This document shows, piece after piece, positions 1 through 64,000 of a DNA stretch of 64,000 nucleotides. The number at the start of each line of letters is the position of its first letter. The stretch's first letter is position 1. The DNA is from Nitrospirota bacterium. GTDB lineage: Bacteria; Nitrospirota; Thermodesulfovibrionia; Thermodesulfovibrionales; Dissulfurispiraceae. The notes beneath the pieces were generated by a model that saw only the letters and a list, made by a program, of their open reading frames with translations, was not told the DNA's origin and searched no databases. Location: contig CAWBMP010000002.1 in assembly GCA_963790025.1 (NCBI GenBank), forward strand, positions 1-64,000. The letters are read 5' to 3'. The position numbers were made by a program, and so were the translations under genes.

Positions 1-2
1 AA

Positions 3-863
3 ATGAAAACTATTGTCCTCGACAAATCCTCAACTGCCGGGGCACTGGCATATGCAAGCCTTATCGAGAATTACCCTGGTCTTGCAGCGCCGGTTTCAGG
101 GATGGAATTACTTGATCTGTTCCGCAAACAGGCCCTGGCTTTCGGTGCAGAATTCGTGGAAACTCAGGTTATCGGAGTATCACTGGACGGAGAGATAAAA
201 GAAGTATTCACTATGGACAATGCGTATCATGGCAAAACCGTCATAATAGCCACGGGTTCTATGGGGAGGAAGGCGTCCATCCCGGGAGAGGCGGATTATC
301 TCGGCAAGGGTGTAAGTTACTGCGCAATCTGCGACTGCGCATTCTTCAAGGGTAAAATCGTCTGCGTAACCGGCGATTCCGAGGAGGCGGTAAAAGAAGC
401 GGGCATGTTGACGCGGTTTGCAGAAACAGTTTATCTGATAGCACCTTCACAAAAGCTGAAAGTGGCTGACGACAATCCGGTCCTTGCTATCCCTAATCTG
501 AAGGTGATTACCGGGCACACAGTCACGGCTATTGAGGGCGGTGAGGTTGTAGAGAAAATAAAGCTCAGAGACACACAGGGGAAGGAGAGTGAGATTGAAC
601 TATCAGGCGTTTTCGTGTATCTGCACGGCAGCAAGCCGGTAACAGAGTTCCTCCAGGGCGCCGTAGAGACCTCTGAAAATGAATGCATAACAACTAATAC
701 CATGAAAGAAACCACCATACCGGGTGTGTTCAGCGCCGGGGATGTCACCTGCACGGAAGTCAGACAGGTGGTCGTGGCCGCTGCCCATGGGTGTCTCGCA
801 GCGCTTTCTGCCGAAAAGTACGTTTTTAACCGCAAACGGAGGAAATACGACTGGCATGGATAG
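3..863 (+). CDS. trxB: Thioredoxin-disulfide reductase (5' end probably outside window)
   Basis: GKGVSYCAICD redox motif, ENYPG, IIATG, GVFSAGD; N-terminal GxGxxG not present, so truncated by the window edge. Confidence 0.9.
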   Translation: MKTIVLDKSSTAGALAYASLIENYPGLAAPVSGMELLDLFRKQALAFGAEFVETQVIGVSLDGEIKEVFTMDNAYHGKTVIIATGSMGRKASIPGEADYLGKGVSYCAICDCAFFKGKIVCVTGDSEEAVKEAGMLTRFAETVYLIAPSQKLKVADDNPVLAIPNLKVITGHTVTAIEGGEVVEKIKLRDTQGKESEIELSGVFVYLHGSKPVTEFLQGAVETSENECITTNTMKETTIPGVFSAGDVTCTEVRQVVVAAAHGCLAALSAEKYVFNRKRRKYDWHG

Positions 864-898
864 AAAAAGCAAGTGTCAGAGTATCAGAGTATCAAAAT

Positions 899-1306
899 AT
901 GCAAAGTAACTACGATGAAATCAGGAACATGGTGCTGGACCATATGGAAAAGGGGTTCCTTGAGAACATCATAGACATGCTCAAGCACGATGACTCCCTT
1001 TATCCGCTCGTCACTGATATGATAACCGATGAGAGGTTACGCGTGCGGCTGGGGGCAACCGCGCTCGTGGAGGAATTGGCGCAAGACATCGACGGACCGC
1101 CGGAACCGCTAATACAGCTTATTCCCTCGATTGGAGATCTTCTGCAAGACAAAAACCCGACCGTGCGCGGAGATGCGGCAAACCTGCTTGAAATCATAGG
1201 GCACAGGGACGCGCTTCCCTTCCTGCTTAAGGTCCGTGATGATAAGAACGAGAGTGTGAGGGAAATAGTGGAAGACGCTATCAGGGGAATTGTGAAGCGC
1301 AACTGA
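899..1306 (+). CDS. HEAT-repeat protein
   Basis: Repeats LLQDKNPTVRGDAANLL / DDKNESVREIVEDA. Confidence 0.75.
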   Translation: MQSNYDEIRNMVLDHMEKGFLENIIDMLKHDDSLYPLVTDMITDERLRVRLGATALVEELAQDIDGPPEPLIQLIPSIGDLLQDKNPTVRGDAANLLEIIGHRDALPFLLKVRDDKNESVREIVEDAIRGIVKRN

Positions 1307-1444
1307 ACTTCCTCGGTGGCAAACCGTTGCGTATTTTACCGTGCGCGCCTGAAAACCCGAAAGAAATACCTTCTCCCCCTACCGCCATGCTAAAATAAAA
1401 CAGGCGTTCAAACAGAATTTTCTGAGCAACCTTGACTGGAATGA

Positions 1445-3175
1445 ATGGTAAAAAAAATAAAAAGTAATAACAGGAACCAATCCTTAAACATTTCCGATGC
1501 CCTTCGATCAGCCTTAATGTATCAGCAGAAGGGAGAGTTGCAACAAGCAGCAGCGCTTTATAATGAAATACTGTGCGCGGATAAAAACAATGCTGATGCA
1601 TTACATTTGCTTGGTGTAATCGCCCGCGAATCCGGTAAGAACGAAGAAGCAATCGAGTTAATTGAAAAAGGTATAGCGAGTTACCGCCGTGCATTATCCT
1701 TAAAACCCGATTATCCCGAGGCTCTTAACAATTTGGGCGCTGCGCTTAAAGAACAGGGGAAGCTTGATGAAGCGGTAGTCTGCTATCATCGAGCATTATC
1801 CTTAAAAGCCGATTATCCCGAGGCTCTTAACAATCTGGGCGTTGCGCTTAAAGAGCAGGGCAAGTTCGAGAAAGCAATTATGAGTTTCATCTGTGCATTG
1901 TCCTTAAAACCTGACTTTTACCAAGCACATAATAATTTGGGCGCTGCGCTTAAAGAACAGGGGAAGCTTGATGAAGCAGTAGTCTGCTTTCATCGAGCAT
2001 TGTCCTTAAAACCCGATTATCCCGAGGCTCTTAACAATCTGGGCATTGCGCTTAAAGAGCAGGGCAAGCTGGAAGAAGCAATAACAAGTTACGTCCGTGC
2101 ATTGTCCCTAAACCCTGACTTTTACCAAGCACATAACAATCTGGGCATTGCGCTTCAGAAAAAAGGGAGGATCGAAGAAGCAGTAACCTCCTTTCATCGT
2201 GCATTGTCCCTAAAACCTGATTGGCCTGATGGGCATTTTAACTTGTCTGTTGCCTATCTTTTAAAAGGTAATTTCAAAGAAGGATGGGAAGAGTCTCAAT
2301 ATCGACTCAGGAAGCAGGATGTTTCTAAGTCTTTTTATCCTTATCACCTTGATTTTACCCAACCTTATTGGGATGGTTCTGATATTAAAGGCAAGACTAT
2401 TTTACTTTGGGCTGAACAGGGATTGGGAGATGTTGTCCAGTTTATAAGATATGTCCCTATGGTTTTTGAAAAAACCGACAAAATAATAGTTGAATGCCAG
2501 AAGGAACTGATTACCCTAATGCAAAGAATAAACAGTATACATCAAGTTGTCGCTCAAGGACAACAATTGCCTGACTTTGATGTTCATTGTCCTTTGTTAA
2601 CCCTGCCTTTGGTTTTTAATACAACACTTCAAACAATACCAGCTGCAATCCCCTATATAATGAGTGATCGTCAAAAAGTTTTAATGTGGCTGCAACGGCT
2701 TCAATCCGATAGTGCCAGGCTCAAAGTTGGTTTGTGCTGGGCAGGCAATCCGGCGCATAAGAATGACCGCATTCGTTCAATATCTCTGGATCTGTTTTCA
2801 CAGCTTGGAGAGATGGAAGACGTTACTTTTTACAGCCTGCAGAAGGGAGAGGCAGCAGGGCAGACAGGGAATCCTCCCAACGGGATGCACCTCGTCGATT
2901 ATACGAATGACCTGAATGACTTTTCTGATACGGCCGCTTTGATCGAAAATCTTGATCTTGTAATTTCCGTTGATACTGTAATAGTTCATTTAGCCGGAGC
3001 ACTGGGTAAACCGGTCTGGACTTTACTTCCGTTTATGCCTGATTGGCGATGGATGTTGGACCGGGGGGACAGCCCCTGGTATCCGACAATGCGGCTGTAC
3101 CGGCAACCGGCATATGGAGACTGGAATAGTGTTCTGAGAATGATTAAACATGAGCTTCACGCGGTTACTATATAG
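1445..3175 (+). CDS. TPR protein with C-terminal glycosyltransferase (GT9/GT41-like) domain
   Basis: Tandem 34-aa TPRs (ALSLKPDYPEALNNLG); C-terminal EQGLGDVVQFIRY, LDLVISVDT, HLAGALG, DWRW, SPWYP motifs. Confidence 0.9.
   Translation: MVKKIKSNNRNQSLNISDALRSALMYQQKGELQQAAALYNEILCADKNNADALHLLGVIARESGKNEEAIELIEKGIASYRRALSLKPDYPEALNNLGAALKEQGKLDEAVVCYHRALSLKADYPEALNNLGVALKEQGKFEKAIMSFICALSLKPDFYQAHNNLGAALKEQGKLDEAVVCFHRALSLKPDYPEALNNLGIALKEQGKLEEAITSYVRALSLNPDFYQAHNNLGIALQKKGRIEEAVTSFHRALSLKPDWPDGHFNLSVAYLLKGNFKEGWEESQYRLRKQDVSKSFYPYHLDFTQPYWDGSDIKGKTILLWAEQGLGDVVQFIRYVPMVFEKTDKIIVECQKELITLMQRINSIHQVVAQGQQLPDFDVHCPLLTLPLVFNTTLQTIPAAIPYIMSDRQKVLMWLQRLQSDSARLKVGLCWAGNPAHKNDRIRSISLDLFSQLGEMEDVTFYSLQKGEAAGQTGNPPNGMHLVDYTNDLNDFSDTAALIENLDLVISVDTVIVHLAGALGKPVWTLLPFMPDWRWMLDRGDSPWYPTMRLYRQPAYGDWNSVLRMIKHELHAVTI
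1691..2220 (+). repeat. 102-bp tandem repeat encoding TPR units
   Basis: gcattRtccYtaaa recurs at 1691, 1793, 1895, 1997, 2099, 2201. Confidence 0.9.
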
Positions 3176-3209
3176 AAAAACATAGCACTGAAAAAAAAAT
3201 GGAGGGTTT

Positions 3210-3851
3210 ATGAACGAATTCGAATCTTGGCACAACGATGTTATAGGCGAAAAGACGGTGGCCTCTTTGAAAAAAAACAGATTTACCGCCATGTATTGCA
3301 AAACCGGGTCTGAAGCAGTGGAAAAGATTCTGGAGCAGATACCCGTCAATGCGTCGGTCGGAATAGGAGGTTCCTGGACAGTGATCCAACTGGGATTGCT
3401 TGATAAGTTGGCAGCTCGGAGCAATGAGGTATTAAATCACGGCAAACCCGGTTTGACCCCTGAGGAAGCAACAGCGATCCGAATCCGGCAGTTGACATGC
3501 GATGTATTTCTCACCGGCACCAATGCCGTAACGCTTGACGGGAAACTGGTCAATACAGACGGCGTTGGTAACCGTGTAGCAGCTATGATTTTTGGACCCA
3601 AGAAAGTAATCCTGGTAGTCGGGATCAACAAAATCGTCAAAGACGTGGAGGCAGCGGAAGAACGGATTAAATTGTATGCCGCACCCATCAACAACAAAAG
3701 GCTCAATCGTCCTAACCCCTGCACAACAACGGGTGAATGCATGGATTGTCAGGGCGAGACCAGGATATGTAATGTCACAACTATTATGAAAAAGAAGCCA
3801 CTGTTAACAGATGTCCATGTTTTTGTCGTAGGAGAAGAATTGGGCTTCTAA
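3210..3851 (+). CDS. LUD-domain (lactate utilization/YkgG-like) protein
   Basis: DVFLTGTNAVTLDGKLVNTDGVGNRVAAMIFGPKKVI; C-terminal PCTTTGECMDC...RIC. Confidence 0.85.
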   Translation: MNEFESWHNDVIGEKTVASLKKNRFTAMYCKTGSEAVEKILEQIPVNASVGIGGSWTVIQLGLLDKLAARSNEVLNHGKPGLTPEEATAIRIRQLTCDVFLTGTNAVTLDGKLVNTDGVGNRVAAMIFGPKKVILVVGINKIVKDVEAAEERIKLYAAPINNKRLNRPNPCTTTGECMDCQGETRICNVTTIMKKKPLLTDVHVFVVGEELGF

Positions 3852-4025
3852 TACGCCCGGTCTGCCATAATTCTAAATAGTACGAGTCATAATCTGTAGG
3901 GAGCACAATTAGACGGAATGTGAGGCATTGAAATGGACGGTCCTGATGCTAAGGTTTAACGTTGGGGGTCAGGCCTATACTATTAGGCACCCATGCTCGC
4001 AGTTACTGGGAAAGATTAAACAGTT

Positions 4026-4484
4026 ATGGTAAGAGTATTTTTTGCAGTTGCGATAATGGCAGTGATTTTATCCGGCTGTAGTTTATTAGTCCCCGGCGAG
4101 AGACATGAGAACATTCTGCAAACTGGACCTGGAAGATGGTATGACGGCATATCCGTACAGACTGCTCTGGAAATATCTTCCAAGTGCCTCGTAGAAGAAA
4201 AGATCACACCGGACCTGGTAAGTGTACGAGAGGTCGGGGCTAAGAGCACGGCGCAATACGTTGTTTCGAGTGACAGGACGAGGGATTTGCAGATCAAATT
4301 TACTCCCGGTTGGAAGGCACTATACCAGAAACCCTCAACGTATGTGGAATTCGCCACACCGGTCATGCCGGGGATGCTGCCGGTAAGATACGCGTATCAG
4401 GACTATCATGAATGTTTTGCAGAAGGTGTTTATAAGTATAAATTGAAAGAAGCAGCAAAAGAGGCAGGGACGCAGCAAAAATGA
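4026..4484 (+). CDS. Hypothetical lipoprotein
   Basis: Hydrophobic signal ending in lipobox LSGC. Confidence 0.6.
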   Translation: MVRVFFAVAIMAVILSGCSLLVPGERHENILQTGPGRWYDGISVQTALEISSKCLVEEKITPDLVSVREVGAKSTAQYVVSSDRTRDLQIKFTPGWKALYQKPSTYVEFATPVMPGMLPVRYAYQDYHECFAEGVYKYKLKEAAKEAGTQQK

Positions 4485-4546
4485 CCGGGCAGGAAGCCCG
4501 ACAATCGATTAAAAAATAAATAAAATCGGAAGTCCCATTAAAACTC

Positions 4547-5224
4547 TTACTCCAATGCCTTTAATAATGCCTCGGTATCCTGAAGAGTCTTAAATACCAT
4601 GTCCGCGCCGGCCTGGACAAGCGCATCAACCGGATACGGGCCGGTTCCCACGCCGATGCAGAATGCGCCATAAGGTTTTGCACAGCCGACATCACGCGGC
4701 GTATCGCCTATGATAATGCAGTCTTTGTACTCTATCCGCTTTTCGAAAAAAAGCTCGAACCGCCTGCGCGCAACCGGCAGCAGCCTGTTTCTGTCTTCAT
4801 CGTCGCTGCCGAACGCACCTGAAGGGAAGTAATGATTCAGGGCAAACGCCTCAAGTTTCATCCTGGCGCCCTGCTCGATGTTTCCGGTCAGGAGCCCCAG
4901 TCCATAGCGGCTGTCCATGTCGACAAGCGCATCAAGCGCCTCCCTAATGCCTGGTTTGATCTGCTTTTGCGTGCTCCGCATTTCTCTGTCGAGATGCCGC
5001 AGATAGGCCTTCATGACTTCGGGGACCTGGCCGTTGTCTGAAGCGATGTCGTGCGCTGCAAGTCCCTCCCGTATGATCTGGAGATCGGTCTTGCCGGCCA
5101 TGCTTATATGACTGAACGCGTCATTGACGGCAAACAACTCCCGGAATGCATAGTCGAGTGACCGCATCCCTGCCCCGCCCGAATCAATGAGTGTGCCGTC
5201 AATATCGAAAAGTATAAGCTTCAT
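4547..5224 (-). CDS. HAD-superfamily hydrolase (phosphoglycolate phosphatase-like)
   Basis: LFDIDGTL motif I, LLTGN motif II, IGDTPRD motif IV. Confidence 0.9.
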   Translation of the reverse strand: MKLILFDIDGTLIDSGGAGMRSLDYAFRELFAVNDAFSHISMAGKTDLQIIREGLAAHDIASDNGQVPEVMKAYLRHLDREMRSTQKQIKPGIREALDALVDMDSRYGLGLLTGNIEQGARMKLEAFALNHYFPSGAFGSDDEDRNRLLPVARRRFELFFEKRIEYKDCIIIGDTPRDVGCAKPYGAFCIGVGTGPYPVDALVQAGADMVFKTLQDTEALLKALE

Positions 5225-5312
5225 GTTTTGCTCATTCCCCGGAAACAGGTTTTTTTTAGCGCACTTTTAATATTTTACATTATAACATCATATTTTTTTA
5301 TAATAGAATCAG

Positions 5313-6302
5313 GTGAGTGAAAAACCGAAATTGAGCATGTATTGGGGAGCGTCATGCGGCGGGTGCGAGATGGCACTGCTGAGCATTAACGAAAAAATTC
5401 TCGATGTGGCCTCACATTTTGACTTCATGTTCTGTCCCTGCCTGATTGATACGAAACGGAAAGATATTGAGGCGATTCCTGATAAGAGCATAGCCGTCAC
5501 TTTTTTTAACGGCGCGATCAGGACTGCAGAAAACGAGGAAATGGCCCGGCTGCTGAGAAATAAATCCCGAATGCTCGTTGCCTTCGGCTCATGCTCATAT
5601 GAAGGATGTATCCCGGGGCTGAGTAATCTCTCGTCACGAACGCGGCATTTCAGCACTATCTTTAATGAGAGTCCCAGCATAGATAACCCACTGGGCATAA
5701 GGCCAAAGACTGAAACGGCCGTCGCCGAAGGGGACCTTTATTTGCCCTCTTTTTTCGAATGCGTGAAAACACTGGACCAGGTTGTGGAAGTTGATTATTC
5801 GGTCCCCGGATGTCCGCCGGAGCCGCATCAGGTATGGAGGGTCCTCGAGTCCCTCATCAGCACAAATGCCCTGCCTCTCAAAGGCGGCGTAATCGGGGCC
5901 GGAATTTCCGCAGTGTGCGATGAATGCGACAGAACCAAGAATGAAAAACATATCCGGAAGTTGCACAGAATTTACGAGGTGGTTCCCGACCGGAAGCAAT
6001 GCCTCCTGGACCAGGGCATTATCTGTATGGGCATAGCAACCAGAAGCGGTTGCGGTTGCCGGTGCCCTCAGGTCAATATGCCGTGCACCGGCTGCTATGG
6101 CCCTCCGGAGGGAGTAATTGACCAGGGCGCAAAAATGATTGCGGCTTTGGGTTCGGTATTGGATGTGGGCGGAACGAAGAGACTGACCGAAGAAGAAATT
6201 ATTAAGAGAGTGGAAGATATTATACAGGCCATTCCGGACCTTGCAGGGACCTTTTACAAGTTTAGTCTTCCGGCTTCTATACTGAGGAATAAGGCCGGAT
6301 GA
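5313..6302 (+). CDS. mvhG: Group 3c [NiFe]-hydrogenase small subunit
   Basis: SCGGCE, AFGSC, PGCPP, distal CDEC, CLLDQG.ICMG, CTGCYG; no Tat leader; GTG start. Confidence 0.85.
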   Translation: MSEKPKLSMYWGASCGGCEMALLSINEKILDVASHFDFMFCPCLIDTKRKDIEAIPDKSIAVTFFNGAIRTAENEEMARLLRNKSRMLVAFGSCSYEGCIPGLSNLSSRTRHFSTIFNESPSIDNPLGIRPKTETAVAEGDLYLPSFFECVKTLDQVVEVDYSVPGCPPEPHQVWRVLESLISTNALPLKGGVIGAGISAVCDECDRTKNEKHIRKLHRIYEVVPDRKQCLLDQGIICMGIATRSGCGCRCPQVNMPCTGCYGPPEGVIDQGAKMIAALGSVLDVGGTKRLTEEEIIKRVEDIIQAIPDLAGTFYKFSLPASILRNKAG

Positions 6303-7783
6303 AACGTATCAGCATAGACCCAATTACGAGGCTTGAGGGTCATGGGAAGATAGAGATTTTTTTGAATGAGGACGGCGATGTGCAAAATGCCTACTTCCAG
6401 GTGCCGGAGTTGCGCGGGTTTGAGCAATTCTGTGTCGGCAGGCTCGCCGAGGACATGCCGGTGATCACCGCCAGGATCTGCGGTATCTGCCCCGAGGCCC
6501 ATCACATGGCGTCTGTCAAAGCGCTGGATGCCCTGTTTGATGTTGAGCCTCCTCCTGCTGCAAAAAAAATACGTGAACTTCTCTATATGGCATTTTTCGT
6601 TTCCGACCACACAACACATTTTTACGCAATGGGAGGACCTGATTTCATTGTCGGTCATGATGCCGCTCCATCAGAGAGGAACCTCCTCGGAGTCATCAGA
6701 AAGGTCGGAGTTGATATCGGCCGGCAGATAATGGATTGCAGGGCGCGAAACCACCGTGTGATAGAAATGCTCGGCGGACGTGGGATCCACCTGGTCGGCG
6801 GTCTTCCCGGAGGATGGAGCAAGGCCGTCTCAGGGGAAGAAAGGTTGGAAATAGAAGCGCATGCAAGAAAAAATATCGATTTTGCACTGTTGTCACTCAA
6901 GCTCTTTGATGATATCGTTTTAGGAAATACAGTTTACCGCGAGCTCCTGACTTCAGATATCTATACGCATAAGACCTACTATATGGGAACAGTGGACGGA
7001 CACGGCAGTATTAACTTTTATGACGGGATGATGAAGGTCGTTGACCCGGACGGTAATGACTTTATAACGTATCACCCGCGAGACTACGCATTGCATATAG
7101 CGGAGCACGTGGAGCAATGGACCTATCTGAAATTTCCTTATCTCAGGCAAGTCGGGTGGAGTGGCTTTGAGGACGGAGGCAGCAGCGGCGTCTACTGCGC
7201 CTCCCCTCTTGCGAGGCTAAATGTTTCGAACAGTATGGCGACTCCCCTGGCGCAGGAGCATTTCGAGCGCTTTTATAATTTTTTTGGAAGCCACAAGATC
7301 AATGGCCGTTATCAGCCCGTACATTTCAGACTGGCAACTCATTGGGCCCGGCTCATAGAAATGTTATATGCAGCGGAGCGCATGCTCGAACTCGCTGTTG
7401 ACCCTGAAATCACATCTTCTTCTGTCAGGACCATTCCAGGACACATCACAGGCATCGGGATAGGAACTGTCGAAGCACCGAGAGGTACCCTGACTCATCA
7501 TTACGAAACCGACGAGAGGGGAGTCATTAAAAAAATGAATCTGATAGTCGGTACCACAAATAACCATGCCCCGATTTCGATGTCGATAAAAAGGGCGGCC
7601 GCAGCACTGATAAAGAGAGGAAAAGCCATTGAAGAACAGCTTCTTAATAAAATCGAGATGGCTTTCAGGCTATATGATCCCTGTCTTTCCTGTGCGACGC
7701 ATTCCCTGCCGGGCGCAATGCCGCTCGTGGTGACCATAAGAGATTTCAATGGAGAAGTCGTCAGAAACATAGCGCGGGAATAG
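6299..7783 (+). CDS. mvhA: Group 3c [NiFe]-hydrogenase large subunit
   Basis: TRLEGHG, L1 RICGICPEAH, EAPRG, L2 YDPCLSCATH plus cleavable C-tail. Confidence 0.9.
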   Translation: MKRISIDPITRLEGHGKIEIFLNEDGDVQNAYFQVPELRGFEQFCVGRLAEDMPVITARICGICPEAHHMASVKALDALFDVEPPPAAKKIRELLYMAFFVSDHTTHFYAMGGPDFIVGHDAAPSERNLLGVIRKVGVDIGRQIMDCRARNHRVIEMLGGRGIHLVGGLPGGWSKAVSGEERLEIEAHARKNIDFALLSLKLFDDIVLGNTVYRELLTSDIYTHKTYYMGTVDGHGSINFYDGMMKVVDPDGNDFITYHPRDYALHIAEHVEQWTYLKFPYLRQVGWSGFEDGGSSGVYCASPLARLNVSNSMATPLAQEHFERFYNFFGSHKINGRYQPVHFRLATHWARLIEMLYAAERMLELAVDPEITSSSVRTIPGHITGIGIGTVEAPRGTLTHHYETDERGVIKKMNLIVGTTNNHAPISMSIKRAAAALIKRGKAIEEQLLNKIEMAFRLYDPCLSCATHSLPGAMPLVVTIRDFNGEVVRNIARE

Positions 7784-7789
7784 CTAATA

Positions 7790-8257
7790 ATGGAAAAAGT
7801 GGCGGAAACAGTAATAATAGGACTCGGCAATCCGGTCCTCACCGACGACAGAGTGGGAATACGCGTAGCCGGACTGTTAAGAGATAAGCTTGCCTGGAAC
7901 GGCACTGTTGATGTGGTGATATTGTATGCCGGCGGTATACACCTTTTAGATGCATTGGCCGGCTACGAAAGGGCCATCATTATTGATGCGATAGTCACCG
8001 GCAGCAATAAGCCCGGCACAATACTCCGGCTTTCTCCCGGTGACATACTCCAGACAAACAATAGTGTTTCAATTCATGAAATCAACCTTCCGGCCGCGCT
8101 CAAAATTGGAGAGATGCTCGGCTTTCGATTGCCATCAGACATTATAATTTTCGCGATAGAGGCCGGGGATATTCAAACCTTCAGCGAAAGTCTATCCCCT
8201 GAGGTCGAGACTGCGGTCCCTGAAGCGGTAGCCACAATAGTAAAGGAAATAGGGTAA
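7790..8257 (+). CDS. Hydrogenase maturation endopeptidase
   Basis: IIGLGNPVLTDDRVG, IIIDA, S.HE motifs; follows large subunit. Confidence 0.9.
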   Translation: MEKVAETVIIGLGNPVLTDDRVGIRVAGLLRDKLAWNGTVDVVILYAGGIHLLDALAGYERAIIIDAIVTGSNKPGTILRLSPGDILQTNNSVSIHEINLPAALKIGEMLGFRLPSDIIIFAIEAGDIQTFSESLSPEVETAVPEAVATIVKEIG

Positions 8258-8387
8258 ACTCACCGTAACCAAGAAAGCTCGTAACTATTTGAAAAAACTG
8301 AATTCTAGTCTTAACACTGATCACAAATAATTGTTTTTACCGAAACTGTCAATTATTACTGTCAATTGTCACTGCCCTATAATTTTC

Positions 8388-8417
8388 TTGCATTGGCTGT
8401 TAATAACAGTTTATACT
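8388..8417 (+). promoter_or_regulatory. Sigma70-type promoter with dyad operator in spacer
   Basis: TTGCAT(8388-8393)-N18-TATACT(8412-8417); perfect dyad CTGTTA-A-TAACAG at 8397-8409; direct repeat ACTGTCAATT at 8345 and 8358. Confidence 0.55.
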
Positions 8418-8423
8418 CTTGGA

Positions 8424-9353
8424 ATGCAAAATGGCGTGGAAAACAAATATACATTAGATAAGATTGTCAATAATCTGTCGGCGGAAGGGTATAAAATCAC
8501 CAAGAGAACGTTTCAGTTCTATGTGCAGGCAGGTCTTCTGCCTAAGGGGTCGCGTCAGGGACAGAAGACCGGCGGGGTAAAATTCTACTATCCTTTTTCT
8601 GTTATTGAAACGATAAAGTGGATATTCGAACTTAAAAGCAAGGGATTTAATTTGAGTGAGATAAAAGAGACACTCCTTCTTGCCAGGCAGGAAGAAAAAT
8701 TCTTGGGTGACGAGCAGCAGTTTTCCGAACAGGTCGGCAATCTTATAGGCCCCTCCTCCCGGCATGAAATAGAAAAGGCACTTCCACTGCAGGACCACGC
8801 GGCTGAGGATAAGGGGTTTAATTTTCTGAATAATGTTATGGCCGAAACACCGGGAGGCAAGGCATTGACCAGGTGCATGCAATGCGGGACCTGCGGTGGT
8901 TCATGCCCTTCGGCAATGGATATGGACTATACCCCCAGATATTTATTTGCAATGCTTCTGGCAGGTCTCAAACACGAAGTGCTTTCGAGCAATACTCCGT
9001 GGTTTTGCGTTTCATGTTATTACTGCACCGTAAGGTGTCCTCAGCAGATACCTATCACAGATATTATGTTTACCATAAAGCAGATGGCGGCGCGCGAAGG
9101 AATTGTCAAAATTACCGATGCATACGATTTTTCCAAAACATTTATTAATCTCGTGGAGCAATACGGACGCAGCTTTGACTTCGGTCTTGCAATGCGTTAC
9201 CGGCTTAATCATAACCCTGCAGACAGGCTGTCGTGGGGGTCTCTTGCATTGAAACTTTATAAAAAAGAACGAATAGTACTGGGACCGTCGAAGATTGCGG
9301 GTATCGACCAGCTCCGCAGCATCCTGGATGAGGCGAAACGGGGAAGACAGTAG
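8424..9353 (+). CDS. hdrC: Heterodisulfide reductase subunit C with N-terminal MerR-type HTH
   Basis: N-term YTLDKIV...ITKRTFQFYVQAGLLP...Y...IFELKSKGFNLSEIKE (MerR-like wHTH); C-term CMQCGTCGGSCP and WFCVSCYYCTVRCP; ATG 8424 preferred over TTG 8331. Confidence 0.85.
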   Translation: MQNGVENKYTLDKIVNNLSAEGYKITKRTFQFYVQAGLLPKGSRQGQKTGGVKFYYPFSVIETIKWIFELKSKGFNLSEIKETLLLARQEEKFLGDEQQFSEQVGNLIGPSSRHEIEKALPLQDHAAEDKGFNFLNNVMAETPGGKALTRCMQCGTCGGSCPSAMDMDYTPRYLFAMLLAGLKHEVLSSNTPWFCVSCYYCTVRCPQQIPITDIMFTIKQMAAREGIVKITDAYDFSKTFINLVEQYGRSFDFGLAMRYRLNHNPADRLSWGSLALKLYKKERIVLGPSKIAGIDQLRSILDEAKRGRQ

Positions 9354-9356
9354 GCC

Positions 9357-10235
9357 ATGAGATATGCTTTCTACCCAGGATGTGCTTCCGAGCACATGGC
9401 GCTGGCATACACGCAATCTATCAAGGCTGTGGCGGAACATTTTGGAATAGAATTGGTGGATATCCCGGATTGGAACTGCTGCGGCGCCACAGAATATCTG
9501 GCCCTCAACCGACTGGCCCATTACGCTCTTACTGCCCGTAATCTTGCATTGGTAATGCCGGGCATTGAGCAAATAATAGCCTCATGCAGCGCCTGTTATT
9601 TTAATTTGAGGCGCACCGATTCAAATATGTCTGAGCATCCGGAGCTATATACCGCCATAAATGGCGCTCTTGCAGCAGGTGACCTGTATTACATACCTGG
9701 AACACTCAGGATAAGGCATATTCTCGATGTTTTTATAAATGATATAGGGCTTGATACTATCAAAAGCAGTTTAGTAAACAGACTGGACAACTTAAGGGTC
9801 GCTCCTTACTATGGTTGTCTGCTGGGGAGGCCAAAAGGAGGTTTTGACCATCCGGAACACCCTATGTCCATGGACCATTTGCTTTCGGCGCTGGGTTCGA
9901 CAGTGATTGATTTTACAATGAAAGCCAATTGTTGCGGAGGGCATATGCCCCATATAAAAGCGGTCACCGCTTATGAACTTCTTCGGAGGATACTCCTTGA
10001 TGCCAAGAAAAAACACGCGAACATTATTGCCGTATTGTGCCCTGTATGCCAAATGAACCTTGATGCGTATCAGGAGGATGTAAACAAGCACTTCAATACC
10101 TCATTTAATATTCCGGTCCTCTTCTTTACGCAAATAATGGGGCTGGCCCTCGGCCTGGACCCTGATGCCCTCGGCATAGGCAAAGAGATTGTCTCTGCTT
10201 CACCTGTGCTTTCAGGCAGGGGTAATGGAGTATGA
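9357..10235 (+). CDS. hdrB: Heterodisulfide reductase subunit B
   Basis: YPGC, WNCCGA, CSAC, YYGC, CCGG, CPVCQMNLD: two CCG domains. Confidence 0.92.
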   Translation: MRYAFYPGCASEHMALAYTQSIKAVAEHFGIELVDIPDWNCCGATEYLALNRLAHYALTARNLALVMPGIEQIIASCSACYFNLRRTDSNMSEHPELYTAINGALAAGDLYYIPGTLRIRHILDVFINDIGLDTIKSSLVNRLDNLRVAPYYGCLLGRPKGGFDHPEHPMSMDHLLSALGSTVIDFTMKANCCGGHMPHIKAVTAYELLRRILLDAKKKHANIIAVLCPVCQMNLDAYQEDVNKHFNTSFNIPVLFFTQIMGLALGLDPDALGIGKEIVSASPVLSGRGNGV

Positions 10236-12214
10236 GTGAGCGCATCGGTGTGTACGTCTGTCGCTGCGGCGGCAATATTTCTGAAAAAATTGATATTAAA
10301 ACTGTAACTTCTTTTGCTCTTGGGCAGCCCGATGTCGTTGTTGCCGGTAACAATGTTTTTATGTGTTCATCGAGAGGCCAGGAATTGATACACCGGGAAA
10401 TCAGCGAGAAAAACCTTACCAGAATTGTTGTCGCCGCCTGTTCTCCGCACCTGCACGAGGTGACTTTCGCGACCGTATGTGCCAGAGCCGGGCTCAATCC
10501 ATATCTCTTCGAAATGGCTAATATCAGGGAGCAGGATGCATGGAGCACCTCCGATTCCAAAGCGGCGACCGAAAAGGCGAAGGCATTGGTAGCAGCCGCC
10601 ATATCAAGGGTAAGACACCAGATACCTTTGCAGAAAGTAAGAGTTGAAATGACACCAGCCGCGCTTGTTATAGGCGGCGGGATCGCCGGTATCACCGCGG
10701 CACTTGAAATAGCCAACTCAGGGAAACGGGTATATCTTATCGAACGCGAATCATCCCTCGGAGGTCATATGGCCCAGCTTGACAGGATGTTCCCCACCCT
10801 CGACTGTTCGGATTGCCTGCTCACGCCGAAAATGGCGGCAGCAGGAATGCACCCGAATATTAGCCTTTTCACATATAGCGAAGTGGAGGAAGTAAAGGGA
10901 TTTATCGGAAATTTCGAGGTAAAGATACGGAAAAAGGCACGATATATCGATGAAGCCCGCTGTATCCAGTGCGGCATCTGCCAGCAGAAATGCCCCGAGA
11001 CTTTTGTGGATTCCGGTTTTGAGGCCGGGATGGGCTGTCGGAAGGCCTGTTCTATTCCGTTTGTTGAAGCGGTCCCTAAATATCCGGTGATTAATAAAGA
11101 ACGCTGTCTCTATTTCAAGACCGGTGGGTGCAGAATATGCGCACTGGAATGTCCTACAGGGGCCATCGACTTCGCACAGGCTGACGAGATGGTAACTATC
11201 AAGGCAGGGGCTGTAATCCTTGCAACAGGCTACGACTTATTTGACGCACAACAAGTGCCTCAATACGGTTACGGCAGATATGCAAACGTTTTTACGAGCC
11301 TGGAGTTTGAGCGCATGCTGAATACGGCTGGACCGACGGGCGGCAAAGTGGTGCTCCGCGATGGACGCACCGTGCCCCGCAGCGTCGGGATAATACATTG
11401 TGTGGGAAGCCGCGACAAAAACTACCGCGAATATTGCTCCAGGATTTGCTGCATGTACTCACTCAAGTTCGCCCACTTTATCAAAGAACGAACAGAAGCG
11501 CAGGTGTACAATTTCTATGTGGATATGCGGGCTGGGGGGAAGGCATACGAAGAATTTTATCAGAAGCTCCTCGAAGACGGAGTTAATTTTATAAGAGGAC
11601 GGGCCGCAGCAGTCATGGATACGGCCTTTACTCCGGCTGAAGAAGGGAAGCTCGTAGTCCAGACAGAAGACACCCTGCTTGGAATTCAGCGGCGTGTTCC
11701 CGTCGATATGGTCATCCTGAGCCCTGCAATGGAGGCCGGTAAAGGCTCAAAGAAAACAGCGAAATTGTTCGGCCTCGAATGCACTGCAGGCGGCTTCTTT
11801 TCCGAGAAGCATGCCAAACTTGAACCGGTGGGTACATTGAAAGAGGGAGTTTTCATAGCCGGGACGTGTCAGGGACCGAAAGATATTAATGATACCATTA
11901 CACAGTCAGGGGCTGCTGCTGCGCGGGTAATGTCGCTGATCAATAAACCGTTTGTTGAACTGGAGCCGTTTATGGCCCATGTAGAGAGGGAGAAGTGCAG
12001 CGGATGCCGTATCTGCACCTCCATCTGCCCTTATGGCGCAATTCATTTTAACGAAGAAGACAACACTGCCGAGGTCAATCAGGCCCTCTGCCAGGGATGC
12101 GGGACCTGTGTTGCCGCCTGCCCGAGCCAGGCTATTTACGGTTCTCATTTTACTGATCAACAAATAATGGCCGAAATCGAAGGCGTATTGTACGACAAAA
12201 GAGATAGCAGATGA
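10232..12214 (+). CDS. hdrA: Heterodisulfide reductase subunit A (flavin electron-bifurcating)
   Basis: IGVYVCRCGGNI, ACSP, GGGIAGITAA FAD site, FPTLDCSDC, HCVGSRD...YCSRICC, internal and C-terminal ferredoxin motifs. Confidence 0.95.
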   Translation: MSERIGVYVCRCGGNISEKIDIKTVTSFALGQPDVVVAGNNVFMCSSRGQELIHREISEKNLTRIVVAACSPHLHEVTFATVCARAGLNPYLFEMANIREQDAWSTSDSKAATEKAKALVAAAISRVRHQIPLQKVRVEMTPAALVIGGGIAGITAALEIANSGKRVYLIERESSLGGHMAQLDRMFPTLDCSDCLLTPKMAAAGMHPNISLFTYSEVEEVKGFIGNFEVKIRKKARYIDEARCIQCGICQQKCPETFVDSGFEAGMGCRKACSIPFVEAVPKYPVINKERCLYFKTGGCRICALECPTGAIDFAQADEMVTIKAGAVILATGYDLFDAQQVPQYGYGRYANVFTSLEFERMLNTAGPTGGKVVLRDGRTVPRSVGIIHCVGSRDKNYREYCSRICCMYSLKFAHFIKERTEAQVYNFYVDMRAGGKAYEEFYQKLLEDGVNFIRGRAAAVMDTAFTPAEEGKLVVQTEDTLLGIQRRVPVDMVILSPAMEAGKGSKKTAKLFGLECTAGGFFSEKHAKLEPVGTLKEGVFIAGTCQGPKDINDTITQSGAAAARVMSLINKPFVELEPFMAHVEREKCSGCRICTSICPYGAIHFNEEDNTAEVNQALCQGCGTCVAACPSQAIYGSHFTDQQIMAEIEGVLYDKRDSR

Positions 12215-12250
12215 GAATACTGGTTCACTCATTTACTCGTTCACGATTTT

Positions 12251-12667
12251 ATGAAAGAAAATCTTTATGAGCCGGTAATTGTCGGTTTTTTTTGCAACTG
12301 GTGCACTTACCGGGCTGCGGATTCCGCCGGAACTGCACGCATCCATAGTGCTCCCAACCTGCGTATTATTCGCGTAATGTGCAGCGGCAGGGTTGAGCCG
12401 CACTTCGTGCTCAAGGCATTGAGGGAGGGCGCCGATGGAGTGCTCATAGCTGCTTGCCATCGCAGGGAATGCCATTACGAAACAGGAAATACTAACGCAT
12501 TGCTGCGGTTCGCTTTGCTGAGAAAACTTATTGGTCAATTCGGGATAGAAACCGGGCGCATCAGGTTTGTCGGGATCTCCGTATCAGAAGGAAAGTCACT
12601 TGCCTCTATAATTGATACAATGACTGCCGACCTAAGAACTCTCGGACCTCTGAAATGGGAAGACTAA
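12251..12667 (+). CDS. mvhD: Hydrogenase [2Fe-2S] subunit MvhD
   Basis: FCNWCTY.AAD, IRVMCSGRV, GADGV...C...CHY..GN. Confidence 0.92.
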   Translation: MKENLYEPVIVGFFCNWCTYRAADSAGTARIHSAPNLRIIRVMCSGRVEPHFVLKALREGADGVLIAACHRRECHYETGNTNALLRFALLRKLIGQFGIETGRIRFVGISVSEGKSLASIIDTMTADLRTLGPLKWED

Positions 12668-12735
12668 TCAAGCTCATTATATCTTTATAGAATCATTACT
12701 TCCCTATACCTTAAAATTTTGCCTTAAAATTTCTC

Positions 12736-12764
12736 TTGACCATTTATCTTACGGACAGTATAAT
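12736..12764 (+). promoter_or_regulatory. Sigma70 promoter P1 upstream of hyb operon
   Basis: TTGACC-N17-TATAAT. Confidence 0.65.
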
Positions 12765-12859
12765 GTCACTAATTTATTAACATATTAATGATAGTAACCT
12801 ATATTAATTGTGAATTCATTATGAGTATGTCGCGAACACCGGGGACCAGGTATTTTAAC

Positions 12860-12887
12860 TTGACATTTGTTTTGTTAATAGTATAAT
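12860..12887 (+). promoter_or_regulatory. Sigma70 promoter P2 upstream of hyb operon
   Basis: TTGACA-N16-TATAAT. Confidence 0.65.
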
Positions 12888-12971
12888 AAAAATCTTAAAA
12901 TGACATATTTGTTGGCTGTTCCTTATCAACAGACTCAGGCATTCGAAAAAAACTCAGGGAGGTAGGGGTCT

Positions 12972-14093
12972 ATGCAAAATAGTGACTCTGAAGAAGTCAG
13001 GAAAAAGCTTGGTGGTGTCTCACGAAGAGATTTTCTGAAGTTTTGCACGGTTATGGCAGCAACTATGGGGTTGCCTCTAGGCATGGGTGCCAAGATTGCT
13101 GAAGCTATCAGCAATCCTAAACGTCCGCCGGTTATCTGGCTTTCATTCCAGGAATGCACCGGCTGCGTGGAATCATTGCTGCGTTCGACGCATCCAACAC
13201 TCGAACACCTTATTCTCGATCTTATCTCGCTCGATTATTCTGAAACACTTTGCGTTCCGTCCGGACATCAGGCAGAATTGTCAAAACAGCAATCGATCGA
13301 GGCCAACAAAGGAAAGTTTATTCTGGTGGTGGACGGTTCTGTACCAACAAAGGACAACGGTATATACTGCAAAATTGCAGGAAAGACTGCCCTGCAAATC
13401 CTCAATGAAGTGGCCCCTCATGCGGGCGCCATTGTAGCGATGGGATCATGTGCCTCATGGGGTGGCATACCTACTTCATCCCCAAATCCTACGGAGGCAA
13501 AACCCATTTCCGAAATTTTGAAGGGCAAGACCGTTGTTTCCATCCCAGGCTGCCCTCCGAGCCCGTATAATCTCCTGTCGACAGTGCTGCATTTCGTTAC
13601 CTTCAAAAAACTGCCGGCGCTTGATGACAAAGGAAGGCCTCAGTTCGCCTACGGACGGCTTATCCACGAGAACTGCGAGAGGAGACCTCACTTTGATGCG
13701 GGCCGCTTCGCGATGAAGTTCGGAGACGAAGGGCACAGAAGCGGATTCTGCCTTTACAAGCTCGGCTGCAAAGGTCCGGAAACATTCAATAATTGTCCTT
13801 CCATACTCTACGGTGATACCGGATCAGGCACCTGGCCTGTTGGGGTCGGGCATCCATGTTTCGGCTGCTCGGAAAAGAGCGTCGGATTCGAGAAACCTCT
13901 CTTCCAACTGGCGAATTTGCAGCACTTTGCGCCTCCTGCAACATATCCGAGCATTACCGCTGAAAAGGCCGGTGGAGCGACTGTTTTTGGCGCAGCACTT
14001 GCAGCCGGTGTTGCTGGACTTGCAATAGGCGCCGGCTCAAAAGTTGTGAACAAGCTGGGCGAGGAAGATAAAAAAGATACAAAGGAGAGGTAG
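12972..14093 (+). CDS. hybO: Hydrogenase-2-type (group 1) small subunit, Tat exported
   Basis: SRRDFLKFC Tat motif, QECTGC, PGCPP, HENCERR, CLYKLGCKGP, HPCFGC, C-terminal TM anchor. Confidence 0.92.
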   Translation: MQNSDSEEVRKKLGGVSRRDFLKFCTVMAATMGLPLGMGAKIAEAISNPKRPPVIWLSFQECTGCVESLLRSTHPTLEHLILDLISLDYSETLCVPSGHQAELSKQQSIEANKGKFILVVDGSVPTKDNGIYCKIAGKTALQILNEVAPHAGAIVAMGSCASWGGIPTSSPNPTEAKPISEILKGKTVVSIPGCPPSPYNLLSTVLHFVTFKKLPALDDKGRPQFAYGRLIHENCERRPHFDAGRFAMKFGDEGHRSGFCLYKLGCKGPETFNNCPSILYGDTGSGTWPVGVGHPCFGCSEKSVGFEKPLFQLANLQHFAPPATYPSITAEKAGGATVFGAALAAGVAGLAIGAGSKVVNKLGEEDKKDTKER

Positions 14094-14096
14094 GCC

Positions 14097-15050
14097 ATGG
14101 ATATAGAGAGAAGAAACTTCCTGAAAGGAGTAGCCTGCGGCGGACTGATGTTGGCAACGGGAGTCCCTGCAGCCCTTGCTGCGGAAGGACCTCGCAAGAG
14201 CCTGCCTCCTGATGCGGTTGGTTTCCTTTATGATGCCACACTTTGCATAGGTTGCAAAGCCTGCGTTTCCGCATGCAAAAAGTATAATGATATGCCGGTC
14301 GAACATTCAACAGGAGACCAGATTTATGATAACCCAATAGATCTTTCGTCCAAAACTCTGAATATCATAAAGCTGTATCAATCCGGCCAAGGCGGCGAAA
14401 AGGACAAAGAAAACGGGTTTTCATTCGTTAAAAGACAGTGCATGCACTGCGTTGACCCATCCTGCATTTCTGCGTGTCCCGTTTCGGCCCTGAAGAAAGA
14501 CCAGCAAAGCGGCATTGTGACCTATAATAAGGATGCCTGTATAGGATGCCGGTACTGCCAGCTTGCCTGTCCCTATGATGTACCGAAATTCGAGTATGAC
14601 AAGGCGTTCCCACAGATCAGGAAATGCCAGCTCTGCGCTCATCGCATGAAAGAAGGCAAGTATGCGGCGTGCGCCGAGTTCTGTCCTACCGGATCCACGG
14701 TCTATGGTAAGGTCAACGACCTGCTAGAAGAAGCTAAGCGGAGATTGAGCCTCAAGGCCGGTGCGGACGCCAAATTCCCTATCGCCAAACTCGGTTCTGC
14801 ACAGGTAAACAAACGTCCTGCTGCACAGTACCTTCCTCATGTATTCGGTGAAAAAGAAGGCGGCGGCACGCAGATACTTATGCTTTCTGCAGTGCCTTTT
14901 GACAAACTCGGCCTCCCTGATCTCCCGGAGACTTCGGATGCATCGAAGTCGGAACATATTCAGCACACGATATACAAAGGAATGATAGGGCCTGCAGTAT
15001 TGCTGGCCGGGTTGCTGGCTACCGTATATAAAAACACTAAAGATAAGTAA
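14097..15050 (+). CDS. hybA: Hydrogenase-2 ferredoxin subunit
   Basis: RRNFLK Tat; CIGCKAC, CMHCVDPSC, CIGCRYC, KCQLC. Confidence 0.92.
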   Translation: MDIERRNFLKGVACGGLMLATGVPAALAAEGPRKSLPPDAVGFLYDATLCIGCKACVSACKKYNDMPVEHSTGDQIYDNPIDLSSKTLNIIKLYQSGQGGEKDKENGFSFVKRQCMHCVDPSCISACPVSALKKDQQSGIVTYNKDACIGCRYCQLACPYDVPKFEYDKAFPQIRKCQLCAHRMKEGKYAACAEFCPTGSTVYGKVNDLLEEAKRRLSLKAGADAKFPIAKLGSAQVNKRPAAQYLPHVFGEKEGGGTQILMLSAVPFDKLGLPDLPETSDASKSEHIQHTIYKGMIGPAVLLAGLLATVYKNTKDK

Positions 15051-15059
15051 GGGGAATAT

Positions 15060-16241
15060 ATGGAAGAATGCAAACTTACAGGTGGTGAATGCAAACCTAT
15101 AGCCGGTAAAATCGTGACAAAGCCATTTCTCTTTTTTCTGGCTGTAGCGCTTATTGCCGGGATATTTTTGATCAAGCGCTTCATATTCGGGATCGGATCG
15201 GTTTCCCATCTCAACGATGGCTATCCATGGGGCGTATGGATTGTTTATGATGTTATGATCGGTACCGCGATCGGCTGCGGCGGATACTCGATGGCGCTTC
15301 TTGTCTACGTCTTTAACAAGGGCGCCTATCATCCCCTTGTCCGGTCTGCGCTAATGGCCGGCATGTTCGGCTATACCCTTGCAGCAGTCTCGGTGTTCTT
15401 CGACATAGGCCGTTACTGGCAGATGTACAATATCTTTCTGCCGTGGTATGTAAATTTGAATTCGGTTATGCTCGAAGTGGCGCTGTGCATAGCTGCTTAT
15501 GTGGGAGTAATGTGGGTAGAGTTCTCGCCGGCTTTCCTCGAAAAACTGAACAGCCCGGCAAAGAGCACAGTCAATAAAATCATGTTCATCTTTATCGCAT
15601 TGGGCGTGCTGTTGCCGACAATGCACCAGTCTTCCCTCGGTTCCCTTATGATAATCGCGGGCAGAAAGGTGGATCCCTTATGGCAGACAGGTTTTCTTCC
15701 GCTCCTTTTCCTGATTTCCGCCATTACCATGGGATTTGCAGTGGTGATCTTTGAGTCGATCATGTCCACAGTAGGTTTCAGGAGGCCGCCGGAGACGCAC
15801 CTGCTGTCAAAATTGAGCGTCGTTATTCGCAATCTCCTCATAGGCTGGCTCATAATCCGCTTTGGAGACCTCATCTGGAGGGGGCAGTTGGGACATATGT
15901 TCGGCGCGAATCTGCAGAGCATAATGTTCGATATTGAGATCATATTGTTTGTGGTCCCGGTCGTCATTCTGTCGAGTGCAGCCAACAGGGCAAAGCAGAG
16001 CAAGCTTTTTGTGGCAGCCTCATCCATGCTGGTGGCAGGCAGCGTTTATCGCTTCAATGCTGCCCTGGTCGGTTTTAACCCAGGACCGGGTTTTCACTAC
16101 TTCCCCTCTTTCCAGGAACTGTGGATCACGCTGGGAATAATTTCGGTAGAGATAATGGTGTATTTAATATTTGTTAAAAGATTGCCTGTGCTGCCGGACA
16201 TGAGCCATGGTCATACTGCAGCGGCCAACCGCAAGGCATAG
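15060..16241 (+). CDS. hybB: Hydrogenase-2 membrane subunit (NrfD family)
   Basis: LNDGYPWGVWIVYDV, YHPLVRSA, LPTMHQSSLG; multiple TM helices. Confidence 0.92.
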   Translation: MEECKLTGGECKPIAGKIVTKPFLFFLAVALIAGIFLIKRFIFGIGSVSHLNDGYPWGVWIVYDVMIGTAIGCGGYSMALLVYVFNKGAYHPLVRSALMAGMFGYTLAAVSVFFDIGRYWQMYNIFLPWYVNLNSVMLEVALCIAAYVGVMWVEFSPAFLEKLNSPAKSTVNKIMFIFIALGVLLPTMHQSSLGSLMIIAGRKVDPLWQTGFLPLLFLISAITMGFAVVIFESIMSTVGFRRPPETHLLSKLSVVIRNLLIGWLIIRFGDLIWRGQLGHMFGANLQSIMFDIEIILFVVPVVILSSAANRAKQSKLFVAASSMLVAGSVYRFNAALVGFNPGPGFHYFPSFQELWITLGIISVEIMVYLIFVKRLPVLPDMSHGHTAAANRKA

Positions 16242-16266
16242 ATAAAAAATAGGAGGATATTCTCTA

Positions 16267-17967
16267 ATGTCAAAAAGAATCACAGTTGATCCGGTTACAA
16301 GAATCGAAGGTCATCTAAGAATAGACTGTCAGGTCGACAACGGCCATGTGACAAACGCATGGTCCTCAGGGCAAATGTGGCGCGGCATCGAAGTCATCCT
16401 GAAAGGAAGAGACCCGCGCGAGGCATGGCTTTTTACACAGAGGATATGCGGCGTATGCACGACCGTCCATGCGCTTGCATCCGTCAGGGCCGTTGAGAAT
16501 GCGCTGAACCTGGAAATACCTCTCAACGCGCAGTATATTAGAAATCTGATTATTGCAGCACACTGTATCCACGACCATATCGTCCACTTTTATCACCTCT
16601 CCGCCCTTGACTGGGTGGACATCGTATCTGCGCTCAAGGCCGACCCCAACAAGACCGCACAGCTTGCGCAAAGCGTGTCCTCGTGGCACATGAACAGCAA
16701 GCAGGTGTTCAAAGAGACTCAGGACAGGCTCAAGACGTTTGTCGGCACGGGGCAACTCGGAGTATTCGCCAACGGATACTGGGGACACCCGGCAATGAAG
16801 CTTTCTCCGGAGGTCAATCTTCTCGCTTCAGCCCACTATCTGCAGGCACTCGAATTACAGCGCAGGGCCAACATGATAGTATCGATCCTGGGAGGAAAGA
16901 CGCCCCATATCCAGAATCTTGCCGTGGGCGGCGTTTCAAATCCTATAAACCTGGACAGCGAAGGCACACTTAACATGGAAAGGCTGTACTACGTTAAGAC
17001 ACTCATCGATGAACTCGGCGATTTTGTCAACAATGTATATTTTGTGGATGTTTGCGCAGTAGGAGCGTTCTATGCAGAGTGGACAAAGTATGGGGCTGGA
17101 GTGACAAATTTCCTTTCCGTTCCTGAATTCCCGATGGACACAAAGGGTACGGTATTTCAACACCCCGGAGGATATATAGAGAACGGCAACCTCGCCGGCT
17201 TCAAACCCATCAAGTCTTTCCATGACGATCTTTTCAAGAACGGCGTCAAGGAGAGCATTAAACACGCCTGGTACAACGGCGACTGGGACAGGCATCCGTG
17301 GGACGAGGAGACAGTGCCGCACTATACCGATTTCCAGGACAACGGGAAATATTCATGGGTGAAGGCCCCGAACTTTAACGGGAAACCTGCCCAGGTAGGC
17401 CCTCTCTCCAATGTGCTCGCTATGTATGTAGCCGGCCATGCGCCAACCAAAAAATATACTGACAAGGCACTTGCCACCGTCAGCAAGCTCGCTGGTGCAA
17501 ATGTTCCTGTCACCGCGCTCCTCTCGACCATTGGCCGCCATGCTGCCAGGGCGGTGCGTTGCTGCGTAATGCACGAAACGCTGCAGCAACAGTGGCAGGC
17601 GCTTGTAAATAACATTGCAAAAGGCGATACCACAACCTTCAACCAGCCCGTATTCCCGAAAGGTGAGATAAAAGGCTTCGGCTTCCATGAGGCGCCGAGG
17701 GGCGTGCTTTCTCACTGGGTCGTTATCGAAGACGGGAAAATAAAGAATTACCAGTGTGTCGTGCCTTCCACATGGAATGCCGGCCCTAGGAGCGACAAGG
17801 ACGCACTCGGTCCGTACGAAGCGGCTCTTGTCGGCAACCCGGTTGCCGATCCAGAAAAGCCGCTTGAGGTATTGAGGACGGTACACTCTTTTGACCCGTG
17901 TCTGGCATGCGCCATCCATCTGGTAGACACAAACAACAAAGAGATTGTGAATGTAAAGGCGTTTTAG
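16267..17967 (+). CDS. hybC: Hydrogenase-2 large subunit
   Basis: DPVTRIEGHLRI, L1 QRICGVCTTVH, L2 SFDPCLACAIH. Confidence 0.95.
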   Translation: MSKRITVDPVTRIEGHLRIDCQVDNGHVTNAWSSGQMWRGIEVILKGRDPREAWLFTQRICGVCTTVHALASVRAVENALNLEIPLNAQYIRNLIIAAHCIHDHIVHFYHLSALDWVDIVSALKADPNKTAQLAQSVSSWHMNSKQVFKETQDRLKTFVGTGQLGVFANGYWGHPAMKLSPEVNLLASAHYLQALELQRRANMIVSILGGKTPHIQNLAVGGVSNPINLDSEGTLNMERLYYVKTLIDELGDFVNNVYFVDVCAVGAFYAEWTKYGAGVTNFLSVPEFPMDTKGTVFQHPGGYIENGNLAGFKPIKSFHDDLFKNGVKESIKHAWYNGDWDRHPWDEETVPHYTDFQDNGKYSWVKAPNFNGKPAQVGPLSNVLAMYVAGHAPTKKYTDKALATVSKLAGANVPVTALLSTIGRHAARAVRCCVMHETLQQQWQALVNNIAKGDTTTFNQPVFPKGEIKGFGFHEAPRGVLSHWVVIEDGKIKNYQCVVPSTWNAGPRSDKDALGPYEAALVGNPVADPEKPLEVLRTVHSFDPCLACAIHLVDTNNKEIVNVKAF

Positions 17968-17986
17968 ATTAAGTGTGTTTTTAGTA

Positions 17987-18044
17987 ATGGGCAGCGGCAA
18001 GATCTCTCCCAATTGGGCCCTCAAGCCTTCTTGCCGCTGCCCAT
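17987..18044. repeat. 16-bp perfect-stem hairpin between hybC and hybD
   Basis: ATGGGCAGCGGCAAGA (17987-18002) / TCTTGCCGCTGCCCAT (18029-18044). Confidence 0.85.
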
Positions 18045-18122
18045 AATTTTAGTCCCACCAAAGAATGCCGGAGTTGTCAAGAAAAAAATGATAGGCTTTA
18101 GCTTGCATTATAAGGAGAACAT

Positions 18123-18614
18123 ATGAATGCTTTGGTACTGGGTATCGGGAATATGCTGCTGATGGATGAGGCCGCAGGAGTGAAGGTGGTTGAGGACCTT
18201 CTCAACCGTTACCATATCCCCGGCGATGTCGAAGTAGTAGACGGAGGGACCGCAGGAATGGAGCTGCTCCATTATATTCAGAACAGAAAGCACGTTTTCA
18301 TTGTAGATGCCGCGAAGACCGGCAATGCACCCGGTACGATTGTGAAACTGGAAGGCAAGGCTGTTCCCGCCTTTTTCTGCAGGAAGATTTCTCCCCACCA
18401 GCTTGGGCTTTCCGACATTCTTGCTGCGGCCCAGTTGACTGATACAATGCCGGAGCATATAGTCCTTTTCGGCATCGAACCCAAGCGCATGGAAACTGGC
18501 CTCGAGTTGTCCGAAGAGGTACAGGGAAAAATAGGCATACTGACGGACATGGTAGTCGATGAGCTAAAATCGAACGGCTATAAAGTAGAACCCAAAAAAA
18601 GGATTAAGGGTTAA
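18123..18614 (+). CDS. hybD: Hydrogenase maturation protease HyaD/HybD
   Basis: VLGIGNMLLMDEAAGV, VDGGTAG, SPHQLGL. Confidence 0.9.
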   Translation: MNALVLGIGNMLLMDEAAGVKVVEDLLNRYHIPGDVEVVDGGTAGMELLHYIQNRKHVFIVDAAKTGNAPGTIVKLEGKAVPAFFCRKISPHQLGLSDILAAAQLTDTMPEHIVLFGIEPKRMETGLELSEEVQGKIGILTDMVVDELKSNGYKVEPKKRIKG

Positions 18615-18644
18615 GGGTTAACCCTCAGCCTTTTGCCTTTCTTT

Positions 18645-21398
18645 TCATCCTCCCCCCAACAAAAACATCAATACGTATATAAGTGCCAGAACCAGGACAG
18701 GCCAGTAGTGCCTGGCAGTCTGCCTCAGCGGCTTATCACTACCTCCCTGTGCCCTGAGCATCTTGCCATTTATAGTTGCGGAACCCACGACGCCGAGGAC
18801 CACCAAAAACACCTGTAGGGTCTTTACAGTCAACGGCGAGGCGCTGGCGCTGGGAAGTTCTGCTGACATCCCCAGTTGTCTTCCAATAACAGGAAGGAGT
18901 TGTCCGCCCATGACAAACAGTTTTTCGAGGTGAAATCCTGCTTCGCAGGCGAAGGCCAGGGGCAACAAAACGTAGACAATCCTGTACTGTCCTATATGAG
19001 CCCCGGAGTTGTTTCTGCCGAAGACCATCCGTCCCGCAAATATAGCGTAAAACACTGCCAGAATTATAGAGCCGGAGATAAGCAGGAAAGTGCCGAGCCA
19101 CGTAGTTTCCATCCCGACATTAAACAATCCTGAGGACCGGACATATTCAATCCCACGAAATAGCTGTGTTCCTATGAGAGTTATGCCGAGGGCGGCCAAG
19201 CTTTTTTCGGGAGTATGCACGGACCAGAGATCATAGCCCGGAAGCCTTAAATTCAGCACCGGCGAGCGGTTAGGACAGGTCTTTACGCAAGATCCGCAAA
19301 GGACACAGTTTTGGTTCGAGTTTAATGAAAAGGGCCCCTCGAACATGGGACATCCTTCACGCCGCTCATTACCGGTGTAACAGTCGTGCTTCGTACAGTT
19401 ATAGTTGCAGATGCCGTAATTAGAGCGAAGCTCAAGGACCGAACAATTAGACAATAGACCCACCATTCCGCCGAGCGGACAGAGATAACGGCACCAGGCA
19501 CTTCTTTGAAATAGAAAGCCTGTTACAGCGGCCAGCACAGTAATGGATAGTACCAGCATGGCCGTGGCACGGGGGGAACTGAGCATACCGCTGGCTGCCT
19601 CGGTCCAGAAAATAATAGCTATACCGGCCGCAATTATGTAAAAGCCATAATTCCGTATGAACGGGGGGACACTCAGATTTAAGCCTGCTAAACGTCTAAT
19701 AAGGACGCTCAAAGCGCCCAAGGGGCAGACGCTGCACCACACACGGGCCGCGAAGAAGGCGCTAAGTATCAGAAGCGGTTCCCAAAGGCCCCATGTCAGT
19801 ATCAGCGCGGCGTTACGGTCGGGGTCCTGCGGTCCGAAGAGACCCAGACCGATAATCAAGGCAATGAAAGGAGCGGTGAGCAACAGGGCGGCTTTTGGAT
19901 AAAGCCTGCTTTGAAAAATCTTCATCACAGACTCGATATTCAGCAGGTTGAAGGTGAACTTCCCGGTTACAGGCGGCGGACCGATGAACAGGTCTTCCGA
20001 CGTGAGCTTGTCGCCTCCGGCGATACTGACGGCCCTGCGGATGACAACCCTCAGTTCTTCCGTATTTCCGGGCCACTCGTAACCCATAATGGATTTATAT
20101 GCCGCCTCGTCAATTCCTGTTACGTTCTTGCCCACCTGCCTGTTGCTCCGCTTGATGAGCTCATCCACGATCTGACCGATGTCTTTTTTCCTTTTCCTCA
20201 GCGGAGGCACGGTAAGGGTCTGTGCCGAGACAAGGCCGTTCAGACGCCTGTCAAACCCACCGACCGCTGCCAGGGCTGTCAGGTCTGCACTTGATGTCGC
20301 GATAATTCTTGCGTCTGCATGGAGCACTTCCTTTTCTCCAACAGCGCGGAACCAGCCTTTTTCTATATAATCCGCCAGCAGTTCCTGGACCCGCGGCGCA
20401 AGGTATTCTATATTCTCGATTACGACCATGCCTCCGCTCGCCATGGTTAAAAGCCCAACCCGGCTGTCCGGCGCGAAGGGCAGAGCGTTATGACCCCGGC
20501 CAAAAAGTGTGCCGGCCTGGATCATCTCGATAAAGAGGGGATCGCTTTTGTTAACTCCGCTGGCCTCCGGACAGTCCACGGTCTTTGCGTTAATACCCAT
20601 GAAGAAACTCTCGGAGTCTTTCCCCAACTCATGTATCAGGCCCGCCACATCAAACATTTCGGTACCCGGCTCTCCCACAACAAGCGCTGGTCCGTCGTTC
20701 CCCGCAATATTCTCTATTTCGGAAAGCAGCTTCAGTACTGCCCGGCTGTTGCCGATCAGCATAGGCTCTTCCCTCCTTAACTGCTCCGAGATGAATTGCC
20801 TGTAGGCCGTTTCGGCCGAGGATGTTTCCACTATGCGCCTGTTCCCCCTTATAACCCTCTCCGACAACGTCCTGGCGCAGGTCCTCGCCGCTACAGGATC
20901 CGAGAAGACCGCCTTTAAAAAGGCATCTTTGGGGATTAGTATCAGGCTTGTAATCTCCATCGTCTCCACCGAAGCGGAGCGAGGCTCATCAGTAAGCAGC
21001 GCGGTCTCGCCAAAGCCCTCGCCCGGCCCAAGGGTGGAAAATGTGACGTCGTCACCTCCATCTCCGTCCCTGTGGAAACTCACGGATCCGGAGGCGATGA
21101 CATAATAAGCAGTGCCCTTGTCAGAATGCCTGTAGACTATTTCGCCGGCCGGCAATACTACGTTCTCTGACACCGCCGCAAGCTCTGCAAGTGTCTCAGG
21201 AGGCAGCGACTTGAACAAATCTACCCTGCGCAAGACGTCATCCCAAACCCTCTGCAGGCATTCTTCCCGAACTGCGTTATCGAGGTCGTGGTTTTCAATG
21301 ACTATGCGGCCCAGGCCCTTGTAAGTGCCCTGCCTGGCAAGCTGTGCCTGGAGCTGCAAGACTCTGTCGGTCGTCAAGGTATTGTCCGATTGCTTCAT
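18645..21398 (-). CDS. cNMP-binding + degenerate sigma54-type AAA + membrane 4Fe-4S (NapH/YccM-like) protein
   Basis: cNMP FGETALL...PRSASV; AAA-like ARIIATS, VPPLRKRKKDI, YEWPGN; TM region with WCSVCPLG, WCRYLCPLG, CVLCGSCVKTCP. Confidence 0.85.
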   Translation of the reverse strand: MKQSDNTLTTDRVLQLQAQLARQGTYKGLGRIVIENHDLDNAVREECLQRVWDDVLRRVDLFKSLPPETLAELAAVSENVVLPAGEIVYRHSDKGTAYYVIASGSVSFHRDGDGGDDVTFSTLGPGEGFGETALLTDEPRSASVETMEITSLILIPKDAFLKAVFSDPVAARTCARTLSERVIRGNRRIVETSSAETAYRQFISEQLRREEPMLIGNSRAVLKLLSEIENIAGNDGPALVVGEPGTEMFDVAGLIHELGKDSESFFMGINAKTVDCPEASGVNKSDPLFIEMIQAGTLFGRGHNALPFAPDSRVGLLTMASGGMVVIENIEYLAPRVQELLADYIEKGWFRAVGEKEVLHADARIIATSSADLTALAAVGGFDRRLNGLVSAQTLTVPPLRKRKKDIGQIVDELIKRSNRQVGKNVTGIDEAAYKSIMGYEWPGNTEELRVVIRRAVSIAGGDKLTSEDLFIGPPPVTGKFTFNLLNIESVMKIFQSRLYPKAALLLTAPFIALIIGLGLFGPQDPDRNAALILTWGLWEPLLILSAFFAARVWCSVCPLGALSVLIRRLAGLNLSVPPFIRNYGFYIIAAGIAIIFWTEAASGMLSSPRATAMLVLSITVLAAVTGFLFQRSAWCRYLCPLGGMVGLLSNCSVLELRSNYGICNYNCTKHDCYTGNERREGCPMFEGPFSLNSNQNCVLCGSCVKTCPNRSPVLNLRLPGYDLWSVHTPEKSLAALGITLIGTQLFRGIEYVRSSGLFNVGMETTWLGTFLLISGSIILAVFYAIFAGRMVFGRNNSGAHIGQYRIVYVLLPLAFACEAGFHLEKLFVMGGQLLPVIGRQLGMSAELPSASASPLTVKTLQVFLVVLGVVGSATINGKMLRAQGGSDKPLRQTARHYWPVLVLALIYVLMFLLGGG

Positions 21399-21449
21399 TA
21401 TTAATATTAGAAAAGACTATAAGATAAGGTCAATGATCAACAGGATCTT

Positions 21450-22166
21450 TTAGATATATTCCAGCAGCAATTGCTGTGCTTTTTCGGAAGCGGCGCGGAT
21501 GTCTGAGGGTTCAAGCGGTATCGCCTCCCGGTTGCCTATTACATTGCTGATTCCCCTGATCTCAGACACGGTTATGTTGTTAAGGGCGCAGATATGTGCG
21601 ACTGCAGCACCTTCCATATTTTCGCATATCGCGTTAAACCGGCGTTCCATGTCTATTGCCCTGTCCCGTGAGCCGGTACAGGTGGAAACGCTGACAAAAT
21701 TGCCCTTTAACTTATTGGTCCTGAATGCTTCAGGGACAAACAGGGGAAATTTATTATAGTATTCTATCCCGCGGACAGAAATCAGCGGCAGTCCGAGTGC
21801 CTCAATTGTGTGAAACCCACTTTCAGTGACTATGCCTTCATCACCGTAGCATTCATTCTCCGCAACCACGGTATCGCCTATGTGCAAACCGGAACCGGGA
21901 TACGCGCCCGCAATCCCGACACTGTAAACATAGTCGGGTCCGAACCGTTCCAGCAGGAGTGTTGTCCCGTGAGCAGCATTGGTCTTCCCCACACCGCAAA
22001 TGCAGATAACAGCGCGAGTCCTCCCCTTAAGCACACCTGAGAAAAAAGATTTGTGCTGAATTGTCAGGATATCTTTACGATCGAGATCCGTGAGCAACAG
22101 GTCCGCTTCGCCAGGCGTAGAAACAACGATCCCAACAGAGTTAGTTCTCTTTCTCTTCGAGAACAT
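21450..22166 (-). CDS. mqnB: Futalosine hydrolase (PNP/UDP phosphorylase family)
   Basis: CGVGKTNAA, GIAGAY, VSTCTG, ENMEGAAVA, EIRGISN..G.R. Confidence 0.8.
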   Translation of the reverse strand: MFSKRKRTNSVGIVVSTPGEADLLLTDLDRKDILTIQHKSFFSGVLKGRTRAVICICGVGKTNAAHGTTLLLERFGPDYVYSVGIAGAYPGSGLHIGDTVVAENECYGDEGIVTESGFHTIEALGLPLISVRGIEYYNKFPLFVPEAFRTNKLKGNFVSVSTCTGSRDRAIDMERRFNAICENMEGAAVAHICALNNITVSEIRGISNVIGNREAIPLEPSDIRAASEKAQQLLLEYI

Positions 22167-22617
22167 ACTTTACCTTGACGTCCATGTCCTTCCTGAGGGA
22201 ATTATAAACAGAGCAATATTTCTCATGAGACAATGACACCGCCCGGTCGATTTTTTTGGGATCAAGGTGATTTCCTGCTATATGCATAGTCATTTCAATT
22301 GCCTTGAAATACTGCGGCGGAGTTGGGTTCCTCTCGCCGACTGTAGTAATTTTAAAAGAAGCAATCTCGACCCGCATTTTTTGCAGAAACATAACCACGT
22401 CAATACCCATGCATCCGGCAAGACTCAGCAGAAGGGCATCGGTGGGCTTGCAGCCCCACTGCACGTTGGCATCGAACTCGATCTCATATCCTTCATTGGT
22501 CCTTCCGACAAAGATGAGGTCCTTGTCCCAGGTCAGCGTAGCCTTGACAACAGGGTTTACTTTTCCCTTGTAACCTGTCAACGATTGCTCAAGAACATCT
22601 TTCTCATTACCTTCCAT
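22141..22617 (-). CDS. OsmC family protein
   Basis: LLLSLAGCMGIDV and SHEKYCSV; ATG 22617 has AGGAG RBS. Confidence 0.85.
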   Translation of the reverse strand: MEGNEKDVLEQSLTGYKGKVNPVVKATLTWDKDLIFVGRTNEGYEIEFDANVQWGCKPTDALLLSLAGCMGIDVVMFLQKMRVEIASFKITTVGERNPTPPQYFKAIEMTMHIAGNHLDPKKIDRAVSLSHEKYCSVYNSLRKDMDVKVKYVLEEKEN

Positions 22618-22799
22618 ATGGATCTCCTTTGTTCTCAAAAAAATAAAACACGGCAGACACAGAGGCGTGTCTCTGTGCTTCCGCGGTTAATCATGCCGCT
22701 GATAGTTTACAATATCCAATTCGTTTTTGCGAAGGACTATATGTTAAAATTCAGGTACATGGACATTTCGACTGTTCCAATCCAACCGGACCCCTTCGC

Positions 22800-24383
22800 A
22801 TGCAAAATATAACTACCGACTTTCTCGTCATCGGCAGCGGCGTTGCAGGTCTCAGGGCCGCCATAGAACTTGCCGTCCACGGCAACGTAGTCGTGGTAAC
22901 AAAAGATATTGCCACCGAAAGCAGTACGGAATATGCCCAGGGTGGCGTGGCAGTCGTGCTGAGTGATGAAGATGAAGTGGGGATTCATTTCGAAGATACA
23001 ATAAAAGCCGGCGACGGTCTCTGCAAAGAGGAGGCAGTGCGAGTGCTCGTAGAGGAGGGACCTGAGAGGATCTCCGAACTCATTGGGTGGGGAGCTGAAT
23101 TTGACCATGAGGGTACAAAACTTGCGTTTACTATGGAGGCCGCCCATTCACGCAGGAGAATACTTCACGCCCACGGCGATTCGACAGGCAAGGAACTGGA
23201 AAGGGTACTGATCAGCAAAGCCATGTCTAATAAAAATATCGAAAGACTGCCTTTCAGTACGGCAGTTGACCTCATTATTGAGGGGGACACGTGCAAAGGC
23301 GGATGTGTAATAAGCGCGAACGACAGCCTTTACATAAACGCAAAATCGACTTTACTGGCTACCGGAGGGGCGGGACAGATATTCTCAAGAACGACAAACC
23401 CTGCTGTGGCAACCGGCGACGGCATGGCAATCGCCTACCGGGCAGGCGCCATACTCGAAGATATGGAATTTGTTCAGTTCCATCCCACAGCTCTTTTTAT
23501 ACCTTCCGCTCCTCAATTTCTGCTCAGCGAGGCCATGCGGGGTGAAGGGGCTCTCCTGAAAAACAAAAGGGGAGAACAGTTCATGAAGCATTACCATCCC
23601 AATGCGGAGCTTGCCCCCCGGGATGTGGTATCAAGGGCGATCATATCCGAGATGACCGCTACCGGTACAGACCATGTAAACCTTGATCTGAGGCACCTGG
23701 ACAGCGGATTCATAAAAAGTCGTTTCCCGAGGATTTATTCAACATGCCTGGAATACGCGATTGATATTACCAGCGATTTGGTCCCGGTTTCACCGGCAGC
23801 ACACTACATCATGGGAGGGGTAAGGACTGATACTAACGGCTGTACATCAGTGCACGGGCTGTATGCCGCCGGAGAGGTCGCCTGCACCGGTGTTCACGGG
23901 GCCAACCGGCTTGCAAGCAACAGCCTGCTTGAGGGACTAGTGTACGGATACAGGGCAGGCAGGGCAGCCGCACAGCAGCTTACGGCCGCCGGCAGGAAAT
24001 TCAATGGCACTACGGGGGGGCCCGGCTCGGGATGCCGTAAGATTCGCGAATCACGAGCTGACGTGCTCGCGGATTCAAACGGGATACGCGACACGCTGAG
24101 GAAAATCATGTGGCAGAATGTTGGTATTATACGGAGCAAAGCGTCGCTCGACAAAGCGCTGGAGCACCTTTCCGAATGGAAGTTTATTCTCGATATGGAC
24201 TTTGCTTCACGGGGCGATCTGGAATTGAAAAACATGATTGGCGTTGCCTTCATCATTGCGGAGGCGGCATTAAGAAGAAAGGAAAGTATAGGCGCCCATT
24301 ACCGCTCTGACTACCCGTCAAAAGGCAGCGGCCGCCTGGAACACAGCACCAGTCAGAAAGAGCGTGTGCCGGCTAAAAGGTAA
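22800..24383 (+). CDS. nadB: L-aspartate oxidase
   Basis: GSGVAG, YAQGGVA, EAAHSRRRILHA, QFHPT, SEAMRGEG, HGANRLASNSLLE. Confidence 0.95.
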   Translation: MQNITTDFLVIGSGVAGLRAAIELAVHGNVVVVTKDIATESSTEYAQGGVAVVLSDEDEVGIHFEDTIKAGDGLCKEEAVRVLVEEGPERISELIGWGAEFDHEGTKLAFTMEAAHSRRRILHAHGDSTGKELERVLISKAMSNKNIERLPFSTAVDLIIEGDTCKGGCVISANDSLYINAKSTLLATGGAGQIFSRTTNPAVATGDGMAIAYRAGAILEDMEFVQFHPTALFIPSAPQFLLSEAMRGEGALLKNKRGEQFMKHYHPNAELAPRDVVSRAIISEMTATGTDHVNLDLRHLDSGFIKSRFPRIYSTCLEYAIDITSDLVPVSPAAHYIMGGVRTDTNGCTSVHGLYAAGEVACTGVHGANRLASNSLLEGLVYGYRAGRAAAQQLTAAGRKFNGTTGGPGSGCRKIRESRADVLADSNGIRDTLRKIMWQNVGIIRSKASLDKALEHLSEWKFILDMDFASRGDLELKNMIGVAFIIAEAALRRKESIGAHYRSDYPSKGSGRLEHSTSQKERVPAKR

Positions 24384-24449
24384 GCAACAGGAAGAACACC
24401 GATGGCGAAAGGCCAAGGTCAAAAGGCGAAAGGCTAAGAAGGAGAGTTC

Positions 24450-25859
24450 ATGAGAAAAGCAAAAATTGTCTGCACTATTGGGCCCTCAACAAATACGCAT
24501 AAAATGATACGTTCCCTCATCAGAAATGGCATGGATGTCGCCAGGCTGAACTTCTCGCACGGCGATCATCAAACACACGGCAACTTGGTATCCCTTATTC
24601 GCGGGGAATCCCGGAGGCAAAAAAAAGTGGTTTCCATTCTCCAGGACCTCCAGGGAATAAAGATACGGCTAGGAGATGTCGAAGGCGAAAAGATACTGCT
24701 TAAGACAGGCCAGGAAGTCTCCATCTTTCCCGGCAGAGACATAAGCACCCAACAAAAGTTATTCATATCATATCCTGCCCTGCTTAAAGATCTTAAGGAA
24801 GGAGAGAATGTGCTCATCGACGACGGGCTGATCAAACTTTGCGTTGTTGATAAATCAGCAACGGCGCTCAGGGCTAAAGTCATAGAAGGGGGAGTGGTCA
24901 AATCGAAAAAGGGTGTCAACCTCCCCGGGTCAAAGACCTCCCTCCATGCCTTTACCGGGAAAGACCGGAAGGACCTTGAGTTCGGCCTGGCGGCGGGCGT
25001 CGATTACGTGGCTATTTCTTTTGTAAGAACGCCGGATGACATAGAGATTGTCTTGAGGTGGGCCAAAAGAAAGGGGATAACTCTTCCTCCCCTGATTGCC
25101 AAGATCGAAAAGCCGCAGGCCATAAATAACATCGACAGTATCATTGAAAAGGTTGCCGGGATCATGGTGGCAAGAGGCGATCTCGGCGTAGAGATGCCGA
25201 CTGAAAAGGTGCCGATCATCCAGAAAATGCTTATCGATCTTGCAAACAAAAAAGGTAAGCTGGTGATTACGGCCACTCAGATGCTTGAGTCGATGACACA
25301 GCATACGCGGCCGACAAGGGCAGAGGCTTCCGACGTGGCCAACGCCGTGCTTGACGGTACCGATGCACTGATGCTGACAGGAGAAACTGCATCAGGAAAA
25401 TATCCTCTTGAAGCTTGTAAAATGATGGACACTATTATCAGATATACGGAAGAGACCTTGTTCCACAAGATACAGTCACCCTATCAACCCGGTAACCGGT
25501 CCCCTGAGGCGATTGCAGACGGGGCCTGCAATGCAGCACGCGATATCGGGGCCAAGGCCATCGTAGTCTTCACACACACGGGGTTTACCGCCAGGCTTCT
25601 TGCCAAATTAAAACCTAATATTCCGGTCATCGCGTTCACTCCCGATGCAAAGACGCTGGGGCAAATGCCGCTCTATTGGGGCGTTACAGGCAAAATGATC
25701 AAAAAGGGAAGCGATAAGTTGCTCCATAGCAATTACATGGGTGATATAGAGAGATTACTCATTAAAGAGGGCATAGTAAAAAAAGGGGACAGCATCGTCT
25801 TTGTTGCAAGTTCCCCCTTCCTTGGAAAAGCGAATATTATAAGACTGCAGAAAATATAA
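24450..25859 (+). CDS. pyk: Pyruvate kinase
   Basis: KIVCTIGP, ARLNFSHG, MVARGDLGVE, ATQMLESM, PTRAE. Confidence 0.97.
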   Translation: MRKAKIVCTIGPSTNTHKMIRSLIRNGMDVARLNFSHGDHQTHGNLVSLIRGESRRQKKVVSILQDLQGIKIRLGDVEGEKILLKTGQEVSIFPGRDISTQQKLFISYPALLKDLKEGENVLIDDGLIKLCVVDKSATALRAKVIEGGVVKSKKGVNLPGSKTSLHAFTGKDRKDLEFGLAAGVDYVAISFVRTPDDIEIVLRWAKRKGITLPPLIAKIEKPQAINNIDSIIEKVAGIMVARGDLGVEMPTEKVPIIQKMLIDLANKKGKLVITATQMLESMTQHTRPTRAEASDVANAVLDGTDALMLTGETASGKYPLEACKMMDTIIRYTEETLFHKIQSPYQPGNRSPEAIADGACNAARDIGAKAIVVFTHTGFTARLLAKLKPNIPVIAFTPDAKTLGQMPLYWGVTGKMIKKGSDKLLHSNYMGDIERLLIKEGIVKKGDSIVFVASSPFLGKANIIRLQKI

Positions 25860-25959
25860 AACTGAAAGACAGGCAAAAGGCTAAGGGGAAAAGTCAAAGG
25901 CTTGAATAAAAGAAAAAGTTATGCCATTATTATGGATAAACATGTTCAGAGGATAATAC

Positions 25960-27564
25960 ATGCAGCTTTCTTTAAATAAAAAACTCTACGGTACTGTGGG
26001 AATATTCCTGGGGTTACTGATATTAATGTCAGTAATTTCTGTCTTTACCAGAAACTCACTGATCAAAGGCTATGAAATGCTCCAAAATACCGAGGGAGAA
26101 CAGGTAAGTATGGCCAAAGATGCCGGAATTCAATTAGGCTTTGCTGTACGTTCCCTAAAAAACCAGGTAATTCGCAAGGACACAAACTCGATAGACGAAT
26201 TTAAAAAGACGGCTGAATCGATAAAGGCCTTATTAAAAAAATTCGATGCCATTGCCGTCCGCGCTGAAGACAACGAAGAAAAAGACGCCGTAAGAAAAGC
26301 GAGTGAAACCTTTTCAGCCTTTGAGGGTTCCTTTGATAAAACCGTTGAGGCCAATAAAAGCAATAGCGATCTCGCCAATGTCGATAAAGTCGCTCAAGGC
26401 ACAAACCGGCCGGTTTTTGAAGCATTCGACAACCTCGATAAAATAGCCTCTAACAATCTCGCTGCCGGCAAGGCCCGTCTTCGTACGCGGTCTGACAGGT
26501 TCAGTTACATCTTCCTGATGACCACTGTTGTGGCCATTATCCTGGGCCTATTAATAAGTTCAAAAATAATCCACGGTATCATGGCCCCGATTACGTCGAT
26601 CGCCTCTGTTATGGAGAGTGCATCCAGAGGGGACCTTACGCACAATGTCCTGCTGTCCGGCAACGACGAAATAGGCCGTATGGCTGAAGGGTTCAACACA
26701 ATGATGGAGACCCTGAGGAATACAATCGGTAAGATCACCGGTTCTACCCTCACGGTTGCCAGCAGTTCCGAGGAATTGTCCGCCACTGTGACAAACATCG
26801 TTTCCGGGTTTAATGAGGAGTCCCAGCAGATAGAACAGTCCGCAACTGCCACCACCGAGGTATCACAAACCATTACTGATGTTGCAAAAAATGCTACAGA
26901 CGCATCCGACGCTGCCAGGGAATCCGTAGCGGTCGCTGTTGAAGGGAAAAAGATGGTGGATGAGACAGTAATCGGAATACGGTCCATAGCGCAGACAGTC
27001 GAAGAAACGTCGGGCACTCTTGAGGAACTGGGCAAAAGCAGCAAAGCGATCGGAGAAATCATTACTGTCATAAAGGACATTGCAGACCAGACAAATCTCC
27101 TCGCGCTTAACGCCGCCATCGAAGCGGCCCGCGCCGGAGAGCAGGGAAGAGGATTCGCAGTTGTCGCCGATGAAGTACGTAAACTTGCGGAAAAGACGAG
27201 CAAGGCAACCAGTGAGATATCGGAAATGATTAAAAAAATACAGAGTGATGCATTACAGTCTGTTTCAAGCATGCAGGCAGGCAAACTGAAAGCCGAGGAA
27301 GGGGTAAAGCTGGTTGAAGGATCGCGGGAATCGCTTGACAAAATCGTGAAGGCCTCTGATAAATGTCTTGACATGATCCAGATGATTGCCACTGCTACGG
27401 AACAGCAGTCCGCGGCGGTTGAGGAAGTGTCCGCCAATATGGAGAATATTGCGAACGTATCGAAGAAGTCCCGTGAAGCAATCAGCCAAATCAATGATAC
27501 TACCGTAGAGCTCTCGAAGCTCGCCGCTGAACTTAAGACGCTTACCGAGTGGTTCAAAACGTAA
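25960..27564 (+). CDS. Methyl-accepting chemotaxis protein
   Basis: Two [44 protein letters not shown]. Confidence 0.95.
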
Positions 27565-27588
27565 TAAACTTCCTCTGCTATAAAAACT

Positions 27589-28701
27589 ATGGCTATCGGC
27601 AAAAATAAAAATCCCAATCTGGAAAAACAGCGGCAGGAAATAGATGCAACCGACTCCGAAATTCTTGATCTCTTAAATAAAAGGGCGAATCTGGCTGTTG
27701 AGATAGCCAAAATAAAAAGGGAGGCTAATCTCAAATTTCACGCACCGGAGCGTGAGAAGGCAATCATAACGCGCATCATGTCATTGAACAAGGGGCCGTT
27801 CCCCAATGACGCGTTGAAAGTCATATTCAGGGAAATTATCTCGGCCTCGCTCGCGCTGGAGCAGCCCCTCAAGGTGGCATATTTCGGTCCGGAGGGGACA
27901 TTTACTCACCTCGCCGCACTACGCCATTTCGGTCATTCGGGACATTATATACCGGTGGCCACCATAAAAGGGATTTTTGATGCGGTCGAAGGGGCGGAAA
28001 CAGATTACGGCCTGGTGCCTATAGAGAATTCCAATGAAGGGGTAGTCAGTTCCACTCTCGATATGTTCATGGACTACGAGTTGAAAATATCAGCTGAAGT
28101 CCTGCTCGAGGTATCGCAGAACCTCATGTCAAAAAGCGGTGACAGAAGAAAGGTAAAAAAGATATATTCGCACCCGCAGCCTATCGCGCAATGCAAGTCA
28201 TGGCTTGAAGCAAAAATGCCAGGTATTCCCTTATATGAATCCTCCAGTACGGCAAAGGCGGCTGAGCTGGCCTCGAAGAACCCCGATGCTGCCGCAATTG
28301 CTAGTGAAATGGCCGCGCGGCTGTACGATCTCCGGTTCATCGAAAAACACATAGAAGACAGGAAAAATAATTTTACCCGTTTTCTTGTCATAGCAAAGAC
28401 ATTCCCCTCAAGGACAGGCCGGGACAAGACATCTATTTTATGTTCCGTAAAAGACAGGCCGGGCGCATTATATGACATGCTCCTTCCGTTCGGTAAAGCC
28501 CGGCTGAACCTGACAAAAATAGAATCCAGACCTTCGAAAAGAAAGGCGTGGGAGTATATTTTCTTCGTCGATATGGAAGGCCATATAGAAGATAACAAAG
28601 TTACAAAGGCACTGAATGCCGTGCGTGAGAAGTGTCTTTACCTCAAACACCTGGGGTCTTATGCTGTCAACGACAGCCTTGAGAAGCCCCTTCTGGAATA
28701 A
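27589..28701 (+). CDS. pheA: Chorismate mutase/prephenate dehydratase
   Basis: N-term CM domain; GPEGTFT, PIENSNEG, NFTRF, LTKIESRP. Confidence 0.95.
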   Translation: MAIGKNKNPNLEKQRQEIDATDSEILDLLNKRANLAVEIAKIKREANLKFHAPEREKAIITRIMSLNKGPFPNDALKVIFREIISASLALEQPLKVAYFGPEGTFTHLAALRHFGHSGHYIPVATIKGIFDAVEGAETDYGLVPIENSNEGVVSSTLDMFMDYELKISAEVLLEVSQNLMSKSGDRRKVKKIYSHPQPIAQCKSWLEAKMPGIPLYESSSTAKAAELASKNPDAAAIASEMAARLYDLRFIEKHIEDRKNNFTRFLVIAKTFPSRTGRDKTSILCSVKDRPGALYDMLLPFGKARLNLTKIESRPSKRKAWEYIFFVDMEGHIEDNKVTKALNAVREKCLYLKHLGSYAVNDSLEKPLLE

Positions 28702-28790
28702 GTGTCGGTGATTAGTGTCAGTGTCGGTAAGAAAGTCCTTCAACTGACACTGTTCACTGGGACAGACACTGAAGAGGAGGAGTAAGCGGA

Positions 28791-29888
28791 GTGATAAAGC
28801 CCAATGCTTATGTAGCCGTGATCAAGCCCTATGTACCGGGCAAACCGATAAAAGAGCTTGAGCGCGAGCTCGGCCTCAAGGAGTGCATCAAGCTGGCATC
28901 CAATGAAAACCCCATCGGTCCGTCGCCAAAAGCGCTTGCTGCGGTGAGAGAATGCCTGAAGACCGGCGGCGAGCTGAACCGCTACCCCGACGGCGGCGGC
29001 TATTACCTTAGAAACGCCCTTTCGGAAAAGCTTTCCTCCCGGGGGATGGCCGTCAGTCCTGATGAGATATTGCTCGGCAACGGCTCGAATGAGTTGCTGG
29101 ATATTGCGGTAAGAACTTTTATGGGATACGGAGACGAAGCAGTTATGGCGACCCCCTCATTTATCGTTTATTCCATGTCTGTGCAGTCGGTAAACGGGAT
29201 TTCCATACAGGTGCCGCTCGTGGAGCATAGGCATGACCTGTCAAAAATGGCCGATGCTATCACTGCCAGGACAAAAATGGTCTTTATTGCAAATCCAAAC
29301 AATCCCACCGGCACCATTAACAAAAAAGATGAATTTCAGGAATTCATGACCAGGGTCCCTCAAGGTGTCCTCGTTGTCGTTGATGAGGCATATTATGAAT
29401 ATGTAACAGACCCGGCTTATCCGGATACCATTAAGCACTTGCGCGGCAATAAAGATATTCTTATTCTGCGGACGTTCTCCAAGGCTTACGGTCTTGCCGG
29501 TTTCAGAATAGGCTATGGAATTGCCAGTAAAGAGATCCTGACCGAACTCAACAGGATCAGGATCCCGTTTAATACAACCACGCTTTCGCAAGTGGCTGCG
29601 CAGCATGCCCTGGATGATGCCGCGCACCTTGATAAATCCATTGCCGTCAACGAGGAAGGAAAGCGGTTTTTATACGGAGAACTCGGATCTCTCGGTCTTC
29701 CTTATGTTCCCACAGAAGCAAATTTTATATATCTGCCCTTGCCTGTCGACTCCGGCCCTCTTTACAACTCCCTTCTGCGTAAGGGCATCATAGTCAGGCC
29801 CATGGGGCCGAAAGAGGTGCGGATCACTATAGGACTTCCGGAAGAAAACAGGCGCTTGATAGAAGCATTAAAACAGGCAATAAGTTAA
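28791..29888 (+). CDS. hisC: Histidinol-phosphate aminotransferase
   Basis: KLASNENP, GNGSNE, NPNNPTG, DEAYYE, RTFSKAYGLAGFRIG. Confidence 0.95.
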   Translation: MIKPNAYVAVIKPYVPGKPIKELERELGLKECIKLASNENPIGPSPKALAAVRECLKTGGELNRYPDGGGYYLRNALSEKLSSRGMAVSPDEILLGNGSNELLDIAVRTFMGYGDEAVMATPSFIVYSMSVQSVNGISIQVPLVEHRHDLSKMADAITARTKMVFIANPNNPTGTINKKDEFQEFMTRVPQGVLVVVDEAYYEYVTDPAYPDTIKHLRGNKDILILRTFSKAYGLAGFRIGYGIASKEILTELNRIRIPFNTTTLSQVAAQHALDDAAHLDKSIAVNEEGKRFLYGELGSLGLPYVPTEANFIYLPLPVDSGPLYNSLLRKGIIVRPMGPKEVRITIGLPEENRRLIEALKQAIS

Positions 29889-30027
29889 AAAGAAAGGTAA
29901 AGGTGAAGATATAGGGATAGGCAGAGGTTCAGGCAAGGTCCGAAACAAAAACATAGCCTCTATTCTTTTTTCTTAACCTTAACCTCAACCTTTACCTGCT
30001 TTTACCCTGCTTTATAGAGGAGGATAT

Positions 30028-31053
30028 ATGGACATTATTGTTCTGCGACCTGAAACTTCTGAAGAAGATGTCAGACATCTTCTTAAAAAACTTGAGAGTA
30101 AAGGACTTAAGGCGAACGTATCGCAGGGGACTGAGCGGACAATTATCGGCGTTATAGGCGATACCTCCAGGGTCACCGAAGATGAAGAAGACGCTATCCG
30201 GGCAATGGTCGGGGTTGAAAATGTCTTACGGATACTGAAGCCTTACAAGCTCGCAAGCCGCGACTTCAAAAAAGAAAACACTGAAATAACCGTAAAAGGC
30301 AATATAATCGGCGGGAAAAAAATTCAGGTCATCGCTGGTCCCTGCGCTGTGGAGAACAACACTATTCTGACGAGCATTGCAGAAAAGGTAAAAGAGGGCG
30401 GAGCAACATTCCTGAGAGGCGGCGCCTATAAACCGAGGACCTCACCCTATTCGTTCCAGGGTCTGGGGCTGGAAGGGCTTAAATATCTTGCCGATGCAAG
30501 CAAGAAAACAGGGCTTCCCGTCGTTACCGAAATTATGGACCCCCGTGACATCGACGGAATTGTTGAATACGCCGACATCATTCAAATAGGAGCGAGGAAC
30601 ATGCAAAATTTCAGACTCCTTCTCGAAGTGGGCGCGGTCAACAAACCGATACTGCTGAAGCGCGGGCTATCCGCCACTATCAAAGAATGGCTCATGTCTG
30701 CCGAATACATAATGTCACGCGGCAACCATAGTGTTATGCTGTGCGAACGTGGTATCAGGACGTTTGAAACTGCTACCAGGAATACGCTTGACCTCAGCGC
30801 CGTACCTGTCCTCAAACAGCTTACCCATCTCCCTGTTGTTGTCGATCCGAGTCACGGTGTCGGGAAATGGGACCTCGTTGCCCCCATGGCAAAAGCCGCT
30901 GTTGCAGCAGGAGCTGACGCTCTTATCATTGAGGTGCATACAAATCCGGAAGAGGCATTTTCAGATGGGGAGCAGTCTCTGCGGCCCGACTACTTTGCAA
31001 AGCTTATGCAGGAATTAAAGCAAGTCGCAAAAGCAGTTGGAAGGGAGATCTGA
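30028..31053 (+). CDS. aroF: DAHP synthase type I-beta with N-terminal regulatory domain
   Basis: [46 protein letters not shown]. Confidence 0.95.
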
Positions 31054-31055
31054 TA

Positions 31056-32078
31056 ATGGGACGGGCTGATCTTGTTATAGCTGAGGCGAGAGGGTTCATG
31101 AAAAGCCGTGTGGTTCTTACTGCTGCGGAATTGAGCTTTTTCACCCGGCTGGACGAAAATCCGTGCGGGGCAGAAGAACTGGCCGTTGAAAAGGGACTTG
31201 ACGTTCGCGCTACGACTCGTGTCCTGGACTGTCTCGTGACCTTCGGTCTCCTGGTGAAACAAAACGGCAAATACATGCCCACAGAAAACGGCGCTTTCTA
31301 TTCGGCCCGTCATCCCGAGACAGTACTGCCGATGGCACTGCACATGAACCGCCTGTGGGACACATGGAGCGGCCTCACGGAAGTTGTGAGAGAAGGCCGA
31401 CTTTCCAACCCGAAGCCCGGCATCCACATGAATGAAGAGAACTTGAAGTCATTCATAGATGCCATGCATGTTGCAGGCCGGGAACTTGCTCAAATAATAG
31501 CCGATGATTATGATCTTGCCCGTTTTAAACGGTTGTTGGATATTGGCGGAGCTTCCGGTACATACTCCATCGCCTTTTTGCGCCGTAACCCGGACATGAC
31601 TGCCGTTGTCTTCGATCTTGAAAATGTCATACCCATGGCCGCAAAAAGGATAGCGAGCGAAGGAATCGGGGACCGTATTGATCTCGTTCCCGGAGACTTT
31701 TACAGGGACGAGCTGCCAGTGGGTTGCGACCTGGCCTTTCTGTCAGCCATCATCCATCAAAATAGTCCTGAAAAGAACCTGCACCTTTATACTAAAATTT
31801 ACAAGGCACTGGAACCTGGCGGAACAATACTTATCCGCGATCACATTATGGACGAATCCCGTACCAAACCGCCTGCAGGCGCAATGTTCGCGATCAATAT
31901 GCTGGTGAACATGCAAGGCGGGGACACCTATACCTTCAACGAAGTCAAAGAAGGACTCGAAAAGGCCGGTTTTTCTTACGTGAGGCAGGTGCGCCACAGC
32001 GAGGGCATGGACTGTCTTGTGGAAGGACGAAAACCTATCATGAATGACCAGCATCCTTTTACTGATAGCAGGTCATGA
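31056..32078 (+). CDS. SAM-dependent O-methyltransferase with dimerisation domain
   Basis: LLDIGGASG, GDFY, SAIIH, L.PGG. Confidence 0.85.
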   Translation: MGRADLVIAEARGFMKSRVVLTAAELSFFTRLDENPCGAEELAVEKGLDVRATTRVLDCLVTFGLLVKQNGKYMPTENGAFYSARHPETVLPMALHMNRLWDTWSGLTEVVREGRLSNPKPGIHMNEENLKSFIDAMHVAGRELAQIIADDYDLARFKRLLDIGGASGTYSIAFLRRNPDMTAVVFDLENVIPMAAKRIASEGIGDRIDLVPGDFYRDELPVGCDLAFLSAIIHQNSPEKNLHLYTKIYKALEPGGTILIRDHIMDESRTKPPAGAMFAINMLVNMQGGDTYTFNEVKEGLEKAGFSYVRQVRHSEGMDCLVEGRKPIMNDQHPFTDSRS

Positions 32079-32085
32079 TAAGTAA

Positions 32086-33081
<996 letters not shown>

Positions 33082-33114
33082 AATCTCTCGACCCGGGTTT
33101 TAAGGAGGTCCTTA

Positions 33115-33444
33115 ATGGGAAAGCGTAAATGCGGTAGCGAAACGGAAAAACAAGTCGGTGAAGAATCGACATGCAAGGAGTGCTTGCTTGATACTTGCTT
33201 AAAATGCGGCAGTAAGGAAGTATTTCTGAAAAATGAGGATTCTGACTATTCTTTATGCAAAGCATGCTGGAAAGAGAAAATAAAAGAGTGCACAGGCAGG
33301 ATGAAAGACAGAGTAAAGCAAATGGAAAATGATGAACGTTTTTTGAGTTGTGATTATTCAATTAATACCGATGCCATTGGCTATGCACTTGAAATAATAC
33401 AACAGGAGCTTGAAAAAATCGAAAGTTCCGTGCCGGGTCTTTGA
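33115..33444 (+). CDS. Small Cys-rich hypothetical protein
   Basis: AAGGAGG RBS; CKEC, CLKC, CKAC motifs. Confidence 0.6.
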   Translation: MGKRKCGSETEKQVGEESTCKECLLDTCLKCGSKEVFLKNEDSDYSLCKACWKEKIKECTGRMKDRVKQMENDERFLSCDYSINTDAIGYALEIIQQELEKIESSVPGL

Positions 33445-33457
33445 TAACAATTAACTG

Positions 33458-34510
33458 ATGGCAACGAGAGACAAAGACATGCAGGCAAACGAGACCGGCC
33501 GACACAGGCTTGAGCGCTTGAAGAAGGTTTGCGACAGCGCGAAGCATGTCCTCATAATAATTTACGCTAACCCTGACCCTGACGCGCTCGCCAGCGCGAT
33601 GGCCCTGAAAACTATACTTGAGACAAAAAAACGCGCTGTCACTATAGGCTATACAGGGGCAATCGGAAGGCCTGAAAACGCCTCTATGATAAGGCAGCTA
33701 AAAATACCCGCATTTCCGATCAGCGAGAAAGAGGCGGCCCGGGCCGACTTTATAGCATTAGTTGACTCCCAGCCACAGTTCTTCACTGACTTCACCCTCC
33801 CTCGCTGCAATATAGTGATTGACCACCATCCCCTCCTGGATATAATTCAGGCCGAGTTTGCCGACATACGGCCCAACTACCTGTCCACTTCGTCCATCAT
33901 GACAGAATATCTGAGGGACGCAGGCGTGCGTCTCAGCAAAAACCTCGCAAGCGCTCTCTTTTACGGGATTAAAACGGATACGCGCCATTTCATGGGGACC
34001 ATGAGCCACGGAGACATGGAGGCAATAAAATGGCTTGGAAGCAGGACTGACAGAGACATTGTCAAGCAGATAGAGTTCTCGCAGTTCTCGCGGGAGAGCC
34101 TGGACTATTTCAGCATCGCACTCGTCAGAAGGCGTTTTTTGAACGGCGTCATGTTCTCATACTTGGGTCCGGTACCGTTCTTCGACGTTTGCGTGCAGGT
34201 AGCGGATTTCTTGATCCGGGTGGAGAACGTATCCTGGGCGCTGGTAAGCGGGGTGGTCGGCGACACGCTGGTGGTAGTTTTCCGAAACGACGGAATCAAG
34301 AAGGACGCCGGCTACCTGGCCCGCACAGCCTTCGGAGACAGAGGCAGCGCAGGCGGTCACGAGTCCATGGGGCGTGCCCAAGTGAGGCAGGATGCCTTGC
34401 CAAGAGGTCTTCTTCTGACGGATGACAGGGGCATAGAGGAATTTGTACTTGGCTCACTCGCAAAGATTGATCCCGTCTTTCTGCCTGTTCTTAAATCTTT
34501 CAGGAAATAG
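33458..34510 (+). CDS. DHH family phosphoesterase
   Basis: NPDPDALAS, LVD, IDHH, GIKTDT, AGGH. Confidence 0.9.
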   Translation: MATRDKDMQANETGRHRLERLKKVCDSAKHVLIIIYANPDPDALASAMALKTILETKKRAVTIGYTGAIGRPENASMIRQLKIPAFPISEKEAARADFIALVDSQPQFFTDFTLPRCNIVIDHHPLLDIIQAEFADIRPNYLSTSSIMTEYLRDAGVRLSKNLASALFYGIKTDTRHFMGTMSHGDMEAIKWLGSRTDRDIVKQIEFSQFSRESLDYFSIALVRRRFLNGVMFSYLGPVPFFDVCVQVADFLIRVENVSWALVSGVVGDTLVVVFRNDGIKKDAGYLARTAFGDRGSAGGHESMGRAQVRQDALPRGLLLTDDRGIEEFVLGSLAKIDPVFLPVLKSFRK

Positions 34511-34593
34511 TTTTCCCCCGGATATCGACTTTACCCAATTTGGGACCGATTCGAAAGGATGAGCAACCGTAGCACAACAGGATGGGTACGCTT

Positions 34594-35097
34594 TTACAAT
34601 TTTTGCGTGCCGGTCACAACAGAGGTGCCTGAACTAAAGATTCTGTTTATTGTCTTCGCAACCGAACTTGGTTCGCTGCTATTTTGTGCCACAGTTTTCA
34701 CCTGGTCGTTTTGAGGCATAGTCTGGACAGAGGCCTGAATATTTCCGGTATCATCGTCTGATTGCGGTGCTGCCTTTGTCTGAACAGCAGGACTATAAGG
34801 CTGTTGCACCTTTGTTTCATCCGAGTCTCCTGGCTTTAAATAACTTTCAACAGTTTTAATATCAACATGCAGTTTCATGGCAATCTCGGAGGCGGAATTT
34901 CCCTCTTGACACAAAAGCTGCACCTGGGCAGTAATCGAGAGGTCCACCTTATCCTCTTTCGGGTTTGCCGGTGACGTTTCTATCTGACCGGTCACAGTAC
35001 TCTTCGCATCCGCCGCCTGAAAAGTATTCTTCGCATCCGCCGTCTGAGGCGGGTTATTTGCGGCCATGCTCTGCAGATTGATATCTGTCACTTGCAT
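34594..35097 (-). CDS. Hypothetical low-complexity protein with DKVDLS motif and HTH-like segment
   Basis: ORF track; preceded by sigma28-type promoter. Confidence 0.65.
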   Translation of the reverse strand: MQVTDINLQSMAANNPPQTADAKNTFQAADAKSTVTGQIETSPANPKEDKVDLSITAQVQLLCQEGNSASEIAMKLHVDIKTVESYLKPGDSDETKVQQPYSPAVQTKAAPQSDDDTGNIQASVQTMPQNDQVKTVAQNSSEPSSVAKTINRIFSSGTSVVTGTQKL

Positions 35098-35148
35098 AGT
35101 ATTTCTCTTTTTACCTTACTTTTCATACTTTTTTTCCTCTCATGTTAT

Positions 35149-35175
35149 TTATCGGATATTAACTGAAAAACTTTA
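35149..35175 (-). promoter_or_regulatory. Sigma28 (FliA)-type promoter
   Basis: Minus strand TAAA-N15-TCCGATAA vs consensus TAAA-N15-GCCGATAA. Confidence 0.7.
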
Positions 35176-35219
35176 GCACAGGGCAAAAAAAAATGTAACA
35201 TCCTGATTTTAAATGTTTT

Positions 35220-35238
35220 AGTCCGGGTCGGGCCACCA
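35220..35238 (+). other. tRNA 3'-end fragment (att-like)
   Basis: AGT-CCGGG-TCGGGCC-A-CCA fits T-loop end, 5-nt T-stem, 7-nt acceptor strand, discriminator and CCA; no 5' half. Confidence 0.55.
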
Positions 35239-35300
35239 CCACTCTTTAATATAAGTAAATAAAGTCAAATTTTCGAAGAAATGGGTAATGCTATTAAGTT

Positions 35301-35795
35301 TCATACGCCTCGTTTGTGAAATAGATCCCACCCCCCGGTGTTTTCATAATAACGGCGGCCTGCCTGAACAAGCTTCTTTCCCTGATAGCCGCTTACCTGG
35401 TATTGAAAACTTTTCCCTATTCTACTGAAAAGACGAAAACCGGAAAGGGAAAGAAAATCCGGCAAATATGGTACAACATAGGCATCGGCAAAATAGAGGG
35501 CGTTCTTGGAGATGCCATAAATATTGGGTGGACAATCGATGAGTACGTAGTCGTACTCCTTCACCTCATCTTTAAGCGCCTCGAAAATGGCAGTATAGTA
35601 TGGTGTGTAACGCATGCCGGAAAGATGGCTGCCCTTGAGCAGCCAAAACGTGGAATTGCACTGGGCGTCAATATCCACTATCAGAACCTTTTTCCTGTGA
35701 TATTTCGCAAGGCAAGCGCCAATGTTGACAACATTGGCAGTATTCCCAACTCCTCCCTTAAAATTGATGAATGCAACAATCCAGGGTTTCTTCAT
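35301..35795 (-). pseudogene. Truncated ParA/Soj-family ATPase
   Basis: FKGGVGNT (Walker A Lys replaced by Asn), VDIDAQ, IDCPP; middle and C-terminus missing (164 aa). Confidence 0.7.
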
Positions 35796-35859
35796 GAATT
35801 TCAGGGTAGTGCAATCTTCTATAAGGTGTCAAGTAGGCAGGGAAATCGGTATATGATAT

Positions 35860-35907
35860 AAAAAGGGGACAGACTGTTTTTGAGCAAAAGCAGCCTGTCC
35901 CCTTTTT
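35860..35907. terminator. Bidirectional intrinsic terminator
   Basis: AAAAAGGGGACAG...CTGTCCCCTTTTT just downstream of the 35919-37373 gene. Confidence 0.8.
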
Positions 35908-35918
35908 CTAAAATGCAG

Positions 35919-37373
35919 TTACAGGGTTTTAATAATTGCCTTCATGGCACTGATCAGGGCATCAATCTGGCTGAAGTCGTTGTAAAGGTGTGTGGAGGCC
36001 CTCAGCGCGTTCCATGTTAAGGAATTCCCTGGAATCGGGTTAAAACTGAGTGTTCTGATGACAATATTATATTTGCTCAACAAGGTGCTTTGGACTGCGG
36101 CTGGCTTGGTCGCGTCCGTCCAGTCACGAAAGGGGTTGAAGCCTGCAATACCACTCATGATCTCCTGAGGAGCATCCGCAGCAGGGGCCAACAGGCTATT
36201 GGCACCCCAGGTAGCCGCGATCTGCTGACGAAGATACCTGCTCATTGCGATGTCCCTGTCCTCAATTTTTTGTTTGCCGATAGCTGTCTGGAAATCCATG
36301 GCATCGCTCATGGCCGCAAATGCAGGCGTGTTAAGCTGTCCCCTGATCTGTAAAATACCGCCTATTGAAGTGTCTAAGCCGGGATACGTGATGTTCAAGT
36401 ATTCGTATGCCTCTGTGAGCATGGGCCAAACATCATTGAGGTTGGGTGAACTGGGAGTAGTCGGAAATTTGCCGGCGGACGGAAGCATCCCGTTGTCTGT
36501 TCCAGGGCGCAGATACAACATGCCGGTCCCGGGAGGAGCGCATAACCATTTGTGACCGGCGCAAGGATAATAATCACAGCCAAGATCGGTCAAGCTGAAA
36601 TTTATCATACCGGGAGCGTGGGCGCCGTCAACTATTGTGATCAGTCCATAGCTGCTCGCCAGGGCACAAAGTGCCTTGACAGGCATTCTCAGTCCGGTCG
36701 TGTAATTAATATGGCTAAATATTAAGGCCTTGACATTGACAGAGGTCTTGATTGCGGCCTGGAATGCATCGACAATTCCCTGGGCACTTACAGCAGGAGT
36801 CGGAAGCGCAATCTCTTTTACAATAATGCCTTTCCTGTCTTGATCGAGTTGGAGCGGAGAGGTTGCAGCGCCATTTTCATGCGTAGTAGTAATAACGGTA
36901 TCGCCGGCCTGGAGGTCGAGCCCGTGAACGACCGCATTCAGTCCCCAGGTCGTGTTGTTGGTGAGAACGATGTTCTCGTAGGAAGGGGCACCGAGGAAAT
37001 CAGCGGCTTTCTGCCTGTTCAGTACCTGGAAAATATTCAGGTTCGTATCATTATTGATAGCATTCCACGGGTTGGACGTAAACAGTTTCGTATATGCGGC
37101 GAAGCTGTCCAAAACGGTCTCGGGTATTGATCCCTCTGTTCCGGTATTCATGTAGATAAGGTCGCCGAGCAAAAACTGCTCTCGCACCTCCCTCCATGTG
37201 CCGGTGCCACTGAAGCTCTGCGTGCTCAGAGCTGCAGCCTTGGAGATTGTCGGAAAGCTGAGCGCCACGCCACCTGCTGTGACGGCAGACACCGCCTTGA
37301 GGAAATCACGGCGGCTGCCCCGAAAATTCATGAGTTTCTCTGTTTCATTCATATCCTTTGACTGGCCTGCCAT
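35919..37373 (-). CDS. Tat-exported class V PLP-dependent aminotransferase-fold enzyme
   Basis: SRRDFLK Tat leader; YMNTGTEG, VDGAH, AGHKWLCAP, RASTHLYN. Confidence 0.85.
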   Translation of the reverse strand: MAGQSKDMNETEKLMNFRGSRRDFLKAVSAVTAGGVALSFPTISKAAALSTQSFSGTGTWREVREQFLLGDLIYMNTGTEGSIPETVLDSFAAYTKLFTSNPWNAINNDTNLNIFQVLNRQKAADFLGAPSYENIVLTNNTTWGLNAVVHGLDLQAGDTVITTTHENGAATSPLQLDQDRKGIIVKEIALPTPAVSAQGIVDAFQAAIKTSVNVKALIFSHINYTTGLRMPVKALCALASSYGLITIVDGAHAPGMINFSLTDLGCDYYPCAGHKWLCAPPGTGMLYLRPGTDNGMLPSAGKFPTTPSSPNLNDVWPMLTEAYEYLNITYPGLDTSIGGILQIRGQLNTPAFAAMSDAMDFQTAIGKQKIEDRDIAMSRYLRQQIAATWGANSLLAPAADAPQEIMSGIAGFNPFRDWTDATKPAAVQSTLLSKYNIVIRTLSFNPIPGNSLTWNALRASTHLYNDFSQIDALISAMKAIIKTL

Positions 37374-37728
37374 AGTTGTTACCTCCCGTGGACATTATTA
37401 TGATGGAACCACAAAACTGCGTCTCCGAAGACAACGCATTTCCTAATATGCAGCCCTTTTTTCCAGGTCTGCCACATTTGAACCATTTGGTGCCGATTCG
37501 AAAGAACAAACAATTATATCATATCAAGGGCTGTGAAAAGTACAGTATGCAAAACAAAAACCTGGACCCATCATTGGTTGTCACCAGGATCGATCCGGGT
37601 TTCCTAGTTCCTTTATGAGGTCAGCAAAGTGCCCGAAAAATTAAGTACCCAAATGAAAACATATTTTATTTCAGATCTAATACAGAATGATGGCAGCCTG
37701 ACTGAAAGCGGCATTGTCGTTTTCTGAA

Positions 37729-37923
37729 TTAACGTTGGCGTGCCGGGACGAACGATATTACCAACTTTCTTTTCAGGGCCTTCGTTACCCTTTCCAGGAA
37801 TTCCAAAGACGGCATTCTTTTATCATTTGGGTTTTCAAGCCGGGCTATGCTCTGCTGCTTTGTGCCTATCCGCTCGACAAGTTCCGCTTGTGATATCTTC
37901 TGGGCCTTCCTTAAAGTGGCAAT
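37729..37923 (-). pseudogene. XRE/Cro-C1 HTH protein remnant lacking a start codon (not in ORF track)
   Basis: Manual translation IATLRKAQKISQAELVERIGTKQQSIARLENPNDKRMPSLEFLERVTKALKRKLVISFVPARQR*; no in-frame ATG/GTG/TTG before the upstream stop. Confidence 0.75.
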
Positions 37924-37990
37924 TCCTTGCCGGGATAAGCAATCATCAAAACCGGAAGCAGGAAAAAGCGAAAAAAGGCAATAAAATCAA

Positions 37991-38010
37991 ACGGAGGGGT
38001 GAGATTCGAA
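37991..38010 (-). other. Degenerate tRNA(Ser-like) 3'-end fragment (att-like)
   Basis: Minus strand TTCGAAT-CTCAC-CCCTCCG; flanked by direct repeat ATTGGAGAC x2 near 38070-38089. Confidence 0.45.
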
Positions 38011-38183
38011 TAGAACGGATTGAAGCACAACTGTTTGATTTCTAAAGCACTCTCGCTCGGCAAAAGCCCATTGGAGACAGATTGGAGACGGCAAGTATTT
38101 ATTGTTCTTCCTCTGCGAGCTTCAAAAGACGCTCACTTCTCCATACACGGTGGCAGTTTCCGTTAAACACTATCGCGCCTTGT

Positions 38184-38351
38184 TCACGGACGCCTGAGGA
38201 ATCTCAAGTAGAAAGCTACGAACACCAAGACAATGCCAATATTCACTGTTAGCCGTTCCCAGAATCGGTTTCTGAAGAACACGAAATCTACACCGACTAT
38301 GACGGCTGCCATCGCCACCACGTAAATCACGACAGCTACCTGTCTGCCCAT
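38184..38351 (-). CDS. Small two-TM membrane protein
   Basis: MGRQVAVVIYVVAMAAVIVGVDFVFFRNRFWERLTVNIGIVLVFVAFYLRFLRRP. Confidence 0.6.
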   Translation of the reverse strand: MGRQVAVVIYVVAMAAVIVGVDFVFFRNRFWERLTVNIGIVLVFVAFYLRFLRRP

Positions 38352-38603
38352 TTCAGGTAAATCCTCTCCGGCTACGCGGCCGACCGGCACCCGCTATTCT
38401 ATGCGGCGTCAACACCAAACCTCAGTCCCACACACGAGCTTAGTATAATTGTAGCACTCATTGGTTGGTTTCTTAAAGGCTTTTTATCGGGCGAGATGTT
38501 TTCTTATCACTGCTGACGATTGCCGATTTCTACCACTTTTGTTTCATTATCCTTTCAAGCAATGAAAATTAAGGGAAAAATGAGTGGGGTCTACCATAGG
38601 ATT

Positions 38604-38800
38604 TATGCAGATGACTATGGCAGCTTTATTCATGTAAGATATGCTTAACGGGGGTGTGGCTTGTGGGGTCAGTGGCCTGTTCATTCAGGCTCACTTGAGT
38701 CTGAAATGCCGCCTCCGTCATCTGCATCATCCTCAAAAGGGTCGACCGGGATGGTGCCAAATGTGGCTCTGTAAGTAGACGAGACCTGAGGATGATAATC
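38604..38800 (+). ncRNA. Predicted IS110 bridge RNA
   Basis: Stems 38605-15/38717-27 and 38726-35/38787-96; loop guides GTGGGGTC (38663-70) and AGTCTGA (38698-704) match target, CGGGATG (38747-53) and GTAGA (38775-79) match donor junction. Confidence 0.8.
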
Positions 38801-38820
38801 TTGTCTGCAAAGGAGACTAC

Positions 38821-40020
38821 ATGAAAAAAGATGATCCCCTCGAACTGCGTGTAAGCGTCGATATTGGCTGCCGCAGTCACAACGTTGCAATCGGCCTATC
38901 CAGCGGTGAAGTCCTCGATGAATTCTCAATCGTGCATGAACCTGAAGGGTTCCGGCAATTCTTCTGTCGCATCGAGAAGCAGGAGCAAAGGTTTAGTTGT
39001 CCCGTTGCCGTAGCAATGGAGGGCTTCAACGGCTACGCACGTCCGCTGGACACGCTCGTTCGGGCCCGCAATTATCGCCTCTTCAATATCAACAATCTCA
39101 AGCTTGCTCGATTCAAGGAGATATTCCCCGGTGCCGCGAAGACCGATGCAATCGACGCAAGGAAAGGACTGGAGCTTTTTCAGCTTCGAGATCATCTGCC
39201 GATAGCCAAGGATGTGCTGCAGGAGGTACGCAAAACGCCGCGGGACAACGACATTCTAAAGCGGCTATCACGGCGCCGACGTCGTTTGGTCGATGAGCGA
39301 GTACGGGTAGTAAACAACCTACAGGCCGATCTTCACGCTGTATGTCCGGGACTTCTGGAGATTACCGGTGAGGCCGACAATATGTGGTTTCTTGGATTTC
39401 TGACCAGCACGGATGACCTTCGCACGCTTGCACGCATGCGGGAAACAACTATCCGCAAGATCCCGGGCATTGGTAAGAAATATGCCTCTGTTATTGTTGA
39501 ATGGCAGAAAACAGCACAGTTTAGTCACGACGTCGAGTGGGTCGGTGAAATGATCCAGGAAGATGCAATCCGCGTGATGGAACTCCATGCCAAGATAAAA
39601 TCACTTGAAGCAAAGATGGAGGGTGTTGCACACGGCTCGGATATTGCGCAAACGCTCGCAACCATTCCAGGATTCGGTTCCATTTGTACATCTGAACTCG
39701 CCGGAGAGATTGGAACTATCGAGCGCTTTGGCAGCGAAGCAAGTCTGGCTCTGTATATTGGGATGGCGAATCTTGACAATAGTTCAGGCAAGCAAAAAGG
39801 ATCAAAACCACCAACGCAGGTTAATACTCGGGCTAAGGCCGCAATGATGGTTGCCGTAGATCGGCACCGAAAACAAGTTCCGCAGTCTCAACAATATTAT
39901 GAGAAAAAAAGAGCTGAAGGCAAGAAACATAACCAGGCACTACGTGCGCTTGGTCGTCATCTTTGCCGTGTTATTTTCAAGATGCTGAAGGAGAACAGAG
40001 GGTACATCTTATCTAAATAA
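38821..40020 (+). CDS. IS110-family DEDD recombinase/transposase
   Basis: SVDIG, AMEG, KTDAIDA (DEDD); TIPGFG; DNSSGK serine motif; ALRALGRHLCRVIFKML; AGGAG RBS. Confidence 0.95.
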   Translation: MKKDDPLELRVSVDIGCRSHNVAIGLSSGEVLDEFSIVHEPEGFRQFFCRIEKQEQRFSCPVAVAMEGFNGYARPLDTLVRARNYRLFNINNLKLARFKEIFPGAAKTDAIDARKGLELFQLRDHLPIAKDVLQEVRKTPRDNDILKRLSRRRRRLVDERVRVVNNLQADLHAVCPGLLEITGEADNMWFLGFLTSTDDLRTLARMRETTIRKIPGIGKKYASVIVEWQKTAQFSHDVEWVGEMIQEDAIRVMELHAKIKSLEAKMEGVAHGSDIAQTLATIPGFGSICTSELAGEIGTIERFGSEASLALYIGMANLDNSSGKQKGSKPPTQVNTRAKAAMMVAVDRHRKQVPQSQQYYEKKRAEGKKHNQALRALGRHLCRVIFKMLKENRGYILSK

Positions 40021-40054
40021 GAAAAAATATATTGAAAATTCCAGCGGGATGTTC

Positions 40055-40137
40055 AGACTTAATACTTGCATTGCTACTGCCCTATTGTTCATTGTCTTTA
40101 GATAACCGAAGGATTAATCAAGTATTAAGTCTGACCC
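40055..40137. repeat. REP-like 19-bp inverted repeat; left arm interrupted by IS110
   Basis: gggtc(38587-91)+agacttaatacttg(40055-68) versus caagtattaagtctgaccc(40119-37). Confidence 0.8.
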
Positions 40138-40371
40138 AAGAGTGATACTCCCTGACACTCCCGGCAGTCTTATCTTTTGTTGATCAACCGGACAATCAAT
40201 TTCATAATGGTTGTTTTTTTTAGGAGCCGGGGAATACAGCGAGGGGTAAACAACCAACCTACCCTCCCTGTCGGATTCAACAGTTTTGTTGTTTTTTGTT
40301 TTAACCATTCCCTAATGTACCAAAACCCTCGGCGGACACACCAAATTAGCTGCGTATTCCATGCAGCTAAA

Positions 40372-40890
40372 TCAGTCAAATAAAATTGATTTGAGTTTGA
40401 TAACATTTTCATCTTCAGGATTACAAAGTTCCGAACATTTATCAAGAGAGACTTCTACTTTGCTCAATGCTGCCGCAAAAGACATACACGTCGGGTATCC
40501 ACATTTCTTACAATTGTTTTTTGGTAATAATTTATAAATATTCAGGGCAGGGATATGCTTGAACTTCTTATCATTAGGTTGCATTGAATCTTTTTTGGAG
40601 TAAATATCATTGAGAAATTCAATGAGCTTTTCAATTGTTGTAATAGCGTGGGCCTTGTTTTCTACCACTGCCAAAACACCATTATCCGGATATAGTGCAC
40701 AGTGGAACTCATTAAAATTAAATTTAATATAATGCGGCTTATCAAAATATAATGGTTTTGTTGCTACCGCATTGATATATGGGAATAACGAAGAAATATC
40801 AGAATTAAATTTAAATTTAACCTTAAATTCTAAACTACCTGCCTCACACTCACGCCTTTCCAAAATAATATCTGAATATTCTATTATCAT
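40372..40890 (-). CDS. (Fe-S)-binding domain protein
   Basis: C-terminal IYKLLPKNNCKKCGYPTCMSFAAAL...C. Confidence 0.8.
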   Translation of the reverse strand: MIIEYSDIILERRECEAGSLEFKVKFKFNSDISSLFPYINAVATKPLYFDKPHYIKFNFNEFHCALYPDNGVLAVVENKAHAITTIEKLIEFLNDIYSKKDSMQPNDKKFKHIPALNIYKLLPKNNCKKCGYPTCMSFAAALSKVEVSLDKCSELCNPEDENVIKLKSILFD

Positions 40891-40974
40891 AAATTTTCCC
40901 TTTCAGTTAGTCCAGTTCTATTACTCCTCCCCTTGACCTAAAAGATAAAACCTGACCTATCAGTCAACACGGTA

Positions 40975-41811
40975 TTAGATTTCCATGACTATTCCCACAT
41001 TAGCAAAAAAGAAACGCTCTTTCAGCGCGGCATGCAGCAGCGATGCCTTCATCAGCCCAGTGCAATGAGAGACACCTAAATGTTCAATACGATATTTGTC
41101 AATTACCTTTAACGTTCCTTCGAATTGCTCCTCACTTGAAAAGTTCAAGTGCGTGCCGCCGATCACAGCATAAATGGTATCTTTCTTGAATGTCCCGACT
41201 ATATGGTCGAGTATGTTTATTACTCCTGCATGAGCACAGCCCAAAATAATGACCAATCCCTTGTCGGTATCTATAATCAGGGAGAGATCATCGTTCAGCG
41301 GGTCAAGTTTACCTATTATGTCGTTTTCATCACGAATAAACATGTTCCTGTCGCCTTTTTCAAATGCATTCACGCGGGGGATTTCACCCGTAACGTATAC
41401 ATTTTTGCCGATTTCAGTCAACCGGGTGTTGAACCTGAATTCTGCGCCCAGCGATTCCAGATAGGTCCGGGTAAAGGGGATTCCTATGTATTTAAGTATC
41501 CCGTCTTTCTCCCAAAAACGCTCTGTAAAAATTTCCGGATGTGTATAAACAGACTTTTTTCCGGTTATTTGAAGCACCTGAGGCAACCCTCCGGTGTGAT
41601 CATAATGTCCATGGCTGATGATGATCGAATCGATACCGGAAAGGTCTTTTTTCAGGGCAAATGCATTGTTTACGATTCCCAGTCCTTGTCCCGTGTCGAA
41701 AAGATAATTGGCATGTTCGGTCTCTATATAACAAGCAAAACCATGCTCGCCTATGACTGAAAACGGGACTGCGACAGAATTCTCGCATAATATGGTTATC
41801 TTCGTCTTCAT
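40975..41811 (-). CDS. MBL-fold metallo-hydrolase
   Basis: EHG, LFDTGQ, SHGHYDHTGGL, GCAHAG, GGTHL, SHCTG. Confidence 0.9.
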   Translation of the reverse strand: MKTKITILCENSVAVPFSVIGEHGFACYIETEHANYLFDTGQGLGIVNNAFALKKDLSGIDSIIISHGHYDHTGGLPQVLQITGKKSVYTHPEIFTERFWEKDGILKYIGIPFTRTYLESLGAEFRFNTRLTEIGKNVYVTGEIPRVNAFEKGDRNMFIRDENDIIGKLDPLNDDLSLIIDTDKGLVIILGCAHAGVINILDHIVGTFKKDTIYAVIGGTHLNFSSEEQFEGTLKVIDKYRIEHLGVSHCTGLMKASLLHAALKERFFFANVGIVMEI

Positions 41812-41914
41812 GCGCTTTTCCTCCTGGATCCGTTTACGGGATGACCTTTTTTCGGCCCCCCCGTGTATGCAATAAAACCTTAATTCCCGTAAACCATATT
41901 AACGGCAGTAGCAA

Positions 41915-42685
41915 TTATTTGCCAACTACAAATGTTGTCGTGTCCGCTCCGCTATTCCCTGTTACGGGATCAAATGAATAAACAGTGACCTCATAGACGC
42001 CTTCTTTATTTACTTCAAGCATACTTTCAAAGGTACTTGTCTTATTCGCAAAAGATAGAGGGATTACTGTCGATACTGCACCATTAAATTTCACTATTGC
42101 CTTGACTTCGTATTTGTTGGCATCCCATATGCCCCCCGGTGTTATGGGGCAACCACACATCATCATGACATTTGCCCTCACCGATACCCTTATCTTTCCA
42201 TCTACCAGCTTCATCATCTCATTGGCCTGAGGTGCAAGCACGTTGACAGAGAAACCGTAGACATCTAAGATTATTCCATCTCCAGTAATATTCTTACCAG
42301 GTATTAACCATATCTGAGTAGTGTTTTTAGACATAGATTGCCTCTGACCATAAGGCGCATAAATCTCAATTGTGACAAACTTCGGTTCTGCTATATCAAG
42401 CGTTGTCTCGAACTTTGCGGCACTATTATCGCTTATGGGAACTCCTCGGCGAATCGGCTCTGACATGATTTTCTGAGTGTTTCCGGTTTCCCCTGTTGTG
42501 ACCCCTTTGGCAAGCACCTCTCCCGTTTCGGAATCCTTAATAATGACTATGGCACCTGCCATGGTACTGCCGATAAACTTGGCGTCCTTTGCTTTTGCTC
42601 TGACCGTAATCTTTGTCTGAGTTGCCTCCGATACTCCAGCAAAAAGAAAAAACATGAACACAATCATCATTATTTTTTTCAGCAT
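41915..42685 (-). CDS. Exported hypothetical protein with MMCGCP motif
   Basis: Sec signal peptide ending SEA; AKDAKFIG, MMMCGCPITPGG. Confidence 0.7.
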   Translation of the reverse strand: MLKKIMMIVFMFFLFAGVSEATQTKITVRAKAKDAKFIGSTMAGAIVIIKDSETGEVLAKGVTTGETGNTQKIMSEPIRRGVPISDNSAAKFETTLDIAEPKFVTIEIYAPYGQRQSMSKNTTQIWLIPGKNITGDGIILDVYGFSVNVLAPQANEMMKLVDGKIRVSVRANVMMMCGCPITPGGIWDANKYEVKAIVKFNGAVSTVIPLSFANKTSTFESMLEVNKEGVYEVTVYSFDPVTGNSGADTTTFVVGK

Positions 42686-42756
42686 AAAACTCCTTCTTAA
42701 AAAGATAAATATATTATTTGCATAATTGTATAAAGCTCACCATATGAACTTTATAC

Positions 42757-43338
42757 TCAAAACTTCTTTTTACCTATCAGAAAATTGTGATAGGCCAGAA
42801 TGTCATGCTTTTTTACATCTGAGAAGCCACACATGAACATCTGATGCTCGATTACATTTTCCGCTACCCTGATATCAATGGGAGGGCCTTCGGGAGTCTC
42901 CTCTTTCTTCCAGTCGATAATCATAAGTTTGCCGCCGTTCTTTAACAGTCTGAAAGACTCCCTGATTATCGCAACAGGATCATCAAGTTCGTGGTGAAGA
43001 TTTATCATGTATACTAAGTCTGCCGTACCATCTGCAATAGGAACGGAACTCTCCTCCATCTTTACAGGAATTATGATTGTTTTTGAGTCTACAGGCAGGT
43101 TGTTTTCCATCCAGCCGATAAGTTCTTCGGAAATATCACAGGCATAAACCTTCCCGCTTATCATTTTCTTGCTGAAAAGGAGGGCAAAAAAACCAGTTCC
43201 AGCTCCGATATCAATCAAAACGGAAGGCTTTTCAATATCTGTTTTCTCCCAGATAATTTCAGGATTAAGATATTGCAGTCTCCCCGGATCATTAAGTTTA
43301 TCAAGTTTCTTGGGATCAAATTTCTTTGAATCGTTCAA
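42757..43338 (-). CDS. Class I SAM-dependent methyltransferase
   Basis: IDIGAGTGFF, LHHEL, LKNGG...IDW...GPP. Confidence 0.88.
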   Translation of the reverse strand: MNDSKKFDPKKLDKLNDPGRLQYLNPEIIWEKTDIEKPSVLIDIGAGTGFFALLFSKKMISGKVYACDISEELIGWMENNLPVDSKTIIIPVKMEESSVPIADGTADLVYMINLHHELDDPVAIIRESFRLLKNGGKLMIIDWKKEETPEGPPIDIRVAENVIEHQMFMCGFSDVKKHDILAYHNFLIGKKKF

Positions 43339-43394
43339 CGGTTTGATGACCTCCTTAAAGCATCTGAGTTGAATTTCTCAAATCAAAGTTGTCT

Positions 43395-43586
43395 TTATTT
43401 GCATTTTTTGCAAGTTGAAAAACCGAGTAAGGCATATGGGGGGCACCAACCCACCAGCCCTGTCAACAAAGGAACAATCCCCAAAAAAGCCCACGGAGAT
43501 TTCGGGCCTATAAAGGCCAACGATATTATACCGATTCCCGCCACTATTCTTACAACCCTTTCTGCTGATCCAACATTAATTTTCAT
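43395..43586 (-). CDS. DUF2892 (YgaP-like) membrane protein
   Basis: MKINVGSAERVVRIVAG...PLLTGLVGWCPPYALLGFSTC; GGAGG RBS. Confidence 0.85.
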   Translation of the reverse strand: MKINVGSAERVVRIVAGIGIISLAFIGPKSPWAFLGIVPLLTGLVGWCPPYALLGFSTCKKCK

Positions 43587-43649
43587 CTTAGTCCTCCCCA
43601 CAGTTATTTCAATCTGATTATAGTTTGTCGATAGTACTATGAAAAAGTA

Positions 43650-43664
43650 TGTGACTTTATCACA
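43650..43664. promoter_or_regulatory. Crp/Fnr-type dyad
   Basis: TGTGA-CTTTA-TCACA between the Crp gene and the DUF2892 gene; TATAAT on minus strand at 43617-43622. Confidence 0.65.
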
Positions 43665-43677
43665 GAAGAAAAAAATT

Positions 43678-44316
43678 TCAGTTATTCAGCTTAATGCAAC
43701 TTCTTGAGAGAACAATATTCCCCTGTCTTTCAAAATCTTTCAGCAGGCGGCTCACTACCTCTCTTGATGTGCCCAGATCATTTGCTATTTCTTGATGGGT
43801 AGAATGAATTTCTCCATTCTCAGCTTCTTTTTTGAGGTGATCGAGCAATCTCTCATCCATTCTGCCGAATGCAACCTCTTCTATAAGAGCCATAACAGAT
43901 GCCAGTCGCTGACTTAGCAATTTAAAAATGAAGTCCCTCACTTCTCCATATTTTGATATCAACCCTCTAAAAGTATCGGCAGGGATGAGCAGAATTTCCC
44001 CTTCCTTCAGGGCTAGTGCATTTGCCGGATATGGCTCATGAGATAATATGCACGATGCATTGAGGATGCATGTTTCTCCCCTCGTTATCTCATAAAGAGT
44101 AATTTCACGCCCGTTTGCGCCGGTTTTAAAAACTCTTATTTCTCCGGAAAGTACAAAGGCAATGGCTGAACATGAATCGCCTTCTGTATAAATGACAACG
44201 TCTTTAGGAAAGCTCGTATACCGGCAACTTGACAGTATCTCCGTTATCAGAGTTTCCGGACCATTGTTAAATACCGGGAAAATGTCCATAAATTCATTTT
44301 TTGTTATTGCTTTCAT
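43678..44316 (-). CDS. Crp/Fnr family transcriptional regulator
   Basis: cNMP-like domain (GREITLY..GETC) and HTH THQEIANDLGTSREVVSRLLK. Confidence 0.92.
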   Translation of the reverse strand: MKAITKNEFMDIFPVFNNGPETLITEILSSCRYTSFPKDVVIYTEGDSCSAIAFVLSGEIRVFKTGANGREITLYEITRGETCILNASCILSHEPYPANALALKEGEILLIPADTFRGLISKYGEVRDFIFKLLSQRLASVMALIEEVAFGRMDERLLDHLKKEAENGEIHSTHQEIANDLGTSREVVSRLLKDFERQGNIVLSRSCIKLNN

Positions 44317-44389
44317 GTAACTCTTTGGCTTGAGCAGAAGTGATTATGATTGTACCATTTCTGACGTTACTGTTGTGAACATACTCTCT

Positions 44390-44779
44390 TTATTTGCGGC
44401 CGGCAATATCTACCACTTTGGCTTCGGCATACTTTGAACCAAGGGCGGCAAATACGACCATCTGTGCGGAAAGGTCGGTGCATGCATAGTTTTCCATGGT
44501 GGTACGGATGTCGGTATGTCCGAGCACTCCCTGAATCGCTTGTATCGGTACCCCGGCTGTAGCCGCCTGGGATGCTACGGAATGCCGGGTTCCATTCTTA
44601 AGCTGAATCTTTACCCCTGCTTGTTTACACGCTTCGTTCCACATATTGTTTACCGGTTTAATGGTATATGGCCTGCCAGTTCGGGGATTCAGGAATATAA
44701 AAGCCTCAGGCAGTTTACCGGCACACTGATGAGCTTGATAATGCCCCACAAACGTCCTTTTGCCACAGTAGCGTAGCAC
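44390..44779 (-). pseudogene. Tyrosine integrase C-terminal fragment
   Basis: TRHSVAS...IQGVLGHTDIRTTMENYA catalytic box II; N-terminal domains absent. Confidence 0.75.
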
Positions 44780-44877
44780 AGGATCATGTTAGCCGCTCGT
44801 AAAAAGAATTTTGGTATCAGCTTTTATCTTCCTTATCTCGTCACCAGCTTCCGGAACCAGCGCCACCGCGCTTGCTT

Positions 44878-45315
44878 TCACGGCATTTCCTGTATCAACG
44901 TCTCCATATACTTTCGGAAGCCATCGTGCAGGATCCTCGTCCGGTCGCTCTCCCACATGGCGCGAAAGGCCGGTCGCTTCGCGATAGAAACCATACTGAC
45001 CTCCCACGAGGTAAAGTAATCATCTGTCAACTGGCCATACCTGTGGCTGAACCAGGCGATTTCGAACAAGCTCAGCTGTATAAGGTTATAGTAGTAGCCC
45101 CGCATTTCCTCTTTGGGAACCCCCTCCGGTCCCAGGGTAGGATCGTCGATGACCATCTTCCGGATTTGTAACTGGAGCTCAATAAGTTTGGTGAAATTCG
45201 CCACATACTGGGAGTATCGCCACCCTCGAAACTGCAAGGCCGCATACACCACCCCACCAGCCGCCGCCAGCACAGGAATGGCTTGCACAAGGTCATGGAG
45301 TATCGAGTTGTTCAC
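44878..45315 (-). CDS. Hypothetical protein with N-terminal TM helix
   Basis: 145-aa ORF, TM segment AIPVLAAAGGVVYAAL. Confidence 0.6.
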   Translation of the reverse strand: MNNSILHDLVQAIPVLAAAGGVVYAALQFRGWRYSQYVANFTKLIELQLQIRKMVIDDPTLGPEGVPKEEMRGYYYNLIQLSLFEIAWFSHRYGQLTDDYFTSWEVSMVSIAKRPAFRAMWESDRTRILHDGFRKYMETLIQEMP

Positions 45316-45547
45316 GGCTTTGTGTCACCATGCAAGGCAGTGAGGATTTCCTCATGAAGAACCATTAAAACATCCTTCATGTAAAAAGCCACTCTCATTT
45401 TCATGACTTCCTACATAATCTTCTGGAAATTTCTACGAGGCCCTATATATAACACCTGAGCTTTAACTAAAGAATATCATAAGAAGAAAATCTGTCAAGA
45501 ATTATGCAAAAAGGTCTTATGAGGATATACTATACTAAATTATTGAA

Positions 45548-45814
45548 ATGATCATGTCGATACTATTTGATTTCGGAGGCGTGTTGGCCGAAGAAGGCTT
45601 CAGAAAAGGACTGAGGGTTATCGCTATAAAGAACCACCTCAATCCTGGTGACTTTTTTACGGCAGCTACCGACTTTATATATCAGACCGGTTACATAAAA
45701 GTCACCTTTTCAAAAGGTTTCCACTTAGATAGTGAACGAATAATTAAACCCAAAAGGAGGAAAGGCGATGCTGACGAAAGAGCAAACAGTACAAATGAAA
45801 AAGGAAATTCGTGA
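45548..45814 (+). pseudogene. HAD hydrolase N-terminal fragment
   Basis: ILFDFGGVLAEEG motif I; later HAD motifs absent. Confidence 0.6.
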
Positions 45815-46025
45815 GGAGATGACCGCGCATTATGAATCGCCCGAAATGCAAGCGGCTTTTGAGGCCCTCATTAACGCTGTACACAAATATGAAGACGGTG
45901 AAAAGTCTTCAAAGGATTCCATGAAATTGATAGAAGCAACCTGTGATTTATTTGTGAAACATGTCGAATATTTGAAAACCAACAGCATTGACAGTATAGT
46001 GAAACGCTTTGTACGCGAAAAATAA
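45768..46025 (+). CDS. Hypothetical protein
   Basis: AAGGAGG upstream; 85 aa helical-looking ORF. Confidence 0.55.
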   Translation: MLTKEQTVQMKKEIREEMTAHYESPEMQAAFEALINAVHKYEDGEKSSKDSMKLIEATCDLFVKHVEYLKTNSIDSIVKRFVREK

Positions 46026-46138
46026 CAGCACTTTAAATTAAGCGCATCGTTTCAGGCTTATCTACGATCGTTTTCTGGTACTATGCACTCTGTTCAGCTC
46101 GGAGAGCAATGCGGATTTGTTTTGTAATTCGCATCCCT

Positions 46139-47695
46139 TCATAGAGATCTTCTACTTCCCAGGCCAAAGGAAATACCCAGATTTCTCATTCTAGCTCTTA
46201 ATGTACTTGAGTTTATCCCCAGCACTTCTGCAGCCCCCCCGTTCCCATGGACTTTGCCCTTCGTAAGGTTTAGAACATATTTAATGTGGCGTGCCATTAC
46301 ATCATCCATTAATAGAGATTCATTGCCTGAAGGCCAAACAATTGTTTTCGTTGTCTCTTTGTGAGGCAGCATACTATCAAAGGATAGCGGTTCTCCTTCC
46401 TTGTGTACTATAAGTGCCCGCTCCACAATGTTTTCAAGCTCCCTTACGTTTCCCGGCCAATCGTACTCCATGAGCAGGTCAATTGCCCCAGGTGAGAGGC
46501 TGGGAGGGTTTTTTATTCCGAGTTCATTTGATTTACGATTAATAAAATGATGCACAAGGGCCGGTATATCAGATGTCCTTTCCCGAAGCGGAGGGACCAT
46601 GATAGGAAATACGTTCAGCCTGAACCAGAGGTCTTCACGGAAGGTTCCTTCCCTGATCATGTCTTTGAGGTTACGGTGGGTTGCAGCGACGATTCTTATA
46701 TCAACCTTTACGGGACCTGATCCTCCGACCCGCTCGAATTCTTTCTGTTGCAGCACACGGAGCATTTTTACCTGCGCCTGCAGCGTCAACTCCCCTATCT
46801 CGTCCAGAAAAACGGTCCCATTATCAGCACGCTCGAAAATGCCGCGTTTTAAGGACATAGCACCCGTAAACGCCCCCTTTTCGTGACCGAATAGCTCACT
46901 ATCAACGAGCGTTTCAGGAATGGCGCCGCAGTTGACCCTTATGAACGGGCCCTCCCGGCGCATTGAAAGATTATGAATCGCGTTGGCAACTATTTCCTTG
47001 CCGACTCCCGTTTCACCGAGCAAAAGTACAGGACTGCTCAGATGGGCAACCTGCGCCGCCTTCTTCATAACATCCTTCATTCCCACTGCACTGCCCGTAA
47101 GTCTGTCCCCGGAAAGCCGCTTCACCTCTACTTGAAGGTGGCGGTTATCATCATCAAGCCTGTCCTTCAGCTTGAGTACTTCCTCATGCCTCAGGGCATT
47201 GGACAACGCGATAGCAAAAGGCTCTTTCAAAAGCGATACGAGTTGTGCATGTTCCTCGGTATGTGTAGTCTCTCCTTCCGTGCTGATAACAAGAGAGCCT
47301 ATTTCGTCGCTCTCCAGAATGAGCGGCATTACAATACTCGATGTGGCGGGTTTTCTTTGAAACTGCCGACCGAAAATATCTGCTATGACAAAAAAAACCG
47401 GATCGGAATTCGAACGGTGAAAAATTCTTACGTTTCCGGGATGAAAAAGTTTCATAACGAAGTCCCGTGCCTCGGGGGGCATATGGGTAAATATGTTTAC
47501 CGCTTTACTTTCCTCTTTTGTTGCGACGACGAGCGTCCTTACAGAAGCCAAATCACTCTGATAAAGGTGAAGGCTCATCCAATCGACCGGCATCATAGGA
47601 GAGAGGTACGAGAAACATCTTCCTACTGCTTTCGAAAGGTCGAGGCTGCTCAGTATCTGGAGCGTTGCTTGTCTGTAAAATTCATTTTCGTCCAT
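46139..47695 (-). CDS. Sigma54-dependent activator (GAF-AAA-HTH, FhlA-like)
   Basis: GETGVGKE, ELFGHEKGAFTGA, FLDEIGE, WPGNVRELEN, GAAEVLGINSSTLRARM. Confidence 0.95.
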   Translation of the reverse strand: MDENEFYRQATLQILSSLDLSKAVGRCFSYLSPMMPVDWMSLHLYQSDLASVRTLVVATKEESKAVNIFTHMPPEARDFVMKLFHPGNVRIFHRSNSDPVFFVIADIFGRQFQRKPATSSIVMPLILESDEIGSLVISTEGETTHTEEHAQLVSLLKEPFAIALSNALRHEEVLKLKDRLDDDNRHLQVEVKRLSGDRLTGSAVGMKDVMKKAAQVAHLSSPVLLLGETGVGKEIVANAIHNLSMRREGPFIRVNCGAIPETLVDSELFGHEKGAFTGAMSLKRGIFERADNGTVFLDEIGELTLQAQVKMLRVLQQKEFERVGGSGPVKVDIRIVAATHRNLKDMIREGTFREDLWFRLNVFPIMVPPLRERTSDIPALVHHFINRKSNELGIKNPPSLSPGAIDLLMEYDWPGNVRELENIVERALIVHKEGEPLSFDSMLPHKETTKTIVWPSGNESLLMDDVMARHIKYVLNLTKGKVHGNGGAAEVLGINSSTLRARMRNLGISFGLGSRRSL

Positions 47696-47729
47696 TCAAT
47701 ATCTCCTCAGGAACTCTCAAAATGGAATT

Positions 47730-47796
47730 TTGTCATATATCACCATGTTAGCCCATTATTGCCAAATATGGCAATAAAAATTGTGATATATGACAA
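47730..47796. promoter_or_regulatory. Inverted-repeat upstream activator sites
   Basis: TTGTCATATATCAC (47730-43) / GTGATATATGACAA (47783-96) enclosing TTATTGCCA-AATA-TGGCAATAA (47756-77). Confidence 0.7.
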
Positions 47797-47846
47797 TAGT
47801 GGGATTCTATCTTATATATCACATTGAAAATAAAATATTTTTTGCC

Positions 47847-47862
47847 TGGCACGATAGTCGCA
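47847..47862 (+). promoter_or_regulatory. Sigma54 -24/-12 promoter
   Basis: TGGCACGATAGTCGCA (GG-N10-GC). Confidence 0.8.
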
Positions 47863-47937
47863 ATAAGCATAAGGCAAGAAGTTAAATAGATGATCACAGC
47901 TCTACACTACGTCTGAAGGTGTCTAAAGGAGATTTTA

Positions 47938-48549
47938 ATGGGAGCCAAGGAAAAAAGAGCCGAGTACAAGGAAGAGGTTCGACGAGAGATTCTCGATGCA
48001 TCACGCGATCTTTTTATGAATGAAGGTTACGAAAAGTTCTCTATGAGAAAGCTCGCTGAAAAAATAGAGTATCCGCCGACAACCATCTGTCTTTATTTCA
48101 AAGATAAGGATGATCTGCTTTTCGCATTATGTGAAGAGGTTGCCGAGCACTTTTTCGCTGACCTGACCAATATCAGAACGGCACAAAGTGATCCGGTCGA
48201 GTCCCTTCGTCAAGCACTGCTCTACCTTGTAGAGTTCAGATTTGATAACCCTAACGAATATAAACTTTTTTTCATCACGAACCCCACAGTATACAGCACC
48301 CTTGAGGATTTCATGGAAAAGGAATCGATGGCACGGAATTCCTATTTCGTATTCAGGGAAATAGTGAGGAACTGCATGGCAACAGGGAAGCTTCAAGAAA
48401 TAGATATCGATGTTCTGGCGCAGGTTCTTACCGTAGCAACGTGTGGATTGGCAGCACAGACCATCGATAAAACAAGTTTCCCCTGGCTCGACCGCAACGT
48501 GCTGGCACATACTCTGGTTGAAGGATTGCTGAGGGGTTTTCGGAAGTGA
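47938..48549 (+). CDS. TetR/AcrR family regulator
   Basis: ILDASRDLF..EGYEKFSMRKLAEKIEY.PTTI.LYFKDKDDLL. Confidence 0.9.
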   Translation: MGAKEKRAEYKEEVRREILDASRDLFMNEGYEKFSMRKLAEKIEYPPTTICLYFKDKDDLLFALCEEVAEHFFADLTNIRTAQSDPVESLRQALLYLVEFRFDNPNEYKLFFITNPTVYSTLEDFMEKESMARNSYFVFREIVRNCMATGKLQEIDIDVLAQVLTVATCGLAAQTIDKTSFPWLDRNVLAHTLVEGLLRGFRK

Positions 48550-48591
48550 TTTTCTTATTTTCATTTAAGAACGTTTCAAAGGAGAAAAGTT

Positions 48592-49107
48592 ATGAATACT
48601 TCAATTATCAGCGCAATGGCCGGCGTGTTAGGATCGGTCTTCGGTGCCTCAACAGCGATCGCTATCGCCTGGATCACTCAAAAGACGCTCCATAAGCGCG
48701 AGTTGATTCGAACGGAGATCGACAAGCGTGAAATGCTATACGGCAGATTCATCGCCGAGTGCTCCAAACTCGTTGTTGACGCTTACGGGCATACATTGGA
48801 AAGGCCCGAGACGCTGTTGTCCGCGTATGCACTGCTGAACCGCATTAGGGTTTCGGCATCCGCCGCGGTTCTTGCACGGGCGGAACACATCTTGATGTGG
48901 ATCACGGAACAATACTTCTCGCCCAACCTTTCAACTGATGACATGCGTGCGCTTGTCCATTCGCCGGGGAATGACCCGCTGAAACCGTTCAGCGAGGCCT
49001 GCCGCGACGAACTCAAATCGATCCACTCGATCCACGGGGATTTCGTTACACGTGGGCTAAATGCAATACATCCGACTCATGGTGAGAGGAAGAGGCGATT
49101 TATATGA
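48592..49107 (+). CDS. Hypothetical membrane-anchored protein
   Basis: AAGGAG RBS; N-terminal TM. Confidence 0.65.
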   Translation: MNTSIISAMAGVLGSVFGASTAIAIAWITQKTLHKRELIRTEIDKREMLYGRFIAECSKLVVDAYGHTLERPETLLSAYALLNRIRVSASAAVLARAEHILMWITEQYFSPNLSTDDMRALVHSPGNDPLKPFSEACRDELKSIHSIHGDFVTRGLNAIHPTHGERKRRFI

Positions 49108-49919
49108 TTAAGGAATCGAGCATTAAACACAGTTTATATGGGGACCTTTTTTATCATGTCGGTAAAAGGACGACGAAACTCATAAACGATCTTGGAGCCG
49201 CGACCATCTTCTGTGCCCTCGCATTTATGAGAATATTCCGGCGCAAACAGTTCCGGGAGATTGTTCAGCAGGTTTTTTACATCGGCGCAAAGTCGTCGAA
49301 TATCGTCATGCTCATCGGCCTATTTACCGGCATGGTCCTCGGCCTGCAGCTCTATTATACTCTGACAAAAGTAGGCTCGGAGGGATTCCTCGGTTCGGTC
49401 GTTGCCCTCTCGCTTATCAGGGAGTTGGGGCCCGTGCTGACCGCGATCATGATAACCGCGCGGGCAGGCTCCGCGATGACCGCCGAAATCGGTATTCTCC
49501 GCATCTCCGAGCAAATCGACGCTCTGTATACCATGAGGACCGACCCTCTTCAGTATCTTGTCAGCCCGCGCATCGCTGCCTCGATCATCAGCTTTCCCTT
49601 GTTGACCGCCTTTTTTGATCTCATCGGGATTCTCGGCGGTTACCTTACCGGCGTAGTCCTCCTCGGCTTAAATAAAGGCAGCTATTTTTATCGAATACAT
49701 GCGTATGTGGAGATGGCGGACATCAGGGGCGGATTCATTAAATCTCTCGTTTTTGCAGCACTGGTATCAACTATTTGTTGTTACCAGGGATACTTCACTC
49801 ATCTCCGCACTGACAGCTACGGCTCCAAAAGCGTCAGTCTCTCGACAACATCAGCTGTCGTGCTCTCTTCTATCATGATACTCATAGCAGACTATGTTGT
49901 TACATCTTTTCTAATGTAG
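49104..49919 (+). CDS. mlaE: MlaE-family ABC permease
   Basis: RELGPVLTAIMITARAGSAMTAEIG..RISEQIDAL. Confidence 0.92.
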   Translation: MIKESSIKHSLYGDLFYHVGKRTTKLINDLGAATIFCALAFMRIFRRKQFREIVQQVFYIGAKSSNIVMLIGLFTGMVLGLQLYYTLTKVGSEGFLGSVVALSLIRELGPVLTAIMITARAGSAMTAEIGILRISEQIDALYTMRTDPLQYLVSPRIAASIISFPLLTAFFDLIGILGGYLTGVVLLGLNKGSYFYRIHAYVEMADIRGGFIKSLVFAALVSTICCYQGYFTHLRTDSYGSKSVSLSTTSAVVLSSIMILIADYVVTSFLM

Positions 49920-49926
49920 AGGAATT

Positions 49927-50760
49927 ATGGAAACACCATTGATAGAATTCAAGGATGTCTCAAAGAGTTTTGACGAAAACACCGTTCTTGACGGCGTAAA
50001 TCTCAGGATTTATGAAAAAGAAATTACGACTATAATAGGCAAAAGCGGCACAGGAAAGAGCGTCCTGCTCAAGCATATTATCGGCCTTCTCTCTCCCGAT
50101 GAAGGGTGCATAAGCTTCAGAGGGAAACCGGTCAATGAAATGAGCAAAAAACAATGGGACGAATGCAGGATGCAGATCAGCTATATGTTCCAGAACAATG
50201 CCCTCTTCGATTCCATGACTATCTTTGAAAACATTGCTTTTCCGCTCAGACAGACGACGAATCTGAAAAAAATGGATATAAAAAAAAGGGTTATGTTGCG
50301 GCTCGAACAGATGGAGCTTGCTGACGTAGTCAATAAATATCCAACTGAACTCTCCGGCGGGATGCAGAAGCGGGCAGCGTTGGCCCGGGCCCTCGTGACA
50401 GACCCGGCCATCGTGCTCTTTGATGAGCCGACGACAGGGCAGGACCCGATAAGGAAAAACGCAATCCTGAGCATGATCGCCCATTATAGGAAACTGTTCG
50501 GATTTACCGCTGTCCTTGTCAGCCATGAGATCCCGGATGTCTTCTTCGTTTCCGACCGGATACTTCTTCTCTGGGAAGGAAAGATTGCCTTTCACGGGAC
50601 ATATGAGGAGTTGTCGAGGGTCAGGCATCCTATAATCGATGAATTTCTGGAAAGCATCGAAAGCCTGCGGAATGAATTGACGGGACCGTTTTCAAAAGAG
50701 ATATTTAAGTACCGCTACGCTCTGACGCCTGATGACATAAAGGAGGATTATTTGAAATGA
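49927..50760 (+). CDS. mlaF: MlaF-family ABC ATPase
   Basis: GKSGTGKS, FQNNALFDS, LSGGMQKR, LFDEPTTG. Confidence 0.92.
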   Translation: METPLIEFKDVSKSFDENTVLDGVNLRIYEKEITTIIGKSGTGKSVLLKHIIGLLSPDEGCISFRGKPVNEMSKKQWDECRMQISYMFQNNALFDSMTIFENIAFPLRQTTNLKKMDIKKRVMLRLEQMELADVVNKYPTELSGGMQKRAALARALVTDPAIVLFDEPTTGQDPIRKNAILSMIAHYRKLFGFTAVLVSHEIPDVFFVSDRILLLWEGKIAFHGTYEELSRVRHPIIDEFLESIESLRNELTGPFSKEIFKYRYALTPDDIKEDYLK

Positions 50761-51230
50761 AAAAGTATTCAATGGAATCGGTAGTAGGCATATTTGTGGT
50801 GATCGGCCTTCTATGCGTGGGTTATATGACAATAAAACTCGGCAAGGTATCCCTGTTTGGCGATAATTACTACCCGCTTTATGCCGCATTTAGTTCAGTA
50901 TCGGGACTGAGGGGCGATAGCTCAGTTGAGATTGACGGCATTGAAGTCGGAAGGGTGGCGCGATTGAGCATAAACCAGGAGAAACAGATGGCATCGGTCG
51001 AATTGAAGATCAGGAAAGGTATAAAAATTTACGATGACGCAATAGCATCCGTCAAGACCTCCGGTCTTATCGGCGATAAATTTATCAAGATCGATCCCGG
51101 AGGCGGCGGTGATATCCTGAAGCCCGGAGGCACGATCAGAGAGACATCTTCGCCCCTCGACATAGAGGATTTGATCGGCAAATACGTATTTGGAGATATC
51201 AAAAAAGAAGATAAAGGGGGCGCCAGATGA
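50757..51230 (+). CDS. mlaD: MlaD MCE-domain protein
   Basis: VGIFV, SVSGL...V.IDGIEVGRV, TSGLIGDKFI.IDPGG. Confidence 0.92.
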   Translation: MKKYSMESVVGIFVVIGLLCVGYMTIKLGKVSLFGDNYYPLYAAFSSVSGLRGDSSVEIDGIEVGRVARLSINQEKQMASVELKIRKGIKIYDDAIASVKTSGLIGDKFIKIDPGGGGDILKPGGTIRETSSPLDIEDLIGKYVFGDIKKEDKGGAR

Positions 51231-51324
51231 AGAGCGTTCGCGGAATACGTTGCAGATGTAGAAATCAAAGGGATAAAGGAGTACAATTTTTTTAGGGTAT
51301 AAGCGGGGGGAGGAGACATAAGAA

Positions 51325-52434
51325 ATGAAAAGGCTCAGAGCAATCTCAATCATAATTTGCCATTCAATTTTAGTAATTTCACTGACGGCGTGCACAGGGG
51401 AAGGAGACAAGAAGCAAATAAGCAGCGATGCTGTTCCGGTGATAGTGGGCAAAGTCCAAAAAGTGCGGGAACGCGAAGCGATATCGGTGAGTGGCACAGT
51501 CAACACGCCAAACTCACCGACAACTGTTTCGTTTCTCGCCTCGGGAAAGGTCGTCTTTGTAGGCCCGCGGGAAGGTGATTATGTCAAGAGGGGGCAGAGA
51601 CTTGCATCTATCGATCCGACAGATTACCAGCTGACCCTTGCCGCGGCCAAGGCACAAACAGACATGGCCGGAGTTGAGTTTAAACGCGCCGAGGATGAAC
51701 ATCGGCGGATGAAAATGTTGTACGACTCGAATAGTCTTGCTCCGAACGATTACCAGAAATTCAAAGCCAGGTTTGAATCCGCCGAACAGCAGTACGGCCA
51801 GTCCGTAGCCTCGGAAAAACTTTCAAGGAAACACCTTTCGGATGCAACCCTCTGTGCTCCCGTAAGCGGCTTCATCTCAAAGCGATCCATCGAGCCTGGC
51901 GATACCGCTGCTCAGGGGCATCCAGTCTTTGAGATCGTCCAGATGGATCCCCTGGAGGTGAACGTCGGAGTTCCGGAAACGGACGTGCACCTCGTGAGGA
52001 TCGGACAGAAAGCGGCGATTACGGTCCCCGCCCTTCCGGGGAAATCATTCGAAGGAACGGTCCGCATCATCAACGTTTCCGCAGAAGCCGGCACGCGAAC
52101 GTACATGACTAGGATCGCCGTGGCGAATCCCGAACATTTATTGCGAGTCGGGATGGTGGCGGAAGCAAGCATACTCGGGGACCGGAGGGTATCCATGATG
52201 ACGCTCCCGGGGGATGTGGTGGTGCGTGACCCGCAGGGAGCGACGCAGGTATTCGTCTACTACCCCGACCAGAAGCGCGTGTATGCCAAGCGCGTGGAAA
52301 TCGGAGCGGCCATAAATAAGGATGTCCAGGTAAAAAGCGGACTTTCCGGTGATGAGCTGATCGTTCTGGCCGGTCAGATGAAGCTTCAGAGACGGTTCTG
52401 TCGTATCAGCTACAGAGCAACAGAGGGGGCCTGA
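51325..52434 (+). CDS. RND periplasmic adaptor (lipoprotein); C-terminus possibly frameshifted
   Basis: Lipobox LTAC; lipoyl halves EGDYVKRGQ and APVSGFI; LRVGMVAEA. Confidence 0.9.
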   Translation: MKRLRAISIIICHSILVISLTACTGEGDKKQISSDAVPVIVGKVQKVREREAISVSGTVNTPNSPTTVSFLASGKVVFVGPREGDYVKRGQRLASIDPTDYQLTLAAAKAQTDMAGVEFKRAEDEHRRMKMLYDSNSLAPNDYQKFKARFESAEQQYGQSVASEKLSRKHLSDATLCAPVSGFISKRSIEPGDTAAQGHPVFEIVQMDPLEVNVGVPETDVHLVRIGQKAAITVPALPGKSFEGTVRIINVSAEAGTRTYMTRIAVANPEHLLRVGMVAEASILGDRRVSMMTLPGDVVVRDPQGATQVFVYYPDQKRVYAKRVEIGAAINKDVQVKSGLSGDELIVLAGQMKLQRRFCRISYRATEGA

Positions 52435-52461
52435 AGCTACGTTCGGGGGAGGAACTTCAAA

Positions 52462-55400
52462 GTGAACCCAATAAAGTTTTCTCTCCGCTACCCTGCCGTA
52501 ACGCTGATATTGACGGCAATGATTGTAATCGTCGGTGTTCATGCATTCCTGAAAATGCAGCGGACGGAAGATCCGAGTATTACAATCAGAACCGGGCTTG
52601 TGGCAGCGATATACCCGGGAGCTACCTCCGAGCAGGTCGAAAAACAGGTAACGAAAACCCTTGAAAAGCACATCTTCAAGTTCCCCGAGGTGCGGAAGGA
52701 AAAGACCTATTCGACGAGCCGTCCAGGCGTCGCTATCATCAACGTCGAACTCGAAGACAACGTAAAAAATTCCGACTTGTTCTGGGCGAAGCTGCGCCAT
52801 GAGATGAACCTTGTCAGCCAGACCGAACTCCCTTCCGGAGTCAAAGGGCCGGTGGTCGATTCCGATTTCGGCGATACAGTCGCGATGCTGATAGCCATTC
52901 ACGGCAAGCGGTACGGATACCGCGAGCTGCGCGATTTTGCTGACAAGATGCGCGACGAGATGCGCACTGTTCGTGATGTGGGGAAACTCGAAACATACGG
53001 AACGCAGAAAGAGGAAATCTGGATCACGGGCAGCCTCGAAAGGGTATCGCAGTATTTCACCGACCCGCGCCAGGTGGTGAACGCGCTTCAGCAGCGAAAC
53101 GTCATCCAGAGCGCAGGAAATTTCGAAGCCGATCGGACGAAAATCCCAATGAGGACTACCGGAATTTTCAATACTGAAAATGAGATACGAAACGTGCTCG
53201 TGGACGTTTCCAGGGACGGCCACCCGGTATATATCAAAGATTTCGCCGACGTCGAGCGCCGCTACGAGGACCCGACATTCATGGTGCGTTACGACGGCGA
53301 CCCGTGCCTGCTCCTCTCTGTTGAGATGCAGAAAGGAAAGAATATCGTGGAGCTTGGCGAACAACTGGATAAAGTCTTCCAGCGTCTCAAGGTGATCCTA
53401 CCCCCCGACGTTCAGATAGACCTGATCGCGAACCAGCCGGAGGTCGTCAAGGAGCGGATCACGCACCTGTCGCGAGAGTTCCTTTTAGCCATCGCTTCGG
53501 TCATTATGGTTACGATCGTACTCCTCCCCTTTCGGGTCGCTCTCATCGCCGCCCTGGCCATACCGGTTACATTGTGCGGCACCCTCGGCGTTATGAACAC
53601 ACTGGGGATAGCCCTGCACCAGACATCCATCGCAGCGCTCATCGTGGTCCTCGGGATCGTAGTGGACGACGCCATAGTGATAGCCGACAACTATGTCGAG
53701 CTCCTGGACCGGAAGGTGCCGCGACTCGATGCGGCCTGGAGATGTGCCACTGACATGCTGGTGCCGGTGCTTACTGCGACCGTCACGATCATCTGCTCGT
53801 TCCTGCCGCTGCTGATACTTACCGGGGCGGTAGGAGAATTCATCATGGCACTCCCCATCACGGTAACGATCGCGTTGGCGACGTCCTTCTTCGTGGCGAT
53901 TATGCTGACCCCCCTGCTCTGCAGAACATTCATCAAGAAGGGGCTGCACGAGCATGAAGCCGTAGAGACTCACGGGAAGGAGAAGAAGACGCTCCTTGAC
54001 AGGCTCCAGGAGAAATATGGGATATTGATCAACATCTTCATGAAAAGGAAGTGGCTGGCCTTCACTCTCGGGGGGTGTGCGTTTGCATTGGGTGTCATGC
54101 TCTTTGCATTCGTGCCCCAGCAGTTCTTCCCTTCCGCCGAGCGCAACCAGTTCGTGATTGATGTCTGGATGCCACAGGGAACGCGGATCGAGGCCACCGA
54201 CGCAGTCATGGGCCGAATCGAAAAAGTCCTGGGTTCAAGTAAAGGAGTCCTCCACTACGCCACTTTCGTCGGTCAGAGCGCCCCGAGATTTTACTACAAC
54301 GTCAATCCTCAGCAGCCCGACGGCGCCTACGGCCAGTTTATCGTCAACACCACCTCTGTCAAGGATACCGACCGGCTGGTAAAGGCGTTGCGCCGTTCGC
54401 TGACCGCTTTGATCCCTGAGGCGATGGTGATCGTGAAAGAGCTCCAGCAGGGCGCCCAGATGGAGGCTCCAATAGAGGTGCGTATCTCCGGCGACGACAT
54501 CGACGAACTGAAGCGGCTGGGAGAAAAGGTCCAGGGCATTCTGGAGAGCGACCCCTCATCGCAGTACGTGTACAGGGACTACTTCAACGATTCTTATATG
54601 GTCGATTTAAACGTCAATGACGAACTGGCAAACCGCCTCGGAATTACCGAGGCGTCTGTGTCGCAAACCCTGTCAGGGGCATTCTCCGGTGCTGCGGTGA
54701 GTACCTTCTGGGAAGGGGACCGCGCCGTCACCATCAAGCTGCGGCTCGACCCGGCCTACCGCTCTCAGTTCGAGGATATCGGAAACACCTATCTGAACTC
54801 GGAACTCACCCATGCCAGGGTCCCGCTCCGAGCAATTGCCACGTTGGCGCCGGAGTGGCAGACCAGCAGGATAGTCCGCAGAAACGGCGTGCGCACCTTG
54901 ACGGTCCGTGCGTTTGTGAAGCCGGGGTACTACGCCTCACACCTCGTGGAGAAAGCAATGCCGAAGATAAAGGCCCTGGAGCTGCCGGCTGGCTACCGGA
55001 TCTACTACGGTGGGGAGAAGGATAACCAGGGCGAGACTTTTCCGCAGATGATAGTAGCCCTGGGCATCAGCCTGCTGGCGATCTTCCTCGTCCTGCTCGT
55101 GCAATTCAGAAGCATCTCGGAACCTCTTGTGGTGATGGCATCGATCCCACTGATGCTCTTCGGGGCAATATTGGGTCTCATCATCACCCATAATCCCTTC
55201 GGTTTCACCGCGTTCATGGGACTTATAAGCCTGTGCGGCATAGTCGTGAGAAACGGGATCATCCTGGTTGACTACTGCAACGAAAAAGTCGCCGAAGGGG
55301 AGACCCTGGAGCAGGCTGCACAGGACGCGGGGGCACGGCGGATGCGGCCCATCTTCCTGACTACGATGGCTGCCGCAGTCGGTGTAACGCCTATGATCCT

Positions 55401-56874
55401 CTCCAGGTCCAGCCTCTGGAGCCCTCTTGCGAGCGTAATTGCCATAGGGCTGATCTTTTCGATGTTCTTCACGCTTCTAATCATTCCCGTCCTCTTTGTG
55501 GTCATCAAATCTCGCTCGTTAAAGCAGGGGGCAGTGGCTGTCGTGATTGCGGCATGTGTACTTTTTGCTGCGGGACGGGAGGCGTCAGCAGAGCCGGTGA
55601 AACAGTCCCTGACACTCTCGCAGGCGGTTGAACTGGCTCTCAAGCAAAACTCACTGCTCAAAATCTCCCGGACGAAAGTGGAGGAGCGTGATCAGAAGAT
55701 TGTGTCGGAGCGGGCCCAATATTTCCCCCTTCTTTCCAATAACACAAAGTATATGGCCTTGTCGAACAGGCAGCTTATTACCATACCGGCCGGCAGCCTC
55801 GGAAATGTTGGCGTCGGTCCCTTCCCCACTCAGGATATCAAAGTAAACCAGAGTTCCTCCACTATCCTGTACAGCGAAACAACCCTCGCACAGCCGACAA
55901 CACAGCTTTTGAAAATCCATGAAGCCAATGAGATTGCCTGGGCAGATCGCGGCATTGCAGAAGCGGAATTGAAAAGGTTGGAAAACGAAACGGTCCTTGC
56001 GGTACATCAGCTCTACTACGCGTTGCTGGTTGCTTATAAGGAAAAGGATGCCGCCGGGGCCTTGCTTACTGCGGCGCAGGAGAACCTGAGCGAGTCCGAG
56101 GAGGGGCTGAGAGCTGGCAACCTGCTCGATGTGGCGGTCACCGCTGCGAAAGCCAATCTGCTCCAGAGCAGGCAGGCGCTTCTCGTTGCGGAAAACCGCA
56201 TTTCGGACGTAACCTCAGAGCTCAACGACTTATTGGGTCTGCCCAGTGACGCTATCCTGGAAGTGACCGAGACAGGTTTGCCGGAGACGATGGAACCCTT
56301 AAAGAACCAAGCATACGATGAGGCCCGTGACAGAAACGGCGAACTGCTTGCCGCTCGGGAAGCCGTAGAAAAGTCGCACCACGCGGTGAGTGCCGCCCGC
56401 TATGAATACATTCCCGACGTGACGATCTTTGCCAAGCACGGCTACCAGGATGGAGCTCCCTTTCTGCCTACGAACATCGGCATGTTCGGCTTCGAGTTGA
56501 CCTGGAACATTTTCGACTGGGGGAAGCGAAAAGGAGAAATCGGCCAACGGGTCGCCCAACAGTCACAGGCGGAAGAGAACCTGGCACGGATTGACAAACG
56601 GATCGGGATTGAAATCGACAAGGTGTACCGGAAGCTGGAACGCTCTAAAAAAATGGTGGACGTCGCCGATGAGGCGCTTACCCTGTGCAGGGAAAATGCA
56701 CGCCTGAGCGAAAACCGTTTCAAGGCGGGAATCGTGACATCGGCAAAACATGCCGAAACGGTTGCGGCGCTGAAAAAGGCGGAGATGGAGGCACTTCAGG
56801 CTTCTCTTGAATATCGTCTCGCGATAGTCGAGCTTAACAAGACAATCGGGTTGCTTGCGCCATCCAAAAATTAG
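52462..56874 (+). CDS. RND (AcrB-like) permease fused to a TolC-family outer-membrane factor
   Basis: GIVVDDAIV, RMRPIFLTT in first ~1015 aa; C-terminal LTLSQAVELALKQN...WNIFDWG...YRLAIVELNKTIG OMF domain; single 1470-aa ORF. Confidence 0.9.
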   Translation: MNPIKFSLRYPAVTLILTAMIVIVGVHAFLKMQRTEDPSITIRTGLVAAIYPGATSEQVEKQVTKTLEKHIFKFPEVRKEKTYSTSRPGVAIINVELEDNVKNSDLFWAKLRHEMNLVSQTELPSGVKGPVVDSDFGDTVAMLIAIHGKRYGYRELRDFADKMRDEMRTVRDVGKLETYGTQKEEIWITGSLERVSQYFTDPRQVVNALQQRNVIQSAGNFEADRTKIPMRTTGIFNTENEIRNVLVDVSRDGHPVYIKDFADVERRYEDPTFMVRYDGDPCLLLSVEMQKGKNIVELGEQLDKVFQRLKVILPPDVQIDLIANQPEVVKERITHLSREFLLAIASVIMVTIVLLPFRVALIAALAIPVTLCGTLGVMNTLGIALHQTSIAALIVVLGIVVDDAIVIADNYVELLDRKVPRLDAAWRCATDMLVPVLTATVTIICSFLPLLILTGAVGEFIMALPITVTIALATSFFVAIMLTPLLCRTFIKKGLHEHEAVETHGKEKKTLLDRLQEKYGILINIFMKRKWLAFTLGGCAFALGVMLFAFVPQQFFPSAERNQFVIDVWMPQGTRIEATDAVMGRIEKVLGSSKGVLHYATFVGQSAPRFYYNVNPQQPDGAYGQFIVNTTSVKDTDRLVKALRRSLTALIPEAMVIVKELQQGAQMEAPIEVRISGDDIDELKRLGEKVQGILESDPSSQYVYRDYFNDSYMVDLNVNDELANRLGITEASVSQTLSGAFSGAAVSTFWEGDRAVTIKLRLDPAYRSQFEDIGNTYLNSELTHARVPLRAIATLAPEWQTSRIVRRNGVRTLTVRAFVKPGYYASHLVEKAMPKIKALELPAGYRIYYGGEKDNQGETFPQMIVALGISLLAIFLVLLVQFRSISEPLVVMASIPLMLFGAILGLIITHNPFGFTAFMGLISLCGIVVRNGIILVDYCNEKVAEGETLEQAAQDAGARRMRPIFLTTMAAAVGVTPMILSRSSLWSPLASVIAIGLIFSMFFTLLIIPVLFVVIKSRSLKQGAVAVVIAACVLFAAGREASAEPVKQSLTLSQAVELALKQNSLLKISRTKVEERDQKIVSERAQYFPLLSNNTKYMALSNRQLITIPAGSLGNVGVGPFPTQDIKVNQSSSTILYSETTLAQPTTQLLKIHEANEIAWADRGIAEAELKRLENETVLAVHQLYYALLVAYKEKDAAGALLTAAQENLSESEEGLRAGNLLDVAVTAAKANLLQSRQALLVAENRISDVTSELNDLLGLPSDAILEVTETGLPETMEPLKNQAYDEARDRNGELLAAREAVEKSHHAVSAARYEYIPDVTIFAKHGYQDGAPFLPTNIGMFGFELTWNIFDWGKRKGEIGQRVAQQSQAEENLARIDKRIGIEIDKVYRKLERSKKMVDVADEALTLCRENARLSENRFKAGIVTSAKHAETVAALKKAEMEALQASLEYRLAIVELNKTIGLLAPSKN

Positions 56875-56895
56875 GAAGCCTGAAAGGAGGCCCCG

Positions 56896-59439
56896 ATGTT
56901 ACAAAGAAGTGAAAAGAGACAGGGTATCAAGAGAGACACCGGTCCCGCCGATGTCTCCCCGGCCCGCGAATCACACGAAGACATACGGACGGGTACGAGC
57001 GCTGTTGCGCTGAAGCAGGCCATCCTCGACAACCTGTGTTATGTTCAGGGGAAACCTCCGGATAAAATTCCGGAACTGGCAACGAAAAACGATTGGTACA
57101 TGGCGGTTGCATATACTGTGCGATACAGGCTGATCGAGCATTTTATTCGGTGGATGAAAGAGTTGCGGCGGCCTGAAGTGAAAATTGCCGGCTATCTCTC
57201 TGCAGAGTTCCTTATGGGACCTCATCTCGGGAATAATCTTCTGAATATGGGCCTGACGGACCGTGTAAGGGAAGCGCTGAAAGAACTTGGCCTGGATCTG
57301 GACATCATCCTCGAACTGGAGGTAGAGCCAGGACTCGGCAACGGCGGCTTGGGCAGGCTTGCTGCATGCTATATGGACTCTCTTGCGTCGTTGAATGTTC
57401 CCGCGATCGGCTACGGAATCAGGTATGAATTCGGCATTTTTGATCAGGAGATCCGTGACGGATGGCAGGTCGAAAAGACCGACAAGTGGCTTAATCTGGG
57501 AAACCCCTGGGAGATCTGCCGGCCCGAGATCGCTTATTACGTAAATTTTGGCGGGCGGACTGAGAAATACCGGGACGACGAGGGTCATTTCAGAGTACGC
57601 TGGGTCCCTGACATGGTCATCAAAGGAGTTGCCTATGATACAGCCGTTCCGGCCTACCGGAATGATGTGGTTGACCTGCTCAGGCTCTGGAAATCGGAGG
57701 CGGTCGAATCCTTCGACTTTCAGGCCTTCAATATCGGCGATTACTACAAGGCGGTGAACGAGAAGGTGATTTCGGAGACAGTGAGCAAGGTCCTCTATCC
57801 CAACGATGAGCCTGAGATAGGAAAGACCCTCCGCCTCGGACAGCAGTATTTCTTCGTCTCATGCTCGCTGCAGGACATGATCAGCATACTGATGCTCCGG
57901 GGAAAAAAGATCGAGACATTCCACGAGAGCTTTGCCGTCCAGCTGAACGATACTCATCCCTCCATCGCAGTCGCGGAACTGATGCGGCTTCTCCTGGACG
58001 AGCATCTGATGGACTGGGACACCGCGTGGAAGATAACACTGCAGACGATGGCCTACACCAACCACACGCTGCTGCCCGAGGCGCTTGAAAAATGGCCTCT
58101 GCCGCTTTTCAGCCGCTCGCTTCCGAGGCACACAGAGATCATATATGAGATCAACCGGAGATTTCTCGACGAAGTTCGCCTGAGATATCCCGGCGATGAC
58201 GGACGGGTTTCCCGGCTTTCGCTCATCGAGGAAAGCGGTGAGAAATATGTCCGCATGGCGCATCTTGCGGCGGTGGGAAGCCACCGCATCAATGGAGTCG
58301 CGGCCCTCCATACCGATCTTCTCACGAGAACGGTTCTGAAAGACCTGTACGACATCTACCCTGAGCGCTTCGTTAATGTGACAAACGGCGTGACCCCAAG
58401 GCGGTGGGTTGCCCTGAATAATCCGGGACTTGCCCGGCTGCTCACAAAGACTATCGGCGACCGGTGGATCAAACATTTTGAAGATGAGGCAAGAAAGATA
58501 GAGCCCTATGCGGATGATCCCGGATTCCGTGAGGAATGGGGGAAGATCAAACTCGGCAACAAGGGCAGACTTGCGGCTCTCATAGGGGAAAGGACAGGTA
58601 TAAAGGTCGATCCCCATACGCTGTTCGACATTCAGGTGAAAAGAATCCATGAATACAAGCGCCAGCACCTGAGCGTGCTCCACATCATCACCTTGTATAA
58701 CAGGATCAAAGGGAATCCGGCGATGGAGATTGTCCCGCGAACGTTCATCTTCGGCGGCAAGGCCGCGCCCGGCTACTTCATGGCGAAGCTGATCATCAAG
58801 CTGATCAATTCTGTTGCCGATGTTGTGAACAACGATGCTGATGTGGGCGGGAGGCTGAAGGTCATCTTCTTTCCGAACTTCAATGTAAAGAATGCTCAGT
58901 ATATTTATCCCGCTGCAGATCTCTCGGAGCAGATATCTACGGCAGGAAAAGAGGCGTCAGGCACCGGGAACATGAAGTTCTCGATGAACGGCGCCCTCAC
59001 GATCGGCACTCTTGACGGCGCTAATGTCGAGATCCGGGAAGAGGTGGGAGGCGAAAACTTCTTCCTCTTCGGCCTTACGGCCGGAGAAGTAGAGGACCTG
59101 AAGTCGAGGGGATTTTCTCCGCGAAGCTACTACGAATCGAACTGGAGCCTCAGAGAGGCGATCGATCAGATCCGCTCGGGGCAATTCTCCCGCGGAGATG
59201 GAGAACTCTTCAGGCCTCTGGTCGACAATCTGCTGGACCACGATCCCTTCTTGCTTCTGGCGGATTACCAATCCTACATTGATTGTCAGGATCGGGTAAG
59301 TTCCGCTTATCGCGATCAGGAAAATTGGATCCGCATGTCGGTACTTAATGTGGCCCGCATGGGGAAGTTCTCTTCCGACCGCTCTATACGGGAATATTGC
59401 GACAACATCTGGAAGATAAAACCGGTCAAAGTAGGGTGA
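56896..59439 (+). CDS. glgP: Glycogen/maltodextrin phosphorylase
   Basis: GLGNGGLGRLAAC, QLNDTHP, KRIHEYKRQ, EASGTGNMK. Confidence 0.97.
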   Translation: MLQRSEKRQGIKRDTGPADVSPARESHEDIRTGTSAVALKQAILDNLCYVQGKPPDKIPELATKNDWYMAVAYTVRYRLIEHFIRWMKELRRPEVKIAGYLSAEFLMGPHLGNNLLNMGLTDRVREALKELGLDLDIILELEVEPGLGNGGLGRLAACYMDSLASLNVPAIGYGIRYEFGIFDQEIRDGWQVEKTDKWLNLGNPWEICRPEIAYYVNFGGRTEKYRDDEGHFRVRWVPDMVIKGVAYDTAVPAYRNDVVDLLRLWKSEAVESFDFQAFNIGDYYKAVNEKVISETVSKVLYPNDEPEIGKTLRLGQQYFFVSCSLQDMISILMLRGKKIETFHESFAVQLNDTHPSIAVAELMRLLLDEHLMDWDTAWKITLQTMAYTNHTLLPEALEKWPLPLFSRSLPRHTEIIYEINRRFLDEVRLRYPGDDGRVSRLSLIEESGEKYVRMAHLAAVGSHRINGVAALHTDLLTRTVLKDLYDIYPERFVNVTNGVTPRRWVALNNPGLARLLTKTIGDRWIKHFEDEARKIEPYADDPGFREEWGKIKLGNKGRLAALIGERTGIKVDPHTLFDIQVKRIHEYKRQHLSVLHIITLYNRIKGNPAMEIVPRTFIFGGKAAPGYFMAKLIIKLINSVADVVNNDADVGGRLKVIFFPNFNVKNAQYIYPAADLSEQISTAGKEASGTGNMKFSMNGALTIGTLDGANVEIREEVGGENFFLFGLTAGEVEDLKSRGFSPRSYYESNWSLREAIDQIRSGQFSRGDGELFRPLVDNLLDHDPFLLLADYQSYIDCQDRVSSAYRDQENWIRMSVLNVARMGKFSSDRSIREYCDNIWKIKPVKVG

Positions 59440-59481
59440 CGGGATGGCGAAATCCGAGACATTCACCGCAGATACCTTGAG

Positions 59482-60108
59482 GTGACTTCGATGAAGGAAA
59501 AGTTCCATATCGCAGGAATCAAGAAAATCCTGCTCAAGTGGCACAAGCACGCGGACTTGTCGGATACCCCGGATCCGGCGCGCGCGCTGTACGGCCCCCC
59601 TCCGAAAACGGCGGCGGGAGAGAGAGGCCGGGGCCTCGTTGATTTCTTCAAGCAGGTGTCTCTCTTCGAGAACCTCACTCAGGGGGACCTCAGACGGCTC
59701 GCTCGAATCCTCCACGAACGGACCTACCGGGACGGCGAGTACATCTTTAAAGAGGGGCAACCCGGCGCGGCGATGTACATCGTGCGAGGTGGCGTCGTTG
59801 AGATCGTGAGACGAAGGCGGAATGGGGAAGAAGTGCCCCTTGTTACGCTGGAGCCGCCAGCCACCTTAGAAGAGTTGGCAGTCGTGGGAGGGGATATGGT
59901 TCACTGGACCTCGGGCCTGGCTCGCGGCCCGGTCTCATTGGTGGCCATCGGCCGTTCCGACCTGGACGAGCTCGGTCGCAACTTTCCACTCCTGGCGAAT
60001 AAAATTCTCAAGAAGCTGGCCTACATCATCGCCGTGAGACTCCAGATAGTTATGGAGGCTGAATATTTCAATGAGGAAAGGAGCCTGAAAAATGACCTCC
60101 CGCAATGA
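59482..60108 (+). CDS. Cyclic-nucleotide-binding domain protein
   Basis: LFENL, EYIFKEGQPGAAMYIVRGGVVEI; no HTH. Confidence 0.75.
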   Translation: MTSMKEKFHIAGIKKILLKWHKHADLSDTPDPARALYGPPPKTAAGERGRGLVDFFKQVSLFENLTQGDLRRLARILHERTYRDGEYIFKEGQPGAAMYIVRGGVVEIVRRRRNGEEVPLVTLEPPATLEELAVVGGDMVHWTSGLARGPVSLVAIGRSDLDELGRNFPLLANKILKKLAYIIAVRLQIVMEAEYFNEERSLKNDLPQ

Positions 60109-61378
60109 CTTCAGCCCTGCCGGGATGCTCTTCAGGTCAGTCGTGGCCGCCGCCGGCGCACTCGTTGCTGCATACCTGCTTTGGAAGCTGCGGAGCCTCA
60201 TCGTTCCCATTGTTGTCAGCAGCTTGATAGCGTACATCTGTCGCCCTCTCGTTATCCACCTGGAGCGTCACCGGATGCCGCGAGGCTTGGCGATTTGGCT
60301 GTTGCTTGTCGTGTTTGTGCTTGCAGCTCTTTTCATCGCGAATCGGGTGCGCACTATCATGCCCAGTGAAATCGGGGCCCTCGAGCTCAGGGTCCGCGCG
60401 ATCTACAAGATCAACGAAGGATACAAGAACCTGATGGGACTTGACCAGTCTCTGACCAGAGGCAATTGGATCTACCGATTGGCGCACGGCGAGCTGGACC
60501 CTATAGTGGATCGGACCAACCGGCTTCTGGCCCTTACGCCGGAAGAGCGCGCCCAGTTCCTCGCCTCGCGCTTTCGTGGTCCCGAGGCGCTGGCCGGGTC
60601 CGACCGTTTGCTCGATTACCTTCGCGCAAATCTCCAGACGCTCAGGGTCCGCGAGCCGGCAGCATTACGGGAAACCGGGGAGGTTAAAACAGCGCTTCCG
60701 GCTGTTGCCCAGACGGCGACATCGCCATTGAAAACTCCTATCGCAACGCTGAGCCACATCCTTTCCACCTGGATCATAGCACCTCTGATCTTCTTATTCC
60801 TGCTGCGGGACACCGGCGAGATCAAGCGAGGCCTTCTCAGAGCGGTCCCCAACCGTCTGTTCGAACCGGCGCTGGCGGTCCTGGCAGATCTCGATCGCGC
60901 GCTGGGTGACTACATGCGCGGCATCTTCCTAGAGTGCGCCTTGCTGGGCCTCACCGTGATGCTGCTTCTCGCCGTCGTGGGCGTCCCCCCCCGCTGGGCG
61001 ATCGCCATCGGCATCTTAGCCGGCGCGACCAACGTGATTCCATACCTGGGCTCGGCGGTCGCCTTGATGGGAGGGCTGGCCTATGCCCTCTTGGCCGAGG
61101 AAATCCATCCTATCCTGCCGATAGTGAACACAGGGAACATCACGATCTGGGTGATTGCCGCCGTGGGACTGGCCGAACTGCTCAAGAACGTTTTTTACGA
61201 ACCGCTCGTCCTCGGTGGCGCGGTCAAGCTTCACCCGCTCGTGGTGGTAATCGGGGTTGTGGGCGGCGGCATCCTGTTCGACCTTGCAGGGGTGCTGCTT
61301 GCGATACCTATGATCACCGTCTTCAAGGTCTTCGTCTCGAGCGCAGCCAGGCAACTCAAAGCCTATGAGCTGATTTGA
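60092..61378 (+). CDS. AI-2E family transporter
   Basis: AYICRPLV..LER, NVIPYLG, PLVLG.AVKLHP, GVLLAIP. Confidence 0.88.
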   Translation: MTSRNDFSPAGMLFRSVVAAAGALVAAYLLWKLRSLIVPIVVSSLIAYICRPLVIHLERHRMPRGLAIWLLLVVFVLAALFIANRVRTIMPSEIGALELRVRAIYKINEGYKNLMGLDQSLTRGNWIYRLAHGELDPIVDRTNRLLALTPEERAQFLASRFRGPEALAGSDRLLDYLRANLQTLRVREPAALRETGEVKTALPAVAQTATSPLKTPIATLSHILSTWIIAPLIFLFLLRDTGEIKRGLLRAVPNRLFEPALAVLADLDRALGDYMRGIFLECALLGLTVMLLLAVVGVPPRWAIAIGILAGATNVIPYLGSAVALMGGLAYALLAEEIHPILPIVNTGNITIWVIAAVGLAELLKNVFYEPLVLGGAVKLHPLVVVIGVVGGGILFDLAGVLLAIPMITVFKVFVSSAARQLKAYELI

Positions 61379-61462
61379 AGGGTGGTCTGATGTCGAGTTT
61401 AGAATCGCGGGGGCATCCTAAAGCAGTTGATGTCTGTTTAGTATTATTATTCGGGAAAGGGT

Positions 61463-62629
61463 TTGTGCTGCCAGATGAATGAAAGATCAGTATTCTTGGG
61501 ACAGAAAGCGGAGCTGATCATGCTGCGTCTTCCTGATGCCACGCTGACAGTGCGTCTATCAGGGGAATGGAAATTGGGGAGGCAGCTTCCGCAGCGTGAG
61601 GAGTTCCTTGGCCGGATCGAGTCTGCAGAGACGGTCAGCCGAATCACCTTTGATACTCAGGCCGTGACGGGATGGGACAGCAGCCTCATAACATTTCTTC
61701 TGGATATCACTGAGATCGGCTCCGAAATGCATCTACCTGTCGAGAAAGACGGGCTGCCGGCAGGCGTACAGCGGCTCCTGGCCCTTGCCTCTGCAGTCCC
61801 TGAAAGGAAAGGGGTCCGCAGAGAAGCAGTCAGAACCTCATTTCTCGAAAAGTTCGGCAACTCTGCGATCGCTTTCTGGTGTTCTACTCTCGAAATGCTC
61901 GGCTTCGTCGGGGAGGCTTCTGTCGCCTTTATGAAGTTGTCCGTCGGAAAGGCCCAGTTCCGCCCCTCCGATCTTCTTCTCACGATGCAGGAATGCGGTG
62001 CGCAGGCTCTTCCGATCGTCTCCCTTATCAGTATCCTTGTCGGGCTGATCCTGGCCTTTATCGGTGCCATTCAGCTCAAGATTTTCGGTGCACAGATTTA
62101 CGTCGCCAGCCTTGTGGGGATCGGGATGGTCCGGGCACTTGCGGCTGTCATGACTGGGATCATCATGGCTGGCCGTACGGGAGCATCATTCGCCGCTCAG
62201 CTCGGTACGATGCAGGTTAATGAGGAAATCGACGCCTTGAAGACCCTCGGCATCTCGCCCATGGAATTTCTCGTGCTCCCGAGAATGGTCGCCCTTTTCC
62301 TCATGATGCCTCTTTTGAGTCTTTATGCAGACTTGATGGGAATGCTCGGCGGCCTGATCGTCGGCGTCTCTATGCTTGACCTGAATTTCATGGAATACTA
62401 CAACAAGACCCGTACATCCGTTCACCTGAACGACTTGTGGGTCGGGCTCTTCAGTGCCGCGGTCTTTGGGGTCCTCGTGGCGCTTGCAGGCTGTCTCCGC
62501 GGAATGCAGTGCGGACGGTCCGCTTCGGCAGTCGGAGAGGCGACAACCTCTGCAGTGGTGACGAGCATAGTCAGCATCGTTGTGGCGATGGCCGTGATAA
62601 CCGTTGTTTGTAATGTGCTGAATATCTGA
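61463..62629 (+). CDS. mlaE: MlaE permease with N-terminal STAS-like domain
   Basis: LSGEW...WDSSL N-term; AGRTGASFAAQLGTMQVNEEIDAL; start uncertain (ATG 61475 possible). Confidence 0.88.
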   Translation: MCCQMNERSVFLGQKAELIMLRLPDATLTVRLSGEWKLGRQLPQREEFLGRIESAETVSRITFDTQAVTGWDSSLITFLLDITEIGSEMHLPVEKDGLPAGVQRLLALASAVPERKGVRREAVRTSFLEKFGNSAIAFWCSTLEMLGFVGEASVAFMKLSVGKAQFRPSDLLLTMQECGAQALPIVSLISILVGLILAFIGAIQLKIFGAQIYVASLVGIGMVRALAAVMTGIIMAGRTGASFAAQLGTMQVNEEIDALKTLGISPMEFLVLPRMVALFLMMPLLSLYADLMGMLGGLIVGVSMLDLNFMEYYNKTRTSVHLNDLWVGLFSAAVFGVLVALAGCLRGMQCGRSASAVGEATTSAVVTSIVSIVVAMAVITVVCNVLNI

Positions 62630-62645
62630 GGAGCGCAGAGCGAAA

Positions 62646-63422
62646 ATGGAAAAATCAGAGCCCCATATCGTTGTACAGGACCTAACCGTGGCCTATGGCA
62701 GCAATGTGATCCAGCATGACCTAACCTTTACCATTAACAGGGGCGACATATTCGTTATCATGGGAGGCAGTGGGTGCGGTAAGAGCACCCTTTTGCGGAG
62801 CATGGTCGGACTTTTGCCCCCGACAAGAGGACAGGTCCTCTATGACGGTCTGAGTTTCTGGTCCTCAGAGCCCGAGGAACAGAAGATCATCATGAGGAAA
62901 TTTGGCATACTATATCAGGGCGGCGCGCTCTGGAGTTCTTTCACTCTTGCTGAGAATGTTGCCCTCCCGCTCCAGCAATACACGAATCTGAGCCGAGATC
63001 AGATCAAGAAAATCGTCGCTCTCAAGCTCGCACTTGTCGGACTCGCCGGCTTCGAGGAGTACTATCCGGCTGAGATCAGTGGAGGGATGAAGAAGCGCGC
63101 AGGACTGGCCCGCGCTATGGCATTAGACCCTGAGATTCTCTTTTTTGACGAACCCTCCGCCGGGCTCGATCCGATCAGCGCGCATCTGCTTGACGAGCTG
63201 ATCATCGAACTGAGAAATAGTCTCGGGGCTACAGTAGTTGTTGTGACCCATGAACTGGCGAGCATCTTTGCGATCGGAAACAATTCGGTCTTTCTTGACG
63301 CCGACACTAAGACGATAATTGCTGCGGGAGAGCCAAGGAAACTCCTTACCGAGTCAAAGGACCCCAAAGTGATCAACTTTCTGACCCGGGGAGAGGGACG
63401 TACGCAAGAAGTGATAAGATAG
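62646..63422 (+). CDS. mlaF: MlaF-family ABC ATPase
   Basis: GGSGCGKS, ISGGMKKRAG, FFDEPSAGLDP. Confidence 0.92.
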   Translation: MEKSEPHIVVQDLTVAYGSNVIQHDLTFTINRGDIFVIMGGSGCGKSTLLRSMVGLLPPTRGQVLYDGLSFWSSEPEEQKIIMRKFGILYQGGALWSSFTLAENVALPLQQYTNLSRDQIKKIVALKLALVGLAGFEEYYPAEISGGMKKRAGLARAMALDPEILFFDEPSAGLDPISAHLLDELIIELRNSLGATVVVVTHELASIFAIGNNSVFLDADTKTIIAAGEPRKLLTESKDPKVINFLTRGEGRTQEVIR

Positions 63423-63447
63423 ATACAGATGATTGAGGAGAAAAACA

Positions 63448-64000
63448 ATGAGTAGACAGGCAAGCAAGACGCTCATCGGCGCTTTTATCCTGGGCGCTTT
63501 GGTTCTCGTCGTTGCGGGTGTAGTCGTTTTTGGTTCAGGCAAGTTCTTAAGAAAGGTCAATAAGGACGTGATGTTCTTCGAGGGCTCGGTGAAAGGGCTC
63601 CAGATCGGGGCGCCGGTTGTGTTCCGCGGTGTCCAGATAGGGCACGTGACCAATATCCTCCTGGAGGTCAATGCAAGAAACCTAACCGCTTTCGTACCGG
63701 TTTACACGGAAATCTACCCTCAAAAAATCGTGCCGATAGGGGAGAATCTCAGCTATGACCCGCGGTATCTTCAGGCTTTGATAGATAAAGGCCTGCGAGC
63801 CCAACTCCAGCTGCAGAGTTTTGTTACCGGGCAACTCATGGTCAATCTTGATTTCTATCCAAATACCCCAATAAGGCTTGTGGGCCTCGAAAAGAAGTAT
63901 CATGAAATCCCGACAATTCCTTCGGGTCTGGAGCAACTGACAAAAAGATTAGAGGAGTTGCCGCTGAGGGAGATCGCCGACAGACTAAATGAAACCCTTG
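63448..64000 (+). CDS. MCE/MlaD-family protein (runs off window; not in ORF track)
   Basis: Manual translation MSRQASKTLIGAFILGA...FEGSVKGLQIGAPVVFRGVQIG; GAGGAG RBS. Confidence 0.85.
   Translation, partial: MSRQASKTLIGAFILGALVLVVAGVVVFGSGKFLRKVNKDVMFFEGSVKGLQIGAPVVFRGVQIGHVTNILLEVNARNLTAFVPVYTEIYPQKIVPIGENLSYDPRYLQALIDKGLRAQLQLQSFVTGQLMVNLDFYPNTPIRLVGLEKKYHEIPTIPSGLEQLTKRLEELPLREIADRLNETL

Follow-up and report, generated by a model that had tools for sequence, protein, structure and literature searches.

Insertion sequences of the IS110 group have a long left end, a short right end and an RNA encoded upstream of the recombinase gene; in the IS1111 group the RNA (seekRNA or bridge RNA) is carried by a long right end, and subterminal inverted repeats of 7-17 bp are present (PMC11208160). 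Bridge RNAs have been predicted in 85.7% of IS110 elements (Durrant et al., 2024; PMC11208160). In IS621, the catalytic residues are D11, E60, D102, D105, S241 and G242, the second core base is a T that is almost invariant in IS621 and its relatives, and handshake guides located 3' of the right target guide (RTG) and the right donor guide (RDG) pair with positions 6-7 of the other substrate (PMC11208158). For ISPpu10 of Pseudomonas putida, also of the IS110 group, a stem-loop encoded by the target has been described as a second specificity determinant (preprint 10.64898/2026.03.19.712850). Within the literature covered, the characterised bridge recombinases are few and all IS621-like with CT cores.

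We examined a locus within a 64-kb window (the whole stretch of DNA analysed) and conclude that positions 38590-40054 very probably represent one complete IS110-group insertion sequence with a bridge RNA upstream of its recombinase gene (Table 1). The element, 1,463 bp plus a duplicated TC core, is a divergent new example of the kind of RNA-guided recombinase described in 2024. Direct inspection of the letters located all of the sequence strings cited in an earlier note on this DNA where that note had placed them. The element shares its recombinase family and guide logic with the IS1111 group (PMC11208160, in the parts covered), but membership of that group was rejected based on the lengths of the ends (LE 229 nt, RE only 32 nt) and the location of the RNA in the LE, upstream of the gene. 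No long inverted repeat between the element ends was seen among the 25 longest pairs listed.

Table 1. Features of the element and its host site, in coordinates of the window.
Feature	Position	Strand	Basis or remark
Left target (LT) GTGGGG	38584-38589	+	host DNA adjoining left core; identical to LTG loop
Core TC, left copy	38590-38591	+	sole sequence common to both junctions
Left end (LE), 229 nt, bridge-RNA coding	38592-38820	+	
Predicted -10 box TACCAT, also start of right donor (RD)	38592-38597	+	TACCAT in 37/45 RE/LE combinations, TATCAT in 6
Stem P1, 5' strand	38607-38615	+	pairs with 38717-38725
Variable hairpin between P1 and P2 (predicted)	38616-38649	+	MFE hairpin; sequence poorly conserved
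Stem P2, 5' strand	38650-38660	+	partner strand 38708-38716; bulge at 38656-57
Left target guide (LTG) GUGGGGUC, core included	38663-38670	+	8/8 identical to 38584-91
Inner hairpin P3, target-binding loop	38672-38694	+	38672-79 with 38686-94, 38691 bulged
Right target guide (RTG) AGUCUGA	38698-38704	+	7/7 complementary to TCAGACT 40053-59 (TC+AGACT)
Handshake base A, target loop (putative)	38705	+	complementary to T40052 (donor position 7)
Stem P2, 3' strand	38708-38716	+	
Stem P1, 3' strand	38717-38725	+	
Stem P4, 5' strand, base of donor-binding domain	38726-38735	+	pairs with 38787-38796
Stem P5, 5' strand	38740-38743	+	pairs with 38783-38786
Left donor guide (LDG, putative) CGGGAUG, then G, then U	38747-38755	+	G mismatches T40052; U matches core T40053
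Inner hairpin P6 (GCCA/UGGC), donor-binding loop	38756-38767	+	98.4% paired, mostly invariant
Discontiguous 5' part of RDG (putative), UG	38770-38771	+	complementary to A38596, C38595
Right donor guide (RDG, putative) GUAGA	38775-38779	+	complementary to TC+TAC (38590-94)
Handshake base C, donor loop (putative)	38780	+	complementary to G38589 (target position 7)
Stem P5, 3' strand	38783-38786	+	
Stem P4, 3' strand	38787-38796	+	
Ribosome-binding site AAGGAG (putative)	38811-38816	+	four bases ahead of ATG 38821; role presumed
IS110-family DEDD/serine recombinase, 399 aa, intact	38821-40020	+	Pfam, NCBIfam, Foldseek
Right end (RE), 32 nt	40021-40052	+	similarity to relatives stops at 40056-60
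Predicted -35 box TTGAAA	40032-40037	+	spaced 17 nt from TACCAT in an RE-LE junction with one core
Left donor (LD) CGGGATGT	40045-40052	+	7/8 positions match LDG; conserved in relatives
Core TC, right copy	40053-40054	+	same basis as left copy at 38590-91
Right target (RT) AGACT	40055-40059	+	host DNA; complementary to RTG
Host palindrome	40053-40137	.	arms 40053-68 / 40119-34 pair perfectly
Expected empty site: GTGGGG + single TC + AGACTTAATACTTG (shorter form AGACT)			

The open reading frame encodes an IS110 recombinase whose modelled fold is that of a bridge recombinase. It matches the Pfam families PF01548 (DEDD_Tnp_IS110, E 7e-21) and PF02371 (Transposase_20, E 1e-16) as well as NCBIfam NF033542 ("IS110 family RNA-guided transposase", 164.6 bits against a cut-off of 140), and has the same length as its closest homologues. 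Six residues (D14, E67, D109, D112 and S322-G323) are invariant in 15 homologues sharing 71-90% identity; together with the domain matches, this bears out the earlier claim that the DEDD and serine motifs are intact. In phmmer alignments, KTDAIDAR aligns with KTDTVDAR of IS621, MEG with MEA of ISCro4, and SG with the first SG in the ESGSS stretch of the IS621 chain. The aligned letters are taken to be the IS621 residues D102/D105, E60 and S241-G242, and D14, which falls outside the alignments, is taken to be the counterpart of D11 by position and invariance only.

The predicted structure is of moderate quality (mean pLDDT 77.2, pTM 0.53). Ranks 1-10 of a Foldseek search against the PDB were occupied by ISCro4 (9t56) and IS621 (8wt6/8wt9), with E-values of 7e-10 to 1e-8 and TM scores of 0.47 (query) and 0.55-0.58 (target). 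The domain order is that of IS621 (E. coli) and its close relative ISCro4 (= IS622), i.e., a RuvC-like DEDD domain followed by a coiled coil and a Tnp domain with the catalytic Ser-Gly, whereas similarity to IS621 is marginal (phmmer E = 0.003; 16% identity by Foldseek) and the protein is longer, at 399 aa compared with 326 residues at the last IS621 domain boundary given in the part of PMC11208158 covered. Its middle region, which is the longer one, includes a weak helix-hairpin-helix-like motif.

Upstream of this gene, the stretch 38592-38820 folds with a z-score of -3.85, 0 of 200 shuffles fold as well, and the centroid comprises two domains. The bridge RNA is probably about 190 nt in length, with its presumed ends at about 38605 and about 38796. 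A covariance model (R1), in which the sequence itself is part of the seed, has the left end as its sole match in the window (217.5 bits). Of 80 related loci, 78 have a match to the model ahead of the recombinase gene, and the other two (L047 and L067) are cut off at the contig start. Across 38 related left ends, 95.3% of cells are paired, compared with 37.6-48.4% when the partners are slid by 1-3 columns, and 22 of the 46 pairs change on both sides. None of 500 shuffles reached the observed structure values (1/500 for the count of further pair types). When 60 distinct sequences were aligned by the covariance model, an alignment that is fitted to the structure, 95.7% of cells were paired and 26/43 pairs were compensatory.

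Support is distributed over the individual stems. Both-side changes occur in five of the nine P1 pairs (for example, columns 21/144, with GC in 20 and AU in 14), P2 is paired in 99.7% of cells with 4/9 compensatory pairs, and P3 in 94.0% with 7/8. For P4, complementarity is 10/10 in a repeat search and pairing in relatives 96.4%; two of four P5 pairs are compensatory in the 38 left ends and three of four in the covariance-model alignment of 60. The repeat search also returned 38605-27/38705-27 and 38726-35/38787-96 as inverted pairs. The two-domain fold proposed from the letters is therefore kept across relatives, with small corrections to the stem limits. Specifically, the outer stem had been given as 38605-15/38717-27, which shares 38726-27 with the stem 38726-35/38787-96, so P1 was tested as 38607-15/38717-25; the proposed stem 38650-60/38708-16 is present, but its strands are unequal (11 and 9 nt) and two nucleotides, 38656-57, are bulged; and within the proposed inner hairpin 38671-95, the pairs are 38672-79 with 38686-94.

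RNAalifold offered an alternative to P1 (columns 66-68 with 139-141, with six compensatory changes at 67/140) that excludes the top three P1 pairs, one of which has two compensatory changes. It also proposed LTG-RTG pairs (columns 85-87 with 122-124) and LDG-RDG pairs (173-174 with 222-223; 177-178 with 217-218); both sets lie within a loop and lack compensatory changes, and were rejected. One of these pairs (178/217) includes the RDG position that tracks the LE instead. A search of Rfam 15 over 38300-40400 with E-values up to 10 returned only CRISPR-DR63, mir-219 and SorX, at chance level and far below the cut-offs, and the whole window gave no matches at gathering scores. Thus, no curated RNA family covers the bridge RNA of this element.

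The second loop is complementary to the RE-LE junction, over 7 nt plus the first core base for the LDG and over 5 + 2 nt for the RDG. CGGGATG at 38747-53 is identical to 40045-51, a match that by itself is weak given 19 copies in the window. It is invariant in all 38 aligned sequences and reads TGGGATG in L077/L078 of the wider set; because the LDG and the RE are invariant, the left donor pairing lacks covariation to test. Position 7 is mismatched (G against T) in every relative and the second core base is unmatched. The imperfect match through the core pointed out in the earlier note occurs throughout the family, has its parallel in IS621 and is not a defect of this copy. On the right donor side, G or A at 38775 tracks C or T at LE position 3 in 29/29 distinct guide/LE pairs, which may amount to one or two evolutionary events, and complementarity between the UG at 38770-71 and LE4-5 is seen in 25 of 26 distinct relatives. 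In L042, an A in the guide is accompanied by the LE sequence TACCTT, a compensatory change that breaks an alternative intramolecular G-U pair.

One further base in each loop lies outside the guides proper. The RTG/right-junction match in the repeat search runs on to 40052; similarly, GTAGAC is fully complementary to GTCTAC at 38589-94, and a G precedes TC in all left flanks listed. Complementarity at handshake position 7 is thus present in both loops and that at position 6 in neither; in L014 and L020, donor position 7 is A and the loop is unchanged. By analogy with IS621 (PMC11208158, in the part covered), 38705 and 38780 would act as handshake bases. The LTG/RTG/LDG/RDG arrangement claimed in the earlier note agrees with that described in the parts of PMC11208160 and PMC11208158 covered.

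Of 45 distinct RE/LE combinations, 31 have TTGAAA at the exact 17-nt spacing and all 45 have TTNNNA, while no + strand promoter-like site was found upstream of the RNA in the integrated state. A sigma-70-like promoter (TTGAAA-17 nt-TACCAT) would thus form only at a circle junction. By analogy with IS621, the element would excise as a circle, joining RE and LE via one TC, and the resulting promoter would drive transcription of the RNA and the recombinase gene. The DEDD/Ser recombinase would then bind the bridge RNA, which would pair simultaneously with the circle junction (GGGATGT-TC-TACCA) and a genomic site (TGGGG-TC-AGACT), and strands would be exchanged at the TC core. For this copy, transcription, RNA-protein binding, catalysis and present mobility are attributed by that analogy, and its expression and reprogrammability are likewise presumed.

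It is possible, albeit fairly unlikely, that the locus holds the same kind of element as a fixed relic, with RNA and protein no longer made or active and the matches recording one past insertion. The single copy in the window gives no evidence of recent movement, and the nearest relative found is only 90-91% identical, so that no identical sister copy was seen. The missing promoter-like site in the integrated state would fit a relic, but is also what the family model expects. On the other hand, the ORF has the full 399 aa of its closest homologues and retains all catalytic residues, all stems are intact, the centroid contains both domains, the score against R1 is 217.5 bits (as a seed member), and the 8/8 LTG and 7/7 RTG matches to the flanks mean that there is no visible decay.

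The relatives provide evidence that the first loop specifies the target. GTGGGGTC occurs at 38584-91 and 38663-70 and nowhere else in the window on either strand. Among the 80 related loci, 65 give 40 distinct RTG/flank 7-mer pairs, and 31 distinct pairs were available for the LTG (the RTG of L062-75 and the LTG of L051-55 were read from the covariance-model-based alignment). The RTG pairs show 221 matches to the flanks, compared with 177.4 +/- 5.4 when shuffled, and the LTG pairs 174, compared with 154.9 +/- 3.2; in each case 0 of 20000 shuffles, which ignore the relatedness of the elements, scored as high. The two target guides thus covary with the flanks in relatives. The RTG match is 7/7 in ten and 6/7 in 12 of the 40 distinct pairs, and 4/7 or fewer in nine (four of 31 for the LTG); the close relatives L003 and L004 are among those with a poor RTG match to their right flanks. 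Cognate matching exceeds non-cognate only at flank positions 3-7. The signal ends at position 7, and positions 8-12, which are at background, serve as an internal control. In blind scans, 17 of 46 distinct relatives had the reverse complement of the right-flank 7-mer at the RTG position, with no occurrence elsewhere among 11,244 positions; for the left flank (5+TC), 25 of 53 distinct relatives had it exactly at the LTG position, again with no other occurrence among the 13,033 positions scanned.

These data also bear on whether the folded left end could be a leader regulating the recombinase gene, with the protein itself reading GGGGTCA and the loop/flank matches arising as by-products of conserved ends and a conserved target. 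We consider this highly improbable. The LTG and the left target half (TGGGGTC) are both nearly constant in most relatives, so that shared conservation could account for much of the LTG match, and the invariance of the LDG and the RE points the same way. However, the RTG is highly variable and follows unrelated host DNA, as in L044-46 (TCAGAGTAA, three copies), L059 (TCACAAG), L080 (TCAAGTT) and L031 (TCAGATC). Furthermore, the rare LTG variants, including those of L079 (GTACTGTC), L080 (CTCTGTC), L042 (AGCGGTC), L041 (GGTGTC) and L051-55, change together with their own flanks. The shuffles of both guides and the confinement of matches to the loop positions in the blind scans likewise argue for an RNA that guides insertion.

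The extent of the core is set by multi-copy genomes and uninterrupted target copies. Copies inside one genome diverge past TTCA(G) at the right end, 12 Methylococcales copies (one genome) and four Geminicoccaceae copies (another) diverge just outside TC, and the uninterrupted targets found in L062, L070 and L072 read GGTG-TC-AGTCATTG with a single TC each. On this comparison of copies and targets the core is the 2-bp TC, as the earlier note had proposed; the LTG, RTG and RDG pairings include it, and the LDG matches its first base only. A longer (GTC) or shifted core, or the absence of a duplicated one, is very improbable: a G stands before TC on the left in every copy and similarity to relatives begins at 38585/6, ahead of the proposed left end, which makes the left boundary unreadable from conservation alone, but the right (T-TC-A) and left (G-TC-T) junctions have only TC in common, the three uninterrupted targets carry a single TC, and the invariant G is explained by the target and the handshake base C38780.

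The insertion is intergenic, with a small ORF (38184-38390) on one side and the gene of a putative Fe-S protein (40372-40890) on the other, both on the minus strand, and lies in the left arm of a small host palindrome. The far arm extends as CCC (40135-37), the mirror of GGG to the left of the element, so that removal of the element would leave arms with 19 nt (GGGTCAGACTTAATACTTG) in common. The closest relative (L001) has the same arrangement. A target within a palindromic repeat is also described for IS621, and one in stem-loop-capable sequence for ISPpu10, in the parts of those sources covered. In contrast to ISPpu10, an inverted copy accompanies only 5-6 of 57 distinct right flanks among the relatives, so a structural requirement for the palindrome is not indicated, and a palindromic target context was rejected as a family rule. 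Separately, four loci have a second GATGTGGC-like site.

Compared with what the parts of the IS621 literature covered describe, the element has in common a long left end that encodes the bridge RNA, a pair of internal-loop domains in which the 5' side has the same sense as the left half-site and the 3' side is complementary to the right one, core included, a putative discontiguous RDG, complementarity between position 7 of the other substrate and a single base located 3' of each right-hand guide (RTG and RDG), and a predicted split promoter with the -35 in the RE and the -10 in the LE. It differs in its core (TC instead of CT), in an RTG of 7 nt (core + 5) instead of 4 nt, and in the mismatch at LD position 7 in every relative. 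In addition, the LTG of about 7-8 nt hardly varies within the clade, in contrast to the IS621 survey, where variability was found in the first loop, and a long-range P1 encloses a 5' hairpin together with the target domain, whereas IS621 has a free-standing 5' stem-loop.

The description of this recombinase as "distinct" in the earlier note was overstated, in that the tree data published for recombinases by Durrant et al. (2024) already include the clade. A peptide search of that supplement found one clade member, and searching it for Geobacter, Geotalea and IS names gave nothing useful. The phrase "TC core" alongside IS110 or bridge RNA was absent from the 12 papers listed by a literature search, which is a weak negative.

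From the viewpoint of genome annotation, this is an ordinary finding, namely a single IS110 insertion located in an intergenic palindrome. Bridge recombinases have practical appeal as programmable tools with which DNA can be inserted, inverted or excised, and a well-delimited, divergent orthologue supplies natural variation for testing which features of the IS621 model are general. Assets of this element are its TC core, a natural 7-nt RTG, a fully readable guide set and about 80 relatives that show which guide positions are variable. Tentatively, the clade could be a mechanistically distinct branch of bridge recombinases, although we regard this as rather doubtful. The features that would mark such a branch are the TC core, with C where IS621-type enzymes (in the literature covered) almost always have T, a recombinase about 70 residues larger whose coiled-coil region holds a second helix-hairpin-helix-like motif, an RNA with a three-way junction, and an LTG (UGGGGUC) that is almost constant across many phyla while only the right guide drifts. 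If so, half of the target would be under extra constraint, for example if the protein reads GGGG or if insertion favors the ends of GGGGTCA...TGACCCC palindromes, and in nature the system would have only half of the freedom to retarget.

Direct reading of positions 38400-40300 confirmed the four guide strings that the earlier note had assigned to a two-domain bridge RNA (see table). The sequence shared by the left target guide (LTG) and the left flank, GTGGGGTC, has no further occurrence on either strand of the 64-kb window, and a repeat search recovered an 11-nt match between the right target guide (RTG) and the right junction. The string of the left donor guide (LDG), CGGGATG, is common (19 copies in the window) and is thus weak evidence taken alone. 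Both domains are visible in the centroid of the RNA fold of the left end (z = -3.85), and an inverted-repeat search recovers the outer stem and the domain-2 stem (10/10 complementary). The stems as first drawn needed minor correction, since two of them overlap at 38726-27 and one of domain 1 contains a 2-nt bulge.

Features of the IS110-family element and its surroundings (window coordinates)
Feature	Position	Sequence or detail	Partner
Left end (LE)	38592-38820
Right end (RE)	40021-40052
Recombinase gene	38821-40020 (+)	399 aa; the only long ORF
Recombinase residues 161-270	39301-39630	KIPGIGKKYA
Outer stem P1	38607-15/38717-25
Domain-1 stem with bulge	38650-60/38708-16
LTG	38663-70	GTGGGGTC	Left flank 38584-91, identical
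RTG	38698-704	AGTCTGA	TCAGACT, 40053-59, reverse complement
LDG	38747-53	CGGGATG	40045-51, identical
Right donor guide (RDG)	38775-79	GTAGA	TCTAC, 38590-94, reverse complement
Base 3' of RTG	38705	A	T40052, donor position 7, complementary
Base 3' of RDG	38780	C	G38589, target position 7, complementary
Bases past 3-nt bulge from RDG	38770-38771	UG	A38596 and C38595, complementary
RE promoter-like element	40032-37	TTGAAA
Perfect 16-nt inverted repeat	40053-68/40119-34	Starts at right flank; repeat search
Far arm of the repeat	40119-40140 (-)	CTTGGGTCAGACT

A protein search returned 3,486 matches (best 90% identity; named sources Geotalea and Geobacter), and 80 related loci (L001-L080) came from scanning a single genome for each species. 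The RNAalifold consensus of 38 aligned left ends had compensatory changes at 17 of 42 pairs. With the overlap taken out, the originally proposed stems paired in 95.3% of cells across 38 left ends, with both-sided changes in 22/46 pairs; no shuffle of 500 equaled this structure (1/500 when further pair types were counted), and sliding the partners by 1-3 columns left just 37.6-48.4% of cells paired. A covariance model built from this structure, the check proposed in the earlier note, has a single site in the window (itself a seed member) and a site immediately upstream of the recombinase gene in 78/80 loci, both missed loci being truncated at the contig start. The fold is also kept in 60 distinct model-matched sequences, where the alignment, fitted to the model, is paired in 95.7% of cells with 26/43 pairs compensatory. 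These comparisons support a long-range P1 that would enclose a variable hairpin and the target domain. In the available text of PMC11208160, the 5' stem-loop of the published bridge-RNA consensus stands separate, whereas the 5' hairpin here is nested inside P1. The left ends of L031, L051-L055, L058, L059, L062-L075, L077 and L078 carry an insertion of ~100 nt between TACCAT and P1 that is absent from the window's element and contains inverted repeats with TTATCCACA-like words; these words resemble the DnaA-box consensus.

The target guides track their flanks among relatives. The LTG is near-constant (UGGGGUC), and its rare variants change jointly with their own flanks: GTACTGTC in L079 (8/8 match to flank), CTCTGTC in L080, AGCGGTC in L042, GGTGTC in L041 and TTTGGGTC versus TT(T/C)GGGTC in L051-55. 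The RTG is highly variable; written as the guide's reverse complement, equal to the right flank, examples are TCAGAGTAA (L044-46, three copies), TCACAAG (L059), TCAAGTT (L080), TCAGATC (L031) and TCAGACT (L061). For the RTG, 65 loci gave 40 distinct 7-mer pairs (ten at 7/7, 12 at 6/7, nine at 5/7, seven at 4/7 and two at 3/7), with a match total of 221 against 177.4 +/- 5.4 (mean +/- sd) when shuffled; the LTG total, from 73 loci and 31 distinct pairs (seven at 7/7, ten each at 6/7 and 5/7, three at 4/7 and one at 3/7), was 174 against 154.9 +/- 3.2. Neither total was reached in 20,000 shuffles (0/20000), also with one row per distinct guide. In a blind scan, flank 7-mers fell at the RTG position in 17/46 distinct loci and at none of 11,244 positions elsewhere, and at the LTG position in 25/53 distinct loci and at none of 13,033 elsewhere, the latter scan leaving out 26 loci without anchors or flank. 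Agreement is imperfect, with a poor right-flank match in L003 and L004. Covariation of the target guides with the flanks, which the earlier note proposed to test, is present, and the note's 7-nt RTG fits as well, because cognate matching exceeds non-cognate matching at right-flank positions 3-7 only, positions 8-12 being at background.

The proposed TC core is borne out by multiple copies. Within one Methylococcales genome, 12 copies agree exactly from GTC|TACCAT to GATGTTCAG and differ outside, and four Geminicoccaceae copies are identical from TC|TACCAC to TTCA; the sequence common to both junctions is TC only. The Methylococcales target also occurs uninterrupted three times, each time as GGTG-TC-AGTCATTG. 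In the closest loci (L001-L005), similarity at the DNA level starts at 38571-38586 and ends at 40041-40060, a span that takes in the element and a small number of conserved bases of the target.

Several features of the surroundings were also recorded. The far arm of the inverted repeat runs on into CCC, so that without the element the arms would share 19 nt across the insertion point; the closest relative, L001, has the same arrangement with GGGG, and such a palindrome occurs in just 5-6 of 57 distinct flanks. On the minus strand, the far arm offers another near-target, unoccupied and differing at one base from the LTG 7-mer. Some elements lie at the end of repeated copies of their target, in short tandem or close by: GATAGGGGTCACACA is repeated ahead of the junction in L077 (~2100-2140), GGGGTC units are repeated in the left flank of L014, and an uninterrupted TTGGGGTCAGATG lies 9 nt upstream of the junction in L036. 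L077 and L078, on separate contigs of one assembly, differ in their left flanks and share their right flanks over the 42 nt shown, which may reflect a larger mobile unit or a repeat on the right side. Directly upstream of the L001 element is an inverted 136-nt recombinase-gene fragment (L001:2118-2253, minus strand; 87.5% identity to window 39136-39271), and the L056 copy sits inside another IS110 gene, since its left flank codes for a VAMEGYNGYARPLD-like peptide. In the window, the ~800 bases (37400-38180) left of a small ORF (38184-38390) have no Rfam match, and neither strand there has an ORF of more than ~100 aa.

On the donor side, neither the LDG nor the RE sequence GGGAT varies among relatives. 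The LDG (CGGGAUG-G-U-G) is mismatched with the RE (CGGGATG-T-T-C) at position 7, matched at core base 1 and unmatched at core base 2, and every relative has the same position-7 mismatch and single matched core base. The available text on IS621 describes left-donor position 7 as mismatch-tolerant (PMC11208160) and gives an LDG of 8 nt against an LTG of 9 nt (PMC11208158), from whose numbering we infer that the IS621 LDG covers left-donor positions 1-7 and the first core base only. The caveat that the LDG match does not extend perfectly through the core thus describes a trait of the whole family. The RDG, GUAGA, is complementary to TC plus TAC, and its G/A tracks the C/T of LE position 3 in 29/29 distinct pairs. 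The complementarity of U38770-G38771 is kept in 25/26 distinct rows, L042 having a compensatory A with TACCTT, a change that breaks an alternative intramolecular pair; this arrangement parallels the discontiguous RDG of IS621 as described in PMC11208160, and in L051 and L079/80 the RDG pairing is contiguous over 7-8 nt.

Handshake guides are described as complementary to the other substrate and mismatched to their own (PMC11208158; 10.1101/2025.05.14.653916, available text). A38705 and C38780, each mismatched with its own substrate, fit this behavior at position 7; position 6 does not. After joining the ends through one core, the RE TTGAAA lies exactly 17 nt from TACCAT, and among 45 distinct RE/LE combinations TTGAAA is present at this spacing in 31 and TACCAT in 37. 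No + strand promoter-like site was found ahead of the RNA in the integrated state.

The recombinase matches Pfam DEDD_Tnp_IS110 and Transposase_20 and scores 164.6 bits (cut-off 140) against NCBIfam NF033542, "IS110 family RNA-guided transposase". By phmmer, the only PDB sequences matched were ISCro4 (9t56) and IS621 (8wt6), at E ~0.003, with KTDAIDAR aligned on KTDTVDAR of IS621, MEG on MEA of ISCro4 and S322-G323 on the first SG in the ESGSS stretch of the IS621 chain. The catalytic residues of IS621 are given as D11, E60, D102, D105 and S241 in the available text of PMC11208158, and from the alignments we took the motifs to be counterparts of D102/D105, E60 and S241-G242. D14, E67, D109, D112, S322 and G323 do not vary across 15 homologues. 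The ten best PDB matches of an AlphaFold2 model (pLDDT 77.2) were ISCro4 and IS621 chains (E 7e-10 to 1e-8, 16% identity), followed by Nop5-type proteins. Residues 161-270, in the longer middle region, contain a weak helix-hairpin-helix-like motif, a second besides one in the Tnp domain, with matches to Pfam HHH families (E 0.0075-0.1) all under cut-offs.

Overall, the element has, in its sequence, the defining features of an IS110-group bridge system, with a putative donor-loop pairing and one candidate handshake base per loop; guide strings, fold, gene, core and target-guide/flank tracking support its interpretation as a predicted bridge-RNA-guided recombinase. It differs from IS621 in its ~16% identity, larger protein with a longer middle region, TC core, longer RTG, nearly fixed LTG in its clade and nested 5' hairpin. 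Bridge RNAs are predicted in 85.7% of IS110 elements by Durrant et al. (PMC11208160, available text), whose tree data already include a member of this clade (row 386 of Supplementary Table 1, where it carries no ISfinder name). As a divergent orthologue whose guide code can be read, the element is of moderate interest and not surprising.
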